Origin: Thermoanaerobaculia bacterium
Lineage (GTDB): Bacteria; Acidobacteriota; Thermoanaerobaculia; Multivoradales; Multivoraceae
DNA length: 64,000 nucleotides
NCBI GenBank assembly: GCA_963664405.1
Contig: OY761158.1
Coordinates: forward strand, 1,472,001-1,536,000
Direction of reading: 5' to 3'
The notes under the pieces are model-generated. The model had not been told where the DNA came from. It ran no database searches and worked only from the letters and a program-made list of their open reading frames with translations. Each line of letters opens with the position of its first letter. Within the stretch, counting starts at the first letter, position 1. The translations under genes and the position numbers were made by a program. Shown here piece after piece: positions 1 to 64,000 of the stretch.

Positions 1-525
1 CTCTGAGCCCGTCGCGCGTCGGTCGTCGCAGCCGAGCGGCTCCGTGCTCACGGACCCAATCACCCCTGCCTGGGCCGAGCCGGTTTCGGCGCTTTCGTAG
101 AGAACCGCGGTAGGAAACTGGCCTGCGCAGTACTAGGAACCTAATCCCGGCTCGGCACGACGGGCTACGCCTCGGCTGCGCCGGGAACGCCTCACGCCCC
201 TTCACCGGCTCTGAAGCTCGTCCCCTGCGCTAGATGCAGACCCGCGCCCCTCGGAGGAAGACCAGAGCGCTGACGCCTACGATCCTTCAGGTGGGTAGCC
301 TGCGAATCTCAGGTGCTCACACTCCCTCAGCTGTGTGCCCTCGGGAGGCGACGAAGAGTCGGCGAGGGAGAGGGGGGCGCATTAATGCTGAGCGCACTCA
401 TAGGAGCGGCCGCCGTTCACCCCGAGGAGCACCCGCCCCCCTCCGGCCCCCTCGCAGCCCCCCCTCCGCGTCGGGGGCCCCAGCCAAGAGCGCGAGCCGC
501 TGGTTCTTGATAATCTGGCAGATCC

Positions 526-1557
526 ATGACGACGGTGACCGACCCAGGAATCGCTCCGCCGCGGAGGGCGGCGAAGAAGCACGATCTACGGATACGGCCC
601 CGCCGGAATCGGGTGAGCGCGGCGATTCGCTCGATGGTGCGGGAAACGGAGCTCTCCGCCGCCCATCTCATTTATCCCCTCTTCGTTGTCGACGGGCAAG
701 GGCAGAAGGAGCCCATTGGCTCCATGCCAGGAGTATCGCGCCTCTCGATCGACCTGCTGCTCGATGAAGCCGCGGCTGCGGCTGCGCTGGGAGTGCCGGC
801 AGTTGCCCTCTTCCCAGCCCTCCCGGACACTCTCAAAGACCGCTTCGCGACCGAGTCGACCAACCCGACGGGCCTGCTCCAGAAGACGGTGAGAGAGCTC
901 AAGAGCGCGCTCCCCGAACTGATGGTGATCACCGATGTCGCCATGGACCCCTACTCGAGCGACGGTCACGACGGCCTGGTCGAGGACGGCAAGATCGTCA
1001 ACGACGAGACCCTCGACATCCTCGCCGCGATGGCGGTCTCCCAGGCCGAAGCGGGCGCCGACATGGTCGCCCCGTCAGATATGATGGACGGCCGGGTGGG
1101 AGTGTTGCGCAGCGCCCTGGACGAGAGCGGCTTCCAGGACGTCGGCATCCTCGCCTACTCCGCCAAATACGCATCCTCTTTCTACGGACCCTTCCGCGAA
1201 GCCCTCGACTCCGAGCCCCGCGGCGGCGACAAGAAGACCTACCAGATGGATCCTGCGAACGTACGTGAGGCCCTGCGCGAGGTGGAGCTGGATGTCCGCG
1301 AAGGCGCCGACATAGTGATGGTCAAGCCCGCTCTGCCCTACCTCGACGTCATCCGCAGGGTGAAGGAAGCTGTCGACGTGCCGGTCGCTGCCTATCAAGT
1401 CAGCGGCGAGTACGCGATGATCCAGGCCGCCGCCGAGAGAGGTTGGATGGAAGCTGACGCCCTGATGATCGAGTCCCTCACCGGGATCCGGCGAGCGGGC
1501 GCCGATGTCATCCTGACCTACTTCGCCCGCCGTCTGGCCGAGGTGCTGGCTCGATGA
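526..1557 (+). CDS. hemB: Porphobilinogen synthase (ALA dehydratase), Asp-rich (Mg-type, non-Zn) active site
   Basis: Motifs [44 protein letters not shown]; metal segment [14 protein letters not shown] lacks the Cys of Zn-type enzymes. Confidence 0.97.
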
Positions 1558-2042
1558 GTGAAGACGCCTCGCAGCCCTTCGCCGCCCGCACTAGCGTCGA
1601 GCAGGTCGAAGAAGGACACGAGCTGGCGCCGAAGTTCGACGACAACGGTCTCATCCCCGCGATCACCACCGACGCCACCACCGGCGAGGTGTTGATGCAC
1701 GGCTACATGAATGAGGCTGCCCTACGGCAGACTCTCGAGCTCGGCGAAGCCGTCTACTGGAGCCGAAGCCGCCAGGCCTTGTGGCACAAGGGAGCCACCA
1801 GCGGCCTGGTGCAACGCGTCGTCGAGATCCGCATCGACGACGACCAGGATGCGATCTGGCTCCGAGTGGAGTCGGTGGGCGGAGCCAGCTGCCACGTCGG
1901 CTATCGCTCCTGCTTCTATCGCCGCATCCCCCTCGCGGCCGAGAGCAGCGAGGGCGACACCCGCCTAGTATTCACCGAAGAGGAAAAGGTCTTCGACCCC
2001 GAAGAAGTCTACGGCGACGCACCAAACCCGACTCGTCTCTAG
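1554..2042 (+). CDS. hisI: Phosphoribosyl-AMP cyclohydrolase
   Basis: [37 protein letters not shown]; DDDQD in place of DCDxD; ATGA overlap with hemB. Confidence 0.93.
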
Positions 2043-2203
2043 ACCCAGCGTCGCGCCTGGGGCGGCATGGCCGGGGCGTCTGACAGCGAGGCGATCTCGA
2101 AGGGGCCGGAGGCAGGCGGCGCGCCAATCACCTCGGCAGCTGAGTCGCGACCCTCGGCTGACCCCAGATACGAAACGAATCAAGGATAACCATAGAGATA
2201 GAG

Positions 2204-3259
2204 GTGACGCTCTGTAGACAAATAGTATCGATTTGCCTCCTCCTCCCGACCATGGCTCTCGTGGCTTGCTCAGGTAGCAGTGAAACCAACGACGAGCAGA
2301 AGCTGATCGACGTCAGCTACGAAAATTACAATCAGGCTGAGACAGCTCGGAACTTCGACAACTGGGCCAAGTTGGGCAGCAACAACAGCATGTTGCACCT
2401 CGAGGAACTGTCGCCCATCGGCCCCGATGCTCCGACCATCCGAATGAATCTCGACACCCTCTACAGCGTCGGCGTCTATGACAATGACGGCGAGATGAGC
2501 GTTACGATTCCCGATTCCGACCTCTACCAGACGGTGATGATCCTCGATACCGATGGCTACACGCCCTTCTTCCTTTCCGAGCCCGGAACCCACCTTGTGA
2601 AGCATGACTCCGATTACTTGTTCATCGCCGTTCGCACTGGGATCGAGGATCGGCATGATGAGGCCTCCTTCGAAGAGGCTTACGTGGTGCAGGAGGGGAT
2701 CAAGGTGGAAGGAAACGGAACGAAGCCGTATGTGATGCCTGCGTTCGATCAGGAGCAGCTTCACGCCCTCACCGCCGAGTAAAACAAGAAGATGCTCGAG
2801 GCAAAAGTGCCCTTCGTCTATGGCGACGGAACGACGCCCGTCAACGAGGAGCACCGAACCTGGTCGAACGGGGCCGGCTGGGGAGGGATGGCCACCGAGG
2901 TGGGTAGGTCGAACACCTACAATTCGTCAGAGACGTTGCCTGGCGATACATGCATGGCCATTACGTTTCCCGAGACCGGCAACAAGTTCTTTACCTCCTT
3001 CACCATCTACGACACGAATGGCTATCTCATGGAGGGCAACAGCCACATCAACAGCTATACATGGAAGCCGAATGACGACGGCTCTACCACCATCCACTTC
3101 AACTGCGAGGGAGAGCAGGACAATATTGAGTCCAACGGCAACGAGTTCAACTACATCGTACGCAACTACGGTGTAAGCCAGGAAGTCATCGACCTAAAGA
3201 TCAACCCGGTGAAGCCTGAGCCGGTACTGTCGGATCCAGAGAAGGTCGAAGGGAACTAA
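2204..3259 (+). pseudogene. DUF1254/DUF1214-like lipoprotein split by an in-frame TAA at 2780-2782
   Basis: Lipobox LVAC; IRMNLDTLYS, GWGG, FTSFTIYDTNGY, YIVRNY; ORFs 2204-2782 and 2792-3259 share a frame (..AE*NKKMLE..). Confidence 0.7.
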
Positions 3260-3304
3260 GGCCTGCATACGATCAATAGTTTCGAGGCGCCGCCAAAGCT
3301 ATCG

Positions 3305-3650
3305 TCATGCGCTCTGCGCCCTCTGAATGTGTCCAATGATGCGCCTGGCGATTTCCTCAGACCCTTCCTCAGACGTATCCAGCGTTAGCGCGTTTGCGTG
3401 AGGTACCTCGAGCACTTCGAAGTCTTCAAGGTATCGAGCGATGTTGGTCACGTCAATGTCCTTCAATCGCGCCCTGCGGTCCGGTGAGTCCTTGCGTTCG
3501 CGGAGGGTCTTCGCATCACACGTGAGCCACACCGGAAAGAAGCCGGCTCCCCGGTCGATCGCCAACTGCTCGATCCGGCGAAACAACGCAGCAGCGCCAT
3601 CGTTGTTAGCCTCCAGCACATTCGTGAAGACGAAACTGTCGCTGGGGGGG
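3305..3650 (-). pseudogene. C-terminal remnant of a P-loop nucleotide-kinase-like (AAA_33-type) protein
   Basis: FVFTNVL..FFPVWLTCDAKTLRER..DRRARLK..LTLDTS; no Walker A and no credible start. Confidence 0.45.
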
Positions 3651-3715
3651 CTGCTAAGACCCTTCGGCTGTTCGCAAGTAGTCGATTGCATAGACGCCAC
3701 GCGACCCTCTCTAAC

Positions 3716-4243
3716 GTGTCATTCGATTATCAACCAAGTCTGAAAGGCGAGTTTGTCGAGCTCAGGCCACTTCGGGCTGAAGACTATGACGACTTGTACG
3801 CTGTCGCTGCCGATCCGCTCATATGGGAACAACACCCGGCCAGAAATCGTCACGAAGGAGCGGTCTTCCGTGCATTCTTTTCCGAGGCACTAGCGTCCGG
3901 CGGCGCCTTGATCGTCATTGATAGCAACAGTCAGCGAACTATTGGATCTTCGCGGTTTCACGGTTTCGATCCTGAGCGACGCGAGGTCGAGATTGGCTGG
4001 ACGTTCTTGGCTCGATCCCACTGGGGCGGCACCTACAACGGTGAGATGAAGCGGCTGATGCTGCGGCACGCCTTCACTTTCGTGAGTACCGTCGTCTTTC
4101 TCGTGGGTCTCGACAACATCCGTTCGCAGCGCTCCGTGGAAAAAATCGGCGCTGTTCGCGCTGGAACGAGACCCGACGCGGGCGGGAGAGACAGCTACGT
4201 TTATCGGATTGCTGCCTCTGCGTTCGGAAAGTCGGACGTTTGA
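3716..4243 (+). CDS. GNAT N-acetyltransferase (RimJ/RimL type)
   Basis: VELRPL, IGSSRF, VEIGWTFLARSHWGG, NIRSQRSVEKIG; GTG start at 3716 inferred. Confidence 0.85.
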   Translation: MSFDYQPSLKGEFVELRPLRAEDYDDLYAVAADPLIWEQHPARNRHEGAVFRAFFSEALASGGALIVIDSNSQRTIGSSRFHGFDPERREVEIGWTFLARSHWGGTYNGEMKRLMLRHAFTFVSTVVFLVGLDNIRSQRSVEKIGAVRAGTRPDAGGRDSYVYRIAASAFGKSDV

Positions 4244-4466
4244 CGTCGCGATGGCGCTATTCTTCGATGAGAACGGCCTCTTCATGCCGGATCCGGAGCA
4301 TTCGGGCTCAGAAGATCGCTTCGTGCTCCTTGGTCTGAGTCAGGCGTTGAAGCTCTTAGTCGTGTGCCACTGCTACCGCGAGAGAGAAGAGATCATTCGG
4401 ATCATTAGCGCACGAAAGGCTGATCGATCGGAGCGTCGACAATACGGCGAACGGATACCAAAATGA
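4236..4466 (+). pseudogene. BrnT-family toxin, N-terminally truncated
   Basis: DPEHSGSEDRFVLLG..LVVCH..IRIISARKA; the N-terminal FEWD..K..N..KHG segment is missing. Confidence 0.75.
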
Positions 4467-4680
4467 AAAAGAGCTACGATTTTTCGAAAGCGAAACGGAA
4501 TCCTTACGCCAAGCGACTGAAGAAGCAGATCACCATCCGCATCGCCACCCCGCACTAGACTATTTCCGAGATCTCTCGGAGGAGCTCGGTATTCCGTACC
4601 AGACGCTCATCAACCTCTATCTGAGCGACTGTGCAAGGACGGAGAAGCGGCCATCCTTGAAGTGGAGGGCTTCGAACTGA
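4463..4680 (+). pseudogene. BrnA-family antitoxin with a 1-nt frameshift at the C-run 4548-4551
   Basis: MKKSYDFSKAKRNPYAKRLKKQITIRI, then in a shifted frame LDYFRDLSEELGIPYQTLINLYL; ATGA overlap with the toxin stop. Confidence 0.8.
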
Positions 4681-4835
4681 GCGGCCGTACAGAGCTGTAA
4701 CTGAACCAGAGCGCCACCCGAGAAGATTTGACGTCTGCTCCACCAACCTTTGAGATATTCGGGTGGCACCCAGATGTTCGGGTCGCACGAAGCGACCTTC
4801 TGGCAGGGAGCGCCGGCCGTCATCGAAAGCGTGGA

Positions 4836-4991
4836 GAGCGGCCGAGCTGGGTGCGGCGTGGGGGGTCGCGGGGACCGGGCGGCGCAGCATAATTCTACCG
4901 TCGCAATTCGGCTTCAACGCCTGCGCCTCATGCCACCCGCGGAGCCGCCCGGTCCCCGCGACCCCCACGCCTGCACCCAGCTCGGCCGCTC
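4836..4991. repeat. Long near-perfect inverted repeat (48-nt arms, 60-nt spacer)
   Basis: 4836-4883 is the reverse complement of 4944-4991 except for two 1-nt indels. Confidence 0.9.
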
Positions 4992-5030
4992 GTTCGGAGC
5001 GACGCCCCAGGCGCCCACCCCGCTCCGCCC

Positions 5031-5741
5031 TCAAGACCCCTTGCGGACGAAGACGACTTGGAGGTCGCGCTTGGCGGGGTCCATGGTCCATAGGCCGAGC
5101 TCTTCGTCGACCATCGCTCCGGGGGGGAGGTCCGGGAGCTCTTCTCGTGGCGGGATCGAGCTTTCTGCCACCTCCCAGGCTCCGCCGGCCTCGGCGACGT
5201 TAGCCATGACGACCTCGAGGTCGGGGAAGGCTTTGTTCAGGACTCGGACTCGGACCCTCTCGGCGAGCTCAGGGGCTTCGGCGAACGCGAACTCGAGCAT
5301 GTAGACGAAGAACCCCTCGGTGCCCTTGCCGTTGATCGGCGTATCCACCGGGCGCCAGCTTCCCGCCGGGGAGCGCCCGTCGATCTCGAGGATGAGCTCC
5401 TTGGCGAAGCTCTCGAGCCGCGCATCGCGGTACTTGTCCTCGAGCGCCTCGAAGCCGCCCGCCTCGATCTCGGCCAACAGATCGACATCGGCGTAGAACT
5501 CCTTGAAGTCCGCCACCAGCTCGATCGTCGGTACCTCGAGGACGACCACCGCCTCCAGGCCCTCTTCGTCCAGAGATATCGCACTCTTCGCCGAGTGGAA
5601 GGTCGGCCAGAAGAAATGGGCCGCGGCGGCCTCGGCCAGCACGATACAGAGGAAGAAGGTGATGACTGCGACGTGGGTCGGCACGCACCCCACGAAAACG
5701 CGCAGAGTCGAAGCGCGCGTCGGGTTCAATGGCTCATGCAA
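5031..5741 (-). CDS. Secreted hypothetical protein, possibly metal-related; start uncertain
   Basis: Signal-peptide-like ..IVLAEAAAA|H with His at the predicted mature N-terminus; acidic; divergent from the ABC operon. Confidence 0.6.
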   Translation of the reverse strand: MHEPLNPTRASTLRVFVGCVPTHVAVITFFLCIVLAEAAAAHFFWPTFHSAKSAISLDEEGLEAVVVLEVPTIELVADFKEFYADVDLLAEIEAGGFEALEDKYRDARLESFAKELILEIDGRSPAGSWRPVDTPINGKGTEGFFVYMLEFAFAEAPELAERVRVRVLNKAFPDLEVVMANVAEAGGAWEVAESSIPPREELPDLPPGAMVDEELGLWTMDPAKRDLQVVFVRKGS

Positions 5742-5829
5742 AGGGAGGGACTCCAGGACCGCTGGACAACCTATAATCCGCCCCTACCCATGTCAACGAA
5801 GCAGCCCAGCGGGCGGAGCTCACCAGAAG

Positions 5830-6474
5830 ATGCTGGTTTCTAGCGGGAGACTCGCCGCACTCCTCCTGCTGGCCGCCGGCTGCCAGTCCTCTAGCGACCC
5901 GGGCGGCGATGCGACTGAGGCGTCGGCGCAGTTTCGGGAGCTGCACCGCCGTGTGTACGATGTCTACGAGCTGGGAACCGATAGAGATGCGGTGCATGAC
6001 CTCCTATCGCAGATCTTCGCCGGCAAAGAGCTCACTCGCGAGTATCTCGAGCATTGGACCACGCTCTCTCGGATGCAGGCCGAAGGCACGGCCATCGATG
6101 TGCTCGCTGTCGACTACGAAGCCGTCGAGGTCGCCACCTCGAGCGACGACCGACTGGTGATCGAGGCCGACTGGAGCGTCGGCGGCATTGTCAGCCACCA
6201 GCTCCATAAACATCATCGGGTGAACCGATACCGAGCGGCCTACACTCTCGCGGCACTGACAGACGATCCCGATCAGCTACGCATCGTGGAGACGCGGCTG
6301 CGCAGCGCCGAGCGTGTCGGGACCCCGATGACCGGCTCCGGAGCCTTCCCGCTCGAAGACCTCCCGACTTCCGAGCGGGGGTTCGTCGGACCTGCCGAGC
6401 TCCTGGCAAGCGGGCTACTTGACGGCGATGACTCGAGTGCAGGCGAGGAGCAGAACGAGGAGGTCGCACCATGA
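5830..6474 (+). CDS. Lipoprotein with His-rich motif
   Basis: Lipobox LAAGC; WSVGGIVSHQLHKHHRVNRY; ATG 5830; stop overlaps the next ATG. Confidence 0.7.
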   Translation: MLVSSGRLAALLLLAAGCQSSSDPGGDATEASAQFRELHRRVYDVYELGTDRDAVHDLLSQIFAGKELTREYLEHWTTLSRMQAEGTAIDVLAVDYEAVEVATSSDDRLVIEADWSVGGIVSHQLHKHHRVNRYRAAYTLAALTDDPDQLRIVETRLRSAERVGTPMTGSGAFPLEDLPTSERGFVGPAELLASGLLDGDDSSAGEEQNEEVAP

Positions 6475-7217
6475 CCTCAGGAAAACCCACCGAAGAAGCG
6501 GAGACGAGCGTCCGCATTGCGAATCTGCGCTTCGCGTATCCGTCTCCGCATCCGAGCCGGCAGCGCTCCTTCACTCTGGCCGTCGACACCTGGAGGGTTG
6601 CGCAAGGCAGCAGAGTCGGCCTCTTTGGACCTTCGGGCTGCGGCAAGTCGACGCTCCTCAACCTGATCGGAGGCGTTCTCCAACCCCAGCAGGGCCGCAT
6701 CACGGTCGAGGGTCTCGAGCTGAGCACCCTCACAGATGCCGAAAGACGGGCGCATCGCATCCGGAACATCGGCTTCATCTTTCAAGACTTCCCTCTCGTC
6801 GACTACCTCGACGTCAACGAGAACGTGCTCTTCCCCTATCGCCTCAACTCCGCTCTGCGCCTTAATAACGATGCTCGAGATCGCGCGCGAACGCTTCTCG
6901 GGGATCTCGGCCTCGAAGACAAAGCGCAGCGACGCCCGCGCTCCCTCTCCAGCGGTGAGCGCCAACGCGTCGCGATTGCCCGAGCTCTCGTAACTCAACC
7001 GCGACTCCTGCTCGCCGACGAGCCAACAGCGGGCCTCGACCCGGACCAGAGCCTGGCCGTCGTGCGTCTCCTCGAAGAGGTGAGCGCCCGCCAGAATCTC
7101 ACCCTGCTGATGGTGACCCACGACCCTTCCCTGCTCGAGCTCTTCGACGAAGTCCTGGCGGTGGCCGACTACAACGAAGAGCTTGCCCGAAGAGTGGAGC
7201 CATCGGATGCTGCGTGA
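6471..7217 (+). CDS. ABC transporter ATP-binding protein (LolD/MacB-like)
   Basis: GPSGCGKS, LSSGERQRVAIARAL, LLADEPT, VTHD. Confidence 0.93.
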   Translation: MTSGKPTEEAETSVRIANLRFAYPSPHPSRQRSFTLAVDTWRVAQGSRVGLFGPSGCGKSTLLNLIGGVLQPQQGRITVEGLELSTLTDAERRAHRIRNIGFIFQDFPLVDYLDVNENVLFPYRLNSALRLNNDARDRARTLLGDLGLEDKAQRRPRSLSSGERQRVAIARALVTQPRLLLADEPTAGLDPDQSLAVVRLLEEVSARQNLTLLMVTHDPSLLELFDEVLAVADYNEELARRVEPSDAA

Positions 7218-8370
7218 CGCGCTCTTTCTCGCCTCGCACTATCTGCGCTCTTCGCCGGGGCGCAGCCTGGTGCTCGTATTGGGGTCGACCGCGGCCGCAT
7301 TCCTGCCCCTCTTCACCTTTCTTGCCGCCGACCTCGTCGAAGACACTCTCCTGCGCCGCGCCCAAGCCTCACCCGTTCTCATCGGTGCCAAGGGCAATGA
7401 GTTCGATCTCAGCATGAGCTCTCTTTACTTCCGGGGTCAGGTCGCCGAGCCGGTCCCCGTTCGCGAGCTGGATCGACTGGGAACGAGGAACGGAACTCTC
7501 GCAATCCCCCTCTACGTCGCCCACAGTATCGGAGGAACACCGCTGGTCGGCACCAGCGTCGAGTACTTCTCGGCCCGCTCGCTGCGCCCGGCACAGGGGC
7601 GACTTCCCGCCCTGCTGGGAGAGGTTGTGGCGGGAGCCGAAGTCGCCCACCGCCTCCGCCTCGAGATCGGCGAGCATGTTCGCTCCGACCTCGCGAACCT
7701 CTACAACCTGGCCGGCGGCTATCCAGTACTCCTCGAAGTTGTCGGAATCCTCGAGCGCTCTTCAACCCCGGACGACGACGCTTACTTCGCGGATGTCAAA
7801 ACCACCTGGGTCCTCGACGGTCTTTTCCACGGCCACCAAGCAGTGACCCGTGAGCAGACCTTGAATCCGGACGCCGGCGAGGGCGAGAACATGGAAGCAA
7901 CTGCCGCCCTCTTTCTCTTCGCCGATCTCGACGAGAGCAACCGATCCAGCTACCACATGCACGGCAGCACCGGAGATGCGCCCCTGAGCTCCATTCTGGT
8001 GCTCCCGGAGAGTCAGAAGGACCACGACATCCTGCTCGGCGATTACGCCCTCGAGCAGAATCTTCAGGCGATCGAGCCGGAGACCGTCGTGCGGACGGTG
8101 TTGGGCATCGTGCTGCGCGCTCGTGACGCGCTCAGCGCCTTCTTCGTCGTCGTAGCACTTTCCACTCTCTGTTTCTTCGTCCTGGTCATCTCTCTCACTC
8201 TGCGGCTACGCCGCCGTGAAATCGATCTGATGCAGCGAATCGGTAGCGGGCGCTTCGCCATCGCGACCATCGTCGGAACCGAGATCGTGCTCGTCCTGCT
8301 CGCTTCCGCACTGCTCTCGAGCGGTCTCACCTGGGCCGGACTCGCCCTGATCCGCTCTCAGCTGGCGTAG
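7207..8370 (+). CDS. ABC permease, FtsX/MacB-like
   Basis: N-terminal TM, large extracytoplasmic loop (IGAKGNEFDL, GLFHGH), C-terminal TMs with RRREIDLMQRIG. Confidence 0.85.
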   Translation: MLRDALFLASHYLRSSPGRSLVLVLGSTAAAFLPLFTFLAADLVEDTLLRRAQASPVLIGAKGNEFDLSMSSLYFRGQVAEPVPVRELDRLGTRNGTLAIPLYVAHSIGGTPLVGTSVEYFSARSLRPAQGRLPALLGEVVAGAEVAHRLRLEIGEHVRSDLANLYNLAGGYPVLLEVVGILERSSTPDDDAYFADVKTTWVLDGLFHGHQAVTREQTLNPDAGEGENMEATAALFLFADLDESNRSSYHMHGSTGDAPLSSILVLPESQKDHDILLGDYALEQNLQAIEPETVVRTVLGIVLRARDALSAFFVVVALSTLCFFVLVISLTLRLRRREIDLMQRIGSGRFAIATIVGTEIVLVLLASALLSSGLTWAGLALIRSQLA

Positions 8371-8392
8371 CCTCAGCGCGCGCGAGCGCGTC

Positions 8393-9829
8393 TCAGAGCA
8401 GTGCCCGTCGGCGCTTCGTTGCCTGCTCCAAGCTCCGTCGATAGTCGTCGGATTCCAACAGGCTTCGATGAAAGTCGCCCGCCTCACCGATCAGCCGGCC
8501 GGCCACATACATCGCGTGAATGGCTTGCGTCGTGTCGCCCATCGCCAGCGCGTTGAGGCCGGGCCGCTCGGGCCAGAATGCCGGATGCTCGAGGTCCCAC
8601 ACCAATAGATTCGCCAAAGCCCTCTCTTCCAGCACCCCCGCGCGAAAGGCCGGGTGGCCCTCGCCCGGGATCCTCCACACACGATCCAACAATCGTTCGG
8701 GCTCGGCCAGATCGGCCGCTCGCCCAAAGTGCTCACCGCGAGTGGACCAGGTCGACTCGGCATCGCGCTGCGCCCCCTCGGCGAGAAAGCGACGATAGTC
8801 GGAAGACCATGTCGTCCCCATCGATCGCTGACCCGCGACGTAGCGCAGCTCTTTCTGCAGGTTCATTGAATCGTTCGAAGGCGAGCAGTCGGTGGCAACG
8901 GCCCAGGACAGGCCGGCTGCGGAAAAACTCGCCGGGTCGGCCGGAAAAGCAAAGACGAGTTGGGAGTGAGGACAGAAGATCAACAGCACCCGATCCGGAT
9001 CCAAGAGCGCCAGCTCAGGGCGTGAAGCAAAGAGACAATGAGCAAAAACCCACCGTGGCACTCGCTCGAGCACGCCGAGCGACGCCAGCCAGCGCAAGGG
9101 CGTTGCCCCGCGCCGCTGGACACTGAAACGGTATTCCTCGATCGACTGAGCCAGGTGTGCGTGAATCGGCAAGGTGTGGGACTCGGCTATCTCCGCCGCC
9201 TCTCGCCACAGCTCGCCACTTGCCGTGTCAGTGGCATGAGGCCCCAGTGCGGCAAAGATGCCACGTTCGCCAAGGTCTGCCGAGCCGACGATCTCCAGGG
9301 TTGCCGCGATCTGCTGTCGGCTCTGTGCCATACCCGGCCCGGAAATGTCCTGCAAAGTAGGGGCGACTACCCCGGAGAGGCCTGTGTCGCACAGGGCCTC
9401 CACAATGGCAGCGCCGTGATAGTAGTGATCCCAGACCAGGCCCACGCCCTGAAGCAGGCTCTCGTAGGCGCCCATGCGCGAGAAGGCGAGCACGTCCTCC
9501 GGCTCGAGCCTGCTCTCGATCTCGAAGTAGAGCTGCCGCACCATATTGCCCTCGAGAACCTCCCGCTCGGCGAAGCCGCGCAGGAAGCCGAGGGAGAGAT
9601 GGGTGTGCGGGTTGACGAAGGCGGGAGTGATGAGACGATCTCCGAAAGACGAAGCTGTGGTGCCGAGCTCGGCGCCCCAGGCCGCCAGCTCATCCTCGAA
9701 TCCGGCCGCGGAGAGCGGCCGCACCTCGCGAATGCGAGACCCGTCAATCAGGATTGCGGCAGGAGCTACGTGATGCCCGCTCTCGCCGCTTCCGCACGCG
9801 ACCTGTCTCGAAGCAATCAGCTTGGTCAT
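8393..9829 (-). CDS. Metal-dependent amidohydrolase (TRZ/ATZ / MTA-SAH deaminase-like)
   Basis: PAFVNPHTH, GPHA, IHAHLAQ, AHC, VATD. Confidence 0.8.
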   Translation of the reverse strand: MTKLIASRQVACGSGESGHHVAPAAILIDGSRIREVRPLSAAGFEDELAAWGAELGTTASSFGDRLITPAFVNPHTHLSLGFLRGFAEREVLEGNMVRQLYFEIESRLEPEDVLAFSRMGAYESLLQGVGLVWDHYYHGAAIVEALCDTGLSGVVAPTLQDISGPGMAQSRQQIAATLEIVGSADLGERGIFAALGPHATDTASGELWREAAEIAESHTLPIHAHLAQSIEEYRFSVQRRGATPLRWLASLGVLERVPRWVFAHCLFASRPELALLDPDRVLLIFCPHSQLVFAFPADPASFSAAGLSWAVATDCSPSNDSMNLQKELRYVAGQRSMGTTWSSDYRRFLAEGAQRDAESTWSTRGEHFGRAADLAEPERLLDRVWRIPGEGHPAFRAGVLEERALANLLVWDLEHPAFWPERPGLNALAMGDTTQAIHAMYVAGRLIGEAGDFHRSLLESDDYRRSLEQATKRRRALL

Positions 9830-9873
9830 CGGAGGGCAGTCCGCCACACATCGAATGCGCGAGGAGCCAGACC

Positions 9874-11892
9874 TCAGTGCACGCGCATGCCCGGCTCAGC
9901 GCCCTCGTCAGGGTGCAGGAGAAAAATCTCGCTCCCTCCTTCTCCCGCAGCCAGAACCATGCCTTCGGAAACGCCAAAGCGCATCTTCCGCGGCGCCAGG
10001 TTCGCGACCACGATGGTCATCCGGCCGGCGAGACTCGCGGGGTCATAGGCAGCCTTGATCCCCGCCAGCACGGTGCGCTCTTCGCCGCCGAGGTCGAGCT
10101 GCAGCCGAATCAGCTTGTCGGCGCCTTCCACCGGCGTCGCCTCGATGATGCGCGCGACACGGAAGTCCAGCTTGGCAAAATCTTCGTAGCTGATCTCGGG
10201 CTCGATGGGGTTCTCCGTCAAGCCCCCCGGGGAGGGCTCGTCGGGCAACTCTTCTTTGGAGCTCTCGATCATCTTCTCGATCGCCTTTTCGTCGACCCGA
10301 GTCATCAGAGCACTATAGCGGTTGATCTCGTGATCCAGGAGCGGTCTGGTGGCATCTTGCCACTGCAAATCAGAGACCCGGAGAAACGCCTCGGCGTTGG
10401 CCGCCGTAACCGGCAGGATCGGCCTCAGATAAACCATCAGGGTGCGAAAGAGATTAATTCCCGTGGTGAGGACCTTGTGCAGCTCGTCGCGGCGGTCCGG
10501 GTCCTTCGCCATCTCCCAAGGCTTGCGCTCGTCGATGTACTTATTGGCATCGTCCGCCAGCGCCATGATCATGCGCACCGCGCGGTTGTAGTTTCGTCCT
10601 TCGAGCTGCGAAGCGATCTCCTCGGCCTGGCCGGCCGCCAGTGCCACCAGCTCCGGATTGTCGAGCGAGATCCCGAGTCGACCGTCGAAGATACGATGGA
10701 GAAAACCGGCGCAGCGGCTGGCGATATTGACCACCTTCCCCACCACGTCGGAGTTGACACGGTTGACGAAGTCTTCGAAATTGATGTCTATGTCGCCCAT
10801 TCCGGTGCCCAACTTGGCGGCGTAGTAGTAGCGCAGGTACTCCGGGTTGAGGTGATCGAGGTATGTTCGAGCGGTGATGTAGGTCCCTCGCGACTTCGAC
10901 ATCTTGGCCCCGTCCACCGTCACGAAGCCATGAACGTAGACCGCTGTCGGCATCCGGAAGCCGGCGGCGTGAAGCATCGCCGGCCAGAACAGACAGTGGA
11001 AGTAGACAACGTCCTTGCCGATGAAGTGATAGACCTCGGCCTCGCTGTCGGCCTTCCAATACTCGTCGAAGTCGAGTCCGAGGCGGTTGGCGTACTCTTT
11101 GAACGACGCCATGTAGCCTATCGGGGCGTCGAGCCAGACATAGAAGTACTTGCCCGGCGCATCGGGTATCTCGAAACCGAAGTACGGCGCGTCGCGAGAG
11201 ATGTCCCAGTCTTTGAGCCCCTCGGAAAACCACTCCTCGAGCTTGTTGACTACTTCCGACTGGAGGCGCTGCGGTGTGACCCAGGCACGGAGTAGTTTCT
11301 CGAAGTCCGCAAGCTTGATGAAGTAGTGCTCAGAGTCCCTCTCTTCAGGCTTGGCCCCGGAATACGCCGAGACCGCATCGATGAGATCCACTGGACTGTA
11401 GATAGCGCCGCAGACCTCACAATTGTCGCCGCTCTGGTTCTCCGACTTGCACTTTGGGCAGGTGCCTCTGATAAAGCGGTCGGCGAGAAAGATCCCGCGC
11501 TCAGGGTCGTAGAACTGGCGCACATTCCGAGTGGTGACGTGGCCCCCTTCGCTCAGTCGGCGGTAGAAGTACTCCGCCAGCTCCCGATTCTCGGGAGAGT
11601 GCGTGGAGTAGTAATTGTCGATACCGACAGCGAAGTCAGCAAGATCGCGAGCGTGCTCTCCCTGGAGACGCGCGATCAGCTCTTCGACTCCGATCCCCTC
11701 CTCCTCTGCACGCAGCATGGTGGCCGTGCCATGTGCATCGTCGGCACAGACATAGCGGCAATCGTGCCCTCTCATCCTCTGTAGGCGCACCCAGATGTCG
11801 GTCTGGATCGCCTCCACCAAATAGCCGAGATGAATCGGCCCATTGGCGTTTGGAAGGGCGCTGGTAACGAGGATCTTGCGTGGTTTGGACAT
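9874..11892 (-). CDS. metG: Methionine--tRNA ligase with C-terminal tRNA-binding domain
   Basis: ADDAHGT, CPKC/CEVC knuckles, [42 protein letters not shown]; HIGH motif reads HLGY. Confidence 0.96.
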
Positions 11893-11957
11893 GGCGAAGG
11901 TAGGCCGAGAAGGGAGGCGGGATTCTTTCACGCGGCCAACCTTTCCTCAACGACAGG

Positions 11958-12123
11958 CTAGACCAGCGCTTCCAAAGTTCGTGCTGCATAGCTCGAGGTC
12001 ATTCTGTTCGCTGGCTAGGCGCGCTGACGGAGGCATATTGGGCAATGTGTCGAGGAGGCGAAACGACGCCAGCGGGCAGAAGGGCCCGAGATATGTGCGC
12101 GAACTTTGGAAACGCTGGTCTAG
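11958..12123. mobile_element. CTAG-bounded palindromic MITE-like element, family A copy 1
   Basis: CTAGACCAGCGCTTCCAAAGTTCG ... CGAACTTTGGAAACGCTGGTCTAG; second similar copy at 23543-23711. Confidence 0.8.
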
Positions 12124-12135
12124 GATGGCCTCATC

Positions 12136-13332
12136 GTGCCAGGCACCTTCCCTTTCGCTCGCGGTGCCGTTGTCGCCGGCACGTTGGCATCTCTGTTTGG
12201 GGGATGCTCCCCGACACCCGCGCCGCCCTTTACGGTAGCTCCCTGCAACGAGGGTACCGAGCGCGCCACGATTCCAACCGACCAGCGAGTCGTGCCTCGC
12301 CACGCGAGTAGGTTCCGAGTTGACTACCAGGACGGGCACAAAAGGATCGACATCGTTGACCCGTGGAGAGGCGCTCAATTCGACATCAGCTTCGTGCTCC
12401 TTCCCTGCGGCGAAGAGGCGCCACCCCTCGACCCCGAGACTGTAATCCTGCGAATACCACCACAGCGGGTGGTGACGACCTCGACTACGCAGCTGCCGCA
12501 CTTCATCGCTCTCGATGTCATTGACCATCTTGCCGGCCACAACCGATTCGACTACGTGAGCTCGCCGGAGATCCGCGAGCGCATCGACGCGGGCACGCTG
12601 GTGGAAGTCGGCGACGGCGTACGTCTCAACCCCGAGATGCTCATCGAGCTCGAGCCGGATCTGGTTCTCGCCACCAGTATCGGCAACCCAGAGCTCGACG
12701 TGCTCGGCATGCTGCGAGGGCTCGATCTTCCTTTTGCACTGGACTCGGCATTCATCGAAGAGACCCCACTGGGCCGGGCGGAGTGGATCAAGTTCACCGC
12801 CCTCTTCTTTGACAAAGAGGCCGAAGCAAACCTCCTCTTTGACGGCATCGAAGCTCGATACCAAGCGCTCGCCGAGCTCGGCCGCTCGGCGGCGCGACGA
12901 CCCACCGTGCTCGTGGGTACGCCCTTCCAGGGTACCTGGCACGTCTCCGGCGGAGCCGCCTATCAAGCACGCCTTATCGCGGATGCCGGTGGTTCGTATC
13001 TCTGGGCCGACGATCCGTCGAGCGGGGCCATCCCACTCGACTTCGAAGCGGTTTACGCGCGAGGTCTCAGCGCCGACGTATGGCTCCATCCTTATGGTTG
13101 GAGCAGCCTGAACGATGGCATCCGTTTGGACTCCCGGATGGGTGACTTCGCCGCCTTCCAGAGCGGCCAGGTCTTCAACAACGACAAGCGAACCAACGCG
13201 CACGGAGGCAACGACTACTGGGAGACCGGAAGCCTACGTCCGGACCTCATCCTGGCCGACCTCCTTCACATCCTCCATCCCGAGCTCCTCCCCGATCACG
13301 AGATGGTGTTTCACCGTCGCCTCCCGCAGTGA
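12136..13332 (+). CDS. ABC substrate-binding lipoprotein, iron-siderophore/cobalamin class
   Basis: LFGGC lipobox; PPQRVVTTSTT, EETPLGRAEWIKF, GGNDYWETGSLRPDLILADL. Confidence 0.87.
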   Translation: MPGTFPFARGAVVAGTLASLFGGCSPTPAPPFTVAPCNEGTERATIPTDQRVVPRHASRFRVDYQDGHKRIDIVDPWRGAQFDISFVLLPCGEEAPPLDPETVILRIPPQRVVTTSTTQLPHFIALDVIDHLAGHNRFDYVSSPEIRERIDAGTLVEVGDGVRLNPEMLIELEPDLVLATSIGNPELDVLGMLRGLDLPFALDSAFIEETPLGRAEWIKFTALFFDKEAEANLLFDGIEARYQALAELGRSAARRPTVLVGTPFQGTWHVSGGAAYQARLIADAGGSYLWADDPSSGAIPLDFEAVYARGLSADVWLHPYGWSSLNDGIRLDSRMGDFAAFQSGQVFNNDKRTNAHGGNDYWETGSLRPDLILADLLHILHPELLPDHEMVFHRRLPQ

Positions 13333-13390
13333 GTCGCGATGATGTAGAGTCCCTGGGTTTTAGAGAGGCCGCCTCTCCTGTGGGGACGTC

Positions 13391-16030
13391 GTGAGCAGCA
13401 CAGAGAAAAGTCTAGTCATCGTCGAGTCGCCGGCCAAGGCGCGCACCATCGCCTCTTTCTTGCCCAAGGGCTTCCAGGTGGAGGCGTCGATCGGTCACAT
13501 CCGCGACCTTCCGACATCGGCCGCGGAGATTCCGGCAAGCATCAAGGGCAACTCGTGGGCGCGTCTCGGAATCGATATCGAGAACGGCTTCAAGCCCTTC
13601 TACGTCGTTCCTTCCGAGAAGCGAAAGCAGGTCCAGAAGCTCAAGAAGGCGCTCAAAGATGCCGACGTCGTCTACCTCGCAACTGACGAAGATCGGGAGG
13701 GAGAGTCGATCAGTTGGCATCTCACCGAGGTGCTCAAGCCGAAGGTCCCTCTCCGGCGGCTGGTCTTTCACGAGATCACCAAAGAAGCCATCCAGCGAGC
13801 TTTGGAGCAGCCTCGCGAGCTCGACCAGGGTTTGGTCCGGGCGCAAGAAGCTCGCCGCATTCTCGACCGCCTTTACGGCTACGAGATCTCGCCTATCTTG
13901 TGGCGCAAGATCCGACCCCGCTTGTCGGCCGGGCGAGTACAGTCGGTAGCGGTTCGCCTCTGTGTCGATCGCGAGCGCCTACGGCGCCGCTTCGTGCGTT
14001 CCGGCTACTGGGATCTACGTGCCACTTTCGTAACCGACAAGAACGAGAGCTTCGAGGCTGACCTGGTCCGCATCGGGGAGAATCGTCTGGTCAGCGGCAA
14101 AGACTTCGACTCCGCGACCGGCGATCTCAAGGCCGACGCAGCCGGCCTGCTTCAACTCTCGGAGGAGCGAGCCCTCGAGCTAGCCGAAGGGCTCAAAGAG
14201 GCATCGTGGCAGGTGAGCGAGGTCGAGGAGCGGCCGTACACGACCAACCCGGCGCCGCCCTTCACCACCAGCACTCTCCAACAGGACGCCAATCGCACGC
14301 TGCGATACAGCGCACGCCGAACGATGCAGATCGCGCAGCGCCTTTACGAGAACGGTCACATCACCTACATGCGTACCGACTCCACGACTTTGGCGGAGTC
14401 GGCAGTCACCAGCATCCGCTCGCTGATCCAAAAACGGTATGGAGAGGAGTATCTTTCCTCCAAGAGCCTCCAGTACAGCACCAAGGTCAAGAATGCCCAG
14501 GAGGCCCACGAAGCCATTCGTCCCTCGAGCGTCTTCAAAAGACCTCGCGAGCTCGCCCAAGAGGTCGGAAGCGATGAGCTCAAGCTCTACGAGCTCATCT
14601 GGAAGCGCACCATGGCTTGTCAGATGGCACAGGCACGGGGCCATAACGTGACCGTCAGAGTGTCGGATAGCGAGGCCGTCTTTGCGGCAAGAGGCAAAAC
14701 GATCGAGTTCCCGGGTTTCCTGCGCGCCTACGCGGAAGGGTCCGACGAGCCGGCCGCCGTCTTGGCCGATCGGGAGATCCTGCTGCCCCGGGTTGCAGTG
14801 GACGAGGCTCTCGACTGCAGCAACCTCGATGCTCGCGGCCACACCACCCAGCCGCCCGCCCGCTACACGGAAGCCTCCCTGGTGAAGGAGCTCGAAGCAA
14901 AAGGCATCGGCCGCCCTTCGACCTACGCCTCGATCATGGACACGATTCTGCACCGCGAATATGTCGTGAAACAGGGCAACGCACTGGTACCGACATTCAC
15001 CGCTTTCGCCGTCGTCAAACTGCTCGAAAACTTCTTCGCCGACCTGGTCGATGTCGACTTCACCGCCCGAATGGAGAATGCCCTCGACGAGATCTCTCTC
15101 GGCAAGAGGGAGTCCCTCCCCTACCTACACCGTATCTACTACGGCCTCGACAACGAACAAGGGCTCCACGCCTTGACCCTGCAGGACATCGACGCCCGAG
15201 AGTCGTGCACACTCCTGGTGGCCAATGACGAGAACGGCGAGGCGGTCAACGTTCGTGTCGGCCGCTACGGTCCTTACATCGAGCGCGGCGACGAGCGGGC
15301 GTCGATACCGGACAAGGTCACGCCGGACGAGCTCTCTCTAGAGATGGCTCTCGAGCTTCTCGAAAAAGGCTCGGGGCCCCGTGAGCTCGGTCTCGACGAT
15401 GCCTCCGGAAAGCAGGTGTACGTGAAGACCGGCCGCTTTGGTGCGTACGTACAGCTCGGCGACGCGGACGACGACGAGAAGCCCAAGATGAAGTCTTTGC
15501 TGCCCGCGATGGAGGCGGAGACCGTTGGAATCGAGGAGGCTTTGGCGCTCCTTTCTCTGCCCCGCTCGATCGGCGTCGACCCGCAAACCGGCGAAGAGAT
15601 CTTTGTCGATCTCGGCCGTTACGGGGCCTATGTCAAGAGCGGGAAGGAGACCCGCAGCCTCGACGCTCCCGAGCAGGTACTCACCGTCAGTCTCGACCAG
15701 GCCGTCGCCAAGCTTCGAGAAGAAAAGAAAAGCCGACGCGGCGCACCAGCGGTTCTCAAAGAGCTCGGGAATAACCCCGAAGGCGTGGCGATCCGGCTTC
15801 TCGACGGTCGTTTTGGCCCCTATGTAGCCGACGGTAAAACCAATGCGTCGGTGCCGAAGGGTACAGATCCCGACAGCGTGACTCTGCAGGACGCTCTCGA
15901 CCTGATTCAGATCAGAGAGGCCAAGGGTCCACGCAAACGACCTGCCCGCGCCAAAAAGAAAGTCGCCAAAAAGAAGGTCGCTAAGAAGAAGGCAGCGAGG
16001 AAAAAGGCCACCGCCAAGAAAAAGACCTGA
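13391..16030 (+). CDS. topA: DNA topoisomerase I (type IA) with C-terminal GRY/FGxY repeats and a Lys-rich tail, no Zn ribbons
   Basis: IVESPAKA, ATDEDREGE, SAGRVQS, ITYMRTDS, AQEAHEAIRP, GIGRPSTY. Confidence 0.97.
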   Translation: MSSTEKSLVIVESPAKARTIASFLPKGFQVEASIGHIRDLPTSAAEIPASIKGNSWARLGIDIENGFKPFYVVPSEKRKQVQKLKKALKDADVVYLATDEDREGESISWHLTEVLKPKVPLRRLVFHEITKEAIQRALEQPRELDQGLVRAQEARRILDRLYGYEISPILWRKIRPRLSAGRVQSVAVRLCVDRERLRRRFVRSGYWDLRATFVTDKNESFEADLVRIGENRLVSGKDFDSATGDLKADAAGLLQLSEERALELAEGLKEASWQVSEVEERPYTTNPAPPFTTSTLQQDANRTLRYSARRTMQIAQRLYENGHITYMRTDSTTLAESAVTSIRSLIQKRYGEEYLSSKSLQYSTKVKNAQEAHEAIRPSSVFKRPRELAQEVGSDELKLYELIWKRTMACQMAQARGHNVTVRVSDSEAVFAARGKTIEFPGFLRAYAEGSDEPAAVLADREILLPRVAVDEALDCSNLDARGHTTQPPARYTEASLVKELEAKGIGRPSTYASIMDTILHREYVVKQGNALVPTFTAFAVVKLLENFFADLVDVDFTARMENALDEISLGKRESLPYLHRIYYGLDNEQGLHALTLQDIDARESCTLLVANDENGEAVNVRVGRYGPYIERGDERASIPDKVTPDELSLEMALELLEKGSGPRELGLDDASGKQVYVKTGRFGAYVQLGDADDDEKPKMKSLLPAMEAETVGIEEALALLSLPRSIGVDPQTGEEIFVDLGRYGAYVKSGKETRSLDAPEQVLTVSLDQAVAKLREEKKSRRGAPAVLKELGNNPEGVAIRLLDGRFGPYVADGKTNASVPKGTDPDSVTLQDALDLIQIREAKGPRKRPARAKKKVAKKKVAKKKAARKKATAKKKT

Positions 16031-16049
16031 CCGACACGGTCCAAAGCCC

Positions 16050-16083
16050 GGACGGCCTCCAAATGCGCCGTCCCTGGCGCCAT
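16050..16083. repeat. Short REP/terminator-like hairpin GGACGGC..GCCGTCC downstream of topA
   Basis: Reverse complement resembles 61751-61782. Confidence 0.4.
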
Positions 16084-16191
16084 GTCACGCCCTTAACGGC
16101 CGGAGGGATAGATCCCAAGTTATAGTTTCAGATTGCCGCGGACCCTAGGCCACGCCGGATCCGCGACCTGACCACGATAAGAGGAAGAACG

Positions 16192-17358
16192 ATGGATCTG
16201 AGCACCTCACCTCAGCAGGAAGCACTCCTAGCCAGCGTGCGACAGGCCTGCGCCCGCTTCGACGACGACTACTGGCTCGACCTCGACAATCGCGCAGAGT
16301 TCCCCTTCGAATTTCACACCGCGATGGCGGAGGCTGGAGTGCTCGGCATAGCGATGCCCGAGCAATATGGGGGCACCGGTCTGGGCGTAACCGAAGCGGC
16401 TCTGGTGATGCACGAGGTCGCCCGCTCCTCGGGAGCCATGAGCGCCGCTTCGGCCATCCACATCAACATCTTCGGCCCACACCCCATCGTCGTCTTCGGC
16501 ACTGAAGAGCAGCGCCAACGCTGGCTCCCGGATCTCATCGAGGGTCGCGTGAAGACCTGTTTCGGTGTTACCGAGGCCGACGCCGGGCTCGACACCACCA
16601 GCATCAAGACTCGTGCCGATCGCGATGGCGACCACTACCGCGTCAACGGCAAGAAAATCTGGACCACCACCGCCCAGGAAGCAGACAAGATCATGCTTCT
16701 CACCCGTACGACCGCCAAGGAAGACAGCCGCAAGCGGACCGACGGGCTCACTCTCTTCTACACCGACCTCGACCGAGATTACGTCGACGTTCGGGTGATC
16801 CCCAAGATGGGCCGTGCCGCGGTCGACTCCAACGAGGTCTTTTTCGATGACCTACCGGTACCCGCAGCCGATCGAATCGGCGAAGAGGGCAGGGCCTTCG
16901 AGTACCTTCTCCACAGCCTCAACCCCGAGCGCATTCTGATCGGCGCCGAGGCCGTTGGAATCGGCCGCAACGCGCTCGCGCGGGCTGCCGACTACGCCCG
17001 CGAACGGGTTGTCTTCGGCCGCCCCATAGGTAAGAACCAATCGATTCAGCATCCTCTGGCCGAGAGCTGGATGGAGCTCGAGGCCGCATTTCTCATGTGT
17101 CTGCGCGCCGCCGACCTCTATGACACAGGCGAGCCCTGCGGTCCCCACGCGAATGCCGCCAAGTACCTCGGTGCCGAAGCCGGGTTTCGGGCCTGCACAC
17201 GGGCGGTCATGACCCACGGCGGCATGGGCTACGCCAAGGAGTACCACGTCGAGCGTCTGATGCGGGAGATCATGATCGCGCGTTTGGCGCCGGTGAGCCC
17301 TCAACTCATTCTCTGCAATGTGGCGGAGAAGGTGCTCGGGCTGCCGAAGAGCTACTGA
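16192..17358 (+). CDS. Acyl-CoA dehydrogenase
   Basis: FGVTEADAGLD, NGKKIWTT, LNPERI, RVVFGRPIGKNQSIQHPLA, HGGMGYAKEY. Confidence 0.95.
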   Translation: MDLSTSPQQEALLASVRQACARFDDDYWLDLDNRAEFPFEFHTAMAEAGVLGIAMPEQYGGTGLGVTEAALVMHEVARSSGAMSAASAIHINIFGPHPIVVFGTEEQRQRWLPDLIEGRVKTCFGVTEADAGLDTTSIKTRADRDGDHYRVNGKKIWTTTAQEADKIMLLTRTTAKEDSRKRTDGLTLFYTDLDRDYVDVRVIPKMGRAAVDSNEVFFDDLPVPAADRIGEEGRAFEYLLHSLNPERILIGAEAVGIGRNALARAADYARERVVFGRPIGKNQSIQHPLAESWMELEAAFLMCLRAADLYDTGEPCGPHANAAKYLGAEAGFRACTRAVMTHGGMGYAKEYHVERLMREIMIARLAPVSPQLILCNVAEKVLGLPKSY

Positions 17359-17367
17359 GGGGGAGAA

Positions 17368-18474
17368 GTGAAGCAGACTCGAGCCCATAGCCTCGACCGC
17401 GACCTGAGCGCCGGCGCCGTCTGCCTAACTGTTTTACTGGCGAGTCCCGCTCTCGCCGCAGAGCGCTACGCTCTCGACATCGCCGTCAGCGATGACGCGA
17501 GCAAGACACCTCTGATCCTTCTCAAGGACACCGAGGCGCAAGTCGAAGCCGCGATCGCCCCCTCGAAGGGAGGGGAGCTGAGTGGCCTCAAGGTCCACTA
17601 CCAGGGCCGCTGGATCGAGACCTTGTACTTGGCTCGAGACTACTCGCCGCGCGAGAGCTGGAAAGGGAAGGCGCCCCTTCTATGGCCGGCGACAGGACGC
17701 AACTTTCCGCCCGACCTGGAGGCCCGGCGCAAGGCCGGCGAGGACTTCAGCGACGGCGCCTATCTTGTCGAAGGCAAGCGATACGAGATGCCTATCCATG
17801 GATTCGCCCGCGATCTGCCATGGCGGGTGACCCAGAAAGCGGCAACCGACCGAAGCGTCTCGGCAACAGTCTCACTGAGCGACACACCCGAGACCCGGCT
17901 GCGCTATCCCTTCGGGTTCGCCATCGACGCGGTCTATACGATCCAAGAAGGCGCCCTCACAATCGGGTACCAAATCCACGCAGCGAAAGCCAACGAAGGT
18001 GAGATGCCCTTCTCGATCGGCAATCACATCACTTTCACCAGCCCTCTCGTAGCCGGCACCGACCCGACTGAAATGGAGCTCGCCACGCCCTCGACAACGG
18101 AGCTCCTGAGAACCGCATACGGCACTCCGACCGGAGAAAGCCGCCCCCGCAATCTGGCCGCGGGTGTCAAGCTCGGCGGCTTCGAACGGCTCAGCGCCGT
18201 GCCGCTGACGGGATACGAGGGCGACCCTTACGTCATCTACAGCGATCCACAGGGGCTGGCGATCCGCATGTCGCACCGGGCATCCGAGATTCCGCCGCAA
18301 CCGGTAGTGCTCTTCAATAACTGGGGAGACGTCCGCGGCGGGTTCTTCAGCCCCGAGCCCTGGGTCGGACTGCCGAACTCACTCGTCCTCGGCAAAGGAC
18401 TGACCCGACTCGCGCCCGGCGACACTTTCAGCTGGACGATCCGTATAGAGTTCAGCCGGAGCGGGCAGGAGTAG
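17368..18474 (+). CDS. Secreted aldose 1-epimerase/galactose mutarotase-like protein
   Basis: Signal peptide; APLLWP, IHGFAR, YPFGF, MPFSIGNH, FFSPEPW. Confidence 0.8.
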   Translation: MKQTRAHSLDRDLSAGAVCLTVLLASPALAAERYALDIAVSDDASKTPLILLKDTEAQVEAAIAPSKGGELSGLKVHYQGRWIETLYLARDYSPRESWKGKAPLLWPATGRNFPPDLEARRKAGEDFSDGAYLVEGKRYEMPIHGFARDLPWRVTQKAATDRSVSATVSLSDTPETRLRYPFGFAIDAVYTIQEGALTIGYQIHAAKANEGEMPFSIGNHITFTSPLVAGTDPTEMELATPSTTELLRTAYGTPTGESRPRNLAAGVKLGGFERLSAVPLTGYEGDPYVIYSDPQGLAIRMSHRASEIPPQPVVLFNNWGDVRGGFFSPEPWVGLPNSLVLGKGLTRLAPGDTFSWTIRIEFSRSGQE

Positions 18475-18487
18475 ACCGGGGCCGAAG

Positions 18488-18752
18488 CTACCCGGCCGCC
18501 GGTGACGAGGCATAGCGAGCCAGCGCTTCCTCGATCGTCGAGCGAGTCACGCCCTGATTCTCGAGCACCTCGCTCAACCAGGGTGGAAGCTCTTGTGCAG
18601 CGACCGAGATCGGGTCTGGGATCCCACTGAGGTGGGCTGCCTGTCGGGCGTAGAGACGCACGTACCCTGAGGGCCGAGGGTCGCCACTGAGCTCGTGCAT
18701 AGCGAAGGGATCCGGCGAGCTCGAACGGCCGCCAGGGTCGAAGAAGACATCG
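18488..18752 (-). pseudogene. 3' part of the alpha/beta-hydrolase-fold gene interrupted by the IS21 element
   Basis: Removing the IS and one CATCG joins ..GVPAD to VFFDPGG..PDPFAMHELSGDPRP.. in frame (663 nt, 220 aa). Confidence 0.85.
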
Positions 18753-18761
18753 TGTTACCGG

Positions 18762-19118
18762 CTACGAGAAAGCGCACTTAGTTGGCTGCGAGTCGGTTTT
18801 TTGTCCCCGCGAGGCGTGACTCAGGGTGTGGCGCAGATAGTCGAGGTACCCCTCGGGGGGTGGCGTCGTGGGGAGTTCTCGGAGGATGGGGAGAAAGTAG
18901 GCGAGGGATCGGATGGGCTGGAGCTTTGGTAGGCGCGGATCTCGGCATGCGCGTCGGGCGGAGCCGAGGAGGAGGGCGGCCTGGAGGACGGTGAGAGGCA
19001 GGTCTTGGTCGAAGAGCTGGTCGACGATGACGCGGTCGCCGTGGTGGAAGCGGTGCGGGGTGTCGGGAAGGAGTCGATAGAGGCGGAGGAGCTGGCGCCG
19101 ATAGTGGCTTCGGGTCAT
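18762..19118 (-). CDS. IS-internal hypothetical protein (ORF4)
   Basis: ATG overlaps the istB TGA; LYRLLPDTP..AALLLGSARR..PIRSLAYFLP..YLDYLR; stop lies inside the IR. Confidence 0.65.
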   Translation of the reverse strand: MTRSHYRRQLLRLYRLLPDTPHRFHHGDRVIVDQLFDQDLPLTVLQAALLLGSARRACRDPRLPKLQPIRSLAYFLPILRELPTTPPPEGYLDYLRHTLSHASRGQKTDSQPTKCAFS

Positions 19119-19909
19119 GAGCGTCGTCGTGCTGCGCTCCGCCTTTTGGCGCGGTCCTTGGCCTTTTTTTCAGCAGCCTCCTTGGCCTCCTTGCGGCGAT
19201 AGGAGTTAGCCTCGATCTTGACGATCTCGGCGTGGTGGGTGAGTCGATCGACGAGAGTGACGACGCAGGAGGCGTTGGGAAAGACCTCGGCCCATTCGGC
19301 GAAGGGCTTGTTGGTGGTGAGAAGAATGGGCTTGTTGCCGTATCTCCTGGAGACGACCTCGAAGAGGAGATCCGCGTGGCGGTGGTCGTAGGAGAGATAG
19401 CCGAGCTCATCGATTGCCAAAAGCGAGGGTCGGGTGTATTTGGAGAGCCTTCTCTGGAGCGCCGAGGGGGTTTCCTGGACGGCGAGATCGTTGAGCATGT
19501 CGGAGGCGGTGACGAAGCTGGCGGTGGCCCCTCGTTGCAGCGCCTGGTAGAGGAGGTTCTTGGCAATCATGGTCTTGCCGACACCGTTGGGTCCGAGGAG
19601 GATGACGTTGGTGATGTCGTCGAGGAATTGGAGGGTGAGCAGATCCTGGATCTGCTCGCGGTCGATGCGCTGGGGCCAGGAGAAGTCGAAGTCGGCGATG
19701 CTCTTGAAGAGCCCGACGCGGCTGGTGCGGATGCGCCGTTCGAGGCTGCGCCGTTTGCGCTCGGCCTCTTCTTTGCGCAGCAGCTGTTCGAGCCAGGGCT
19801 GTTCTCGGTAGGTGCCCCAGTCGTCGACGAGGGCGTAGAAGCCGAGGGATCGGGCGAGCTCTCGTAGTGGTTCGTCAGGGATCGTTGGACTCTTCCTGGG
19901 TCGGGCCAT
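19115..19909 (-). CDS. istB: IS21 helper AAA+ ATPase
   Basis: FDFSWP, GPNGVGKT, LLAIDELGY, RRY, TTN, VDRLTHH, SYR; GGAGG before ATG 19909. Confidence 0.95.
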   Translation of the reverse strand: MARPRKSPTIPDEPLRELARSLGFYALVDDWGTYREQPWLEQLLRKEEAERKRRSLERRIRTSRVGLFKSIADFDFSWPQRIDREQIQDLLTLQFLDDITNVILLGPNGVGKTMIAKNLLYQALQRGATASFVTASDMLNDLAVQETPSALQRRLSKYTRPSLLAIDELGYLSYDHRHADLLFEVVSRRYGNKPILLTTNKPFAEWAEVFPNASCVVTLVDRLTHHAEIVKIEANSYRRKEAKEAAEKKAKDRAKRRSAARRRS

Positions 19910-21383
19910 CGTCGTTGCCTCCAAGTTGGTCGTAGTCCTCGAGGTTGTGCGGTCTCACGGAGAGATCTCGCTGTTGGAGCTCCTGGCTGAGCGGCACCGG
20001 TAAAGCCGGGGGCTGACCGAGGCCGCGCTGGTGCCGTTCGAGTAGGAGCCGGACGGACTGGAATCGCGGTGCGTGGTTCAGGAGCGCTTCGCGCACGGCT
20101 TTGTCGAGTCGCTGGGGGCCGTACTGGCGCAGGAGTCGGAGCAGGCCGGCGGTCTGCGTTCCGAGGTTCTCGCCTCGCTCGGCGAGCTGCTGCATCAGCT
20201 CTTCGCATCGAGGCACAGCGGAAAACAGCCGATGGAAGCCCCGGTGTCGTCGGGCCCTGCGTTTGTGAGCGAGGAGCTCCTCGAGGTGTTGAGGATCGAG
20301 GATCTGCTCGCCCCGGGAGTACGAGCGAGGGTGCTCGGCGAGGAGCTCCTGGCCATCGAGGATCCGCACCCGATGCTCGCTGGCGAGGAGCGTGACGGTC
20401 CTCTGCACATGACTGTGCGGCACCGAGTAGTCGTTGAGGTCGAAGCGCACGATCGGCGTCTTTCTGACCTTGATCTCCAGTCGCAGGTCGGTTTCGAAGT
20501 CGTCTCCGGGAAGCTCAAGCAGTCGAGGTCGTTCCTGGGCCAGGGCGCTTTTCACGGTTCGCTGTCGGTCCTGCGGCCAGGGTCTGCGCTGCGACCTCTG
20601 GCACCATTCCAGGACCTGCCGATTCAGACGATCCAAATCGCTCACCGTTCGGGCGCCGAAGAACGAGCTTCGCAGGAAGCGGATTGCGCGCTCGACGCGG
20701 CCTTTCTCATTTCCCCGAGCCACCGCGGCGACGGTGGGAAGGAAGCCGTAGTGGCTGGCGAAATCGAGCAGCACGGGATGGAAGCGCACCGCGGTTCCCT
20801 GCCGCTCGATCACCGCGGTTCGCAGGTTGTCGTACAGAACGGTCCTGACGACGCCGTCGACGTAGTGGAAGGCCAGCTGGTGAGCGTGCAAGAAGGTTTC
20901 GAGACGAGTGTCGAGGGTGAAGTGCACGAAGACCGTGCGCGAGAACGACAGCACGAAGACGAAGGCATAGAGCCGACGATGTGCCCGGCCGACGCGGAGC
21001 CGACCGAAGTGGCCCCAGTCGACCTGCGCCTGCTCTCCTGGCAGCATGCGCAGCGAGAGAAACGCCTCGCGCTGGGGCTTCGGTCGCATCGAGGCCACCA
21101 GGTGGCGAAACTGATCCGGGCCTCCTGGATAGCCGCGCTCCACCACCATGGTGTAGAGACGGCTCGCCGGCAGTCGTGGGTAGGTCCCGAGCACCTGCTC
21201 GATGAACGGCAGGTAAGGATCGATCATCCTCCCTCGTCGCTGCTGGGGTAGCACGCCGGACTTCTCCAGCGCCCGGCGCACGGTTGAGGGGTGCAGCTGT
21301 AGCTGTCGAGCGATCGTGCCGACTTTCCACTTCTCGACCAGGAACAGACGACGGATCTCCCCGCGCAGCTGTGCGTCGATCAC
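19875..21383 (-). CDS. istA: IS21 DDE transposase
   Basis: N-terminal HTH, PGEQAQVDWG, LYDNL, EKGRVER, NDYSVP; GTG 21383 inferred. Confidence 0.95.
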   Translation of the reverse strand: MIDAQLRGEIRRLFLVEKWKVGTIARQLQLHPSTVRRALEKSGVLPQQRRGRMIDPYLPFIEQVLGTYPRLPASRLYTMVVERGYPGGPDQFRHLVASMRPKPQREAFLSLRMLPGEQAQVDWGHFGRLRVGRAHRRLYAFVFVLSFSRTVFVHFTLDTRLETFLHAHQLAFHYVDGVVRTVLYDNLRTAVIERQGTAVRFHPVLLDFASHYGFLPTVAAVARGNEKGRVERAIRFLRSSFFGARTVSDLDRLNRQVLEWCQRSQRRPWPQDRQRTVKSALAQERPRLLELPGDDFETDLRLEIKVRKTPIVRFDLNDYSVPHSHVQRTVTLLASEHRVRILDGQELLAEHPRSYSRGEQILDPQHLEELLAHKRRARRHRGFHRLFSAVPRCEELMQQLAERGENLGTQTAGLLRLLRQYGPQRLDKAVREALLNHAPRFQSVRLLLERHQRGLGQPPALPVPLSQELQQRDLSVRPHNLEDYDQLGGNDDGPTQEESNDP

Positions 21384-21387
21384 GCCC

Positions 21388-21783
21388 CTATCTCCGTCGG
21401 CAACGACGAAAGCTCGTTCGCACAAACTCTCGGCAGGCCTCTCCACACTGCATGCATCGCGGATTCCTCGGGTCGTAGCGCACTTCGCGCCTCGGAGTCT
21501 CGATCCGACACAGTGTCCTCCCCGAAGTACCGCCTGGGGTACCCTGATGCGTCACTTTCTCTGCCCGCTCGCGCTGGCGCCGACGGTAGCGGGCCTGACG
21601 GGCGGCATGACAATGCCGACCTCGGAGGCTTCGCTGGTACCGATGGCCGGCCGCCCGAGTCGATTCCCGACGAGCCACCAGAGCACAAGCCCGGCAGTAA
21701 CGCTGGCCACGGTCACAGTGCGAGCACAGCGAGATACGCCGACGGCATCGAGCACAGTCGAAGAGTCGGTAGTCCGGTCGCAT
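21388..21783 (-). CDS. IS-internal Cys-rich, Arg-rich putative zinc-finger protein (ORF1)
   Basis: CARC..CSHC..YCRAC and C-terminal CMQC; GGGAGG SD; stop 4 nt before the istA GTG. Confidence 0.75.
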   Translation of the reverse strand: MRPDYRLFDCARCRRRISLCSHCDRGQRYCRACALVARRESTRAAGHRYQRSLRGRHCHAARQARYRRRQRERAEKVTHQGTPGGTSGRTLCRIETPRREVRYDPRNPRCMQCGEACREFVRTSFRRCRRR

Positions 21784-22142
21784 CGTCGCCTCCCATTCGA
21801 CGACGACCCCGACTCTCTGCCATACTGCAAGCGCAGCTAATGCTGCGGTTTGGGGCAGAGCCCGGGGCGTTTTCTACTTCGCTTTCCCGGGCTCTCGCCG
21901 TCTCTGGTCGGCCTGCTCTATCAGAGCAGAGCCCGCACTGCAAAGCCCTACACCGACTCACGCATCTCTTCCGACCGCAAACACGCCGCCGGGACCACGC
22001 ACCCGGACCGCCGTTCCGGCGGGATGATGCCGCCCTTCCTGAAGAAGGCCTAGCTTTCCCGCGGTCGCGAAGCCCTCAGCTCACTCCATCCCGGAAACTG
22101 CGCTCGCAGCCAACGGGATGCGCTTTCTCGCAGCCATCAACA

Positions 22143-22545
22143 CATCGGCAGGAACACCTCGCTCGCCACCGCCCGCGAGTCCCATTCCGTCGCACAGCAC
22201 GGCACCCAGGACCGCCATCGGGCGGCTTCCCGCGAGAAGGAGCGCAACGTAAGCGCCGATGCCGTAGCCAACGACGGTCGCACTACCGAGCTCGGCGACC
22301 GCTATATCGGCATCCGCCATCAGAATCTCAGCCGTATAGCCGCCGCCCCGGGGCACAGTTGATTGACCGTGTCCAGTGAAGTCAAGAGCACTTACGCTCC
22401 CCGGCCACTCAGCGAGCTCGCCAGGTACTGCCTCTGGAGAGGCTCCACCAAGCTCGTGAAGTACGAGCAGGCACGGCCCGTCGGCGTCACGCAGGGTGTG
22501 CAATGCCAGCTCGACCTGGCCATGCCGAAGCCGGCGGGTCCTCAT
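22143..22545 (-). pseudogene. 5' part of the alpha/beta-hydrolase-fold gene interrupted by IS21
   Basis: LLVLHELGG, ALDFTGHGQS, VGYGIG (no nucleophilic Ser); ATG overlaps the upstream stop. Confidence 0.85.
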
Positions 22546-23474
22546 GAAAGATGGTCAAGCACGAGATCGGTGATGGCTCGAGGCTCCTCGATATGGAGAA
22601 AGTGACCGAGCTCCAGCTCCTCCACCTTCGACGAGCCGGAGAGGTAGGTGCGCAGCTCCTCGGCACTGGCCCCCCACCCCATCGGCTCTTCGATCGTGCT
22701 CACCAGTGCCAACATCGGCACGCGAACTTCGTTGAGCCGATCGAGTGTCCAGTCGGGGCGGAACGGCCCCACTCCCCACCGCATCCCGGGATCCAGCTTC
22801 CATCTCCAACCATCGGGGTCGCGCCTGGCGCCCGCGGTGACCAGATAGCGAAGCCAGTCCGGGGGGAGACGAGGGTTCATCTTGCCGCGACGAGCGGCCA
22901 GCTCCTCGAGCGTCCCAGGACGGCGCACCCCCGTCGCGGCTTGGCGTCGGTGATCGAGCCACTTCACCAAGATCGCCGAGCGCCCCTGCACTCGATCGTC
23001 TTGAGTCAGATCGGGTCGACGCCTACGAGTGCGGGCCGAGCCCAGGCCGTCCATGTTGACGAAGTGGCTGAAGCGCTCCGGCAGCAGCAGGCAGAGATCG
23101 AGTAGAAGCCCCGCACCCTTGGAGTGACCCACCAGGGCGACAGCTTCGTCAGTGGTCGAGTTGAGAACGGCAAGAGCATCTCTAAGATCGGCCGGCCAGT
23201 TGTAGAGCGCAGCATGCTCCGAGTCTCCGTGACCGCGGTGGTCCCAAGAAACAACTCTCCAGCCTCCCGCCGCGAGTAGGGGCGCGAAGCCGTCGAAGGT
23301 GCGCGCGAAGTCGCTGCCGCCATGGGCAAGCAGCAACACCGGAGCAGTCTCACTCCCCCACTCTGCGACCGAGATGCTCAGGCCGAAGGAATCAACCAAG
23401 CGCCGCCGCTCCGGCGGCACCGCGCCGGGGTAGGCGCCATGCGCGAGAGCCTCCGCTGCAGCGATTGCTTTCAT
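22542..23474 (-). CDS. Alpha/beta hydrolase
   Basis: LAHGG, WDHRGHGDS, VGHSKG, GHFLHIEEP; ATG 23474 (the longer ORF runs into the MITE). Confidence 0.88.
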   Translation of the reverse strand: MKAIAAAEALAHGAYPGAVPPERRRLVDSFGLSISVAEWGSETAPVLLLAHGGSDFARTFDGFAPLLAAGGWRVVSWDHRGHGDSEHAALYNWPADLRDALAVLNSTTDEAVALVGHSKGAGLLLDLCLLLPERFSHFVNMDGLGSARTRRRRPDLTQDDRVQGRSAILVKWLDHRRQAATGVRRPGTLEELAARRGKMNPRLPPDWLRYLVTAGARRDPDGWRWKLDPGMRWGVGPFRPDWTLDRLNEVRVPMLALVSTIEEPMGWGASAEELRTYLSGSSKVEELELGHFLHIEEPRAITDLVLDHLS

Positions 23475-23542
23475 GAGAGCGCGCCATTGTACTCGCTCAG
23501 CCCCTGCGCCGGGGCGAGCGGCAGTCCGCGCTTGATCTGGGG

Positions 23543-23711
23543 CTAAAGACCAGCGTTTCCAAAGTTCGTGCACATAGCTCGAGGTCATTCTGTTCGCTGG
23601 CCAGGCGCGGCGACGCAGGCATATTGTGGCCAATATGTCGAGGAGGCGAAACGCCGCCAGCGGGCAGAAGGGGCCGAGATGTGTACGCGAACTTTGGAAA
23701 CGCTGGTCTAG
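23543..23711. mobile_element. CTAG-bounded palindromic MITE-like element, family A copy 2
   Basis: Similar to 11958-12123; left end reads CTAAAGACC; the right CTAG contains the stop codon of the 23708-24418 ORF. Confidence 0.8.
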
Positions 23712-24418
23712 GGACAGGTCGCGAAAGCCGAAGTGTCGGTGACGGCCGCGGAGGCAGTACCGAGGGGGTTCGTATAGGTTCGGCTCTCCCCGGCGAGTAG
23801 ATCACTGACCGTCAGACTCCACTCGACCGTCGTCGAGCCCGAGGCAAAGACCCAGTAGCGATCGTTCAAAGTGCAGCCATTGATGACCTTGAGCGTCATC
23901 TCCCAGTTTCTAGCCTGGAAGAACCACAGGATGCCCGACTCGGACGTCCGCGTGTCCGCCGATACTCGAGCCGGACCGGTGTTGTCCTTGAAGTCACGCC
24001 ACGTGGCCTCGACAGCAAAGCGCCCGTCACGGAGGCAGAGTCGAGTCTCGGAGGGCACGCAGCCGCCCGGCGTCGTATAGCGCTTCGAAAGCAGGAACTC
24101 GAAGCCGCCGATAAAACTGGAGTCCGGCCACTCGGAGTGCCCGAAACCAGACTGGATATCGGCCTCGAATTCAACTCCGAGGCGGTCGAGCTGGTCGACA
24201 ATCGCTGCATACGACGCGCCGAAAAAGTTCGGATCTTCGGTTCCGTAGTAGAGGTGGATCGGCGCCGCATAGTCGAGATCGGCAACATCGATAACCGGGC
24301 GGAAAGGGGCCGAGAGCGAGAAGACTCCGGCGAAGCGAGAGACTGTTCCGTAGGCGAGAACATAGGCAAAAGAGCCGCCCGACGAATGCCCGCCGATCGA
24401 GATGCGCTGTGGATCCAC
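23708..24418 (-). pseudogene. Esterase/depolymerase-like fragment plus Acidobacteria-type C-terminal domain; N-terminus apparently missing
   Basis: GGHSSGG, YYGTED, GFGH; then CVPSETRLCLRDGRF..WFF..NWE..KVINGC..YWVF..DTSAFATCP; no upstream in-frame start. Confidence 0.65.
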
Positions 24419-24615
24419 CGGCAGATCCGCACCCCCCTTTGCCTCACTAAGGATCCCTGCTGGGGAGGGACCGAAGAGGTTGGGCGCGGACCGCCGCCAC
24501 GGACGATGTTCGCGTAAAGCTTCCGTATCGTCAAGCCGCCGGCCCAGGGAATGATCGTTATCTATGCATCAATCGCTATATTCATGTTAAAGTTTGCAGC
24601 TTCTCTCGAGACATC

Positions 24616-27051
24616 GTGAACAAGAAGCCAGACACAACCCGGATCGAGGAACCCTTCCTGCCCGGGAAGAACCCCTTCTCAGATGAGCGCATCGGCATCG
24701 CACTGGTCGAGCCACCGACCACGGAGGCAGGCGGCCAAAAACATGGCCCGGACGCCGTTCCCGGGCTCGACCCGGTCACTATCGGCCCCTATCGCATTGT
24801 CGGCCTCCTCGGCGAGGGCGGAATGGGGACCGTCTACGAGGCAGAGCAGAGCGAGCCTCTGGAGCGAACCGTCGCCCTCAAGGTGATCAGGAGGGACAAG
24901 GACAGCCGTGAGGTGTGGAGCCGCTTCGACACCGAGCGCCAGGCGTTGGCGATGATGGAGCACCCGTCGATCGCCAAAGTCTTCGATGCCGGCACCACCC
25001 CCGCCGGACAGCCGTACTTCGCCATGGAATTGGTACATGGTCCGCCCCTCGGCGAGTACTGCGATCGGGAATGGCTGTCGCTACGCGAGCGCCTCGAGCT
25101 CTTCCGACATCTCTGCTCCGCCGTCGAGCACGCTCATCAGAAGGGAGTCATTCACCGCGATCTCAAGCCTTCGAACGTTCTGGTCGAAACCACTGCCGGT
25201 TCGCCCCGACCGAAGGTGATCGACTTCGGTATCGCCCGGGCGCTGGAGAGTGGGCCTGACACTAAAGCGGTGACTCAGCTGGGCAGGATCCTCGGGACTC
25301 CCCGCTACATGAGTCCCGAGCAGCGCGAGACGTCGAGCCGAGGCCTCGATACCCGAACCGACATCTACTCCCTTGGCGTCATGCTCTACGAGCTCCTGGC
25401 GGGTACGCCCCCGCACGACGACGAGAGCCCTCCGCCAGAGCCCATTCCACCGAGCCGCCGCTTCTCGCAGCTCGGGGATGAACAAACGGAGATCGCTCAG
25501 AGAAGGAGGACCCGACCGGCGGCTCTGAAGCGAATGCTCAAGGGCGATCTCGACCGCCTCGCGACCAAGGCGATCGCCCCAGAGCGTGAGGAGCGCTACG
25601 CGACGGCCAACGCCCTGGCTCTGGACATCGAACGTTATCTGAATTCCGAGCCGATCCTCGCCCGGGGACCGAGCGCCACTTATCGGGTCACGAAGTTTGT
25701 TCGCCGCCACTGGGTCGGCGCTCTGTCGGCGGCGACCGTGCTCATCGCCCTCCTCGTCGGGCTCGGCGTCGCCACCCACGAGCGTCAGCAGGCCATCCGT
25801 GCCGAACGTGTCGCCACCGCCGAGTCCCGGGCCTCACAGCAGGTCGCTGACTTCATGATTGGCCTCTTCGACGTCGCGGACCCCTGGATTTACCAGCCCG
25901 ACGAGCTCAGCGCCCGGGATCTTCTCGATCAAGGAGCCGAAGAGATCGAGACCGCACTCGAGGACCCGCCCCTGATCCGAGCTCGACTCCTCTACACAAT
26001 GGGGGCGGCCTACTCGAGCCTAGGCTCCTACGATCGAGCCTTGGCGATGCTCGAAGAGGCCCGCGAGATCCAGAGCCGGGAAGGTGGAAGGGATAGCCTT
26101 CCCCTGGCAGCGACCCTGAATCAGCTGGGAACCGTATATCAGGAGCTTGGTCGTTTTCGCGAGGCCGAGCTCGTTCATCTGCGCTCGCTCACCATCCACG
26201 AGGACCGACTCGGCCCAGAGCATCCGGCAGTGGTCGGGATCCTTGGCAGCCTGGGCACGAGCTACGGAATCCAGGAGAAGTTCGACGAATCCCAGGCGGT
26301 GAAGGAGCGGGCTCTGGCGCTGGCGGAAAAGCTCGAGGGCCCAAATCACCCCAGTGTTGCGATGGCGCTCCACAACCTCGCCATCAACCACGCCGAGCAG
26401 GGCAAGCTGGAGCTCGCCGTGCTTCCCCTGCGCAGAGCGGTCGCCATTCTCGAGGCGGCGGGCGAAGAGGAGCAGCTCGCGTTGGCTCAGGCGTTAGGGA
26501 CGATGGGCCTCCTGCAGATGGAAATGGGACGCCTCGAGGAGGCCGAGGCCGCCGTGCGCAGGTCTCTCCAGACCCTCGAGAGCGCCTTCGGGCTCGAGCA
26601 CCCGATGGTCGCGAAAGACGCGAGGACGCTCGGTTTCGTCGTCATGGGGCTCGGCCGACTCGACGAAGCCCGCGATCACTTTCAGAGGGCCCTGAGCATC
26701 GAGGAGGGAATCTTCGACCCCGACAGTTACCAGGTGGCCTACACTCGACATGGTCTCGCCATGCTCGATCTGGCGGCCGGTCGCCCTCTCGACGCCGAGC
26801 GCAGCTGGCGCGAGATCCTCCCTATCGTGGAAGAGAGGGTCGGCATCCTGGTGGCGGCAGAGGCGCACCACGGTCTCGCCTCGATCCTCCACGCCCGCGG
26901 CGAGCTCGAGGAAGCTGAGAGGCTCTACCTGCTCGCCCTCGGAGCACGGAGGGAGATCTTCGGAGAGACGGGAGAGCCGACTCAGGAGACTGCCGAGGCC
27001 TATGCGGCTCTTCGCCGCAACGTCATTCGCCGCCCTGACGCGTCTCAGTGA
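24616..27051 (+). CDS. Ser/Thr protein kinase with TM helix and TPR repeats
   Basis: GEGGMG, VALK, HRDLKPSN, DFG, GTPRYMSPEQ, DIYSLG; TPR-like HPxVA repeats. Confidence 0.93.
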   Translation: MNKKPDTTRIEEPFLPGKNPFSDERIGIALVEPPTTEAGGQKHGPDAVPGLDPVTIGPYRIVGLLGEGGMGTVYEAEQSEPLERTVALKVIRRDKDSREVWSRFDTERQALAMMEHPSIAKVFDAGTTPAGQPYFAMELVHGPPLGEYCDREWLSLRERLELFRHLCSAVEHAHQKGVIHRDLKPSNVLVETTAGSPRPKVIDFGIARALESGPDTKAVTQLGRILGTPRYMSPEQRETSSRGLDTRTDIYSLGVMLYELLAGTPPHDDESPPPEPIPPSRRFSQLGDEQTEIAQRRRTRPAALKRMLKGDLDRLATKAIAPEREERYATANALALDIERYLNSEPILARGPSATYRVTKFVRRHWVGALSAATVLIALLVGLGVATHERQQAIRAERVATAESRASQQVADFMIGLFDVADPWIYQPDELSARDLLDQGAEEIETALEDPPLIRARLLYTMGAAYSSLGSYDRALAMLEEAREIQSREGGRDSLPLAATLNQLGTVYQELGRFREAELVHLRSLTIHEDRLGPEHPAVVGILGSLGTSYGIQEKFDESQAVKERALALAEKLEGPNHPSVAMALHNLAINHAEQGKLELAVLPLRRAVAILEAAGEEEQLALAQALGTMGLLQMEMGRLEEAEAAVRRSLQTLESAFGLEHPMVAKDARTLGFVVMGLGRLDEARDHFQRALSIEEGIFDPDSYQVAYTRHGLAMLDLAAGRPLDAERSWREILPIVEERVGILVAAEAHHGLASILHARGELEEAERLYLLALGARREIFGETGEPTQETAEAYAALRRNVIRRPDASQ

Positions 27052-27184
27052 GTTCTAGACACTCGCCTTTGGCGCGTGATCTAGCGAGCGGGTGGCACCT
27101 TTTCGCCGCGAGATAAGTCCGCATAGACAAATGCCTATTCTAGTGGCCGGTCCACAGCGCAGAGCCGCCCACGGCACCCGTCTC

Positions 27185-27230
27185 CTAGGGCCGGCCGTCC
27201 AGGGCACCCCACCTCACCGCGTGCTCGTCG
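27185..27230. repeat. Partial inverted copy of the family B element end, starting with CTAG
   Basis: 27189-27230 is the reverse complement of 30136-30177 with one mismatch. Confidence 0.75.
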
Positions 27231-27263
27231 CGAATGTGAGATATTGGAGATATCTAGACCTCT

Positions 27264-27893
27264 CTAGAGGCCGCCCAGGGCGGCGGCCAATGGCACGTCC
27301 CCTTCGAGCAGGCTGAAGGACTTGCCTATGGTGTTGTCCAGGTCCAGGCACATCAGGAGGGCCGCAGCGAGGTTCTCGCGAGAGGTCAATCCCTTTCCAA
27401 ACAGTTCCGTGCCGACCGAAACAAGCCCCGAGCCCGGCTCATCGGTCAAGCCGCCGGGGCAGACGATCGTGTAATCGAGATCGGTCTCGCGCAAATGGTT
27501 GTCGGCGTGGGCCTTAGCCCTGTGGTAGTGCGCGATCCGGGACTGACTGTTCACATCGTTGTTGATCGAGCTGAGCATGATGAATCGCCGAGCACCATTC
27601 ACCTGCGCTGCAACCATCGACCGAATCGCACCGATGTGATCGATCAGCACGGTCTTGTCTTTCCCCGTCTTGCCTCCCGAGCCCGCCGCGAAGATGACCG
27701 CGTCACAGCCTTGCACGGCATGATCGATCGGATACTCGAGATCTGCCAGAACTGTCGGCACACCAAGCTCATCGAACTTGACCCGCTGTTGTGGGCTTCT
27801 GATCATGGCGAGGGGCTCGTGCTGACTGTCAGCGAATCGCCGAACCAGGCGCTTCCCAGTGTTGCCGTTGGCTCCGATGACAAGAACTTTCAT
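27264..27893 (-). CDS. NAD(P)-binding atypical SDR oxidoreductase
   Basis: VIGANGNTG, DAVIFAAGSG, YHRAK, YTIVCPGGL. Confidence 0.9.
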   Translation of the reverse strand: MKVLVIGANGNTGKRLVRRFADSQHEPLAMIRSPQQRVKFDELGVPTVLADLEYPIDHAVQGCDAVIFAAGSGGKTGKDKTVLIDHIGAIRSMVAAQVNGARRFIMLSSINNDVNSQSRIAHYHRAKAHADNHLRETDLDYTIVCPGGLTDEPGSGLVSVGTELFGKGLTSRENLAAALLMCLDLDNTIGKSFSLLEGDVPLAAALGGL

Positions 27894-27902
27894 ATGGACT
27901 CC

Positions 27903-29456
27903 TTACGGCATGAACGGCGTCGAAGTGGGGCCCAGCTGGGTTTCCAACATCGGCTGGGCCAGCTCGACGAATTCACACAGCATCGGTCGGGTTTCTCTCG
28001 GGTCCATGATGTCTTCGATATTGAAAGCCTCGGCGGTGCGAAACGGGGACGCGAGCTGATCCAGCCGGTCCTCGATCTCTTTCTGTTTGGCGGCAGGATC
28101 GTCCGAGTCCGCGATGATCCTGCGGTAGGCCGCGGAGACACCGCCGGAGATGTGCATCGAGCCCCAATGGCCTGACGGCCAGGCCACCCGCTTGAACATG
28201 CCGCTGGGCCGGTCGTGGCATTGCCCTGCGACCCCGTAGAGCTGGCGGATGATGACCGTGATCCACGGCATCTGGGTCCGCAAGGTGGCGCAGAGAATCT
28301 TGGCACCTGCCCGAAGGATGCCCTGCTGCTGCTGGTCCGGACCCGACAGGAACCCGGGCTCGTCGGCGAGGTAGACCATCGGCAGATGGAAGGTGTCGCA
28401 CATCTGCAGAAAACGAATGACCTTGACCCCAGCCGCCACGTCCATGGCACCGCCGAGATGCCTGGGGTTGTTGATCATGACCCCGGTTGGGTAGCCATTG
28501 AGCCGAGCCAGGCCGACGATGCGAGAGAGGCCGTAGTGAGGCGTGATCTCGAAAAAAGATCCCTTGTCGAGCACCGCATCCAAGATCGGGCGCGGGTCGT
28601 AGACTCGGCGCTTGTCGCGCGGGATGATCGAAAGCAGATTCTCTTCCTTCCGATTGGGATCATCGTCACACTCGACCCGCGGCGCCATCTGCCAGACGTT
28701 GGTCGGCAGGTAGCTGAGGAAGCGCTTGATCATGTCGAAAGCTTCTGCCTCGCTCTCGGCGAGGTTGTCGATCACCCCGGCCTGGTACACCTGCGTCCTC
28801 TCGTCGCCGAGATCTTCCTTGGAGATGTCGATACCGAGGGAAGCCTTGACCACCGGCGGGCCGCCAGGGAAGACCTGAGAGATTCCTTTGACCATCACAC
28901 TGAAGTGGGCCAGACAGGCATCGACGGCGGGGAGGCCCGCTACGGAACCGAGTGCAGCGGAAACCACTGGTACCTCGCACAGCAGCTTCTCGATGCCTGG
29001 CGTAACCGGATTGGTGGGAATGTAGGTCCGCCCGATCTGCTCGAAGGTCTTTACGCTTCCGCCGGGAGAATCCAGCAGCCGTATGTAGGGGAGCCTCCAG
29101 TCGGCCGCCAGATTCTGGGCGTGCCCCTGTTTGTTGCCGATCGCCGCATCAGAAGCTCCCCCACGCACAGTGAAGTCGCCGCCATTGAGTACGACCTTGC
29201 GGCCGTTGAGGCGGCACAGGCCGATCAGCACGTTGGACGGCCTTACATCCACGAGCTCGCCATCCTCATCATAGGTGGCCGCCCCCGCCAGCCGACCGAT
29301 CTCCTCGAAAGAGCCCGAGTCCGAGAAGAGCTCGATCCGCTCACGGATGGTCAGCTTCCCTCGACCGTGCTGGATCTCGATCCCTTTCTCGCCGCCCAAC
29401 TTCTCGGCCATTGCCATGCGACGGGCGATTTCTTCTACTTCGGGTTCCCAGACCAT
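27903..29456 (-). CDS. Acyl-CoA carboxylase carboxyltransferase subunit
   Basis: GKLTIRERI, DFTVRGG, GGPPVV, GLARLNG, CDTFHLP, DEPGF; AGGAG before ATG 29456. Confidence 0.92.
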   Translation of the reverse strand: MVWEPEVEEIARRMAMAEKLGGEKGIEIQHGRGKLTIRERIELFSDSGSFEEIGRLAGAATYDEDGELVDVRPSNVLIGLCRLNGRKVVLNGGDFTVRGGASDAAIGNKQGHAQNLAADWRLPYIRLLDSPGGSVKTFEQIGRTYIPTNPVTPGIEKLLCEVPVVSAALGSVAGLPAVDACLAHFSVMVKGISQVFPGGPPVVKASLGIDISKEDLGDERTQVYQAGVIDNLAESEAEAFDMIKRFLSYLPTNVWQMAPRVECDDDPNRKEENLLSIIPRDKRRVYDPRPILDAVLDKGSFFEITPHYGLSRIVGLARLNGYPTGVMINNPRHLGGAMDVAAGVKVIRFLQMCDTFHLPMVYLADEPGFLSGPDQQQQGILRAGAKILCATLRTQMPWITVIIRQLYGVAGQCHDRPSGMFKRVAWPSGHWGSMHISGGVSAAYRRIIADSDDPAAKQKEIEDRLDQLASPFRTAEAFNIEDIMDPRETRPMLCEFVELAQPMLETQLGPTSTPFMP

Positions 29457-30051
29457 GCGCTTCTCCTGAGTGCGTTCTCTTGAAGAGTATGAATCGTTAG
29501 TTCGCAGATGGATCGAGCGGCTCACCATAGATATCAAATCGATCGTAGCGAACCCACGAAGGGTCGTAGCCCTCGCTTCGATCAAACTTCTGGGGTGCCG
29601 CCCATTCCGCCTTGACCGACGGGTCGTAGTCCGACGGCAGATCGCCCGAAGTCCGCTTGCCAAGCTCATCGTGCAGTCCCGCCATGACTCGCCCCAGCTC
29701 CGGCGGCATCGGCCCCTTACCCGAGGGTGATGTCTGATCGATCGGCCTCCGGTTCGCCTCCTTGTCGAAGCGAAAAGCCGCCGCGCTGTAGACCTCCTGC
29801 TCCGCCTTGTCGGCCTCTGTTCGTTGCAAAGCAACGGCACTATGCACCACACGAAAACGCATTTCAACGCACAGTTCCCTGATCTCCCCTCGGCTTCCTA
29901 TGGCCGAGGGCGCTCGACTCCGCCTCGGGCACCGTGCCCTTGGAGTAGATAGAGGAATGACTAGACCAGCATCCGCGGCGGCGACATCTTATCTAGGCTC
30001 CACAAATAATGGATATCAACTGCTCCGCTACTCCCACTCGACGTGGGCCGG

Positions 30052-30177
30052 GGCCGGCCGTTCAGCGTGCCCCAGATCGCCGCAGCGCAGGAGCGAGGCG
30101 ACGCAGGCGTACTCCGGGTACGCCGAGGAGCCGAACGACGAGCACGCGGTGAGGTGGGGTGCGCTGGACGGCCGGCC
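30052..30177. mobile_element. Palindromic MITE-like element, family B
   Basis: Imperfect IR 30052-30074 / 30155-30177; core GACGCAGGCGTA-CTCCGGG-TACGCCGAGGA. Confidence 0.7.
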
Positions 30178-30216
30178 GGCTGATACGATCGCCGGCCTGC
30201 AACAAGGAGGAGAGCA

Positions 30217-31182
30217 ATGGCACGTTACGGCATGAGCATCCCGCTCGGCGGGATTCCACTGGATCAGCAAGGCGACATCTACAAGAAGATGATCGACTGG
30301 GGCTACACCGACTTCTGGTCCTCGGAGGCGGACGGAGCCGACGGATTCACCCCGCTCGCGCTCGCTGCGGCCTGGACTCCGACGGCGCGCCTCGGTGTCG
30401 CTATCATCCCGGCCTTCACTCGCGGTCCCGCTGTGATCGCCCAAACCGCTGCCGCCATGGCCGAAGCCGCGCCCGGTCGCTTCGTGATGGGCGTCGGCGC
30501 TTCCTCGAACGTGATCGTCGAGCGCTGGAACGACATCGCTTACGAGCGCCCGTACTACAAGACGCGAGATGTCGTGCGTTTCCTCAAAAAGGCGTTCGCG
30601 GGCGAGCGAGTGGCAGAGGAGTTCGACACCTTCAAGATCAACGGCTTCCGGCTCGGCCGCCTGCCGGAGATCCAACCGAAGATCCTTGTCGCCGCACTCC
30701 AGAAAGGCATGCTGAAGATGGCCGGAAGAGAGTCGGACGGTGCCATTCTCAACTGGCTCTCCGCCGAAGACGTGAAGACGGTCGTGCCCTACGTTCATGA
30801 GGGTGGACCGGACAAGGAGATCGCCGCGCGTATCTTCGTCATCCCCTCCGCAGACAAGGATCTGGTCTACGCTTCGGCGCGCCGCGGCATCGCGGCCTAT
30901 CTCAATGTGCCGGTATACGCCGCTTTCCACGAGTGGCTCGGAAGAGGTGAGCTCCTCGGCCCGCTGTGGAAGGCTTGGAAGGCCGGCGATAGAAAGAAGG
31001 CTCTGACCGTCATCCCCGATGAGGTCATCGACGACATCTTCATCTGGGGCAGGCCCGAGGAATGCCGCGAAAAGATCCAGCAATATGTCGAAGCAGGAGT
31101 CCACACTCCGGCCCTCGCCATGAACCACCCCGGCGACGACATGATGGAGTCGATCCGCTTACTCTCTCCGAGCGCCGCTTAG
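30217..31182 (+). CDS. LLM-class (probably F420-dependent) oxidoreductase
   Basis: WGYTDFWSSEA..DGFTPLA, RLGVAI, PGRFVMGVG, DGAILNW. Confidence 0.88.
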   Translation: MARYGMSIPLGGIPLDQQGDIYKKMIDWGYTDFWSSEADGADGFTPLALAAAWTPTARLGVAIIPAFTRGPAVIAQTAAAMAEAAPGRFVMGVGASSNVIVERWNDIAYERPYYKTRDVVRFLKKAFAGERVAEEFDTFKINGFRLGRLPEIQPKILVAALQKGMLKMAGRESDGAILNWLSAEDVKTVVPYVHEGGPDKEIAARIFVIPSADKDLVYASARRGIAAYLNVPVYAAFHEWLGRGELLGPLWKAWKAGDRKKALTVIPDEVIDDIFIWGRPEECREKIQQYVEAGVHTPALAMNHPGDDMMESIRLLSPSAA

Positions 31183-31223
31183 CCCCCGGGGCTAGATAGT
31201 TGAGGTTTGCTTCCACCATGGAC

Positions 31224-31736
31224 CTACTCCTTCTCTTGATCCGAGTCCTGAAGCCCCTCTTCCCCGTAGCGACCGGCCGGCCCTGGGCCGCCGGGCGCCA
31301 GCCGTCCCTCTCCCCCGAAGTGGCCTCGGCCAGGCACGAAGTTGACTTCGACCCGGATGCCATCGGGATCCTCGAAGAGCACTGAATAGTAGCCGGGCGC
31401 GAACTCCGAGCCCTCCTCGGGCGGGTGCACCACCTCGACGTCGGGCTCCTGCAACAGGAATTCGTGAACCGAGCCGACATCCTCGCGGGAGCGCGCCCGG
31501 AAACAGAGGTGATGCAGGCCGGGGCGGTCCTGATCGTAAGGCCGATCGCGTTTGTCCACAGGCGCTCCACGTACCAGGATCCCGGTCCGACCGCCGATGC
31601 AGTAGACGATGTCGTCGCCCCGGATCAGCGTCGACATCTCCAGGAAGTGGCAGAACCGCTCCCAGAACGGCACGCAACGCGCAGGGTCATTGACCGTGAG
31701 CTGGATGTGCGCGATCCCGTTGATCGAAACCGTCAT
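31224..31736 (-). CDS. VOC/glyoxalase family protein
   Basis: IAHIQLTV, GLHHLCF, YYSVLFEDPDGIRVE. Confidence 0.88.
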   Translation of the reverse strand: MTVSINGIAHIQLTVNDPARCVPFWERFCHFLEMSTLIRGDDIVYCIGGRTGILVRGAPVDKRDRPYDQDRPGLHHLCFRARSREDVGSVHEFLLQEPDVEVVHPPEEGSEFAPGYYSVLFEDPDGIRVEVNFVPGRGHFGGEGRLAPGGPGPAGRYGEEGLQDSDQEKE

Positions 31737-33022
31737 CGTCGCCGTGCTCGGTACTTGTTGTAGAGCCGGGTGTGCTTGTTGTCGAGATCTACCGGCTGCC
31801 CGCGGATGATCACCTCCAAGACTTGGGTGCGGATCTCGAGAGGGTCGCCGTCGGTGATGATCAGATTCGCGACTTTCCCAGGCTCCAAGGTACCGAAGCG
31901 ATCACCCAGGCCCAGGATCTCGGCCGGGCGGCGACTGATCGCGCGCACGGCTTCCTCCCACGGCAGGCCGAAGGCCACGGCCTGGCCCGCCTCGTAGGGA
32001 AGCACTCTCGACTTCTCGGCACTGAAAGTCGAGAAGGCGATGGGGATGCCCGCCTCATGAAGCTCACCGGCCAGGGTGTAGGAGCGGTCGTAGGGATCGT
32101 CCTCGTGAAGTGGCAAGGCTTGGCTTGCGCCCAGGATGACCGGAATCTTCATCTCGGCAAGAAGCTCCTTCTCTTTCCACGCCTCCCGCCCCCCGGCGAG
32201 GATCATCCGCAGCGACAAGGAGGTCGCCAGATCGACGGCGTCACGAATCTGCCGGGCACGGTCGGCTCGCACGATCACCGGCAGGCGGCCCTCGACAACC
32301 CTACCAAGACTTTCGAGCCGTAGATCGCGGTCGGGCACGACGGAGCCCTCGGCTCCTCGAGCATGGGCATAGCGGCCGCCGGCCACCAGCCATTGGCGAA
32401 TCTCCTCGACCTTCTTGTCGTACTCCTTCTTCGCTTCTTTGAAGGGGCGGTCGACCCTGCGTCCAGCATCGCGATCGAAGCTGCGCAACTGCATCGACGG
32501 CCAGACCAGAACCAGACCCACCGAGTCTTCGATCCTCATTTCCTCGGCCGTCCAACCGTCGAGCTGAATCGCCGAGACCTGTCCTGGAAAGCCGTAGCCA
32601 CTACGGCTCTGGGGCACGACTCCCGCGTGAGTCACACCGTTGGCTCGGGTGACGGGAATCATTTCGCTCGGCGGGTGAACCGCTGTCAGCCCGAGAAGAT
32701 GGGGCTGGATGGCGCCCAACTCGGCACTATCGACCGTCGCCCGAACGCTCGCAATCTCGCTGATCCCGAGGGTGCTCATGGAGTCGAAAAAGCCCGGGAA
32801 GACATGATGGTCGCCGGCCTCCAGGCGCGTCACACCGGCAGCGCCCTCCACCTCGGTCCCTACCGCGGCAATGCGGCCATCGACGATCAGTACCCTACCC
32901 CCCTCGATGGGCGGACCGACCAGGGTGTGTACTCGCCCGCCGACGATGAGGAGCTCATCGGCAGCCGGAACGGCCCCCGGGCTCAAAACGGTCGCGATGA
33001 CAAGAGCCGGGGAGATCTTCAT
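31733..33022 (-). CDS. Secreted amidohydrolase-fold protein lacking the HxH motif
   Basis: Signal peptide; PGFFDSMSTLG; GTLEPGKVANLIITDGDPL; ATGA-coupled. Confidence 0.8.
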   Translation of the reverse strand: MKISPALVIATVLSPGAVPAADELLIVGGRVHTLVGPPIEGGRVLIVDGRIAAVGTEVEGAAGVTRLEAGDHHVFPGFFDSMSTLGISEIASVRATVDSAELGAIQPHLLGLTAVHPPSEMIPVTRANGVTHAGVVPQSRSGYGFPGQVSAIQLDGWTAEEMRIEDSVGLVLVWPSMQLRSFDRDAGRRVDRPFKEAKKEYDKKVEEIRQWLVAGGRYAHARGAEGSVVPDRDLRLESLGRVVEGRLPVIVRADRARQIRDAVDLATSLSLRMILAGGREAWKEKELLAEMKIPVILGASQALPLHEDDPYDRSYTLAGELHEAGIPIAFSTFSAEKSRVLPYEAGQAVAFGLPWEEAVRAISRRPAEILGLGDRFGTLEPGKVANLIITDGDPLEIRTQVLEVIIRGQPVDLDNKHTRLYNKYRARRR

Positions 33023-35706
33023 CGCGATCCATCCTCGAGCTCCGGCGAGCTCTTGCCCTCGACCGGTGCGCGTCGTGCCAGACGACCTTCGAGAGCCTCT
33101 CGCTCCCGCGCCTTCGACTCGCGCTCGGCCAGATCCTTCACACGATCGAAGTAGATCTGGCCATCGATGAGCGTTTTTTGGGCAACCGCGTACACGCTCA
33201 GCGGGTGGCGATCCCAGATCACCAGATCGGCATCCTTGCCGACCTCGATGGAGCCGACACGGTCGGCTATGCCAAGCTGCTTCGCCGGGTTCAAAGTGAC
33301 GAGTTTCAGCGCCTCCACCTCGGAGAGCCCCCCCCACTTCATCGCCTTGGCCGCCTCCTGGTTGAGGTGACGTATCTCCTCGGCGCTGTCGGAGTTGATC
33401 GATACGACGACGCCTCGCTCAGCCATCAGCGCCGCGTTGTGAGGGATGGCTTCGTAGGCCTCGACCTTGTAGGCCCAGTGGTCGGAAAAGGTCGAGGCGC
33501 CGGCCCCGTGGGCCGCGATCTCGTCCGCCACCCGGTAGCCCTCGAGAACGTGCTGAAGGGTGGCGATACGAAAACCGAGCTCCTCGGCGAGGCGTAGCAG
33601 CTGCACGATCTCGTCGCTGCGATAGGAGTGAGCGTGGACGAGCCGTGTTCCTGATAGAACTTCGGCCAAGGGCTCCAGCTTGAGGTCGCGACGCGGAGGC
33701 AGGGCCTCCGCCCCCTGGCCGCTCTCCACCTTGGCTTCGAACTCCTGCCAGGCGTCGCGATAGTCCTTTGCTTCGAGGAAGGACTGACGCACCACGTCAA
33801 TGACACCCATCCGCGTCACCGGGTAGCGCTGTGGACGGGTGGCGGACGGGGCTGAGTTCGACCGCTTCGGGTTCTCGCCCAGAGCGAACTTGATCCCTGG
33901 CGGCGCACCTTCGAAAAGCAACCCCGCGGCCGTTTGGCCCCAGCGCAGCTTGATCACCGCATTGAGGCCGCCGATCGGGTTGGCGCTTCCGTGAAGGATG
34001 TTGATGGCGGTCACGCCGCCCGCAAGCGCGCGATAGAGGCCGATGTCTTCCGGGTCGACAACGTCCTGGATGCGCGCCATCGACGACACCGCAACCGTCG
34101 ACTCGTTGGTGCCGCCGCTGGTCGCAAGGTGGGAGTGGCAATCGATGATGCCTGGCGTCAGATAACCCCCTTTGCCATTGATGATTCTCGCTCCGGTGGG
34201 GACTGAGAGGTTACGGCCTACCGCCTCGATCTTGCCGTTGCGCACGAGGACCTCACCGCCCTCCAGTGCCTCGGCGCTGACCGGGAGCACGGTGACGTTG
34301 CGGATCAAGGTGATCGACACCGGATCCTCTCGATCACTCTCAGCCGCCGCGGCGACCGCTTCGCCCTCGACCGGAGGAGCGGCTGACACCGCCTTCTCGG
34401 CAGAGCTCGAGGGCTCCTCGTCCTCGAGATCGAAGACCCTGCCGTCGACGACAACCATCCGCAGCTTCACGCCAGGGCGCCAGAGCTCGCCTTGGGTGAT
34501 CAGCAGATTGGCGATCTTCCCCTCCTCGAGACTGCCCAGCCGATCGGAGACGCCGAAAATTTCCGCCGCGGAGAGGGTCAGAGCCCGCAGCGCTGCTTCC
34601 GGCGGCAGACCGGCGGCCACTGCCTCGCCGACTCTCTCCAGCGCCTCGTCCGGCGCCTCCATTCCGTCGGTCGTAAAGGCGAAGGAAACACCGGCCTGCT
34701 CCAAAACGGACGGCGTCGAAGGCGCCAGGTCCCAAAGCCGCAGCTCGCGGAGGGAAGGGGGCTGTTCGGGATCCGCATCCTTGTCCGGCAGCGGCCAGGC
34801 GAGCGAGACCAGCACCGCCGCTCCGGTTCCGGCGAGGTCCGAAGCGACGGCGTAAGCTCCGTGGCCTCCATAGAGGAGAGGTCTCATGCCGATCGATGCC
34901 GCCATCGCGCGGGCGCGGCGCATCTCGGTAGCGGTTCGTGCCGGCAGAAGTAGAGGGGTAGCGCTATCGATCATGTCGGCGATCGGGACGAGCGCGTTGT
35001 CGTAGTCGGGGCGCCGTCGGCCTCTCGGCTCCGCCTGATACTGGCGACGGGCCTCCGCGAAGTGCGCCGCGTCGAGGAAGAGCTGCCGCAGATAGGCATG
35101 GACGCCCATCAGCGCGGCCGGGAATCCTCCCGAAGCGTCGCGCGGTGCCAGAGCGAGCCGTAGCGCGACTCTCTCCTCAACCACCATCTCGCCGGGTCTT
35201 AAACCAGCCAAGTTGATCAGCGAGGCCTGGCCCGGAACCAGCCCGTCGGCCGGAGCGACGACGCTTGCCGCGAAGCCCGCCTCACGCCACTTCGCGATGG
35301 CCTCGTCCGAAGGGCGCAAGAGATCGGCCGCCTTGACCCAGGGCGTCGTGGCCGGGCGGTCCTCGGGCCCCTGGCTATAGGCCGCCGGCTGCGCGGCTTC
35401 GAGGTCGTCGGCGCCGAGTCCGACCCTGGAGAGGGCATCGATGAGGCCAGGATAGACCGTCAGTCCCTCGCCATCGATAACCCAGGCTCCTGGTGGAGCT
35501 TCCACCCCCGCACCAAGGGCCTCGATCAGCCCAGCTCGAACCACCAAGGTCCCCCGCTCGACCACGGGCGCCGACACCGGGACCAGGCGCGCGTTCTCGA
35601 TGGCAAAGACCGGAGGTGCCGGCGGTGCCTCCTCCGCCAGGCTCGCCCCCTGCAGGATCGCGGACGCGACAGCAACGCCTGGCGCGAGGGCGGCAATCAA
35701 CCTCAC
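33019..35706 (-). CDS. Secreted tandem-domain amidohydrolase
   Basis: Domain 1 PGLIDALS (no HxH); domain 2 PGIIDCHSH, KFALGENPKR, HAHSYR, QHVLEGY, INSD. Confidence 0.85.
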   Translation of the reverse strand: MRLIAALAPGVAVASAILQGASLAEEAPPAPPVFAIENARLVPVSAPVVERGTLVVRAGLIEALGAGVEAPPGAWVIDGEGLTVYPGLIDALSRVGLGADDLEAAQPAAYSQGPEDRPATTPWVKAADLLRPSDEAIAKWREAGFAASVVAPADGLVPGQASLINLAGLRPGEMVVEERVALRLALAPRDASGGFPAALMGVHAYLRQLFLDAAHFAEARRQYQAEPRGRRRPDYDNALVPIADMIDSATPLLLPARTATEMRRARAMAASIGMRPLLYGGHGAYAVASDLAGTGAAVLVSLAWPLPDKDADPEQPPSLRELRLWDLAPSTPSVLEQAGVSFAFTTDGMEAPDEALERVGEAVAAGLPPEAALRALTLSAAEIFGVSDRLGSLEEGKIANLLITQGELWRPGVKLRMVVVDGRVFDLEDEEPSSSAEKAVSAAPPVEGEAVAAAAESDREDPVSITLIRNVTVLPVSAEALEGGEVLVRNGKIEAVGRNLSVPTGARIINGKGGYLTPGIIDCHSHLATSGGTNESTVAVSSMARIQDVVDPEDIGLYRALAGGVTAINILHGSANPIGGLNAVIKLRWGQTAAGLLFEGAPPGIKFALGENPKRSNSAPSATRPQRYPVTRMGVIDVVRQSFLEAKDYRDAWQEFEAKVESGQGAEALPPRRDLKLEPLAEVLSGTRLVHAHSYRSDEIVQLLRLAEELGFRIATLQHVLEGYRVADEIAAHGAGASTFSDHWAYKVEAYEAIPHNAALMAERGVVVSINSDSAEEIRHLNQEAAKAMKWGGLSEVEALKLVTLNPAKQLGIADRVGSIEVGKDADLVIWDRHPLSVYAVAQKTLIDGQIYFDRVKDLAERESKAREREALEGRLARRAPVEGKSSPELEDGSR

Positions 35707-35729
35707 TCAGGCATTCTATACATCCTCGC

Positions 35730-36464
35730 TCAGCTGAAAACCTTCTCCGGGTCCGCCAGAGCCGAAGTCTGGCTCACAAAGAGATTGGTCAGGCTGAGAA
35801 ACCTCTCCGCCGTCGCACGGGCGAAGGCGTCGCGACAGAACACGACAAGCACAACGATCTGTCCGCCCGGGTAGGCGCCACCGGTGCCGAACACACTCCT
35901 CACACCATACTGGGAGACGAAGTCCTGAGCCGCGATGATCTTTCGCCCCTCGTTGTCTTCCGCGTCCCCGGCCTCGTCGACGAAGAAGAGGCCCGCCGAG
36001 TGACCCATGGTACGAATGATCATCTCCGAGTCATGCTTGTCGACCCATTCCAGAGGCACGCCGAGCTCCTTGAGGAGTCGCGAGATCATGGGGATGGCGC
36101 CGACGAAGGCCGACGAAAGCAAAGGGATGCCGACATGGCCCTGCGATTGACGACGATCCTTCCAGGAGTCTTCCTCACCGTGGCTTCCGATCAGCGACAG
36201 CACCGGAACCGTGTCCTTCAAGTCCTCGGCGGCTCCCGCTGATTCCGCAAGGGCTCGCACGAAGCGCTGGTTTTCTTCCGGCAACGACCCGAAGGGAACT
36301 GTGACGAATACCCTGGCGATCGTCACCGACTCCTCGAAGGTGTTGTGGATGGCCGCCGCCAGCTCTTGGGCAGCCTCTTCCAGCCGGCCTGCACCTTGCA
36401 CTTTGTCCTCGATCCCACCCCAAACATCACTGACTGTAGACGAGCTCGCCTGCTCTATTCTCAC
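35730..36464 (-). CDS. Conserved hypothetical protein, possibly GAF-like
   Basis: Coding-like 244-aa ORF with GGAGG SD, overlapping the larE stop; WKDRRQSQGHVGIPL, FVSQYGVRSVFG. Confidence 0.7.
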   Translation of the reverse strand: MRIEQASSSTVSDVWGGIEDKVQGAGRLEEAAQELAAAIHNTFEESVTIARVFVTVPFGSLPEENQRFVRALAESAGAAEDLKDTVPVLSLIGSHGEEDSWKDRRQSQGHVGIPLLSSAFVGAIPMISRLLKELGVPLEWVDKHDSEMIIRTMGHSAGLFFVDEAGDAEDNEGRKIIAAQDFVSQYGVRSVFGTGGAYPGGQIVVLVVFCRDAFARATAERFLSLTNLFVSQTSALADPEKVFS

Positions 36465-37315
36465 GCTTCACCTCCTTGGCCATGGGCAGCCACGACCGTT
36501 GTATTGCGCCTCCCCAAGACCTCGTTCATCGAGCCACTGCGAAAGCCCTGGAGGTCGAGAGTTACGTACGAAAAGCCTTGCTGCTTGAAGCGAAGTACGA
36601 CCTCGCTCCGAATCGGATCTTCCATCAGACGCCCGAGCTCCTCGACCCCGATCTCGATCCGTGCCACCGCGTCGTGGTAGCGCACGCGGCAGCTGCGAAA
36701 GCCAAGCTCGTGCAGAGCCCGCTCACATGCCGCCACCTGGGTCAGGCGCTGCGGAGTGATCTCGGTGCCATAGGGGAAGCGGCTCGACAGACACGCCAGC
36801 GCCGGCTTGTTCCATACCGGGAGATCGATGCGGCGAGCCGCTTCTCGAATGTCGTCCTTGGTGAAACCGGCCTCCTCCAGAGGCGACCGGACGCCGAGCT
36901 CTCGAGCTGCCTTTCGGCCGGGCCGAAGGTCGGCGCGGTCATCGACGTTGAAACCGTCGAGCACCCAGCGGAAGCCCAAAGTGGTCGCCTCCCGTACCGC
37001 GACTCCGTACATCTCGGCCTTGCAGAAGTAGCAGCGATTGACCGGGTTGGCAGCGTAGCGCGGGTCGTCGAGCTCGTTGGTCTCGATGAGGAGGTGGCGG
37101 GCGCCGAGATCCTCCGCCAACTTCCTGGCATGGTCACCCTCCTCGGCAGCGAGGCTGGGCGACACTGCGGTAAGAGCGACAGCGTTCTCTCCCAACACCG
37201 ACACCGACTCTGCCAGGAGGTAAGCCGAATCGACCCCGCCCGAAAAGCAGACAACCACCTGCTCCAGCTCTAGGAGCGAATTGCGAAGCGCGTCGATCCT
37301 GGCGTCGAGACTCAC
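36461..37315 (-). CDS. larE: ATP-dependent sulfur transferase (PP-loop), LarE family
   Basis: FSGGVDS, NRCYFCK, DGFNVDD..RPG, CLSSRFPYG, RVRYH, GFRSGSMN. Confidence 0.92.
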   Translation of the reverse strand: MSLDARIDALRNSLLELEQVVVCFSGGVDSAYLLAESVSVLGENAVALTAVSPSLAAEEGDHARKLAEDLGARHLLIETNELDDPRYAANPVNRCYFCKAEMYGVAVREATTLGFRWVLDGFNVDDRADLRPGRKAARELGVRSPLEEAGFTKDDIREAARRIDLPVWNKPALACLSSRFPYGTEITPQRLTQVAACERALHELGFRSCRVRYHDAVARIEIGVEELGRLMEDPIRSEVVLRFKQQGFSYVTLDLQGFRSGSMNEVLGRRNTTVVAAHGQGGEA

Positions 37316-37360
37316 CCGGCAAGGCTACCCACGATCAGCGGCTAGGCGGTATCGCAGGTG

Positions 37361-39244
37361 TCACGGAAGTTGTCCGCTCTCTGACATTTCCGACTCAGGA
37401 GCGCTTGCCATGTAGTCGGAGGGCGTCGCGCCGTACTCGTCCTTGAAGCATTTCGAGAAGTGCGCCAGGCTCTTGAAGCCCGTGCCATAGGCCACCTCGC
37501 TGACCAGGCCGGCCTTGCCGGCGAGGAGCTTCGCCGCCGTCTGGAGCCGAAGAGCGCGAATGAGGGCGGCCGGCGTCTTGCCTGAGAGCTCTCGCAGACG
37601 GCGGTGCAGGTGACCGCGGCTCATCGCCAGAATCGCAGCTAGCGCCTCGACTCCGAAGTCTTCGTCCGCCATATGAGCTTCGATCGCGTCCTTCACTCTC
37701 AGCAGGAAACGATCGTCGGCCGAAACGACGTCGATGGAGCTGGCTTCGATCGAGCGTGGCGCCGAAACGCGGTCACGTAGGCGCTTTCGGGAGTCGATCA
37801 AGTTCTTGATCTGGGCCTCGAGCTCTCGGACCTCAAAGGGCTTGACGAGATAGGCGTCCGCCCCCGACTCGATCCCCTCGATTCGATCTTCATTGGCGGC
37901 CCTCCCGGTCAGAAGAATGATCGGGACGCAGCTGAGCTCGCGATCCTCGGTTAGCGCGCGACATAGCTCGTGGCCGCCCAGCCGAGGCATGACGACGTCG
38001 CAGACTATGAGGTCGGGAAGGTGTCGGCGAGCGATCTCCAGGCCCTCCTCGCCGTCGCCGGCTTCGAGAGTCCTGAAGGCCGGCTCCAGCCGGCCCCGGA
38101 CATAGGAGCGTAGGTCGACATCGTCATCGACAATCAGGACCGTGGTCCGATCGGCCGCTTCCTCCTCGTCCGGCACCTCGGCCAGCGGGGCCGTCTCGGG
38201 CCGCGACTCATCAAGCTGCTCATACTCCAGCTGACTCGCTGAAGTCACCAGACGTGTGGGAGAGACCGTAGCGCGCTGGCTCGAGGCTCCTCCTCGATCT
38301 CGTTTGCGCGGCAGCGAGACGATGAACTCCGCCCCGAAGCCCTCCAGACTCTTGACTTCAATGTGCCCCTGATGGAGCGCGACGATCTCCCTGACCAACG
38401 ACAGGCCGATGCCTACACCAGGGGTCGTCTGATGCTGGCTCTCGACCCGATAGAAACGCTCGAAGATGAGAGGGAGCTCATGCTCCGGGATACCTGGACC
38501 GCTGTCGCGAACCCTCAGAACCACTCGACCCCCGCTCTCCTCGTCATTGGGAGGCGGTTCCTCCACCTCGACGGTCAGCCGGATGGTTCCGCCTTTCGGC
38601 GTGAACTTCAGCGCATTGGAGAGAAGATTCACCAGAATTTTGTCGACGAGATCCCGATCGAAGAAAAAGAAAAGCGGCTCTCGCGGCAGCTCCATCTGCA
38701 GATCAATCTGCCTATTCTGCGCCGCCGACGCAAACGACGCAGCAAGCTCTCGGGTCTGGGCGAGAAAGTCGGAACGGTGCAGCCGAAGCTGCACACGACC
38801 TGCCTCCACACGAGTCAGAGCGAGAATCTGGTTGACCAGATGAATGAGCCTGCGAGCGTTGCGGACGGCGAGAACGAGTTGTGCGTGAGCCGACTTCGTG
38901 AGCGCACCGTGGAGGCCGTCGCGAAGGTCCTCCAAGGGAGAGATGACCAGGGTCAGGGGCGTGCGCAGCTCATGCGATGCGTTTTCGAAGAAGCGCGTTT
39001 TGGTCTCGGCAAGCTTCTGAAGGTTCTCGACCTTCGCCTCGAGCTCTTTGCGGAGCCGGTCTACTTGCTGATGCTCCTCCGCTTGCTGACGCTCCTCTGC
39101 CTGCTCGCGCTCTCGGGCCAGTTCGGCCACAGCGGCGTCGAGGCGCTTGTGCAGCTCCGCTTCTCTGCCACGAGATCTCCTCCACAAGACCAGCAAGAGC
39201 GCCAGGCCGAGTCCAAGGAGGACCTCGGCGAGAAGAGGGCTCAT
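37361..39244 (-). CDS. Hybrid histidine kinase-receiver-AraC regulator with a single TM anchor
   Basis: SHELRTPL, NLLSNALKF, DSGPGI, GIGL, VDDD..DVVMP..KPF, AraC HTH (VAYGTGF..FSKCFK..G). Confidence 0.9.
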   Translation of the reverse strand: MSPLLAEVLLGLGLALLLVLWRRSRGREAELHKRLDAAVAELAREREQAEERQQAEEHQQVDRLRKELEAKVENLQKLAETKTRFFENASHELRTPLTLVISPLEDLRDGLHGALTKSAHAQLVLAVRNARRLIHLVNQILALTRVEAGRVQLRLHRSDFLAQTRELAASFASAAQNRQIDLQMELPREPLFFFFDRDLVDKILVNLLSNALKFTPKGGTIRLTVEVEEPPPNDEESGGRVVLRVRDSGPGIPEHELPLIFERFYRVESQHQTTPGVGIGLSLVREIVALHQGHIEVKSLEGFGAEFIVSLPRKRDRGGASSQRATVSPTRLVTSASQLEYEQLDESRPETAPLAEVPDEEEAADRTTVLIVDDDVDLRSYVRGRLEPAFRTLEAGDGEEGLEIARRHLPDLIVCDVVMPRLGGHELCRALTEDRELSCVPIILLTGRAANEDRIEGIESGADAYLVKPFEVRELEAQIKNLIDSRKRLRDRVSAPRSIEASSIDVVSADDRFLLRVKDAIEAHMADEDFGVEALAAILAMSRGHLHRRLRELSGKTPAALIRALRLQTAAKLLAGKAGLVSEVAYGTGFKSLAHFSKCFKDEYGATPSDYMASAPESEMSESGQLP

Positions 39245-39439
39245 GATCCCTCCTCGAAAGCAGTGCAGAAGCAGTCAAACATGCCGATCACGAAGGCTAG
39301 CAGAAGCGATAACGCCACCCAGCCACGATGCTGGGCGGCGCCGACGGCCAGATTTCCGCGGGGATTGCGCGATGACACCGAGTCAACACCTTGCCACCAG
39401 GAACGAAGCTCTCCTAACATGCGGCGAAAGGAGGCCTCA

Positions 39440-39808
39440 ATGCACTCAATACTCGGAATTCTGCTCGCCGCAGTGGCCGGCGCGAGCACCGCCGGTGCGC
39501 AGGCCGAGCCGGCTCCCAAGGCCGTCTACGGTGTCGCCCTTATCCAGATCGACGACCGGGAGGGCTATAGCAACTATTCGCGGGGATTCGGACCGATCTT
39601 CTCTCGCTATCGCGGAGAGATGCTCGCAATGAGTGAAAGCCCGACCGTCATAGAGGGTGAGTGGCCGTGGACCCGCACGGTGATGATTCGCTTCCCTTCG
39701 ATGGCCGAGTTCGAGGCCTGGTACTACTCCCCTGAGTATCAGGAGTTGGCCAAGCTACGGCACGCCAGCTCGAAGGGCAACCTCATTTTGATCGAGGCGC
39801 CGAAATAG
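39440..39808 (+). CDS. DUF1330 family protein with signal-peptide-like N-terminus
   Basis: YRGEML, VIEGEW, FPSM..WYYSPEYQ; AGGAGG before ATG 39440. Confidence 0.85.
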   Translation: MHSILGILLAAVAGASTAGAQAEPAPKAVYGVALIQIDDREGYSNYSRGFGPIFSRYRGEMLAMSESPTVIEGEWPWTRTVMIRFPSMAEFEAWYYSPEYQELAKLRHASSKGNLILIEAPK

Positions 39809-40367
39809 GCGGGAGATCGCTGACCATGGCGCCAAAGAGAAGCTCGGTGTGGCGAGTCGTCTCCTTGAGGCGATAGCCCGGTCGAGCGCCTTCTTGACGG
39901 AGCCCCTGAGCCTCGAGAATGCGCCGTGAGCCGAGGTTGCCCTCGAGGCAGGAAGCCTCGATTCGATAGGCGCCGCACAGATGAATGGCATGGGCGCAGA
40001 GGAATCGGGCCAGCCGGGTGCCAACACCTCGGCCCCAGGCATGCTTACAGAGCTGGTAGCCGATCTCGAAGCCACCGGGGCTACCGTCGACTTCGATCGC
40101 GGCCCCCTGTCCCAGAAAATGGCCCCAAGCACCCTCGACGATCACGGTCGCCTTGGCTGGAGCCCGACCCGCTTCGAGATCGAGAGCCTGGGCCTCGAGA
40201 AAAGGGGTGAAGAACTCACTCACACCCTCCGCGGAGATCGGACAGAACCAGAGCCACCGTCCCACTTCGGGATCCCGAAGCATCTCACTGATCGCGGGCA
40301 GGTCGCCGAGGCGAGCGTAGCGGTAGGTCTCGGTCTCGCTGGTCCAAACCATGGTCGGAAGATACAC
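39783..40367 (-). CDS. GNAT N-acetyltransferase (RimJ/RimL type)
   Basis: EIGYQL..WGRGVGT, NLGSRRILE..GLRQEG. Confidence 0.8.
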   Translation of the reverse strand: MYLPTMVWTSETETYRYARLGDLPAISEMLRDPEVGRWLWFCPISAEGVSEFFTPFLEAQALDLEAGRAPAKATVIVEGAWGHFLGQGAAIEVDGSPGGFEIGYQLCKHAWGRGVGTRLARFLCAHAIHLCGAYRIEASCLEGNLGSRRILEAQGLRQEGARPGYRLKETTRHTELLFGAMVSDLPPISAPRSK

Positions 40368-40421
40368 CGCCCAGGATCACTTATGCGACTGACGATACTC
40401 TGGGAGACGACGGATGTGTCG

Positions 40422-40850
40422 ATGCCCAAAAGAGAGCTCCATCCGGATCTGAGCGACGACGAGAAGCGTGCCCTCCTCGAGACCGGGGTCGAAGTGTTCA
40501 ACGCGGGTCGCTTCTTCGACTCACACGAGTTCTTCGAGGAGATCTGGCGATCCACCAACCCGGAGCCGCGCGATCTCTACCAGGGCCTGGTCCAGGTCGC
40601 AGCAGGCATGTACCACTGGACCGTGCGAGGCAAGGCGGCACCCGCGGCCAGGATGCTCGAACGAGCCGTGAGCCGACTGGAGCCGTTTCGGTCGGTCGCC
40701 ACCGGAGTGGATGTGGCGGGGCTGCTGGTGGTTCTCGAGCCCTGGCAGATCTGGCTGAACGAGCCCGAGGGGGCCGCTCCGGAGATGCCGACGATTACGG
40801 CACGACCGGCGATCTCCCGAAGCGTCAGCCGCGAAAGAGATGGCTCTTGA
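40422..40850 (+). CDS. DUF309 family protein
   Basis: FNAGRFFDSHEFFEEIW, YQGLVQVAAGMYH. Confidence 0.85.
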   Translation: MPKRELHPDLSDDEKRALLETGVEVFNAGRFFDSHEFFEEIWRSTNPEPRDLYQGLVQVAAGMYHWTVRGKAAPAARMLERAVSRLEPFRSVATGVDVAGLLVVLEPWQIWLNEPEGAAPEMPTITARPAISRSVSRERDGS

Positions 40851-42090
40851 TCAGATCCTCGGTGATCTCGGTACCGAAGCCTGGCCCGGAAGGCGGCAGG
40901 TAGTGCCCGCGCTCGAAGGGAGACGTCATCGCCAGCATCAGATCCGTTGCGGCGGCGTCATTGGTGCCGAAACTCTCGGCGAGCGGCGCGTTCGAGGACG
41001 TCAGCACCAGAGGTAGGCCGAAGAGACTGCCACCACGGTGAGGTATGAACGCAATCCCGCGTTCTTCGGCCATCGCCGAGATCCGCCGCAGCGAGGTAAT
41101 GCCGCCACACCAGCTCACGTCCGGTTGTACGACCTCGATCGCCTTGTGGTGGAAGAGCATCTCGAAGGCGAAGTGCGTGTACTGATGCTCACCATGGGCC
41201 ACCAGTGGGCCGTCCACGCGCCGCACCAGCTCGCCGTAGCCGAGAATGTCGTCGGCGGACAGCGGCTCCTCGATGAAGTAGAGGCCGATGTCCGAGAGTC
41301 GATCGAACATCTCCAAGGTGAACTCGAGGTCGTTCCACTGCTGGCTGCAATCGATCATCAGCTTGCGCTCGTCGCCGATCTGGCTCCTCACCTCTCTGAG
41401 CAGGGCCTCGGTGCGCGCCATCCCTTCCCTCCCCTGCGCCACGCCGTTGGATGCGACACCGAGCTTGAAGTTCTCGAAGCCCATGTCCAAGCCTTCTTCG
41501 ACCCGGCTTCCGGTGTAATACGACGGCACTCGCTCTCTGGTGACTCCGCCAAGTAGCTGCCACACCGGCAGATCGGCGACCTTGCCGGCGATATCCCAGA
41601 GTGCGTTGTCGATGCCGCTCAGGGCCATCACGAAGACACCACGACGACCGTAGGCCAGCCCGGCCGCGTAGAGCTGTTCCCAGAGCAGCTCAATGTTCCG
41701 CGCGTCGGCGCCGATCAGCAGATCCTGGAGGTGGCCCTGGATGATCGTGGCCGCGGCGGCGCCGCCACATCCGAGGCCGTAACCGGTTACGCCCTGATCG
41801 GTGCGGATCACCACTACGGTAGCCCCCCCCAACTGCCCGAAGGGCCCGGAAGGGCGCCAGCGGCGGGGATCGAAGTCGGAGGTGAAGTCGGGGATCTCGG
41901 GTCGGCGCCCGGCCCACACGTTGACTGGATAGCAGTCCACGGAATGGATGCGCACTCTGTCGCCGGGGACCGCGGCGGCCGTCACTGATGGGGAAAGCCC
42001 GGCGCCACCGGCGGCGAGCGTGGCCGCGCCGGCTCCGAGACCCGAGAGAAAGCGGCGACGGCTCAGGCCATCGGTGAACGTTTCATTCAT
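40825..42090 (-). CDS. Mandelate racemase/rhamnonate-dehydratase-like enolase-superfamily protein with Tat motif
   Basis: SRRRFL; IDNALWDIAGK; LMID, FIEEPL, GEH, QPD, PH. Confidence 0.87.
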   Translation of the reverse strand: MNETFTDGLSRRRFLSGLGAGAATLAAGGAGLSPSVTAAAVPGDRVRIHSVDCYPVNVWAGRRPEIPDFTSDFDPRRWRPSGPFGQLGGATVVVIRTDQGVTGYGLGCGGAAAATIIQGHLQDLLIGADARNIELLWEQLYAAGLAYGRRGVFVMALSGIDNALWDIAGKVADLPVWQLLGGVTRERVPSYYTGSRVEEGLDMGFENFKLGVASNGVAQGREGMARTEALLREVRSQIGDERKLMIDCSQQWNDLEFTLEMFDRLSDIGLYFIEEPLSADDILGYGELVRRVDGPLVAHGEHQYTHFAFEMLFHHKAIEVVQPDVSWCGGITSLRRISAMAEERGIAFIPHRGGSLFGLPLVLTSSNAPLAESFGTNDAAATDLMLAMTSPFERGHYLPPSGPGFGTEITEDLIKSHLFRG

Positions 42091-42155
42091 CTGAAACCTC
42101 GTTTCTGCATTGCAACGACTCTCTCGAAAACTTTAGCGTGACTTGCTCGAGGCAG

Positions 42156-43735
42156 CTACCGTGATGCCTCTTCAATCTCAACGCGGCGATCGAAGACCGG
42201 GGTCGCCTGCACGAAGGACGCCTGCAGATCTCGCGCGGCCGCGATCACTTTGGCCAGGACCTCGGGCCTCTCCGCGGCCAGATCGAAGTTTTCGGAAGGA
42301 TCCTCGACCAGGTCGTAGAGCAGAGGGGGGTCGTGCTCCTCGCGTTGTGGCGGTAGGCCGAAGGCGCCGAAGGTCACGAAGTGGACCTTGTGACGGCCCA
42401 GGCGGAAAGCCATCAACTCTCCGGGCGGTAGTAGGGCAGACTCTGTCGCGGGCCCGGGCGGTCACCGCGAAGCACCGAGGTGAGATCAAATCCGTCGATC
42501 GGACGGTCGTCGGGCAGCTTTGCCCCAGCCGCAGCTAGCGCCGTGGCAAAGAAGTCCATCGTAGTCCCGATCTCGCTCACCACGCCCGGGCTCACTCCGG
42601 CTCCCCAGAAGATGGCCGGCACTCTCATCCCGCCCTCGAAGGTCGTACCCTTGCCGTCTCTGAGGAGCCCTGCGGAGCCACCGTGCTGCCTCATGGTCCT
42701 CCACGGGCCATTGTCGCTGGTGAAGAAGAAGAGCGTGTTGTCGGCGACGCCGCTCTCTTCGAGGGCGCGGCGCACCTCGCCGGCACTCCAATCGATCTCC
42801 TCGATGACATCGCCGTAGCGGCCGGCAAGACTCCGCCCCTCGAACTCCGGACTGCGAAAGATCGGAGTGTGGGGCATCGAGAAGGGCATGTAGAGCAGGA
42901 AGGGTCGTTCTCCACCTTCATGGGCACGAATGAAGTTCACCGCGGCTTCGGTAGCCTTGCGAGTCAGAAAACGCTGGTCCACCGGAAGCTCCACCGTCTC
43001 GTCCTCGAAGCCCTCGGCACTTCGCCGGCTGCGGATCAGCGGTACGTTCCAGGAGCCCAGATCCGGCGTCAGGTAGAACTTTCGACGACCGCCATAGAGC
43101 TCAGCCACCTCACGATCGCGGCCGCCGGCACGCATCTCGACCACCTGGTCATAGGAGACGCCATCACCCCAATTCATGTCGTTGGAGTAAGGAAGCCCCA
43201 GCCATTCGTCGAAGCCATGGCGAGTCGGATAGGCCTCCGGGCGGTCGCCCAGATGCCATTTTCCGTAGATGGCCGTGTCGTAACCGACCTCGCCCACCAG
43301 CTGGGCGAGAGTGATCTCGCGGTCGGGAATGCCGCCGGGGTCGTTGGGAAAGAAGACGGGGATGCGTCGGCCGTAGAGGCCGGTTCGCACCGGAAGTCGC
43401 CCGGTCAGAAGTGCACCCCGGCTCGGCGAACAGACCGGCGCAAGCACATAAAAGTCGGTCCAGCGCTGGCCCTCGCGCGCCAGGCGGTCGAGCTCCGGAG
43501 TGCGGATCGAAGGATGCCCATAGGAGCCGAGGTCGCCATAGCCGAGATCGTCGGCGAAGAGAATGACGATGTTGGGCCGCCGCTCGTCGCCGGGGTCGGC
43601 GGCGGTGGAGGTGGAGGTGGAGGTGGAGGTGGAGGTGGAGGTGGCGGTGGAGGTGGAGGTGGCGGTGGATAGTCCGGCGACGCTCAGGCACGCAAGCGTC
43701 AAAGCGCCGAAAAGAGAAAGGGGTCGGGCCGCCAT
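42156..43735 (-). CDS. Arylsulfatase with a 1-nt frameshift near 42423-42425 (possible sequence error)
   Basis: PNIVILFADDLGYGD, CSPSRGALLTGR, GKWHLG, TSDNG, GKGTTFEGG; the C-terminus (LYDLVEDPSE) continues in another frame. Confidence 0.88.
43604..43669. repeat. Hexanucleotide tandem repeat (GGTGGA/GGTGGC) x11 encoding a Thr-Ser linker
   Basis: Read directly in the sulfatase N-terminal linker. Confidence 0.9.
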
Positions 43736-43829
43736 CGAACGGCGGTCAAACTATCACAGCGCCTCGAGCGAATCACCGAGGGTAGAATCGGCGTTCATGC
43801 CACTCGTGACCCCAGGGGTGAGCGGGCGC

Positions 43830-44267
43830 CGCCCTCGACGTCGGGATCCCAATCCTCTTCTTCGCCACCCCGGACAGCCCACTCCTGGGCCTGGAGGAGA
43901 GTCCGGCCGGCCATAACTACTGGCAGGGAGGCGATAAGCCGATCGCCATGATCGACAATGTGGGCCACACCTGGGCGTCCACCAAGCAACTGGCAGTCTG
44001 GCGTATGACCCTCGCTCACTGCTTCAGCGGTAGACCCTTCTCCGAGGTCATGCTGACCTCGGAGAAGGGTCTACCGCCCGCTGGACCGACGCCACATGGC
44101 AGAGCCGTGAGCTCGAAAAATCGAAGGGCTCCTACCAGGCCACTCTGACCCGGCGTCCTGCCCACAGGCTCGCCTACTATGTAGAAGTGGAGGATTTCGA
44201 CGACGTGGGAGGGGTCGGGTACGTGACGACCCCGGTGGAGATCGTCGATCACTATGTCGTTCCTTGA
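43830..44267 (+). pseudogene. Gene remnant resembling a PqaA-like (PhoPQ-activated) protein C-terminus, broken at a palindrome
   Basis: NYWQGGDKPIAMIDNVGHTW.. and, in another frame, RWTDATWQSREL..SYQATL..AYYVEV..YVTTPVEIV. Confidence 0.4.
44027..44077. repeat. Perfect 24-bp inverted repeat with a 3-nt loop
   Basis: GCGGTAGACCCTTCTCCGAGGTCA-TGC-TGACCTCGGAGAAGGGTCTACCGC. Confidence 0.95.
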
Positions 44268-44280
44268 ATCAACACCTTCT

Positions 44281-45861
44281 TTAGCCTGAGAGGCTGACCA
44301 GCTCAGCGGCGGCGGAGGCCGGCGCGGCGACCCGCTGCGGGCCGAGGATCTCCGGCTCCCAGAAGCCGCCGGCGTCGTACAGGCAGCGCACTTGCGCATA
44401 GCTGAAGAGGGCCATCATGACCATCGGCCCGGCTTCTGGCTTTTCAGCCAATGCCCGGCAGATCATCTTGTACATCTGTCGCTCTTCGGGGCCGCTCGAG
44501 ATCAGCTTGCGGACCACGCCGATGGCCTCGATATCCACCTGGCGCGGTCGGTGGGGCTTGTAGCCGGCCTGAAAAGGACCGAGCTGCGGCCCGAGCCGCT
44601 CGATCATGGCGATCGTTCGGCTAGCGAAGCTCGCCGGGCTGTAGAGCCTGTTACCAAGGCGCTTCAGCCCCGAGAGCAGCTCTTCACGGCTCATCAACAT
44701 GGGCTGGATATTGGTATTCCAGACGCCCTGGGATTCAGAACCGTCGGTGACCAACCGGCCACTCTCTTTCATGCGGTCGTAGAGCGGCGTCGCGGCTGGG
44801 GCGACAAGAGCTCCAAGGGTGAAGATAGGGATCGGTGTCGACATGGCGAATTCGTATTGGAGGTCAAAGATGCCAGGGCCGTCGTGATCGAAGCCGACGA
44901 TCATGCCGCCGATCACCGAAATCCCGTGATCGAGAAAGACCTGCACCTCTCGGGCCAGGTCGACTCCCACATTCTGCCGTTTCTTGGTCTCGCGCAGACT
45001 TTCCTCGTTGGGAGTCTCGATGCCGACGAAAACCCTGGTGAGGCCCGCCTCGCCACACAAGCGCATGATCTCCGGGTCGCGAGCCGCGTCGATCGACACC
45101 TGGGTGTGGAAAGCGACGGGGGCGTCGCTTCGGCGCATGTTCCAGTCGCGAAGGGCGGCGAGGACTGCCTTGGCCCGCTTCCGATAGACAGTGAAGTTGT
45201 CGTCCGCCAGAAAGATCGACCGGTAACCGAGGCCGTAGAGCACGTCGAGCTCGGCGAGGATCTGCTCGACGGACTTATGGCGTTGCTTGCGCCCCAGATA
45301 CTGGATCACGTCGCAGAACTCGCACTCGAAGGGGCAGCCTCGTGAAGTCTGGACACAGCCGGAGAGGGCGCGATCGTTCGGGTAGAGCTCGAAACGTGGC
45401 AATGGCGAACCCTCAAGATCCGGCTTATCGCCTACGTACTCGCTCTGCCAGCTACCGCCCTCGAGATCCTCGAAGAGCTTCTCGGCGATCACCTCCATTT
45501 CGCCGATCACCAGAATGTCGCAATGGTCGCGCACAGCCCCCGGCGACAGCGAAGCATGGGGGCCGCCGATTATCACTGTCTTCCCACGCTTGCGGAAGGC
45601 GTCGGCGACCTCAATCATGCGCTCGACCTGGATCACTTTGCCGGTGAGCCCGATGAAGTCGGCGTCGACGTCGAAGTCGATTGGCTCGACGTACTCCTCG
45701 CAGATCGTGACCGTCCAGTGCGCAGGCGCCATGGCGGCCACCGTCGTAGTTGCAAGGTCGGCGATAGCGTGAGCCGCGGGATAGCCGTGATGGCCGAACG
45801 CCTCGGCACCAAAATAGCTCGGCAGCTCAGGGCGCGGATTGATCAGGTAAAGCTTCGGCAC
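44281..45861 (-). CDS. B12-binding radical SAM protein
   Basis: IIGGPHAS, RGCPFECEFC, ADDNF, FVGIET, IVGFDHD; GTG 45861 inferred. Confidence 0.9.
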   Translation of the reverse strand: MPKLYLINPRPELPSYFGAEAFGHHGYPAAHAIADLATTTVAAMAPAHWTVTICEEYVEPIDFDVDADFIGLTGKVIQVERMIEVADAFRKRGKTVIIGGPHASLSPGAVRDHCDILVIGEMEVIAEKLFEDLEGGSWQSEYVGDKPDLEGSPLPRFELYPNDRALSGCVQTSRGCPFECEFCDVIQYLGRKQRHKSVEQILAELDVLYGLGYRSIFLADDNFTVYRKRAKAVLAALRDWNMRRSDAPVAFHTQVSIDAARDPEIMRLCGEAGLTRVFVGIETPNEESLRETKKRQNVGVDLAREVQVFLDHGISVIGGMIVGFDHDGPGIFDLQYEFAMSTPIPIFTLGALVAPAATPLYDRMKESGRLVTDGSESQGVWNTNIQPMLMSREELLSGLKRLGNRLYSPASFASRTIAMIERLGPQLGPFQAGYKPHRPRQVDIEAIGVVRKLISSGPEERQMYKMICRALAEKPEAGPMVMMALFSYAQVRCLYDAGGFWEPEILGPQRVAAPASAAAELVSLSG

Positions 45862-46007
45862 AGAACACTCACGCTTGGGAAACCTCTGAGGTTCCCAGAA
45901 TCTCACCCATACCCCCCACGGGCGATTTTCGAGACCTTCGGCGCATTCTATACCCACGCCCCTTCGGTATGCTCGGTCTGAACTCGGAGGATCCCTAGGA
46001 GGACACA

Positions 46008-47030
46008 ATGACATTACGCATCGGCATCGTTGGGGCTGGGGCCAACACCAAGCTCCGACACATTCCTGGCTTCCAAGAGATCGACGACGTCGAGGTGCTC
46101 GCGGTCTGCAACCGCTCGCGCGAGTCAAGCGAGAGGGCAGCGGCTGAGCTCGATATCGATAGAGTCTTCGACTCGTGGGAGCAGCTGGTCGAATGTGATG
46201 AGGTCGATGCAGTCTGTGTCGGCACCTGGCCGTATATGCACTGCCCTATCACTCTCGCCTGCCTCGACGCCGGCAAACACATTCTCACCGAGGCCCGCAT
46301 GGCGATGGATCTCGAAGAAGCGGGTCGTATGCTCGCGGCGTCCCGCGACAGCGACCGCGTCGCAATGATCGTACCCGCACCCTTCTACCTGCGGGAGGAG
46401 CGGATGCTCCTCGAAATGATCGAGGCTGGCGACTTCGGCGACCTCGTCGAGGCCCAGATAAGCGCGATGACCGGTGGCTGGAAGCCCGACGCGCCGATTA
46501 GCTGGCGCCAACGACGCGACCTCTCTGGGAACAACATCATGAGCATGGGCATTTACAACGAGACAGTCCGCCGCTATCTCGGACATGAGCAATCCGTCGT
46601 GGCGCACGGAAAGATCTTCATCGGCGAGCGCACCGACACCGAGACAGGAGCCACCACCGGGGTCGACGTACCCGACAGCCTGGGCATCGTCGCCGAACAT
46701 CTGAACGGCGCCGTCGTCGTCTACCACTTCTCGAGCGTCGCTCACCTCGGGCGCAACTCGACGCTCGAGTGCTATGGAACGAAAGGGAGCTTCAAGCTCG
46801 AGGGCGGTAAGGCCTGGATTGCACTCGCAGCAGACACCGCCTTCCGCGAGCTCGAAGTTCCAAAGGAGAAGCAAGGCGGTTGGCGCGTGGAGCAGGATTT
46901 CGTTGAGGCCATTCGCGAGGGCAAACCCGTTACCCACACCAGCTTCGAAAGTGGAGTGAAGTACATGGAATTCACTGAAGCGGTACAGCTGAGTCTCCGC
47001 CAAGGCAGACGCATCGATCTGCCTCTTTGA
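46008..47030 (+). CDS. Gfo/Idh/MocA oxidoreductase
   Basis: IGIVGAG, DAVCVGT..H, AGKHILTE. Confidence 0.9.
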   Translation: MTLRIGIVGAGANTKLRHIPGFQEIDDVEVLAVCNRSRESSERAAAELDIDRVFDSWEQLVECDEVDAVCVGTWPYMHCPITLACLDAGKHILTEARMAMDLEEAGRMLAASRDSDRVAMIVPAPFYLREERMLLEMIEAGDFGDLVEAQISAMTGGWKPDAPISWRQRRDLSGNNIMSMGIYNETVRRYLGHEQSVVAHGKIFIGERTDTETGATTGVDVPDSLGIVAEHLNGAVVVYHFSSVAHLGRNSTLECYGTKGSFKLEGGKAWIALAADTAFRELEVPKEKQGGWRVEQDFVEAIREGKPVTHTSFESGVKYMEFTEAVQLSLRQGRRIDLPL

Positions 47031-47046
47031 GACATCGCGGCGTCTT

Positions 47047-47961
47047 TCAGGCCTGAGGGCGGAAAGGGTTGCGCCGGAGTTTGCGGCGACTCCATATCGC
47101 GCGATACGGGGTGGGCTCTCCAGGCGGAGCGGTAAAGAAGCGCTTGTAGCTCCACTGATACTGCTCGGGACAGAGGCGAACACAGGCCTCTACCCCAGCG
47201 TTGAGCCTGGCCGCGGCACGTTCAGGATCAGCATCCTCGAGACCGCTTGGCGCCTCTACGAAGTGGGTGCAGAAACCGCCAGGAAGGCGCTCTGCGAATA
47301 CGAAGAGGGCCTCAGCGCCAGTCTTGCGCAGGAGTCCGGAGACCAGGGTCATGGTGAAGGCCGGCTGGCCGAAAAATGCGGCATGTACGCCGTGACCGGG
47401 AAACGGCTCCTGGTCTGGAAGGACCATCACCATGTGATTGCTGCGAATGGATCTCAGCAGTGGTCTCATTCCCGCGGGAGTGGCCTCGACCAACAAGCTG
47501 CCACTGCGCTCGCGACCCGCGCGCACTAGCTCATGCAGCTCGGCGATCCGAGGCGGGCGATAGAGAGCCACCAACTGGCCGCGGGCCATCAGGAACGGTC
47601 CCAGGATCTCCCAATTTCCGATATGTGGCGCCAGCAGGATCGTCCCTCGTCCTCGCGCGAGCGCTCGCGCCAAGAGGTCCAGCCCCTCGACCCTCAGCTC
47701 CAGCTTCCGGTGCCCCTCCTGCGACCCACTCCACACCCTTGGTATTTCGAGAGCCAGCCGTGCCGTGTGCTGGAGGCTTCGCTTCAATAGACGCCGCCGC
47801 TCTGAAGATGACAGCTCAGGGAAGCACAGCTTCAGATTGAGCTCTGTCACTTTCGAAGCCGGCAACGGCAACATGGAGAGGATCGCTCCTACGACACCTC
47901 CGAAATACCGGATCCAAGAAAAGGGGATCCGGCCCGCGAGGCGAACGAAAGAGCCAACCAC
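47047..47961 (-). CDS. Lipid A lauroyl/lysophospholipid acyltransferase (HtrB/LpxL family)
   Basis: NLKLCFPE, HIGNWE, LPDQ, FFG, PEQYQWSYKRF. Confidence 0.88.
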   Translation of the reverse strand: MVGSFVRLAGRIPFSWIRYFGGVVGAILSMLPLPASKVTELNLKLCFPELSSSERRRLLKRSLQHTARLALEIPRVWSGSQEGHRKLELRVEGLDLLARALARGRGTILLAPHIGNWEILGPFLMARGQLVALYRPPRIAELHELVRAGRERSGSLLVEATPAGMRPLLRSIRSNHMVMVLPDQEPFPGHGVHAAFFGQPAFTMTLVSGLLRKTGAEALFVFAERLPGGFCTHFVEAPSGLEDADPERAAARLNAGVEACVRLCPEQYQWSYKRFFTAPPGEPTPYRAIWSRRKLRRNPFRPQA

Positions 47962-48041
47962 GAAGGCCAGCCCCGGAGAGGAGCGGACAGCCTTACGCGC
48001 CTCTCGACCGGGTGGCTCGACTCGTAGTGCTGACGTAACGG

Positions 48042-49096
48042 CTAGGGCCTCACTCGAACGTACTTCTGCAATCTCTCTGGACGCGGCTCGCCCCCATAGA
48101 CGTTGCCTTCGCGGTCCACCGCCACGAACTCGGCGCCGTGGCCTCGGGTCTCACGCGGATCCCCCCAGGGGAAAAGAATGAGCTCCGTCACCCAGCCACT
48201 GTAAGCATCGCCGATGCGGATGCCCATCTCATAGCCTGGGTTCTGGACATCGTCAGATTCCGAGTCGGCGACAAAGATCCGATCATGGTCGTCGAAGAAG
48301 ATCCCGCTCGGCCGCCCGAACTGCGTCCAGCTGGCGAGGTGGGTCCCATCCTGGTCGAAGATCTGGACCCGGTTGTTGCCGCGGTCTGCCACGAAGACCC
48401 GGCCTCGAGCATCGAGGGCGATCGCGTGCAGGGTGTGGAACTCGCCAGGTGCATAACCCGTCCGTCCCCAGGCCTTGACGAACTTGCCATCACTCGAGAA
48501 CCGCACCACCCGGTTGTTTGTGTCGGCGCCATGACCGTCTGCGACGAAGATATCCCCGCTCTCCGAGATAACGACATCGCTCGGAGCGTTGAAGTGTCGT
48601 GGCCCCTCGCCGGCAACCCCGGCGTTCCCAAAGTCATCAACACCTCTCCGGTGGGGCTGAACTTGACCACCTGATGCCCACGCTTCCCCGGCGGAGTCCT
48701 CTCGGCAGGGAAGGCGTCTGTCACCCACACGTTGCCCAGCGCATCGACATCGATCCCGTGCGGCCAGATGAACATCCCGCCGCCGAAACTGAGGACCGCA
48801 TTGCCCTCCGGATCGAACTTGAAGACAGAGTCGAGATCCGAGTCCAGACACTCGCTACCGAACTCCGCGGCCGCATCGCATCTCAGTACCGCCCAGATGT
48901 GGCGCCCGTCGCGATCGACCGTCACATCCCCATATCTTCCGCTCGGCCTCCCCTCCGGGAGCTTCGCCCAGCCCTCGACGATGCGATAGGGGTTCGGCAC
49001 ACTCTGGGCGCGAGCCTCACCGACGGCATTGGCAGAGACAATCGCGGCCAGTGCGATCAAAAACCTCATCCGACCAACAACCGATAGAGACATCAT
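48042..49096 (-). CDS. Secreted NHL-repeat (PAL-like) protein with a 1-nt frameshift at 48617-48620
   Basis: WPHGIDVD, GHQVVKFS; then FNAPSDV, FVADRGNNRVQIFD in another frame. Confidence 0.85.
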
Positions 49097-49237
49097 GGAG
49101 CACCTCCCACAGTAGCCCGACAGGAGCAGACCCGGCGAGCTCGCCGTCCACTTGCTGAACAGCAATTAGCAACCGCTAGCGTGACCGCGAGCAGAGTCTT
49201 CGATTCTCTCATCAGGTCGCCCTTACTCTCCCCTAGG

Positions 49238-51166
49238 CTACCTCGGGCTGTACCAGATCGGCGACGTGTAGACCCTCTCCTGTGAGACCATTCGAACTTC
49301 TTCCGGGATGTTCTCGATGCCGTAAAACTTGGCGTCAAAGGCGGTCCATCGTGGGGTCGGAATCTGAAGGACACGAAGGTAGTAGAAAGCAAGCTCGTCG
49401 GCGTCGAAGTCTGGATCGCGCCAAGTGACGGCAAGCTCGGCGTCGCCGATGGTGTTGGTGTACGAAGCGGCGGCAACGTCGACGGTCGAGCCGACCGGCT
49501 CGACCTCGCCGCTGGCGCCAACCTTCCGCCCGTCGGCGAGCGCGACATCGTAGACCTTCTCGTGAAGCTCACCCGTCTCGTCTCGCCAGCCCTTGACCAC
49601 CTGTGCCCGGTCCAGGTTCGCACCGTCAGGGTCTTTCAGCGCTCGGATCAGGAAAGTGGGAGCTCCGCCCGCGGGCCCAAGGCTGAGATCACCGCCCATC
49701 GGGACACCTTTGGCGTACCCGATGTCGGCGAAGTCCGAGCGACGCGCTTCGTCTTTCTTGTAGTCCCAACCGCCAAAGAAACGCACCGTGATCCTAGGGC
49801 CCGAGCTCGCGTAGACCTCCTTTCGCTTCATCGCCGCGAAGATCGAGTCCCGGGTGTTTTCCTGCGCCCACACGGCGGCGTACCCAGCGGCTCCGGTCTC
49901 CCAATTCAGCGGGGTCGCCCAAACGCCCACCATCGGCTCGAGCATGCGAGTCGCGGAGGGCCAAGTCGAAGAGTACTTTCCCCAGAAGTTGTCGTTGTCC
50001 GCTGTCGCAAAGGAGGTATGGGCATCGGTCGAGCCGATCATTCCGAACTTGAACGGGTTGACGCCGAGCTCGGCCTGCAGCCGCAGCCCTCGTTTGAGAG
50101 CAGCGCGCGCATACTCTGCCTTCTTGATCTCGGCCTGCTCGGCCGCGTTCCAGTTTCCGCAGCAGGAATGCTCGACCGGATTCTCCAATCGGCCGGCCCA
50201 ACTGCTCCAAGTTTCGAAGTCGGCAAACTCGTCGGTCGGTGAAAGCACCGGGTGGGTCTCCGAATCACCCTTGATCTGGGTAACCTCGTAGAGAGGCTCC
50301 CAGCGGCCGCGTGTTTCGGCATAGGCAGAGCTCAGAGGACCGCCATCGAAAGTACCGAGTGCAAACATCTCGCCATTCGAAACGTTGGCGTTGTGGGGAA
50401 TCGCGAGCACCTCGCCCCCGGTCGCCTCCGAGTAGCGGGCGAGAAACCGCCACAGATCTTCGGGATTGCGACTGTCGTAGGCGCTGAAGGGAATGATGGT
50501 TCCGGTCTTCGACGCATCGTCTTTGAAGACAACTACGCGGTGCAGGTTGCCGAAGGTCTGAGCCGGCGTCCCCCTGGAGGTCCATTCGTAGCCGGCTAAG
50601 GCGGTAAAGGTTCCGGGATCGTTGTAGACATCAGCGAGCTCGACGACTCGGTGCCAGACCGTTCGCCGGTAACCCTCGTCTAACGGCTCGCCGCCTTCTC
50701 CCCACATCGCGCTCGACTCGCCGCTGAACGCGCGGCGGTTGGCGTAGGTGGGCTCCTTGGCGCTGAACTTCCGGAACGCCTCGTCGAGCCTCCTCCCCAT
50801 GCTCGTTTCGAGCAGGGCCGGATCCGCCGACTGAAGGCTCACGCTCACTCCCAAACCTTCGGCGTGGTCGGCAATGACCAGGAAGTCCAGCGGCCTTCGC
50901 AGCCGCACCGGCATCCCGTTTCTTGCTGCCACCGTCTCTCCCCTCGCGAAGCGGTAGGCGAGCTCGGGCTTGCCTGTATTCAGCCCACTCAGATTCGCAT
51001 CACTCGACGACAAGCTGGTGTGGACATGAGTGTCTCCCCAGTACACGCGAGTGGGTGTCGAGCGATCGACAGGGCTCGAATAGGAGCCACCTGTCTGCGC
51101 CGACACCACCGCCGGCGGAAACAACAAGAGCGCGACCGCTGCGCTCAGCCTTGTTGCGAGCCTCAT
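49238..51166 (-). CDS. DUF3604 family (PHP-like) secreted protein
   Basis: YWGDTHVHT, DHAE, NLHRVV, IPHN, QIKGDSE, GSTDAH, QERVYTSPIWY. Confidence 0.88.
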   Translation of the reverse strand: MRLATRLSAAVALLLFPPAVVSAQTGGSYSSPVDRSTPTRVYWGDTHVHTSLSSSDANLSGLNTGKPELAYRFARGETVAARNGMPVRLRRPLDFLVIADHAEGLGVSVSLQSADPALLETSMGRRLDEAFRKFSAKEPTYANRRAFSGESSAMWGEGGEPLDEGYRRTVWHRVVELADVYNDPGTFTALAGYEWTSRGTPAQTFGNLHRVVVFKDDASKTGTIIPFSAYDSRNPEDLWRFLARYSEATGGEVLAIPHNANVSNGEMFALGTFDGGPLSSAYAETRGRWEPLYEVTQIKGDSETHPVLSPTDEFADFETWSSWAGRLENPVEHSCCGNWNAAEQAEIKKAEYARAALKRGLRLQAELGVNPFKFGMIGSTDAHTSFATADNDNFWGKYSSTWPSATRMLEPMVGVWATPLNWETGAAGYAAVWAQENTRDSIFAAMKRKEVYASSGPRITVRFFGGWDYKKDEARRSDFADIGYAKGVPMGGDLSLGPAGGAPTFLIRALKDPDGANLDRAQVVKGWRDETGELHEKVYDVALADGRKVGASGEVEPVGSTVDVAAASYTNTIGDAELAVTWRDPDFDADELAFYYLRVLQIPTPRWTAFDAKFYGIENIPEEVRMVSQERVYTSPIWYSPR

Positions 51167-51282
51167 TTACCTCCTTCGCCCTTTGAACAAGATTGAATCA
51201 TAAATCACGACTCCTGGCTCGGTCCAGCCAGTGCCCTCGCTCCGGGCCGGATTTGGCAGATCCTGCGTGGGCGCGGCCACCT

Positions 51283-51506
51283 CGTCGCCGGGTCGGGCGC
51301 ACGGGTGGGCTCGGTCTGGGAGGGATTCTCCTCCTTTTCGGGCTGAGTTACGTGCTCGGAATCGATCCAACCACCTTCCTGCCGCTGTTGACGGGTGGAG
51401 AGTCCCCGAATCCTTCACTCACGGATCTTCGGAGGAGCGGGTACGTTGGTTCTCGCGAGGTTTCGACTCGGGAAGCATGCGGGCTTGCGACACTTTTTCG
51501 GAATGA
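51283..51506 (+). pseudogene. Internally deleted neutral zinc metallopeptidase (YpfJ-like)
   Basis: N-terminal-like GGLGLGGILLL..LGIDP abuts the C-terminal VPESFTHGSSEERVRWFSRGF..CDTF in another frame. Confidence 0.7.
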
Positions 51507-51607
51507 GCCCCAACCGCCGCGTCTCTTCTTGGGTGACGCGTCATCTTCCTGCGATAAGTTAGCGGCTGAACCACCGGCTCAGCGAGTCGGCTACTGAGGA
51601 GGAAACC

Positions 51608-52048
51608 ATGGCGGAGCTGAGCTTGGATACGGCGTTGGAGATCGTGCGCCAGACATTGATCACCGGGCGCGCGACTGAATGTGCGCCGTTGACGGTGGCG
51701 GTACTGGACGCGGGAGGTCACCTCAAAGCTTTTTCGCGCGAGGACGGTTCGGGCATCCTGCGCCCGCAGATCTGCTTCGGCAAGGCTTGGGGAGCGCTAG
51801 GAGTCGGCGCAGGCAGCCGCGTGATGGCCCAGCGGGCAGCCAAAGGAGCCGGCGACCAGGCATTCGTCGAGTCCCTCGGCGCATTATCCGGCGGCCACTT
51901 CGTTCCAGCTCCCGGAGGAGTACTGGTTCGCGACAGTGGGGGCGCCGTCATCGGCGCCGTCGGAGTAACGGGCGACGTTTCCGAGAAGGACGAGGCGTGT
52001 GCCATCGCCGGCATCGAGGCTGTCGGCCTCGTTGCGGACCCAGGATAG
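51608..52048 (+). CDS. GlcG/HbpS-like heme-binding protein
   Basis: VAVLDAGGHL, GKAWGA, GGV..IGAVGVTG..DEACA. Confidence 0.9.
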   Translation: MAELSLDTALEIVRQTLITGRATECAPLTVAVLDAGGHLKAFSREDGSGILRPQICFGKAWGALGVGAGSRVMAQRAAKGAGDQAFVESLGALSGGHFVPAPGGVLVRDSGGAVIGAVGVTGDVSEKDEACAIAGIEAVGLVADPG

Positions 52049-52227
52049 TCTGAGAGACGAGTGGATAGTCAGGCGGAGCGACCTTGGACGAGGCCGAGAT
52101 CGAGTGTGTGCGGGAGATCTCGAGCTCCCAAGTCCACGCCTGAGAAGGGTCGGCCGGAGGTCTCACCTTCAACGGTTGTAAGCTTCTCTCAGCAACTCCA
52201 GCAGAGACGAGAAAGGATGGTAACGAC

Positions 52228-53076
52228 GTGATCACCGGCATGCCTCGTATCGCTATCGCTGTCCACGACTTTCCAAAGACCGTTTCCACCTTCCGGGAAA
52301 AGTTGGGAATGCCAGTCATCGACTTCTCGGAGAGTAGCGTCGAGAGCCTGGGCGCGCAGCTGGGAATGTGCGTGCCACCCGGGGGAAGCAACATCGAGCT
52401 CATGTCGCCATCCAACCCCGAGGCACCTCTCAGTCAGAGTCTGCAAAAGTTTCTGGATCGCCGCGGCGAGGGCCCATTCGCGCTCATGCTGGAAGCCCCG
52501 GATCCGGACGCCGAGGCGGAGGACCTCCGCGGGCGCGGTCTCGATGTGCTCCCGCTGATGGGCGGCGCCGGCGGGCGCGACGTGCATCCGAGATCGACCC
52601 ACGGCGTCCTCATCCGTGTCTACCCGGTCAGCTCGTTCGAGGGAGAGGCAAAGCCGGAAGACGAGGGCGATTCGCTGGGGCTCTCGGGAATCGCTCGAGT
52701 CATCGTCGCGGTCAATGACCTGGAGCATGCCGCCGCCGTCTATGGAGCCAAGTTCGCAATGGGCATCGGGGACTCCGCTATCGACAACAATCGAGGTGTG
52801 AGGTCCGCGATCTGCACTCCACCGACCGGGGGCGTGATCGAGCTCGTATCGGTGGAGAACCCAGAGCGTCCATTCGCAAGGTCTATCGCAGATTTCTTGG
52901 AAAGCAATCGAGAGGGTATGTTCGCACTGGTCTTGAATTCCCCCGATCCGCGACATTCTGCGGAGGCTCTTGCAGACCGAGGACTGGACGTCGGCGTGTC
53001 CGCGGACTCAGATGCAGCTGTCGAGATCGCACGAAGCTCTACCTTCGGCGCACTCATTCGGATTGAGGCGATCTAG
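52228..53076 (+). CDS. Tandem VOC (methylmalonyl-CoA epimerase-like) protein
   Basis: Two repeats: IELMSP..FLDRRGEG..HGVLI and IELVS..FLESNREG..FGALI. Confidence 0.8.
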   Translation: MITGMPRIAIAVHDFPKTVSTFREKLGMPVIDFSESSVESLGAQLGMCVPPGGSNIELMSPSNPEAPLSQSLQKFLDRRGEGPFALMLEAPDPDAEAEDLRGRGLDVLPLMGGAGGRDVHPRSTHGVLIRVYPVSSFEGEAKPEDEGDSLGLSGIARVIVAVNDLEHAAAVYGAKFAMGIGDSAIDNNRGVRSAICTPPTGGVIELVSVENPERPFARSIADFLESNREGMFALVLNSPDPRHSAEALADRGLDVGVSADSDAAVEIARSSTFGALIRIEAI

Positions 53077-53097
53077 CAGAAATACCCCTTCGTCTCG

Positions 53098-53264
53098 CTA
53101 GTGTCCCGTGTGGGAAGTTCGTTGACCACCGAGAGCGTCGAGGCGCCCGCTGGGCAAGGCGCTCCGAGGCAGGCATAGCTGGGACTCTGTCGACGAGGAG
53201 CAACGCCGCCCAGCGGGATGCATCGGCGCTCGAATGGCAACGAACTTCCCGCACGGGACACTAG
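53098..53264. mobile_element. CTAG-bounded palindromic MITE-like element, family C
   Basis: 27-bp IR CTAGTGTCCCGTGTGGGAAGTTCGTTG / CAACGAACTTCCCGCACGGGACACTAG (1 mismatch). Confidence 0.85.
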
Positions 53265-53280
53265 GGCGCCTACGCCGTGG

Positions 53281-54126
53281 TTAGCGCTTCTCTTCGGCCA
53301 GCTGGGCCAGATACAGCTTCTCGTAGTGCTCGATGGCCGCGAGATACCCCTCCGGATCGACGAAGGTGTCGGGGCTGTAGGCCTGTCCCGCCTTGTACTT
53401 CTCATGCATCGCGTACATTCCTGCGTGCGCCGAGACCCAGACGTCCACCTTTAGCGCCTTCTGCTTGCGAAAGGTCTCGGCGAAATCCTCCGCCACCCCG
53501 GGGTAGGTCGGGTCGACCCACAGCTTCTTTCCCTTGTTGATCGTGCCCATGTTCGCGATCGCCACATCGTAGTCGCGTCGGCCCTCGCGCACCTTCATGG
53601 TGTAGCTCGAGCTGCCCTCAGTATGACCGGGAGTCTCGACCACGGTGAGGCGCGTCTTGCCGAGCTTGATGACCTCGCCGTCTTTGATGATCCGGTCAAC
53701 CCCGATCGGCTTGAAGGTCTCCTTGCCGCCGAAGTGCGGATCGCTGAAGCCACCGTCCGCCAGCACCCGCGCGTCGGCGGCGGTCGCCCACATCTCGGCG
53801 CCGGTGATCTCCTTGATCTCCGCCAGGGCGGCGGTGTGATCCCAGTGCGACTGCATGGTCAGGAGGATCTCGATGTCCTCCATCCGGAAGCCCACCGATT
53901 CGATGTTCTCGCGGATCATCGCCGTCGACTCCTCGACGCCGGTATTGATCAGGATGTGACCCTTGCCGGTAGTGATCAGAAAGACGCCAAGATCGTAAGA
54001 ACCGACCGCATAGAGGTTGCCGATCACACGATGGCCGGGGAAGGGCTTCGTCCACCCTTCTCGCTGAGCGCTCAGAGGCACGGTCAGGGCAAGCGCCAGC
54101 CAAAAAGTCACGAGGTGTTGTCGCAT
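53281..54126 (-). CDS. Subclass B3 metallo-beta-lactamase-like protein (QxHxDH variant)
   Basis: Signal peptide; IGNLYAVG, GHILINTG, QSHWDH, TPGHT, SAH, FVDPEGY. Confidence 0.85.
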   Translation of the reverse strand: MRQHLVTFWLALALTVPLSAQREGWTKPFPGHRVIGNLYAVGSYDLGVFLITTGKGHILINTGVEESTAMIRENIESVGFRMEDIEILLTMQSHWDHTAALAEIKEITGAEMWATAADARVLADGGFSDPHFGGKETFKPIGVDRIIKDGEVIKLGKTRLTVVETPGHTEGSSSYTMKVREGRRDYDVAIANMGTINKGKKLWVDPTYPGVAEDFAETFRKQKALKVDVWVSAHAGMYAMHEKYKAGQAYSPDTFVDPEGYLAAIEHYEKLYLAQLAEEKR

Positions 54127-54171
54127 ACCGCAAGTATTGCGCTTCAACCTCGGCATCTCAACCAGGCCGCC

Positions 54172-55164
54172 TCACTCCTTCTCGATCAGGTGCGCGTCGA
54201 TTCCGTAGTGGTCGACCTCGTCCAGGACCGCCTTCATCGGAGCGAGCCTTCTGCGACCGGCCGCGACTCGAGGATCCTCAACCGGATCGGAGAGTGTCCG
54301 ACCCAGAAACTCGAAGGCGACGCGCATCCGTGGGCCCAACGACGGGCCGATGTGGTCTGCGCCCAGATAGAGGTGATACTCGTGGCGAACCTTGTTGTCC
54401 CACAGCACCTCGTGGAGGAACTGCGTCGCTTCGTGGAGCCAGTACATGTCCTCGTCGCCGGCGTCGAGCATGATCTTGAGACCGGAGGAGCGGATCTTCT
54501 CCGCGTCGTTGGCGACGATCCAGGCCGGGTTGTTGGCGGCGTAGTACTCCTTGTCGATAGGCTTTCCGAAGGCTTGCTCCATTAGGGCATCGGAGCGCCA
54601 GAAGCGGTGCTTGGGCCGGATCTCGTCCCACTCCATGACCGGGTCTGTGCCCGGCTCCATGCCCGCCACCGCCCCGAACTTCTCCGGATACTTGAACGCC
54701 AGACGCAACGACCCCATGCCCCCCATCGAAGCCCCGGTCAGCATGGTGCCGCGAGCGTCGCTACGCAGATTGAAGCGCTGGCGCAGGTTATCGAGGAAGG
54801 GCCCGATCAAGAAGGTCTCCCACTGCTGCGAGCCGTCTTTGAGATCGAGGTAAAAACCTCGCTTCAGGGCCGACGGCATGATCACGACCAACGGCGGGAT
54901 GCGCTCTTCGTCCCAGAGCTCGTCCCAGATCGACTGTTGATCTCTTAGCCTTTCGCAGTCGCCCCCGCCGCCATGAAGGTTGATCACCAGAGGATAGGGA
55001 GCCGCGTCGGTCGAATAGCCCGGCGGGAGCAGTGCGTAGTACTCGACAGGGCTCCGCACCAGATCGGTTTCGATCTGCCCCGAGACCAGCTCGCTCGCAG
55101 TCCCTGTTCCAGCCAGCAAGAAGAGAGCACCCGAGACCAAGGTTCTTCGCGACAAGAGCTTCAT
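54172..55164 (-). CDS. Secreted esterase (putative esterase family)
   Basis: LLPPGY, YPLVINLHG, GASMGG, DAGDED, GADH. Confidence 0.85.
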   Translation of the reverse strand: MKLLSRRTLVSGALFLLAGTGTASELVSGQIETDLVRSPVEYYALLPPGYSTDAAPYPLVINLHGGGGDCERLRDQQSIWDELWDEERIPPLVVIMPSALKRGFYLDLKDGSQQWETFLIGPFLDNLRQRFNLRSDARGTMLTGASMGGMGSLRLAFKYPEKFGAVAGMEPGTDPVMEWDEIRPKHRFWRSDALMEQAFGKPIDKEYYAANNPAWIVANDAEKIRSSGLKIMLDAGDEDMYWLHEATQFLHEVLWDNKVRHEYHLYLGADHIGPSLGPRMRVAFEFLGRTLSDPVEDPRVAAGRRRLAPMKAVLDEVDHYGIDAHLIEKE

Positions 55165-55226
55165 ACCTCCCCCTTTCGAGCTTTGCCGAAGGTTCCGGAT
55201 GCGCCGTCCTCGGCGCCAAACAACAA

Positions 55227-55266
55227 CTAGCCGGGGGAAATGATATTGATCATTTTCTCCGGCTAG
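55227..55266. repeat. 40-bp CTAG-bounded hairpin (minimal MITE or terminator)
   Basis: CTAGCCGGGGGAAATGAT-ATTG-ATCATTTTCTCCGGCTAG; the right CTAG contains the DUF1501 stop codon. Confidence 0.75.
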
Positions 55267-56516
55267 GCAAACGCGCCGAGAGTCGGAAAGTCACCTTTGA
55301 GAACGGCGTCGGCGCCGTCGAAGCCCATCCACTCCTCGATCATCGTGGCGTAGACCGACCGGAAGTCGGTGGTGACCTTCAGATTGCCATTCTGATCCAG
55401 ATCCTCGAGGCTGGGGAAACCGCCATACCAGCCACCCTTCACCTGCTTGCCGAGAATGTACATGGGTCCCGCGGTGCCGTGATCGGTACCCCCGCTGGCG
55501 TTCTCGTTGACCCGCCGACCGAACTCGGAGAAGACCATGATGGCGATGTCGTCCGCCCGTCCGATCCGCTCCATGTCGTCGAGGAAGGCACGTAGCGCGT
55601 CGGTGGCGTAGAGCACGTAGGAGCGCAGCGTCAGCGCCTGGTTGGCATGGGTATCCCAACCGCCCATGCTGGCGTAGTAGATCCGGGTGGGAAAGCCACT
55701 GTCGATGAGCGCCGCCACGTGCTCGAGGTCGTTCTGCAGCGCGCCCACTCCCCCATAGTCGATGACAGTCTTGTACTCGGCGCACGCATCCTTGACCAGG
55801 GAGGAGCTGTCGGTGGCGACGGCATCGATGTTGTTGAGGAAGGAGAGGGTCGGGTTCGCCACCTCGACATCCTCGGTCATTCGTACGAGAGCGGCTCGCT
55901 GGGCGCTGCTCACCTCGCGCTGGAACTTCTCGGGATCGCTGAAGGTGATCGGCGCGTGGAGCCCGCTGCGCACCGCCAAGCTCTCCTTGGTGCCGACGTT
56001 GACGATGAACTGCTTCGGCGCATCGGGCCTCGCGTCGTCGGCGAAGCGCCCCAGCCAACCGCGGGAATCAGAGCCGTTGGGAACCGCGGTGTGCCAGTAC
56101 TCCATCGAGGAGAAGTGCGAAAGGCTCGAGTTGTCATAGCCGCAACCGTTGACCACCGCCATCTTGCCGTCCTTGAAGAGGCGCTCGAAACCGGGGGCGC
56201 GGGGGTGGAAGCCGAAGTCGTCGCTCACTCGAAGCGCCTCGCTCTTGGGGATCGCAAGTGTGGGGCGCGACCGGTAGTAATGATCGTTCTCGATCGGTAC
56301 CAGCACGCTCAAGCCATCGATCCCCCCTGCGAGCTCGACGACGATGAGAATCCGCTCGTTCTCCTGCTTGCCGGATCGAGCCTGCGCGGCGAGAGCAGCG
56401 CCGGCCTGCTGCAGGAAGCCCGGCAGCGTCGCCGAGACACCGAGACCGACGAGGCCGCTGCGCAGAAGCTCCCGACGGGTGCAGGAGCAATTATGGGGTC
56501 TCAAGATGTTTGCCAT
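55263..56516 (-). CDS. DUF1501 family Tat-exported protein
   Basis: TRRELL, LAGGIDGL, SHF, GGWDTH, SEFGRR..EN..GTDHG. Confidence 0.9.
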   Translation of the reverse strand: MANILRPHNCSCTRRELLRSGLVGLGVSATLPGFLQQAGAALAAQARSGKQENERILIVVELAGGIDGLSVLVPIENDHYYRSRPTLAIPKSEALRVSDDFGFHPRAPGFERLFKDGKMAVVNGCGYDNSSLSHFSSMEYWHTAVPNGSDSRGWLGRFADDARPDAPKQFIVNVGTKESLAVRSGLHAPITFSDPEKFQREVSSAQRAALVRMTEDVEVANPTLSFLNNIDAVATDSSSLVKDACAEYKTVIDYGGVGALQNDLEHVAALIDSGFPTRIYYASMGGWDTHANQALTLRSYVLYATDALRAFLDDMERIGRADDIAIMVFSEFGRRVNENASGGTDHGTAGPMYILGKQVKGGWYGGFPSLEDLDQNGNLKVTTDFRSVYATMIEEWMGFDGADAVLKGDFPTLGAFA

Positions 56517-56559
56517 TCTCGGTTCACCTCCCTGCCGAGGCCGATCGCACGCTGGCGCT

Positions 56560-58344
56560 TCAACTGAGCTGGTACTCCGGGACACTGATAATCAAGTGAA
56601 GCAGGCTGCGCAGAGTCTCCTCCGTACTCTCCGCCTGGTAGTCGATCGTCGCCTCGCCGAGCTCTGTCGCAACAAAGTCGAGCATTGCACCCCGCCTTTG
56701 CGCTGAAAGCGGCACACGTAGGAAGCGGCCGGCAAGGTAGTCGACCGCCTCTTCTCCGGTCTGTACCTCCGCACTGCGTAGGAGACTGGAGAGATCAAAC
56801 ACGGCCGCTTGCCGGTCGAGCCTGACGGTGCGGCTGGCACGTCGCCGGCCCGCCCGGGAAGCCTGGGGAGAGTTGTACTCCTCGCTCTCGTTGAAGCGGG
56901 TCGACTTGCCCGAAGAGATCTCCGCCATCGTACTCATAGCGGCGCCCCCCCCGCCGCCCCCTGGAGGCGACACTCGCTCAGGAAAGAGCGCCTGGCCCAG
57001 ATAGTTGGCCCTGCCGATCAGAGTCGCCGGGTTGATCCAGGTGCGACCGCCGGACCAGCCGGCGACGTTGGGCGGAAAGAAAAGCTCCTGGCCCTGGATC
57101 TGGCAGAAGGAGCGAAAGTCGGGAGTCCCGGGGATCGCGTCGAGGCCGAGCTTGCGGAAGGAGGACACGGCCAGCACCACCGGGCTCTTGACCTGGGTTG
57201 CAAAGGAGGCGGGGCTGTAGAAGTCGCGCGACAGGAAGAGTGTGGTCAAGAAGGGCTTGAGCTCGTAGTCGTTGTCTCGAAGCACCCGCGCCAAGGCCGA
57301 GTGCAGCTCAGGAGTGAGCTCCTCTCGCGAGAAGTAGCGATAGAGCTTGCCGGCGATGAATCGGGCGGCGGCCTCCTGCCCGAGGATGAGATCGATCACA
57401 TCGTAGCCGTCGAAATTACCCCTGTGACCGAAGATCGTCTTTTCAGCGGCGTCGTGGTTCTCCTTGCGGTCGACGAAACTCAGGTGCTCGCTGGTCCATC
57501 CGGTGAACGCCCGAGCGGCCTCGCGGATGTCCTCTTCGGTGTAGTTGCCGACGCCGAGGGCGAAGAGCTCCATGATCTCCCTGGCGAAGTTCTCGTTGGG
57601 GTGCTCCTTGACGTTGAGCCGATTGTCGAGCCACCACACCATTGCCGGGTCCTGGGACATGGCGACCAGGAGGTCCCGAAAGCCGGAGGTGGCGAGACGG
57701 CGCGAGGTCTCGTTCTGTCGCACCATGCGCTTGTAGTAGCGCAGCTTCTGGTTCGAGGTAGCGAAGTGGTCGTGCCAGAAGAGGGTCATGCGCTCTTCGA
57801 GCGGGCGCGGTGTCACCACCATTCGGCTGGCCCACCAGTGGGCGTAGCGCACCATCTCCAACTGGTCGGCCCAGAGCAGAAAGTAGCTGCGCTCGGCCAC
57901 CGGCTGCAGCCGCATCGGCCCCGACGCAGCGACCTTGACTCCTAGCGCCTCGCCGCTGCGCCGGGCTTCCGGTAGAGCCTCTCGCACGCCAAGCATGTAG
58001 GGCTCGACGCCGTCGGGATAGATGCCGGTCTCTTGGAAGGCGGGTAGGTCGCTGGCATCGATCTTCTCGTAGTGGACGAGATACCGAACGGCCTCGGCGG
58101 GCGTCATCGCCGTCAGATGCTCGATCTCGGCCGGAGCTCCACCGAATCCAGCGCGCTCGAGAAGATGACCGGCGCGGGCGTACGACCAGTCGGCGGCAGT
58201 GATCGGCGCAAGATCGCCGACCCACGATGACGGCCCGGCTCCTCGCTCGAAAAACTGCGGCCCGGCGGCGCCGGCGGGGGCGATCAAGGCCAGGCCGAGA
58301 CCGAAGACAGGCAATCGCAGCATGAGGATGGCTCCCAGAGACAA
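56560..58344 (-). CDS. DUF1800 family protein
   Basis: HLLERAGFG, LFWHDHFATS, NENFAREIMELFALG, ARAFTGW, PPNVAGW, PEYQL. Confidence 0.9.
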   Translation of the reverse strand: MSLGAILMLRLPVFGLGLALIAPAGAAGPQFFERGAGPSSWVGDLAPITAADWSYARAGHLLERAGFGGAPAEIEHLTAMTPAEAVRYLVHYEKIDASDLPAFQETGIYPDGVEPYMLGVREALPEARRSGEALGVKVAASGPMRLQPVAERSYFLLWADQLEMVRYAHWWASRMVVTPRPLEERMTLFWHDHFATSNQKLRYYKRMVRQNETSRRLATSGFRDLLVAMSQDPAMVWWLDNRLNVKEHPNENFAREIMELFALGVGNYTEEDIREAARAFTGWTSEHLSFVDRKENHDAAEKTIFGHRGNFDGYDVIDLILGQEAAARFIAGKLYRYFSREELTPELHSALARVLRDNDYELKPFLTTLFLSRDFYSPASFATQVKSPVVLAVSSFRKLGLDAIPGTPDFRSFCQIQGQELFFPPNVAGWSGGRTWINPATLIGRANYLGQALFPERVSPPGGGGGGAAMSTMAEISSGKSTRFNESEEYNSPQASRAGRRRASRTVRLDRQAAVFDLSSLLRSAEVQTGEEAVDYLAGRFLRVPLSAQRRGAMLDFVATELGEATIDYQAESTEETLRSLLHLIISVPEYQLS

Positions 58345-58430
58345 GCGGAAACGGTGTTTCCGATGGAGGACGGTGCCTAGAATCTACGCCCGATGGCGCG
58401 CGCCCGTCAACTTCGGGTCCCAGCGGCCCT

Positions 58431-59750
58431 TCAATCAGCGATGGCCTGATACGTCAAGTTGCGGAACTCGGTTCCGTAGTCGAGCCCGGCATGGGGAATG
58501 ATCTGGATCATGAAGATGCCGATCAACTCCTCGACGGGGTCGATCCAGAAGCGAGTTCCCGCAGCGCCTCCCCAATTGTAGGTGCCCACGCTCCCCAGAG
58601 CTCCATACTCGCCGAGATCGGTGAGCACGGAAAAGCCGAGACCGAAACCATGCCCCGCTCGGCCGTGGCCCGGAATGTCGCCCAGATGGTCGGTGGTCAT
58701 CAGCTCCACCGACTTGCGCGACAGAATCCGTTTGCCGTCGAGGGTGCCGCCGTTGAGCATCATCTGCGCGAAGCGTAGGTAGTCGTGGGCGGTGGAAGCG
58801 AGCCCTCCACCCCCGGAAAAGAAGGTGGCGCCTTCGCGATATCCGTCGTCGGCACGCTCCGCCGGCGCCGGCACCAGCGGCTTCTTGCCGGAGCGAGCGC
58901 GCAGGAAGACGTCGCTTGAATCGGTCGTACCCTCGGGCGAGTAGAGAACGGCGAAGCGATCCTGCTTCGCATCGGGCACCACGAAGCCGGTATCGCGCAT
59001 CCCCAGGGGGCCGAGGATCCTCTCTTCGAGAAACCGATCGAAGCTCTGCCCGGAGATCACCTCGATGAGCCGGCCCTGCACGTCTACTGCAACGCTGTAA
59101 TGCCAACGAGTGCCCGGCTCGAAGCGTAGCGGCAATTGGCCAAGCTTCTCCACCGTCTCGGCGATGTTCTTGTCCTCCCGCAACACCCCCTGTTCTCGGT
59201 ACATGCGGTCGACCTTGGTGTCGCCGAAGAAGCCGTAGGTCATTCCCGCGGTGTGGCGCAGCAGGTCGCGAATGGTGATCGGCCGGCGCGCGGGGTGAGT
59301 GCGCACCGTGGTCTCCTCGCTACCGCGGCGCCTCTCTTCTTCCATCACCTGGAGCTTCGCCAGTTCCGGCAGGTACTCGGACACCGGATCGCTGAGCTGG
59401 AAGTGACCCTCTTCGTGAAGAATCATCACCCCGACACTGGTGATCGGCTTGGACATCGAATAGATGCGAAAGATGTCGTCATCGCGCATCTTGACCTTGC
59501 CCTCGCGGTCGGCCCAGCCCCAGCTTTGGAGGTAGGCGACCTTGCCTCGACGCGCGATCAGCGCCATCGCGCCGGGGATCTCTCCAGAGGCGACATAGGC
59601 CTGCATGTGCTCGCCGATGCGGGCGAGGCGCTCCGAAGAGAGGCCGACCGCCTCGGGCTCGACGGTCTCCAGGCCGTTGCCCAGAGCCGGGGCTGCGAGG
59701 AAGAGCACAAAAGAGAGGGGTGCGAAAACGGTGATCAGTGTTCGCTTCAT
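58431..59750 (-). CDS. Serine hydrolase (beta-lactamase class C-like fold)
   Basis: YSMSKP, LLRHTAG, WHYS, GGGGL, WGGAAGT. Confidence 0.9.
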   Translation of the reverse strand: MKRTLITVFAPLSFVLFLAAPALGNGLETVEPEAVGLSSERLARIGEHMQAYVASGEIPGAMALIARRGKVAYLQSWGWADREGKVKMRDDDIFRIYSMSKPITSVGVMILHEEGHFQLSDPVSEYLPELAKLQVMEEERRRGSEETTVRTHPARRPITIRDLLRHTAGMTYGFFGDTKVDRMYREQGVLREDKNIAETVEKLGQLPLRFEPGTRWHYSVAVDVQGRLIEVISGQSFDRFLEERILGPLGMRDTGFVVPDAKQDRFAVLYSPEGTTDSSDVFLRARSGKKPLVPAPAERADDGYREGATFFSGGGGLASTAHDYLRFAQMMLNGGTLDGKRILSRKSVELMTTDHLGDIPGHGRAGHGFGLGFSVLTDLGEYGALGSVGTYNWGGAAGTRFWIDPVEELIGIFMIQIIPHAGLDYGTEFRNLTYQAIAD

Positions 59751-59936
59751 GGCGTTCTCCAAAAGTAGAGAGAGGTGATCTTGGAGGATCGAATCTACGC
59801 CCCTTCGCCCCGCCGGGCAACTCACTAAGGCCGCTTCCCCCATCCGCCTATCCGCGCCGTTCGGCGATCTTCGCTAGACTCCCATAGGAGGCAGCGTTCC
59901 AAGGTTGGTCTCAGCCTCCCAAATCGGAGCCCTGTC

Positions 59937-61313
59937 CTGAGCGAAGTCAAAATCTGCGACGTTTCTCTGCGCGACGGCATGCAGGTGATGAACCGGCACG
60001 CGATCATCCCGCTCGAAGCGCGCCTGCAGCTGGTCGACGCTCTGATCCGCGCCAATGTTCCCTACATCGAGGTCGGCTCGTTCGTGAATCCTCGAGTGGT
60101 ACCTGCGATGGCCGACACGCCCGAGATGCTGCGCCAGATGCCTCCCTACGACGGCCAGATCGCCTGTCTGGTGCCCAGCCTCAAGTACTACGAAGAGTTG
60201 AAGCAGGCAGAGCGTGTCAACACTGTTGCGCTCTTCGTCTCCGCCTCCGAAGACTACGCCCGTAAGAACACGCGCATGACCGTCGACGAGGCGGTCGACG
60301 CGGCGGCCAAGGTCGCCGAGGCGGCTCGCGCCGACGGCTACCGTATCCGCGGCTACGTTTCGTTCGCTTTTCGCGACCCCTCGCTGCCCGAGAGTCGAAT
60401 GCCCGAAGAGCAGGTCGAGCGCATCACTCGACGCCTCATCGACATGGGCTGTGAGGCGGTCGCTCTCTCCGACACCGACGGCCTGGCCTCACCGCGAGAA
60501 ATGCAGCGTGTCATCGGCCACATTCGCAACGAGATCGGCCTCGAGCACATCGCCGTTCACCTCCACGACCGCAGAGGGCTCGGCATCACCAACGCATACT
60601 CCGCCTATCAGCAGGGCGTGCGAATCTTCGACGCCTCGATCGGCGGTATCGGCGGTGCGATCACGGTGCGTCACTCGATCGGCAACATCTCGACCGAAGA
60701 GCTGGTATGCATGTTCGACAGTATCGGCGTCGAAACCGGAATCGACGTCGAGCCTCTGATCGAGGCGGGATGTCGTGTCTCGCAGATGGCCGACTTCGTT
60801 GGCGACCCGCCGCCACCCAGTCGCATCATCCTCGACGAGCTCGCCAAGCGGCGGGCCGAGGCCGAAGAGACCGAGGGCATCGAGGCGGATCTCAGTCTGA
60901 AAGATCTCGTCAGCTCTCTCTTGCGTACCCTCGGCAAGCGCCCCCAGACCTTGTCTGTCGAGGCAGTCAGCCACACTCTGACCGACGCGGGCAAGCAGGT
61001 GCATCGCTTCCTCCACGCCCCCACCAACCGCGCCGCGGTGCTGTTCAGCCTCGCCTTGATGGTCGGGGTATCCGGGATCGGGGCGCTCTTCGTCAGAATC
61101 CTCCCTACTGACTGGGTCGCCCGAAGCGAAGTCATTGCCATCACACTCTTCAGCCTGGTCATGGTGCTCTTAGTCGGGGGCGCCTTGACCATGCTCCTCG
61201 TCGAAGGCCTACGTCTGCCGCAGAAGATGACGGCGGACGAGCGTGAGATCGTGCGCAGTGCGGTCACCGGTATTCTCGACGAGCTCGACGGAGCGAGCGA
61301 GCCAGGCAGCTAG
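59937..61313 (+). CDS. HMG-CoA lyase-like (DRE-TIM) protein with a C-terminal two-TM extension; probable CTG start
   Basis: VKICDVSLRDGMQ, IEVGSFVNP, SASE, SDTDG, HLHD, GNISTEE; GGCP loop replaced by GGAIT; two hydrophobic helices near the C-terminus. Confidence 0.8.
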   Translation: MSEVKICDVSLRDGMQVMNRHAIIPLEARLQLVDALIRANVPYIEVGSFVNPRVVPAMADTPEMLRQMPPYDGQIACLVPSLKYYEELKQAERVNTVALFVSASEDYARKNTRMTVDEAVDAAAKVAEAARADGYRIRGYVSFAFRDPSLPESRMPEEQVERITRRLIDMGCEAVALSDTDGLASPREMQRVIGHIRNEIGLEHIAVHLHDRRGLGITNAYSAYQQGVRIFDASIGGIGGAITVRHSIGNISTEELVCMFDSIGVETGIDVEPLIEAGCRVSQMADFVGDPPPPSRIILDELAKRRAEAEETEGIEADLSLKDLVSSLLRTLGKRPQTLSVEAVSHTLTDAGKQVHRFLHAPTNRAAVLFSLALMVGVSGIGALFVRILPTDWVARSEVIAITLFSLVMVLLVGGALTMLLVEGLRLPQKMTADEREIVRSAVTGILDELDGASEPGS

Positions 61314-61319
61314 AGGTTA

Positions 61320-61706
61320 ATGATGGCCGAAGAGAACTCGCCGACGACCGAACGGGACCGCTCGAAAGAGCTCGCATTCCACGAGCACGCCAAAGACCAG
61401 TTGACGCAGCAGATCCGCACTTACGGCCAGGAGCTGATCCGTGAATCGGTATCGACAGCCCGCGCCCAGAAACACCCTCTCGTCCAGCAGAAGGATGTTC
61501 AGCAGGCGGCGCACCGACTTCACACCGAGTTCCGCAATCGAACCGCCGTGCTGCTGCAGTTCATGGGCGCCGGCCTCATCGGCGTCTTCCTGCAAGGCTT
61601 CGCTATCGAAATGCTCGCCGAGAACCCCAATCTGTGGGCGGTCGTGGTCTACGTCGTGGTCGGCTTCGCCGGCCTCTTCGGCGTCTTCTGGTCCCTGATT
61701 CGCTAG
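61320..61706 (+). CDS. Putative transmembrane histone-fold protein
   Basis: Residues 19-67 align without gaps to archaeal histone alpha2-L2-alpha3 (recalled HMfB), followed by two TM helices; 6 nt after the upstream stop. Confidence 0.65.
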   Translation: MMAEENSPTTERDRSKELAFHEHAKDQLTQQIRTYGQELIRESVSTARAQKHPLVQQKDVQQAAHRLHTEFRNRTAVLLQFMGAGLIGVFLQGFAIEMLAENPNLWAVVVYVVVGFAGLFGVFWSLIR

Positions 61707-61845
61707 CTGGCTGCGGGAATGGTGAATACCATTCCCTCCACCAGCTGAATATGGCGCCGAGGACGGCGCGCGTCGGCCGTCCGCGGACGGACGGCCTCCA
61801 TGGCTACCCCAGAGTTTCCGGCCCGGCTACCGCGGATCTTCCGTT

Positions 61846-64000
61846 CTAACGGGGCGGCTCTCCGCCGACCCACCACGGGCTCGACCAGGCCAGATGGCCG
61901 TCGAGCTGTTCGACACGCACGTAGTACCAGTCCCCAGGGTCACCGCCGCGATCGGTGAAGCTGAACTCGACGTCATCGCGTAGCCCAACCGCACGCTCGA
62001 CGCTGACTCGGTCGCGGTATCGACCCTCCTCGAGCACCTCCTCGCTCTGAGGTTGACCGAGTTCCGGCACTACCAGAGCGAAGCGAGCTTCGGCAAATTC
62101 CTGCGGCGTGCGCACCTGGGTGGGCGCGGTGCCCATCTCTCGAGCCGCCTCTAGATCGAAGGCTACCAGTGTCGAGGCCGAAGTGCCTTCGATCGTGAGA
62201 GCGATCGCGCGCCGCGATCCGCGAGTGGCGAAGTGGAAGCCCACAGTGGCCTCCTCGACCTCGATACGATCGGCATCGAGGTGAGGAGTGCCGAGGAATC
62301 GAGCGCCTGTAAGTCGCCCGTTCTCGACACTCAGGCTACCGGTCCAGGTGCGCTGACCGCGCGGGTTGTCGCGGATGGTTACGTACGACTCGGAGTAGAA
62401 GCGCACTACGACCTCATTGTCGGCTACCCCTTCCAACGCCGCCCCGCTGGTATCGAAGCTCCCGGCAACCTCACCGTTCTTGATCAGCTCGACACTGCGG
62501 ATCGGGCCGGTGCCGATCGCCCTGCCCTCGACCTGCCTGGTCTCAGAAAGGGGTAGCGCACTCCCCATCGCGCCGCCGTTGAGACGTGCATCGAGGATGA
62601 TGCGCTGAGCGCCTGTGGTGGCGTAGGCACGCCGGGCCTTGAGTGCGTCGAAGACGTCGTCGGTGGTCTTCGAAGGTGCCCAGGCAGCGGCCAGGCCGCC
62701 GAACTGGAAGATATTCGAGCGAACTCCGGCGGTCGTCGGGTGCCCGGGCGAATACCCGGGATGACCGCGATGATCGTCCGAGGCGCCGACGAAGCCGACT
62801 CTGAAGCCGCTCTCCAGATAGCGCTGCCCGAACCACTCGAAGGTGCCATGCCCGGACATGATCTCGATCAGGGTCTCCATGTCGAGGTCGCTGAGCCGAA
62901 AGTCGCCATTCTGATGGGCGTGCGGGATGATCAGTACATCTTTGGGGTCGTGCTTCTGACGCAGACCGCGATACAGCATGCTCAGATCCGGCGCCTCCTG
63001 AACGGGCACCCGATCGAAGCCAGGGCCGCGAAAGAAGACATTGTGGTGGCCGCCCCGCTGCCGCGCCACCGTCCACTCGTATCCCGGAAAGACCAGGAGC
63101 TCGTTCTCGCGATGAAACTGCTTGGCCGCGTCGTTGAGATACTTCCAATTGGCGTCTGTCAACCACAGATCGTGCTCGGTAAGCGTGACGAAGTCGAGCC
63201 GGGCATCGTCCCGCGCGAAGCGGAAGTAGCCCTCGGGCGTGCCCTGGCCCTCGGCGAAACCACAGTGGCCGTGGGTCTCCCCCCAGTAGACGTGCTCAGT
63301 GGGACTCTCACGCACCCAGATCGGGTTGGCGACGCCGCGAATCTCGCCGTCGTCGCTGCGGAAAGTGATGCGCACGACACCGGGCTGCGACAAGCGAAGC
63401 GGAAGCTCATAGATCGCCTTCCCCGCAGGGATCTGGGCGAATTTCTGCTCACCACGGAACACTCCATAGCCTGGGATGTCTCCCGTCGCCCGGTTGTAGA
63501 AACGATCCTCGGTGCGTACCGATACCTTGACCGCATCGCCGACGGCGACGATCGAGGGCGCGAAACCGTGGACCCCATAGGCCTCCGCGCCTACGACCTT
63601 GAAGGTCGGGAGCGGCAGCTCGTAGAACCTCCCGTCACCGGGATCGACGTGCAGGGGCAGTGCGATCGCGTCGTTCGAGAAAACACCGATCTCGAGGCCC
63701 CGCCCCCCGCCCGCGCGGTCGCCGTACACCACGGTAACGGTGTCGCCGGCGGCCAGAGAACCGCCCTGCACTCGAAACACCGGATACCCCTGCGCCGCAC
63801 GGAAGCCTCCGTACGGGCCCCACACCGGAGCCCGGTCGAGTTCGAGGCGAAGCGAAGGGTTGCTGGTTGTAGCCGAGACGTAGTTGTCTCCACCAGGATC
63901 ATCGATCTGGAGCTGACCGTAGCCGCCGGCATAGTGCTGACTGGCAAGCACCCCGCCACCCTCGGCGACCCCCAAGCTGCCGACCGTCCACTCGACACGG
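61846..64000 (-). CDS. DUF3604-like PHP-domain protein, truncated by the window edge
   Basis: YWGETHGH, TEHD, GYEWT..GGHHNV, IPHAH, SDDHRGHPG, AYATTG, YYVRVEQ..AWSSP. Confidence 0.82.
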   Translation of the reverse strand, partial: RVEWTVGSLGVAEGGGVLASQHYAGGYGQLQIDDPGGDNYVSATTSNPSLRLELDRAPVWGPYGGFRAAQGYPVFRVQGGSLAAGDTVTVVYGDRAGGGRGLEIGVFSNDAIALPLHVDPGDGRFYELPLPTFKVVGAEAYGVHGFAPSIVAVGDAVKVSVRTEDRFYNRATGDIPGYGVFRGEQKFAQIPAGKAIYELPLRLSQPGVVRITFRSDDGEIRGVANPIWVRESPTEHVYWGETHGHCGFAEGQGTPEGYFRFARDDARLDFVTLTEHDLWLTDANWKYLNDAAKQFHRENELLVFPGYEWTVARQRGGHHNVFFRGPGFDRVPVQEAPDLSMLYRGLRQKHDPKDVLIIPHAHQNGDFRLSDLDMETLIEIMSGHGTFEWFGQRYLESGFRVGFVGASDDHRGHPGYSPGHPTTAGVRSNIFQFGGLAAAWAPSKTTDDVFDALKARRAYATTGAQRIILDARLNGGAMGSALPLSETRQVEGRAIGTGPIRSVELIKNGEVAGSFDTSGAALEGVADNEVVVRFYSESYVTIRDNPRGQRTWTGSLSVENGRLTGARFLGTPHLDADRIEVEEATVGFHFATRGSRRAIALTIEGTSASTLVAFDLEAAREMGTAPTQVRTPQEFAEARFALVVPELGQPQSEEVLEEGRYRDRVSVERAVGLRDDVEFSFTDRGGDPGDWYYVRVEQLDGHLAWSSPWWVGGEPPR

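What the first reader, a model, noticed from the sequence alone, without database searches (positions are those of the whole stretch)
59937..61706. Candidate new two-gene system: membrane-anchored HMG-CoA-lyase-like enzyme plus TM histone-fold partner
Seen: the two genes are 6 nt apart and stand alone on the + strand. The lyase-like protein has a ~160-aa tail with two TM helices, which canonical HMG-CoA lyases lack. The segment before TM1 (HRFLHAPTNRAAVL) resembles the same segment of the partner (HRLHTEFRNRTAVL). The final helix KMTADEREIVRSAVTGILDEL weakly recalls the start of a histone alpha2 helix. Inference: the two proteins form a membrane heteromer through related, possibly split or permuted histone-fold/TM modules, linking an acyl-CoA-binding TIM barrel to a membrane or chromatin function. 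I know of no description of this pairing.
Basis: partly seen in the sequence, partly recalled or inferred. Interest (0 to 1): 0.85.

Follow-up and report, generated by a model that had tools for sequence, protein, structure and literature searches.

The report
Membrane HMG-CoA-lyase-like enzyme with histone-fold partner
A small group of soil and marine bacteria always keeps two adjacent genes together, a membrane-anchored relative of HMG-CoA lyase and a tiny membrane protein with a partial histone fold, which probably form an undescribed membrane complex of unknown function.

Summary
The two genes are real and form a tight operon. Gene A runs 59937-61313, probably from a CTG start. Gene B runs 61320-61706, after a 6-nt gap. 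A is an HMG-CoA-lyase-like TIM barrel plus a tail with two TM helices. It keeps the metal and Arg/Asp residues but has Ala where the lyase has its loop Cys. B has a weak but consistent alpha2-L2-alpha3 histone-fold signal, no alpha1, and a very conserved Gly-rich TM hairpin.

The pair is strictly linked. A sits directly upstream of B in 18 of 18 testable loci, and the same 7 of 301 class genomes hold both.

No histone signal was found in A's tail. The complex prediction gave no verdict.

Two new points emerged:
- B belongs to a wider family of about 120-aa proteins. In 24 of 27 testable metagenome loci it follows a small protein with two TM helices and a C-terminal helix, the same architecture as A's tail.
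- The family's TM hairpin is homologous (E 1.4e-19) to the TM domain of a CARF-TM effector beside an mCpol gene.

Best reading: an obligate two-subunit membrane complex. Its function is unproven.

The parts
59926..59929 (+). GGAG, a likely ribosome-binding site 7 nt before the CTG start of gene A
   Evidence: Read from the sequence.
59937..61313 (+). Gene A (458 aa from CTG): an HMG-CoA-lyase-like enzyme with a membrane-anchoring tail. The public gene call starts at ATG 59979 (444 aa) and would lack the conserved Arg-Asp motif.
   Evidence: P0063 is the 444-aa form.
59937..60800 (+). DRE-TIM / HMGL-like barrel (residues 1-288)
   Evidence: PF00682, 8.7e-32. Human HMG-CoA lyase 2cw6, 1e-47 over residues 3-283. 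AF2 pLDDT is about 85-98 over most of the barrel.
60801..61037 (+). GDPPPPS linker and three cytoplasmic helices (294-312, 321-333, 341-359) ending in the juxtamembrane motif APTNRAAV
   Evidence: pLDDT below 50, so the secondary structure is indicative only.
61038..61094 (+). A TM1 (residues 368-386)
   Evidence: Kyte-Doolittle 2.36. AF2 helix 362-388.
61131..61187 (+). A TM2 (residues 399-417)
   Evidence: Kyte-Doolittle 2.67. AF2 helix 397-424.
61233..61292 (+). A C-terminal cytoplasmic helix (433-452; E435 invariant, R436 nearly so, in the ER of EREIVR)
61312..61317 (+). AGAGGT spanning the stop codon of A: a likely ribosome-binding site for B (translational coupling)
   Evidence: In relatives the same GAGGT is encoded by the C-terminal Y-E-V codons of A.
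61320..61706 (+). Gene B (128 aa): a partial histone fold plus a 2-TM hairpin
61368..61535 (+). B cytoplasmic alpha2-L2-alpha3 histone-like part (about residues 17-72). Alpha3 runs on into TM1.
   Evidence: NCBIfam archaea_histone residues 22-63. Family profile against histones. AF2 helices 12-49 and 57-98. Foldseek.
61551..61616 (+). B TM1 (residues 78-99), with invariant Q80, Q92 and E97 and the Gly-rich stretch GAGLxGxFxQGF
61632..61700 (+). B TM2 (residues 105-127), YVxxGFxGxFGxFWSL
   Evidence: Homologous to the TM domain of a CARF-TM protein.
61715..61736 (.). Perfect 8-bp inverted repeat (GGGAATGG-6 nt-CCATTCCC) 9 nt after the stop of B, between convergent genes. It is a possible terminator without a T run.
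   Evidence: Read. Not reported by the terminator scan.

Best explanation
A and B are the two subunits of a dedicated inner-membrane complex found in some Thermoanaerobaculia (Acidobacteriota). A places a cytoplasmic metal-dependent TIM-barrel enzyme on the membrane through a C-terminal TM hairpin followed by a cytoplasmic helix. The barrel belongs to the HMG-CoA-lyase branch of the HMGL-like (DRE-TIM) family, but its catalytic loop is altered. B is made by coupled translation right after A. Its cytoplasmic half is an alpha1-less histone fold, which I infer to be a dimerisation element, and its alpha3 runs straight into a very conserved Gly-rich TM hairpin. Inferred mechanism: the hairpins of A and B pack together in the membrane, and B dimers hold two A barrels at the membrane face. 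There the barrel cleaves or condenses an acyl-CoA-type substrate that is not plain HMG-CoA. Shown: gene structure, domain content, strict co-occurrence and coupling, family memberships, and loss of the loop Cys. Inferred: physical binding, stoichiometry, topology (N-in, C-in for both), substrate and purpose.
For: Linkage: A lies directly upstream of B in 18 of 18 testable loci outside the window. B and A's tail occur in the same 7 of 301 class genomes, and neither occurs in 293. The stop-to-start distance is -4 to +8 nt in 12 of 16 loci, and 6 nt here. No other neighbour is shared by all loci. Enzyme: the barrel matches HMG-CoA lyases at 1e-47, with Arg-Asp, Glu, HxH and Asn aligned identically. 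These and further positions (N19, R20, H21, H246) are invariant in 34 homologues. An enoyl-CoA hydratase (PF00378, 4.2e-42) follows B on the same strand in 5 of 19 loci, and a HAD hydrolase follows it in 3 of these. This fits acyl-CoA metabolism. A is a separate paralogue, not the housekeeping lyase. A-type proteins score 217-237 bits on NF004283, against 263-332 bits for canonical ones, and 2 of the 7 A-type genomes in that sample (G131, G579) carry both. Functional hairpin: 25 of B's 40 invariant positions lie in its last 52 residues, which is more than a passive anchor needs. Wider pattern: a profile built without B's subfamily finds B at 1.1e-26. In that wider family, 24 of 27 testable metagenome loci have an upstream same-strand small protein with a TM hairpin and a C-terminal helix, which is the architecture of A's tail.
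Against: No direct evidence of binding was obtained. A's tail is not detectably homologous to the small upstream partners: hhalign gives E 0.007 and 0.0045 at 5-8% probability, the same as the control of B against the partners (0.0049). An HMM of the partners does not find A among 64,270 six-frame ORFs of the genome (best E 0.24; A is not in the 25 listed). The loop Cys, which I recall is needed by HMG-CoA lyase, is Ala in all 34 homologues, so lyase activity is uncertain. The acyl-CoA neighbour is present in only 5 of 19 loci; 5 others have an Nramp-type transporter instead. Distribution is patchy: 0 of 33 other genomes of the window's own family against 6 of 10 in a sister family. The homology of the hairpin to an anti-phage effector's TM domain fits a conflict role at least as well as a scaffold role.
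Confidence: 0.45

Rival explanations
1. Conflict or stress-response module. B's hairpin is a membrane-perturbing effector. A holds it inactive through its tail, and A's barrel acts as a metabolite sensor or constitutive signal maker. The logic resembles the guard logic of Panoptes systems, where loss of a signal releases a TM effector.
For: The family's TM hairpin matches the TM domain of a 255-aa CARF-TM protein at hhalign probability 99.2%, E 1.4e-19, over 59 columns. B itself matches it at BLASTP E 2e-8. That protein matches PADLOC CARF_m9--CARF_TM at 3.4e-43 and sits beside an mCpol gene (PF18182, 3.2e-24). In passages of PMC13577387, the TM domain of a type II Panoptes CARF-TM is essential for toxicity, and the apo form disrupts membranes. 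The A-B cassette is self-contained, has variable neighbours, and is patchily distributed. The catalytic Cys is lost.
Against: A and B hit no PADLOC or PHROGs model. No relatives were found in viral contigs or plasmids. Sequences are strongly conserved for a defence gene (mean column identity 72% for A and 74% for B). No defence genes flank the pair here. The CARF-TM link rests on one sequence type seen in 2 of 30 loci (L054, L055). The PADLOC CARF_TM model does not detect B-family proteins even at E 10.
Confidence: 0.2
2. One reading: A's tail and B are related, split or permuted histone-fold/TM modules that pair like histones and tie the enzyme to a chromatin or membrane function.
For: BLASTP of tail against B gives E 7e-4. 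Both share N-R-x-x-V-L before TM1 and P-x-x-W in the TM1-TM2 loop. B lacks alpha1, and the best (non-significant) local match of the tail to the B family is A's last helix against B's alpha2 start.
Against: hhalign gives E 0.76, 0.23 and 0.14 and 0.22. The B profile found 130 relatives among 1.84 billion representatives, all 39-193 aa and none A-like. The tail profile finds no histone in the PDB. There is no DNA-related neighbour. Schwab et al. state that TM histones lack the usual DNA-binding residues (passages of PMC11390915).
Confidence: 0.07
3. There is no specific complex. B is an independent small membrane protein (for example a channel or stress protein) that merely shares an operon with a tethered, otherwise ordinary HMG-CoA lyase.
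For: The wider B family exists without any HMGL gene. A's barrel keeps all aligned metal and substrate residues except the Cys.
Against: Co-occurrence and adjacency have no exception in the genomes searched. The tail occurs only on HMGL proteins (78 of 78 hits carry PF00682). A coexists with a canonical lyase in 2 genomes.
Confidence: 0.13

Closest known systems
HMG-CoA lyase (EC 4.1.3.4; human HMGCL, PDB 2CW6/3MP3; bacterial 2FTP, 1YDN, 1YDO)
   Same: Same TIM-barrel family (PF00682). The best PDB matches score 1e-47 to 3e-40 over residues 3-283. Arg-Asp (RDG), Glu (IEVGSF), HxH (HLHD) and Asn (GN) are aligned and identical.
   Different: The loop GGCPY is GGAIT (Cys to Ala) in all 34 homologues. 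There is a two-residue insertion with invariant N-R-H after RDGMQ. The score of 235.5 bits is below the NCBIfam cut-off of 246. A roughly 170-aa tail with two TM helices is present. A small membrane partner is obligatory. The role of the Cys in catalysis is recalled, not tested here.
'Transmembrane histones', a minor category in Schwab et al. 2024 (PMC11390915)
   Same: A histone-fold signal joined to TM helices. The paper says these lack the usual DNA-binding residues and may act outside genome organisation (passages).
   Different: The main text gives one sentence and refers to Supplementary Fig. 7, which I could not see, so identity with B's family is unverified. The passages found by searching for 'transmembrane' and 'membrane' mention no partner gene, no HMGL fusion and no CARF-TM link.
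CARF-TM effector of type II Panoptes (mCpol) anti-phage systems (PMC13577387)
   Same: The C-terminal 2-TM hairpin of a metagenomic CARF-TM protein is homologous to the hairpin of B's family (E 1.4e-19; B directly 2e-8). In both, a cytoplasmic domain precedes the hairpin; the dimerising role is reported for CARF and inferred for B.
   Different: B has a histone-like domain in place of CARF. No mCpol is adjacent to B. PADLOC models do not detect B. I did not compare B with the two proteins studied in that paper.
   Same: Same gene order and strand, and the same tight spacing. The upstream protein ends in TM hairpin, basic stretch and helix, like A's tail (24 of 27 testable loci).
   Different: The upstream protein is only 105-164 aa and has no enzyme domain. 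Homology to A's tail is not detectable.
Oxaloacetate decarboxylase OadA with its small membrane anchor OadG (recalled as an analogy)
   Same: An HMGL-like barrel is held at the membrane by a small TM subunit.
   Different: A scores only 37 bits on the oadA model against a cut-off of 756. A has no biotin domain, and there is no pump subunit nearby.

Membership tests
HMG-CoA lyase (NCBIfam NF004283 / PRK05692) | HMGL-like TIM barrel | tested here: met
   PF00682 at 8.7e-32 and 111 bits against a cut-off of 29. AF2 gives a barrel with pLDDT about 85-98.
HMG-CoA lyase (NCBIfam NF004283 / PRK05692) | Metal ligands and Arg-Asp pair (human D42, H233, H235, N275, R41; numbering recalled) | tested here: met
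   All are aligned and identical to 2cw6 and invariant in 34 homologues (D13, H208, H210, N250, R12).
HMG-CoA lyase (NCBIfam NF004283 / PRK05692) | Catalytic-loop cysteine (GGCPY; human C266, role recalled) | tested here: not met
   GGAIT in the window protein and in all 34 aligned homologues (A241 invariant).
HMG-CoA lyase (NCBIfam NF004283 / PRK05692) | Score above the curated cut-off | tested here: not met
   235.5 bits against 246. In the order sample, A-type proteins score 217-237 bits and canonical ones 263-332.
HMG-CoA lyase (NCBIfam NF004283 / PRK05692) | Cleaves HMG-CoA to acetoacetate and acetyl-CoA | not testable with these tools
   Needs an enzyme assay.
Histone fold (B) | alpha2-L2-alpha3 core with the R/K-x-x-[IV]-x-x-x-D-[IV]-x-x-A signature (signature recalled) | tested here: inconclusive
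   NCBIfam archaea_histone E 0.0082, 16.5 bits against a cut-off of 50. The family profile ranks histones first in the PDB, best 1.2e-4 and most 0.03-0.2. Foldseek shows H4 and HMfB at rmsd 1.1-1.5 over 42-45 columns, but no E-value is below 0.58. PF00808 is matched by 5 of 42 family members (best 9.5e-4), and the LonB AAA-lid by 9 of 42.
Histone fold (B) | alpha1-L1 preceding alpha2 | tested here: not met
   Matches begin at profile position 11 or at B residue 22. Residues 1-16 are variable and have low pLDDT.
Histone fold (B) | Handshake dimer | not testable with these tools
   No homodimer job was run, and the only complex job gave no verdict.
Histone fold (tail of A) | Any histone-fold signal | tested here: not met
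   The tail profile against the PDB gives 1 hit, a non-histone part of TAF6, at E 0.91. hhalign against the B family gives E 0.22. Pfam finds nothing in the tail.
Wider TM-histone family (about 120 aa) | B is detected by a profile that excludes its own subfamily | tested here: met
   Alignment A4 (51 distant members) finds B at 1.1e-26 and 95 bits over positions 4-121. The A1 profile finds 130 representatives at E up to 0.001.
Type II Panoptes (mCpol + CARF-TM) | CARF sensor domain | tested here: not met
   No PADLOC hit for B at E 0.01, and only PycTM at 0.014 when the limit was raised to E 10.
Type II Panoptes (mCpol + CARF-TM) | Adjacent mCpol cyclase | tested here: not met
   The genes on either side are a beta-lactamase-fold protein and DUF3604. 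No recurrent third gene appears in 19 loci.
Type II Panoptes (mCpol + CARF-TM) | Homologous TM effector hairpin | tested here: met
   hhalign E 1.4e-19 and BLASTP E 2e-8 against one metagenomic CARF-TM sequence type (L054 and L055).

The most novel reading that the evidence does not exclude
TM-histone proteins are a widespread class of small membrane effectors whose Gly-rich hairpin is shared with an anti-phage CARF-TM effector, each held in check by an upstream 2-TM partner. In Thermoanaerobaculia that partner has captured an HMG-CoA-lyase-like barrel. This would make an acyl-CoA or metabolite-gated membrane switch: a metabolic enzyme fold used as the sensor of a membrane-permeabilising system.
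Probability: 0.18. Interest if true: 0.85.

Novelty: new variant of a known kind. Interest (0 to 1): 0.6.

Why it matters
Prokaryotic histone-fold proteins with TM helices have been noted in print only in passing and have no assigned role. This locus gives them a fixed partner, and that makes them testable by co-purification, toxicity, enzyme and phage assays. The locus also defines a distinct membrane-bound branch of the HMG-CoA-lyase family that lacks the loop Cys I recall as essential, so it may catalyse a new reaction. The hairpin shared with a CARF-TM anti-phage effector links a supposed chromatin fold to membrane-effector biology. If that link holds, it would change how these 'histones' are classified.

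Tried and rejected
Complex prediction of A's tail (296-458) with B, both given as alignments, scored 0.00 in both runs. The verdict was 'no answer' and the controls were not run. I take this as neither for nor against binding.

RNA evidence: no RNA holder is listed for the locus.

Synteny test for an insertion: the two flanking genes belong to multi-copy families and are not adjacent in the five relatives searched, so nothing can be concluded.

The protein atlas gave only unnamed clusters. Scores were 0.79 or lower for the tail and 0.92-0.94 for B. These are leads only.

Free-standing homologues of A's tail: the 'shorter' search found only 9 close fragments on short contigs. That search depends on shared exact words, so distant relatives could be missed.

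Viral contigs and plasmids gave no relatives of B or of a distant family member.

The promoter and terminator scan found nothing useful on the + strand.

Papers: four searches found no description of an HMGL protein paired with a TM histone, or of a partner gene for TM histones. Supplementary Fig. 7 of PMC11390915 may show this family, and I could not see it.

An oxaloacetate-decarboxylase-type assembly is rejected as membership (37 bits against 756).
Full report
THE LOCUS.
Two + strand genes sit between two - strand genes. The flanking genes are a beta-lactamase-fold protein at 58431-59843 (PF00144, 8.5e-74) and a DUF3604 protein at 61846-63975.

Gene A ends at 61313 and gene B begins at 61320. 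The six bases between them are AGGTTA, and AGAGGT spans A's stop codon, which fits coupled translation.

With ATG, GTG or TTG starts, A would begin at 59979, and the public call of 444 aa does so (P0063). That form lacks the motif xEVKICDVSLRDGMQ with which all 34 aligned homologues begin. The CTG at 59937 restores the motif and has GGAG 7 nt upstream. With table-11 starts the frame is open from an ATC at 59850, so the exact start is not proven.

GENE A.
The first roughly 288 residues are an HMGL-like TIM barrel (PF00682).
- The closest solved relatives are HMG-CoA lyases (1e-47 to 3e-40). Aldolases and isopropylmalate or homocitrate synthases are far weaker.
- In the printed alignment, Arg-Asp, the Glu of IEVGSF, the HxH and the Asn are identical to the human enzyme. 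The loop GGCPY, however, reads GGAIT.
- Ala241 is invariant in the family, as are N19, R20, H21 and H246, which canonical lyases do not have.
- The NCBIfam lyase model gives 235.5 bits against a cut-off of 246.
- In 81 genomes of the order, A-type proteins form a separate score class (217-237 bits in 7 genomes) from canonical lyases (263-332 bits in 12 genomes). Two genomes, G131 and G579, have both.

A is therefore a distinct paralogous branch and not a displaced housekeeping lyase. The window's genome has no protein over the cut-off and has two further HMGL-like paralogues that keep GGCPY.

After a GDPPPPS linker come three helices, two hydrophobic segments (368-386 and 399-417) and a last helix at 433-452 (tail pLDDT is mostly below 55). 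The tail occurs only on HMGL proteins: 78 of 78 hits carry PF00682.

GENE B.
B has 60 close relatives of about 128 aa at 61-100% identity. JGI names four of them 'histone H3/H4' and two 'YuzA (DUF378)'.

Evidence for a histone fold is weak in every single test but consistent across tests:
- NCBIfam archaea_histone gives E 0.0082 over residues 22-63.
- The profile of the wider family ranks H2B, H3, H4-H3 doublets, CENP-W, NC2-beta and archaeal histones at the top of the PDB. The best E is 1.2e-4 and most are 0.03-0.2, always over the part that aligns to H2B residues about 52-101, which I recall is alpha2-L2-alpha3.
- Foldseek of the AF2 model (pLDDT 70.9) lists mainly H4 and HMfB, but no E-value is below 0.58.
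- AAA+ lid domains also appear.
- No alpha1 is seen.

Alpha3 continues into TM1 (78-99), and TM2 is 105-127. Of B's 40 invariant positions, 25 lie in the last 52 residues. They include Q80, Q92, E97 and a run of glycines.

LINKAGE.
B was found in 3 of 401 genomes sampled from the phylum and in 7 of 301 from the class. A's tail was found in the same 7, plus one marginal 20-bit hit. In the window's own family, 0 of 33 other genomes have the pair. In a sister family, 6 of 10 do.

A genome-contig scan gave 18 loci. With the two loci, A lies directly upstream of B in 18 of 18 loci that hold enough upstream DNA. L005 and L022 are cut by contig ends. Some loci and G handles are the same genomes, so these counts overlap.

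The distance from A's stop to B's start is -4 nt in 5 loci and 0 to +8 nt in 7. It is 167 nt in one locus, and my script could not resolve it in 3.

No other gene is shared by all loci. An enoyl-CoA hydratase follows B in 5 of 19 loci, with a HAD hydrolase after it in 3 of these. An Nramp-type transporter follows B in 5 others.

ARE THE TWO TM MODULES RELATED?
- BLASTP of tail against B gives E 7e-4.
- Profile comparison does not support the relationship: E 0.76, 0.23 and 0.14, and 0.22 against the wider family.
- A profile of B searched against 1.84 billion representatives found 130 proteins, all 39-193 aa and none A-like.
- The tail profile finds no histone in the PDB.
- What the two families share is N-R-x-x-V-L before TM1 and P-x-x-W in the loop.

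THE WIDER FAMILY.
The 130 representatives share the pattern LH..A......FA..L..QAK..A.......VL..HV..A followed by GGALFGAF.QGF..EL and Y...GF.G...VFWGL. A profile of 51 of them, built without B's subfamily, detects B at 1.1e-26 but detects nothing else in 401 Acidobacteriota genomes.

A metagenome scan with eight of them returned 30 loci:
- 24 loci have an upstream same-strand ORF of 105-164 aa. It ends close to the start of the B-like gene and consists of a variable N-terminus, a TM hairpin, a basic stretch and a helix. There are 19 distinct sequences, and 23 loci show two or more hydrophobic peaks.
- 3 loci are cut by contig ends.
- 1 locus has no such ORF.
- 2 loci (L054 and L055) are a different fusion, described below.

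Nothing else recurs in these loci. This is the architecture and position of A's tail. Homology is not detectable: hhalign gives E 0.007 and 0.0045 at 5-8% probability, no better than the control of B against the partners. The partner HMM does not pick A out of the genome's 64,270 six-frame ORFs. I therefore treat the correspondence as architectural only.

THE CARF-TM LINK.
In L054 and L055 the hairpin is the C-terminus of a 255-aa protein. That protein matches PADLOC CARF_m9--CARF_TM (3.4e-43) and lies just downstream of an mCpol gene (PF18182, 3.2e-24).
- The family profile aligns to its last 59 residues at probability 99.2% and E 1.4e-19.
- B itself aligns at E 2e-8.
- Passages of PMC13577387 report that in type II Panoptes the TM domain of CARF-TM is essential for toxicity, and that the ligand-free effector disrupts membranes and arrests growth.
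- PADLOC models do not detect B or its relatives, and the link rests on one sequence type.

VERDICT.
The central inference, that the pair works together in the membrane, is strongly supported by linkage but unproven physically. The claim that the two modules are related histone-fold/TM modules fails the profile test.

I favour a dedicated two-subunit membrane enzyme complex (0.45). A conflict or stress switch in which B's hairpin is the effector comes second (0.2).

Noticed in passing
window 59937-59981: The public gene call for A (444 aa, from ATG 59979) omits the conserved N-terminal strand and the Arg-Asp motif. A CTG at 59937 with GGAG upstream is the likely start. CTG starts are rare, so this may be a mis-annotation worth flagging.
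   Followed up: partly
L003, L007-L009, L012-L015, L017-L019, L021 (end of gene A); window 61312-61317: The conserved C-terminal Y-E-V of A is encoded by TAC GAG GTN, which contains GAGGT a few bases before B's start (12 of 16 loci). The protein motif may be conserved because it doubles as B's ribosome-binding site. The window's own A lacks YEV and carries GAGGT just after its stop instead.
   Followed up: partly
L055:510-1742 (and L054): A metagenomic mCpol gene is followed by a CARF-TM gene, a type II Panoptes-like pair. Its TM hairpin is homologous to that of the TM-histone family.
   Followed up: partly
L029-L057 (24 loci): An unnamed two-gene module recurs in metagenomes: a small protein with a TM hairpin and a C-terminal helix, then a TM-histone of about 120 aa. 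Its neighbours vary (glucokinase-like, FtsK-like and others, named from reading the translations without a family search).
   Followed up: partly
L005 and L021 (two contigs of one MAG): Two contigs of a MAG labelled Polyangiaceae carry the pair. B is 72-78% identical and A 77% identical to the window's proteins, and every other carrier is labelled Acidobacteriota, Thermoanaerobaculia or Candidatus Multivoradales. This is either a binning error or a transfer.
   Followed up: no
G000:C1:3921553-3922479 and 5203824-5204750 (L027, L028): Two paralogous HMGL-like proteins of 360 and 390 aa keep GGCPY but have MREGLQ in place of RDGMQ. They score 177-185 bits on the lyase model, and the same type is present in all 8 same-family genomes searched. 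They form another uncharacterised branch.
   Followed up: partly
window 61715-61736: A perfect 8-bp inverted repeat lies 9 nt after B's stop, between convergent genes, and has no T run.
   Followed up: no
G587:C1:536997-537851: A further A-type hit (216.9 bits, open frame 447 aa) lies in a genome that does not appear in the listed rows of the two class searches. I did not check whether B follows it.
   Followed up: no
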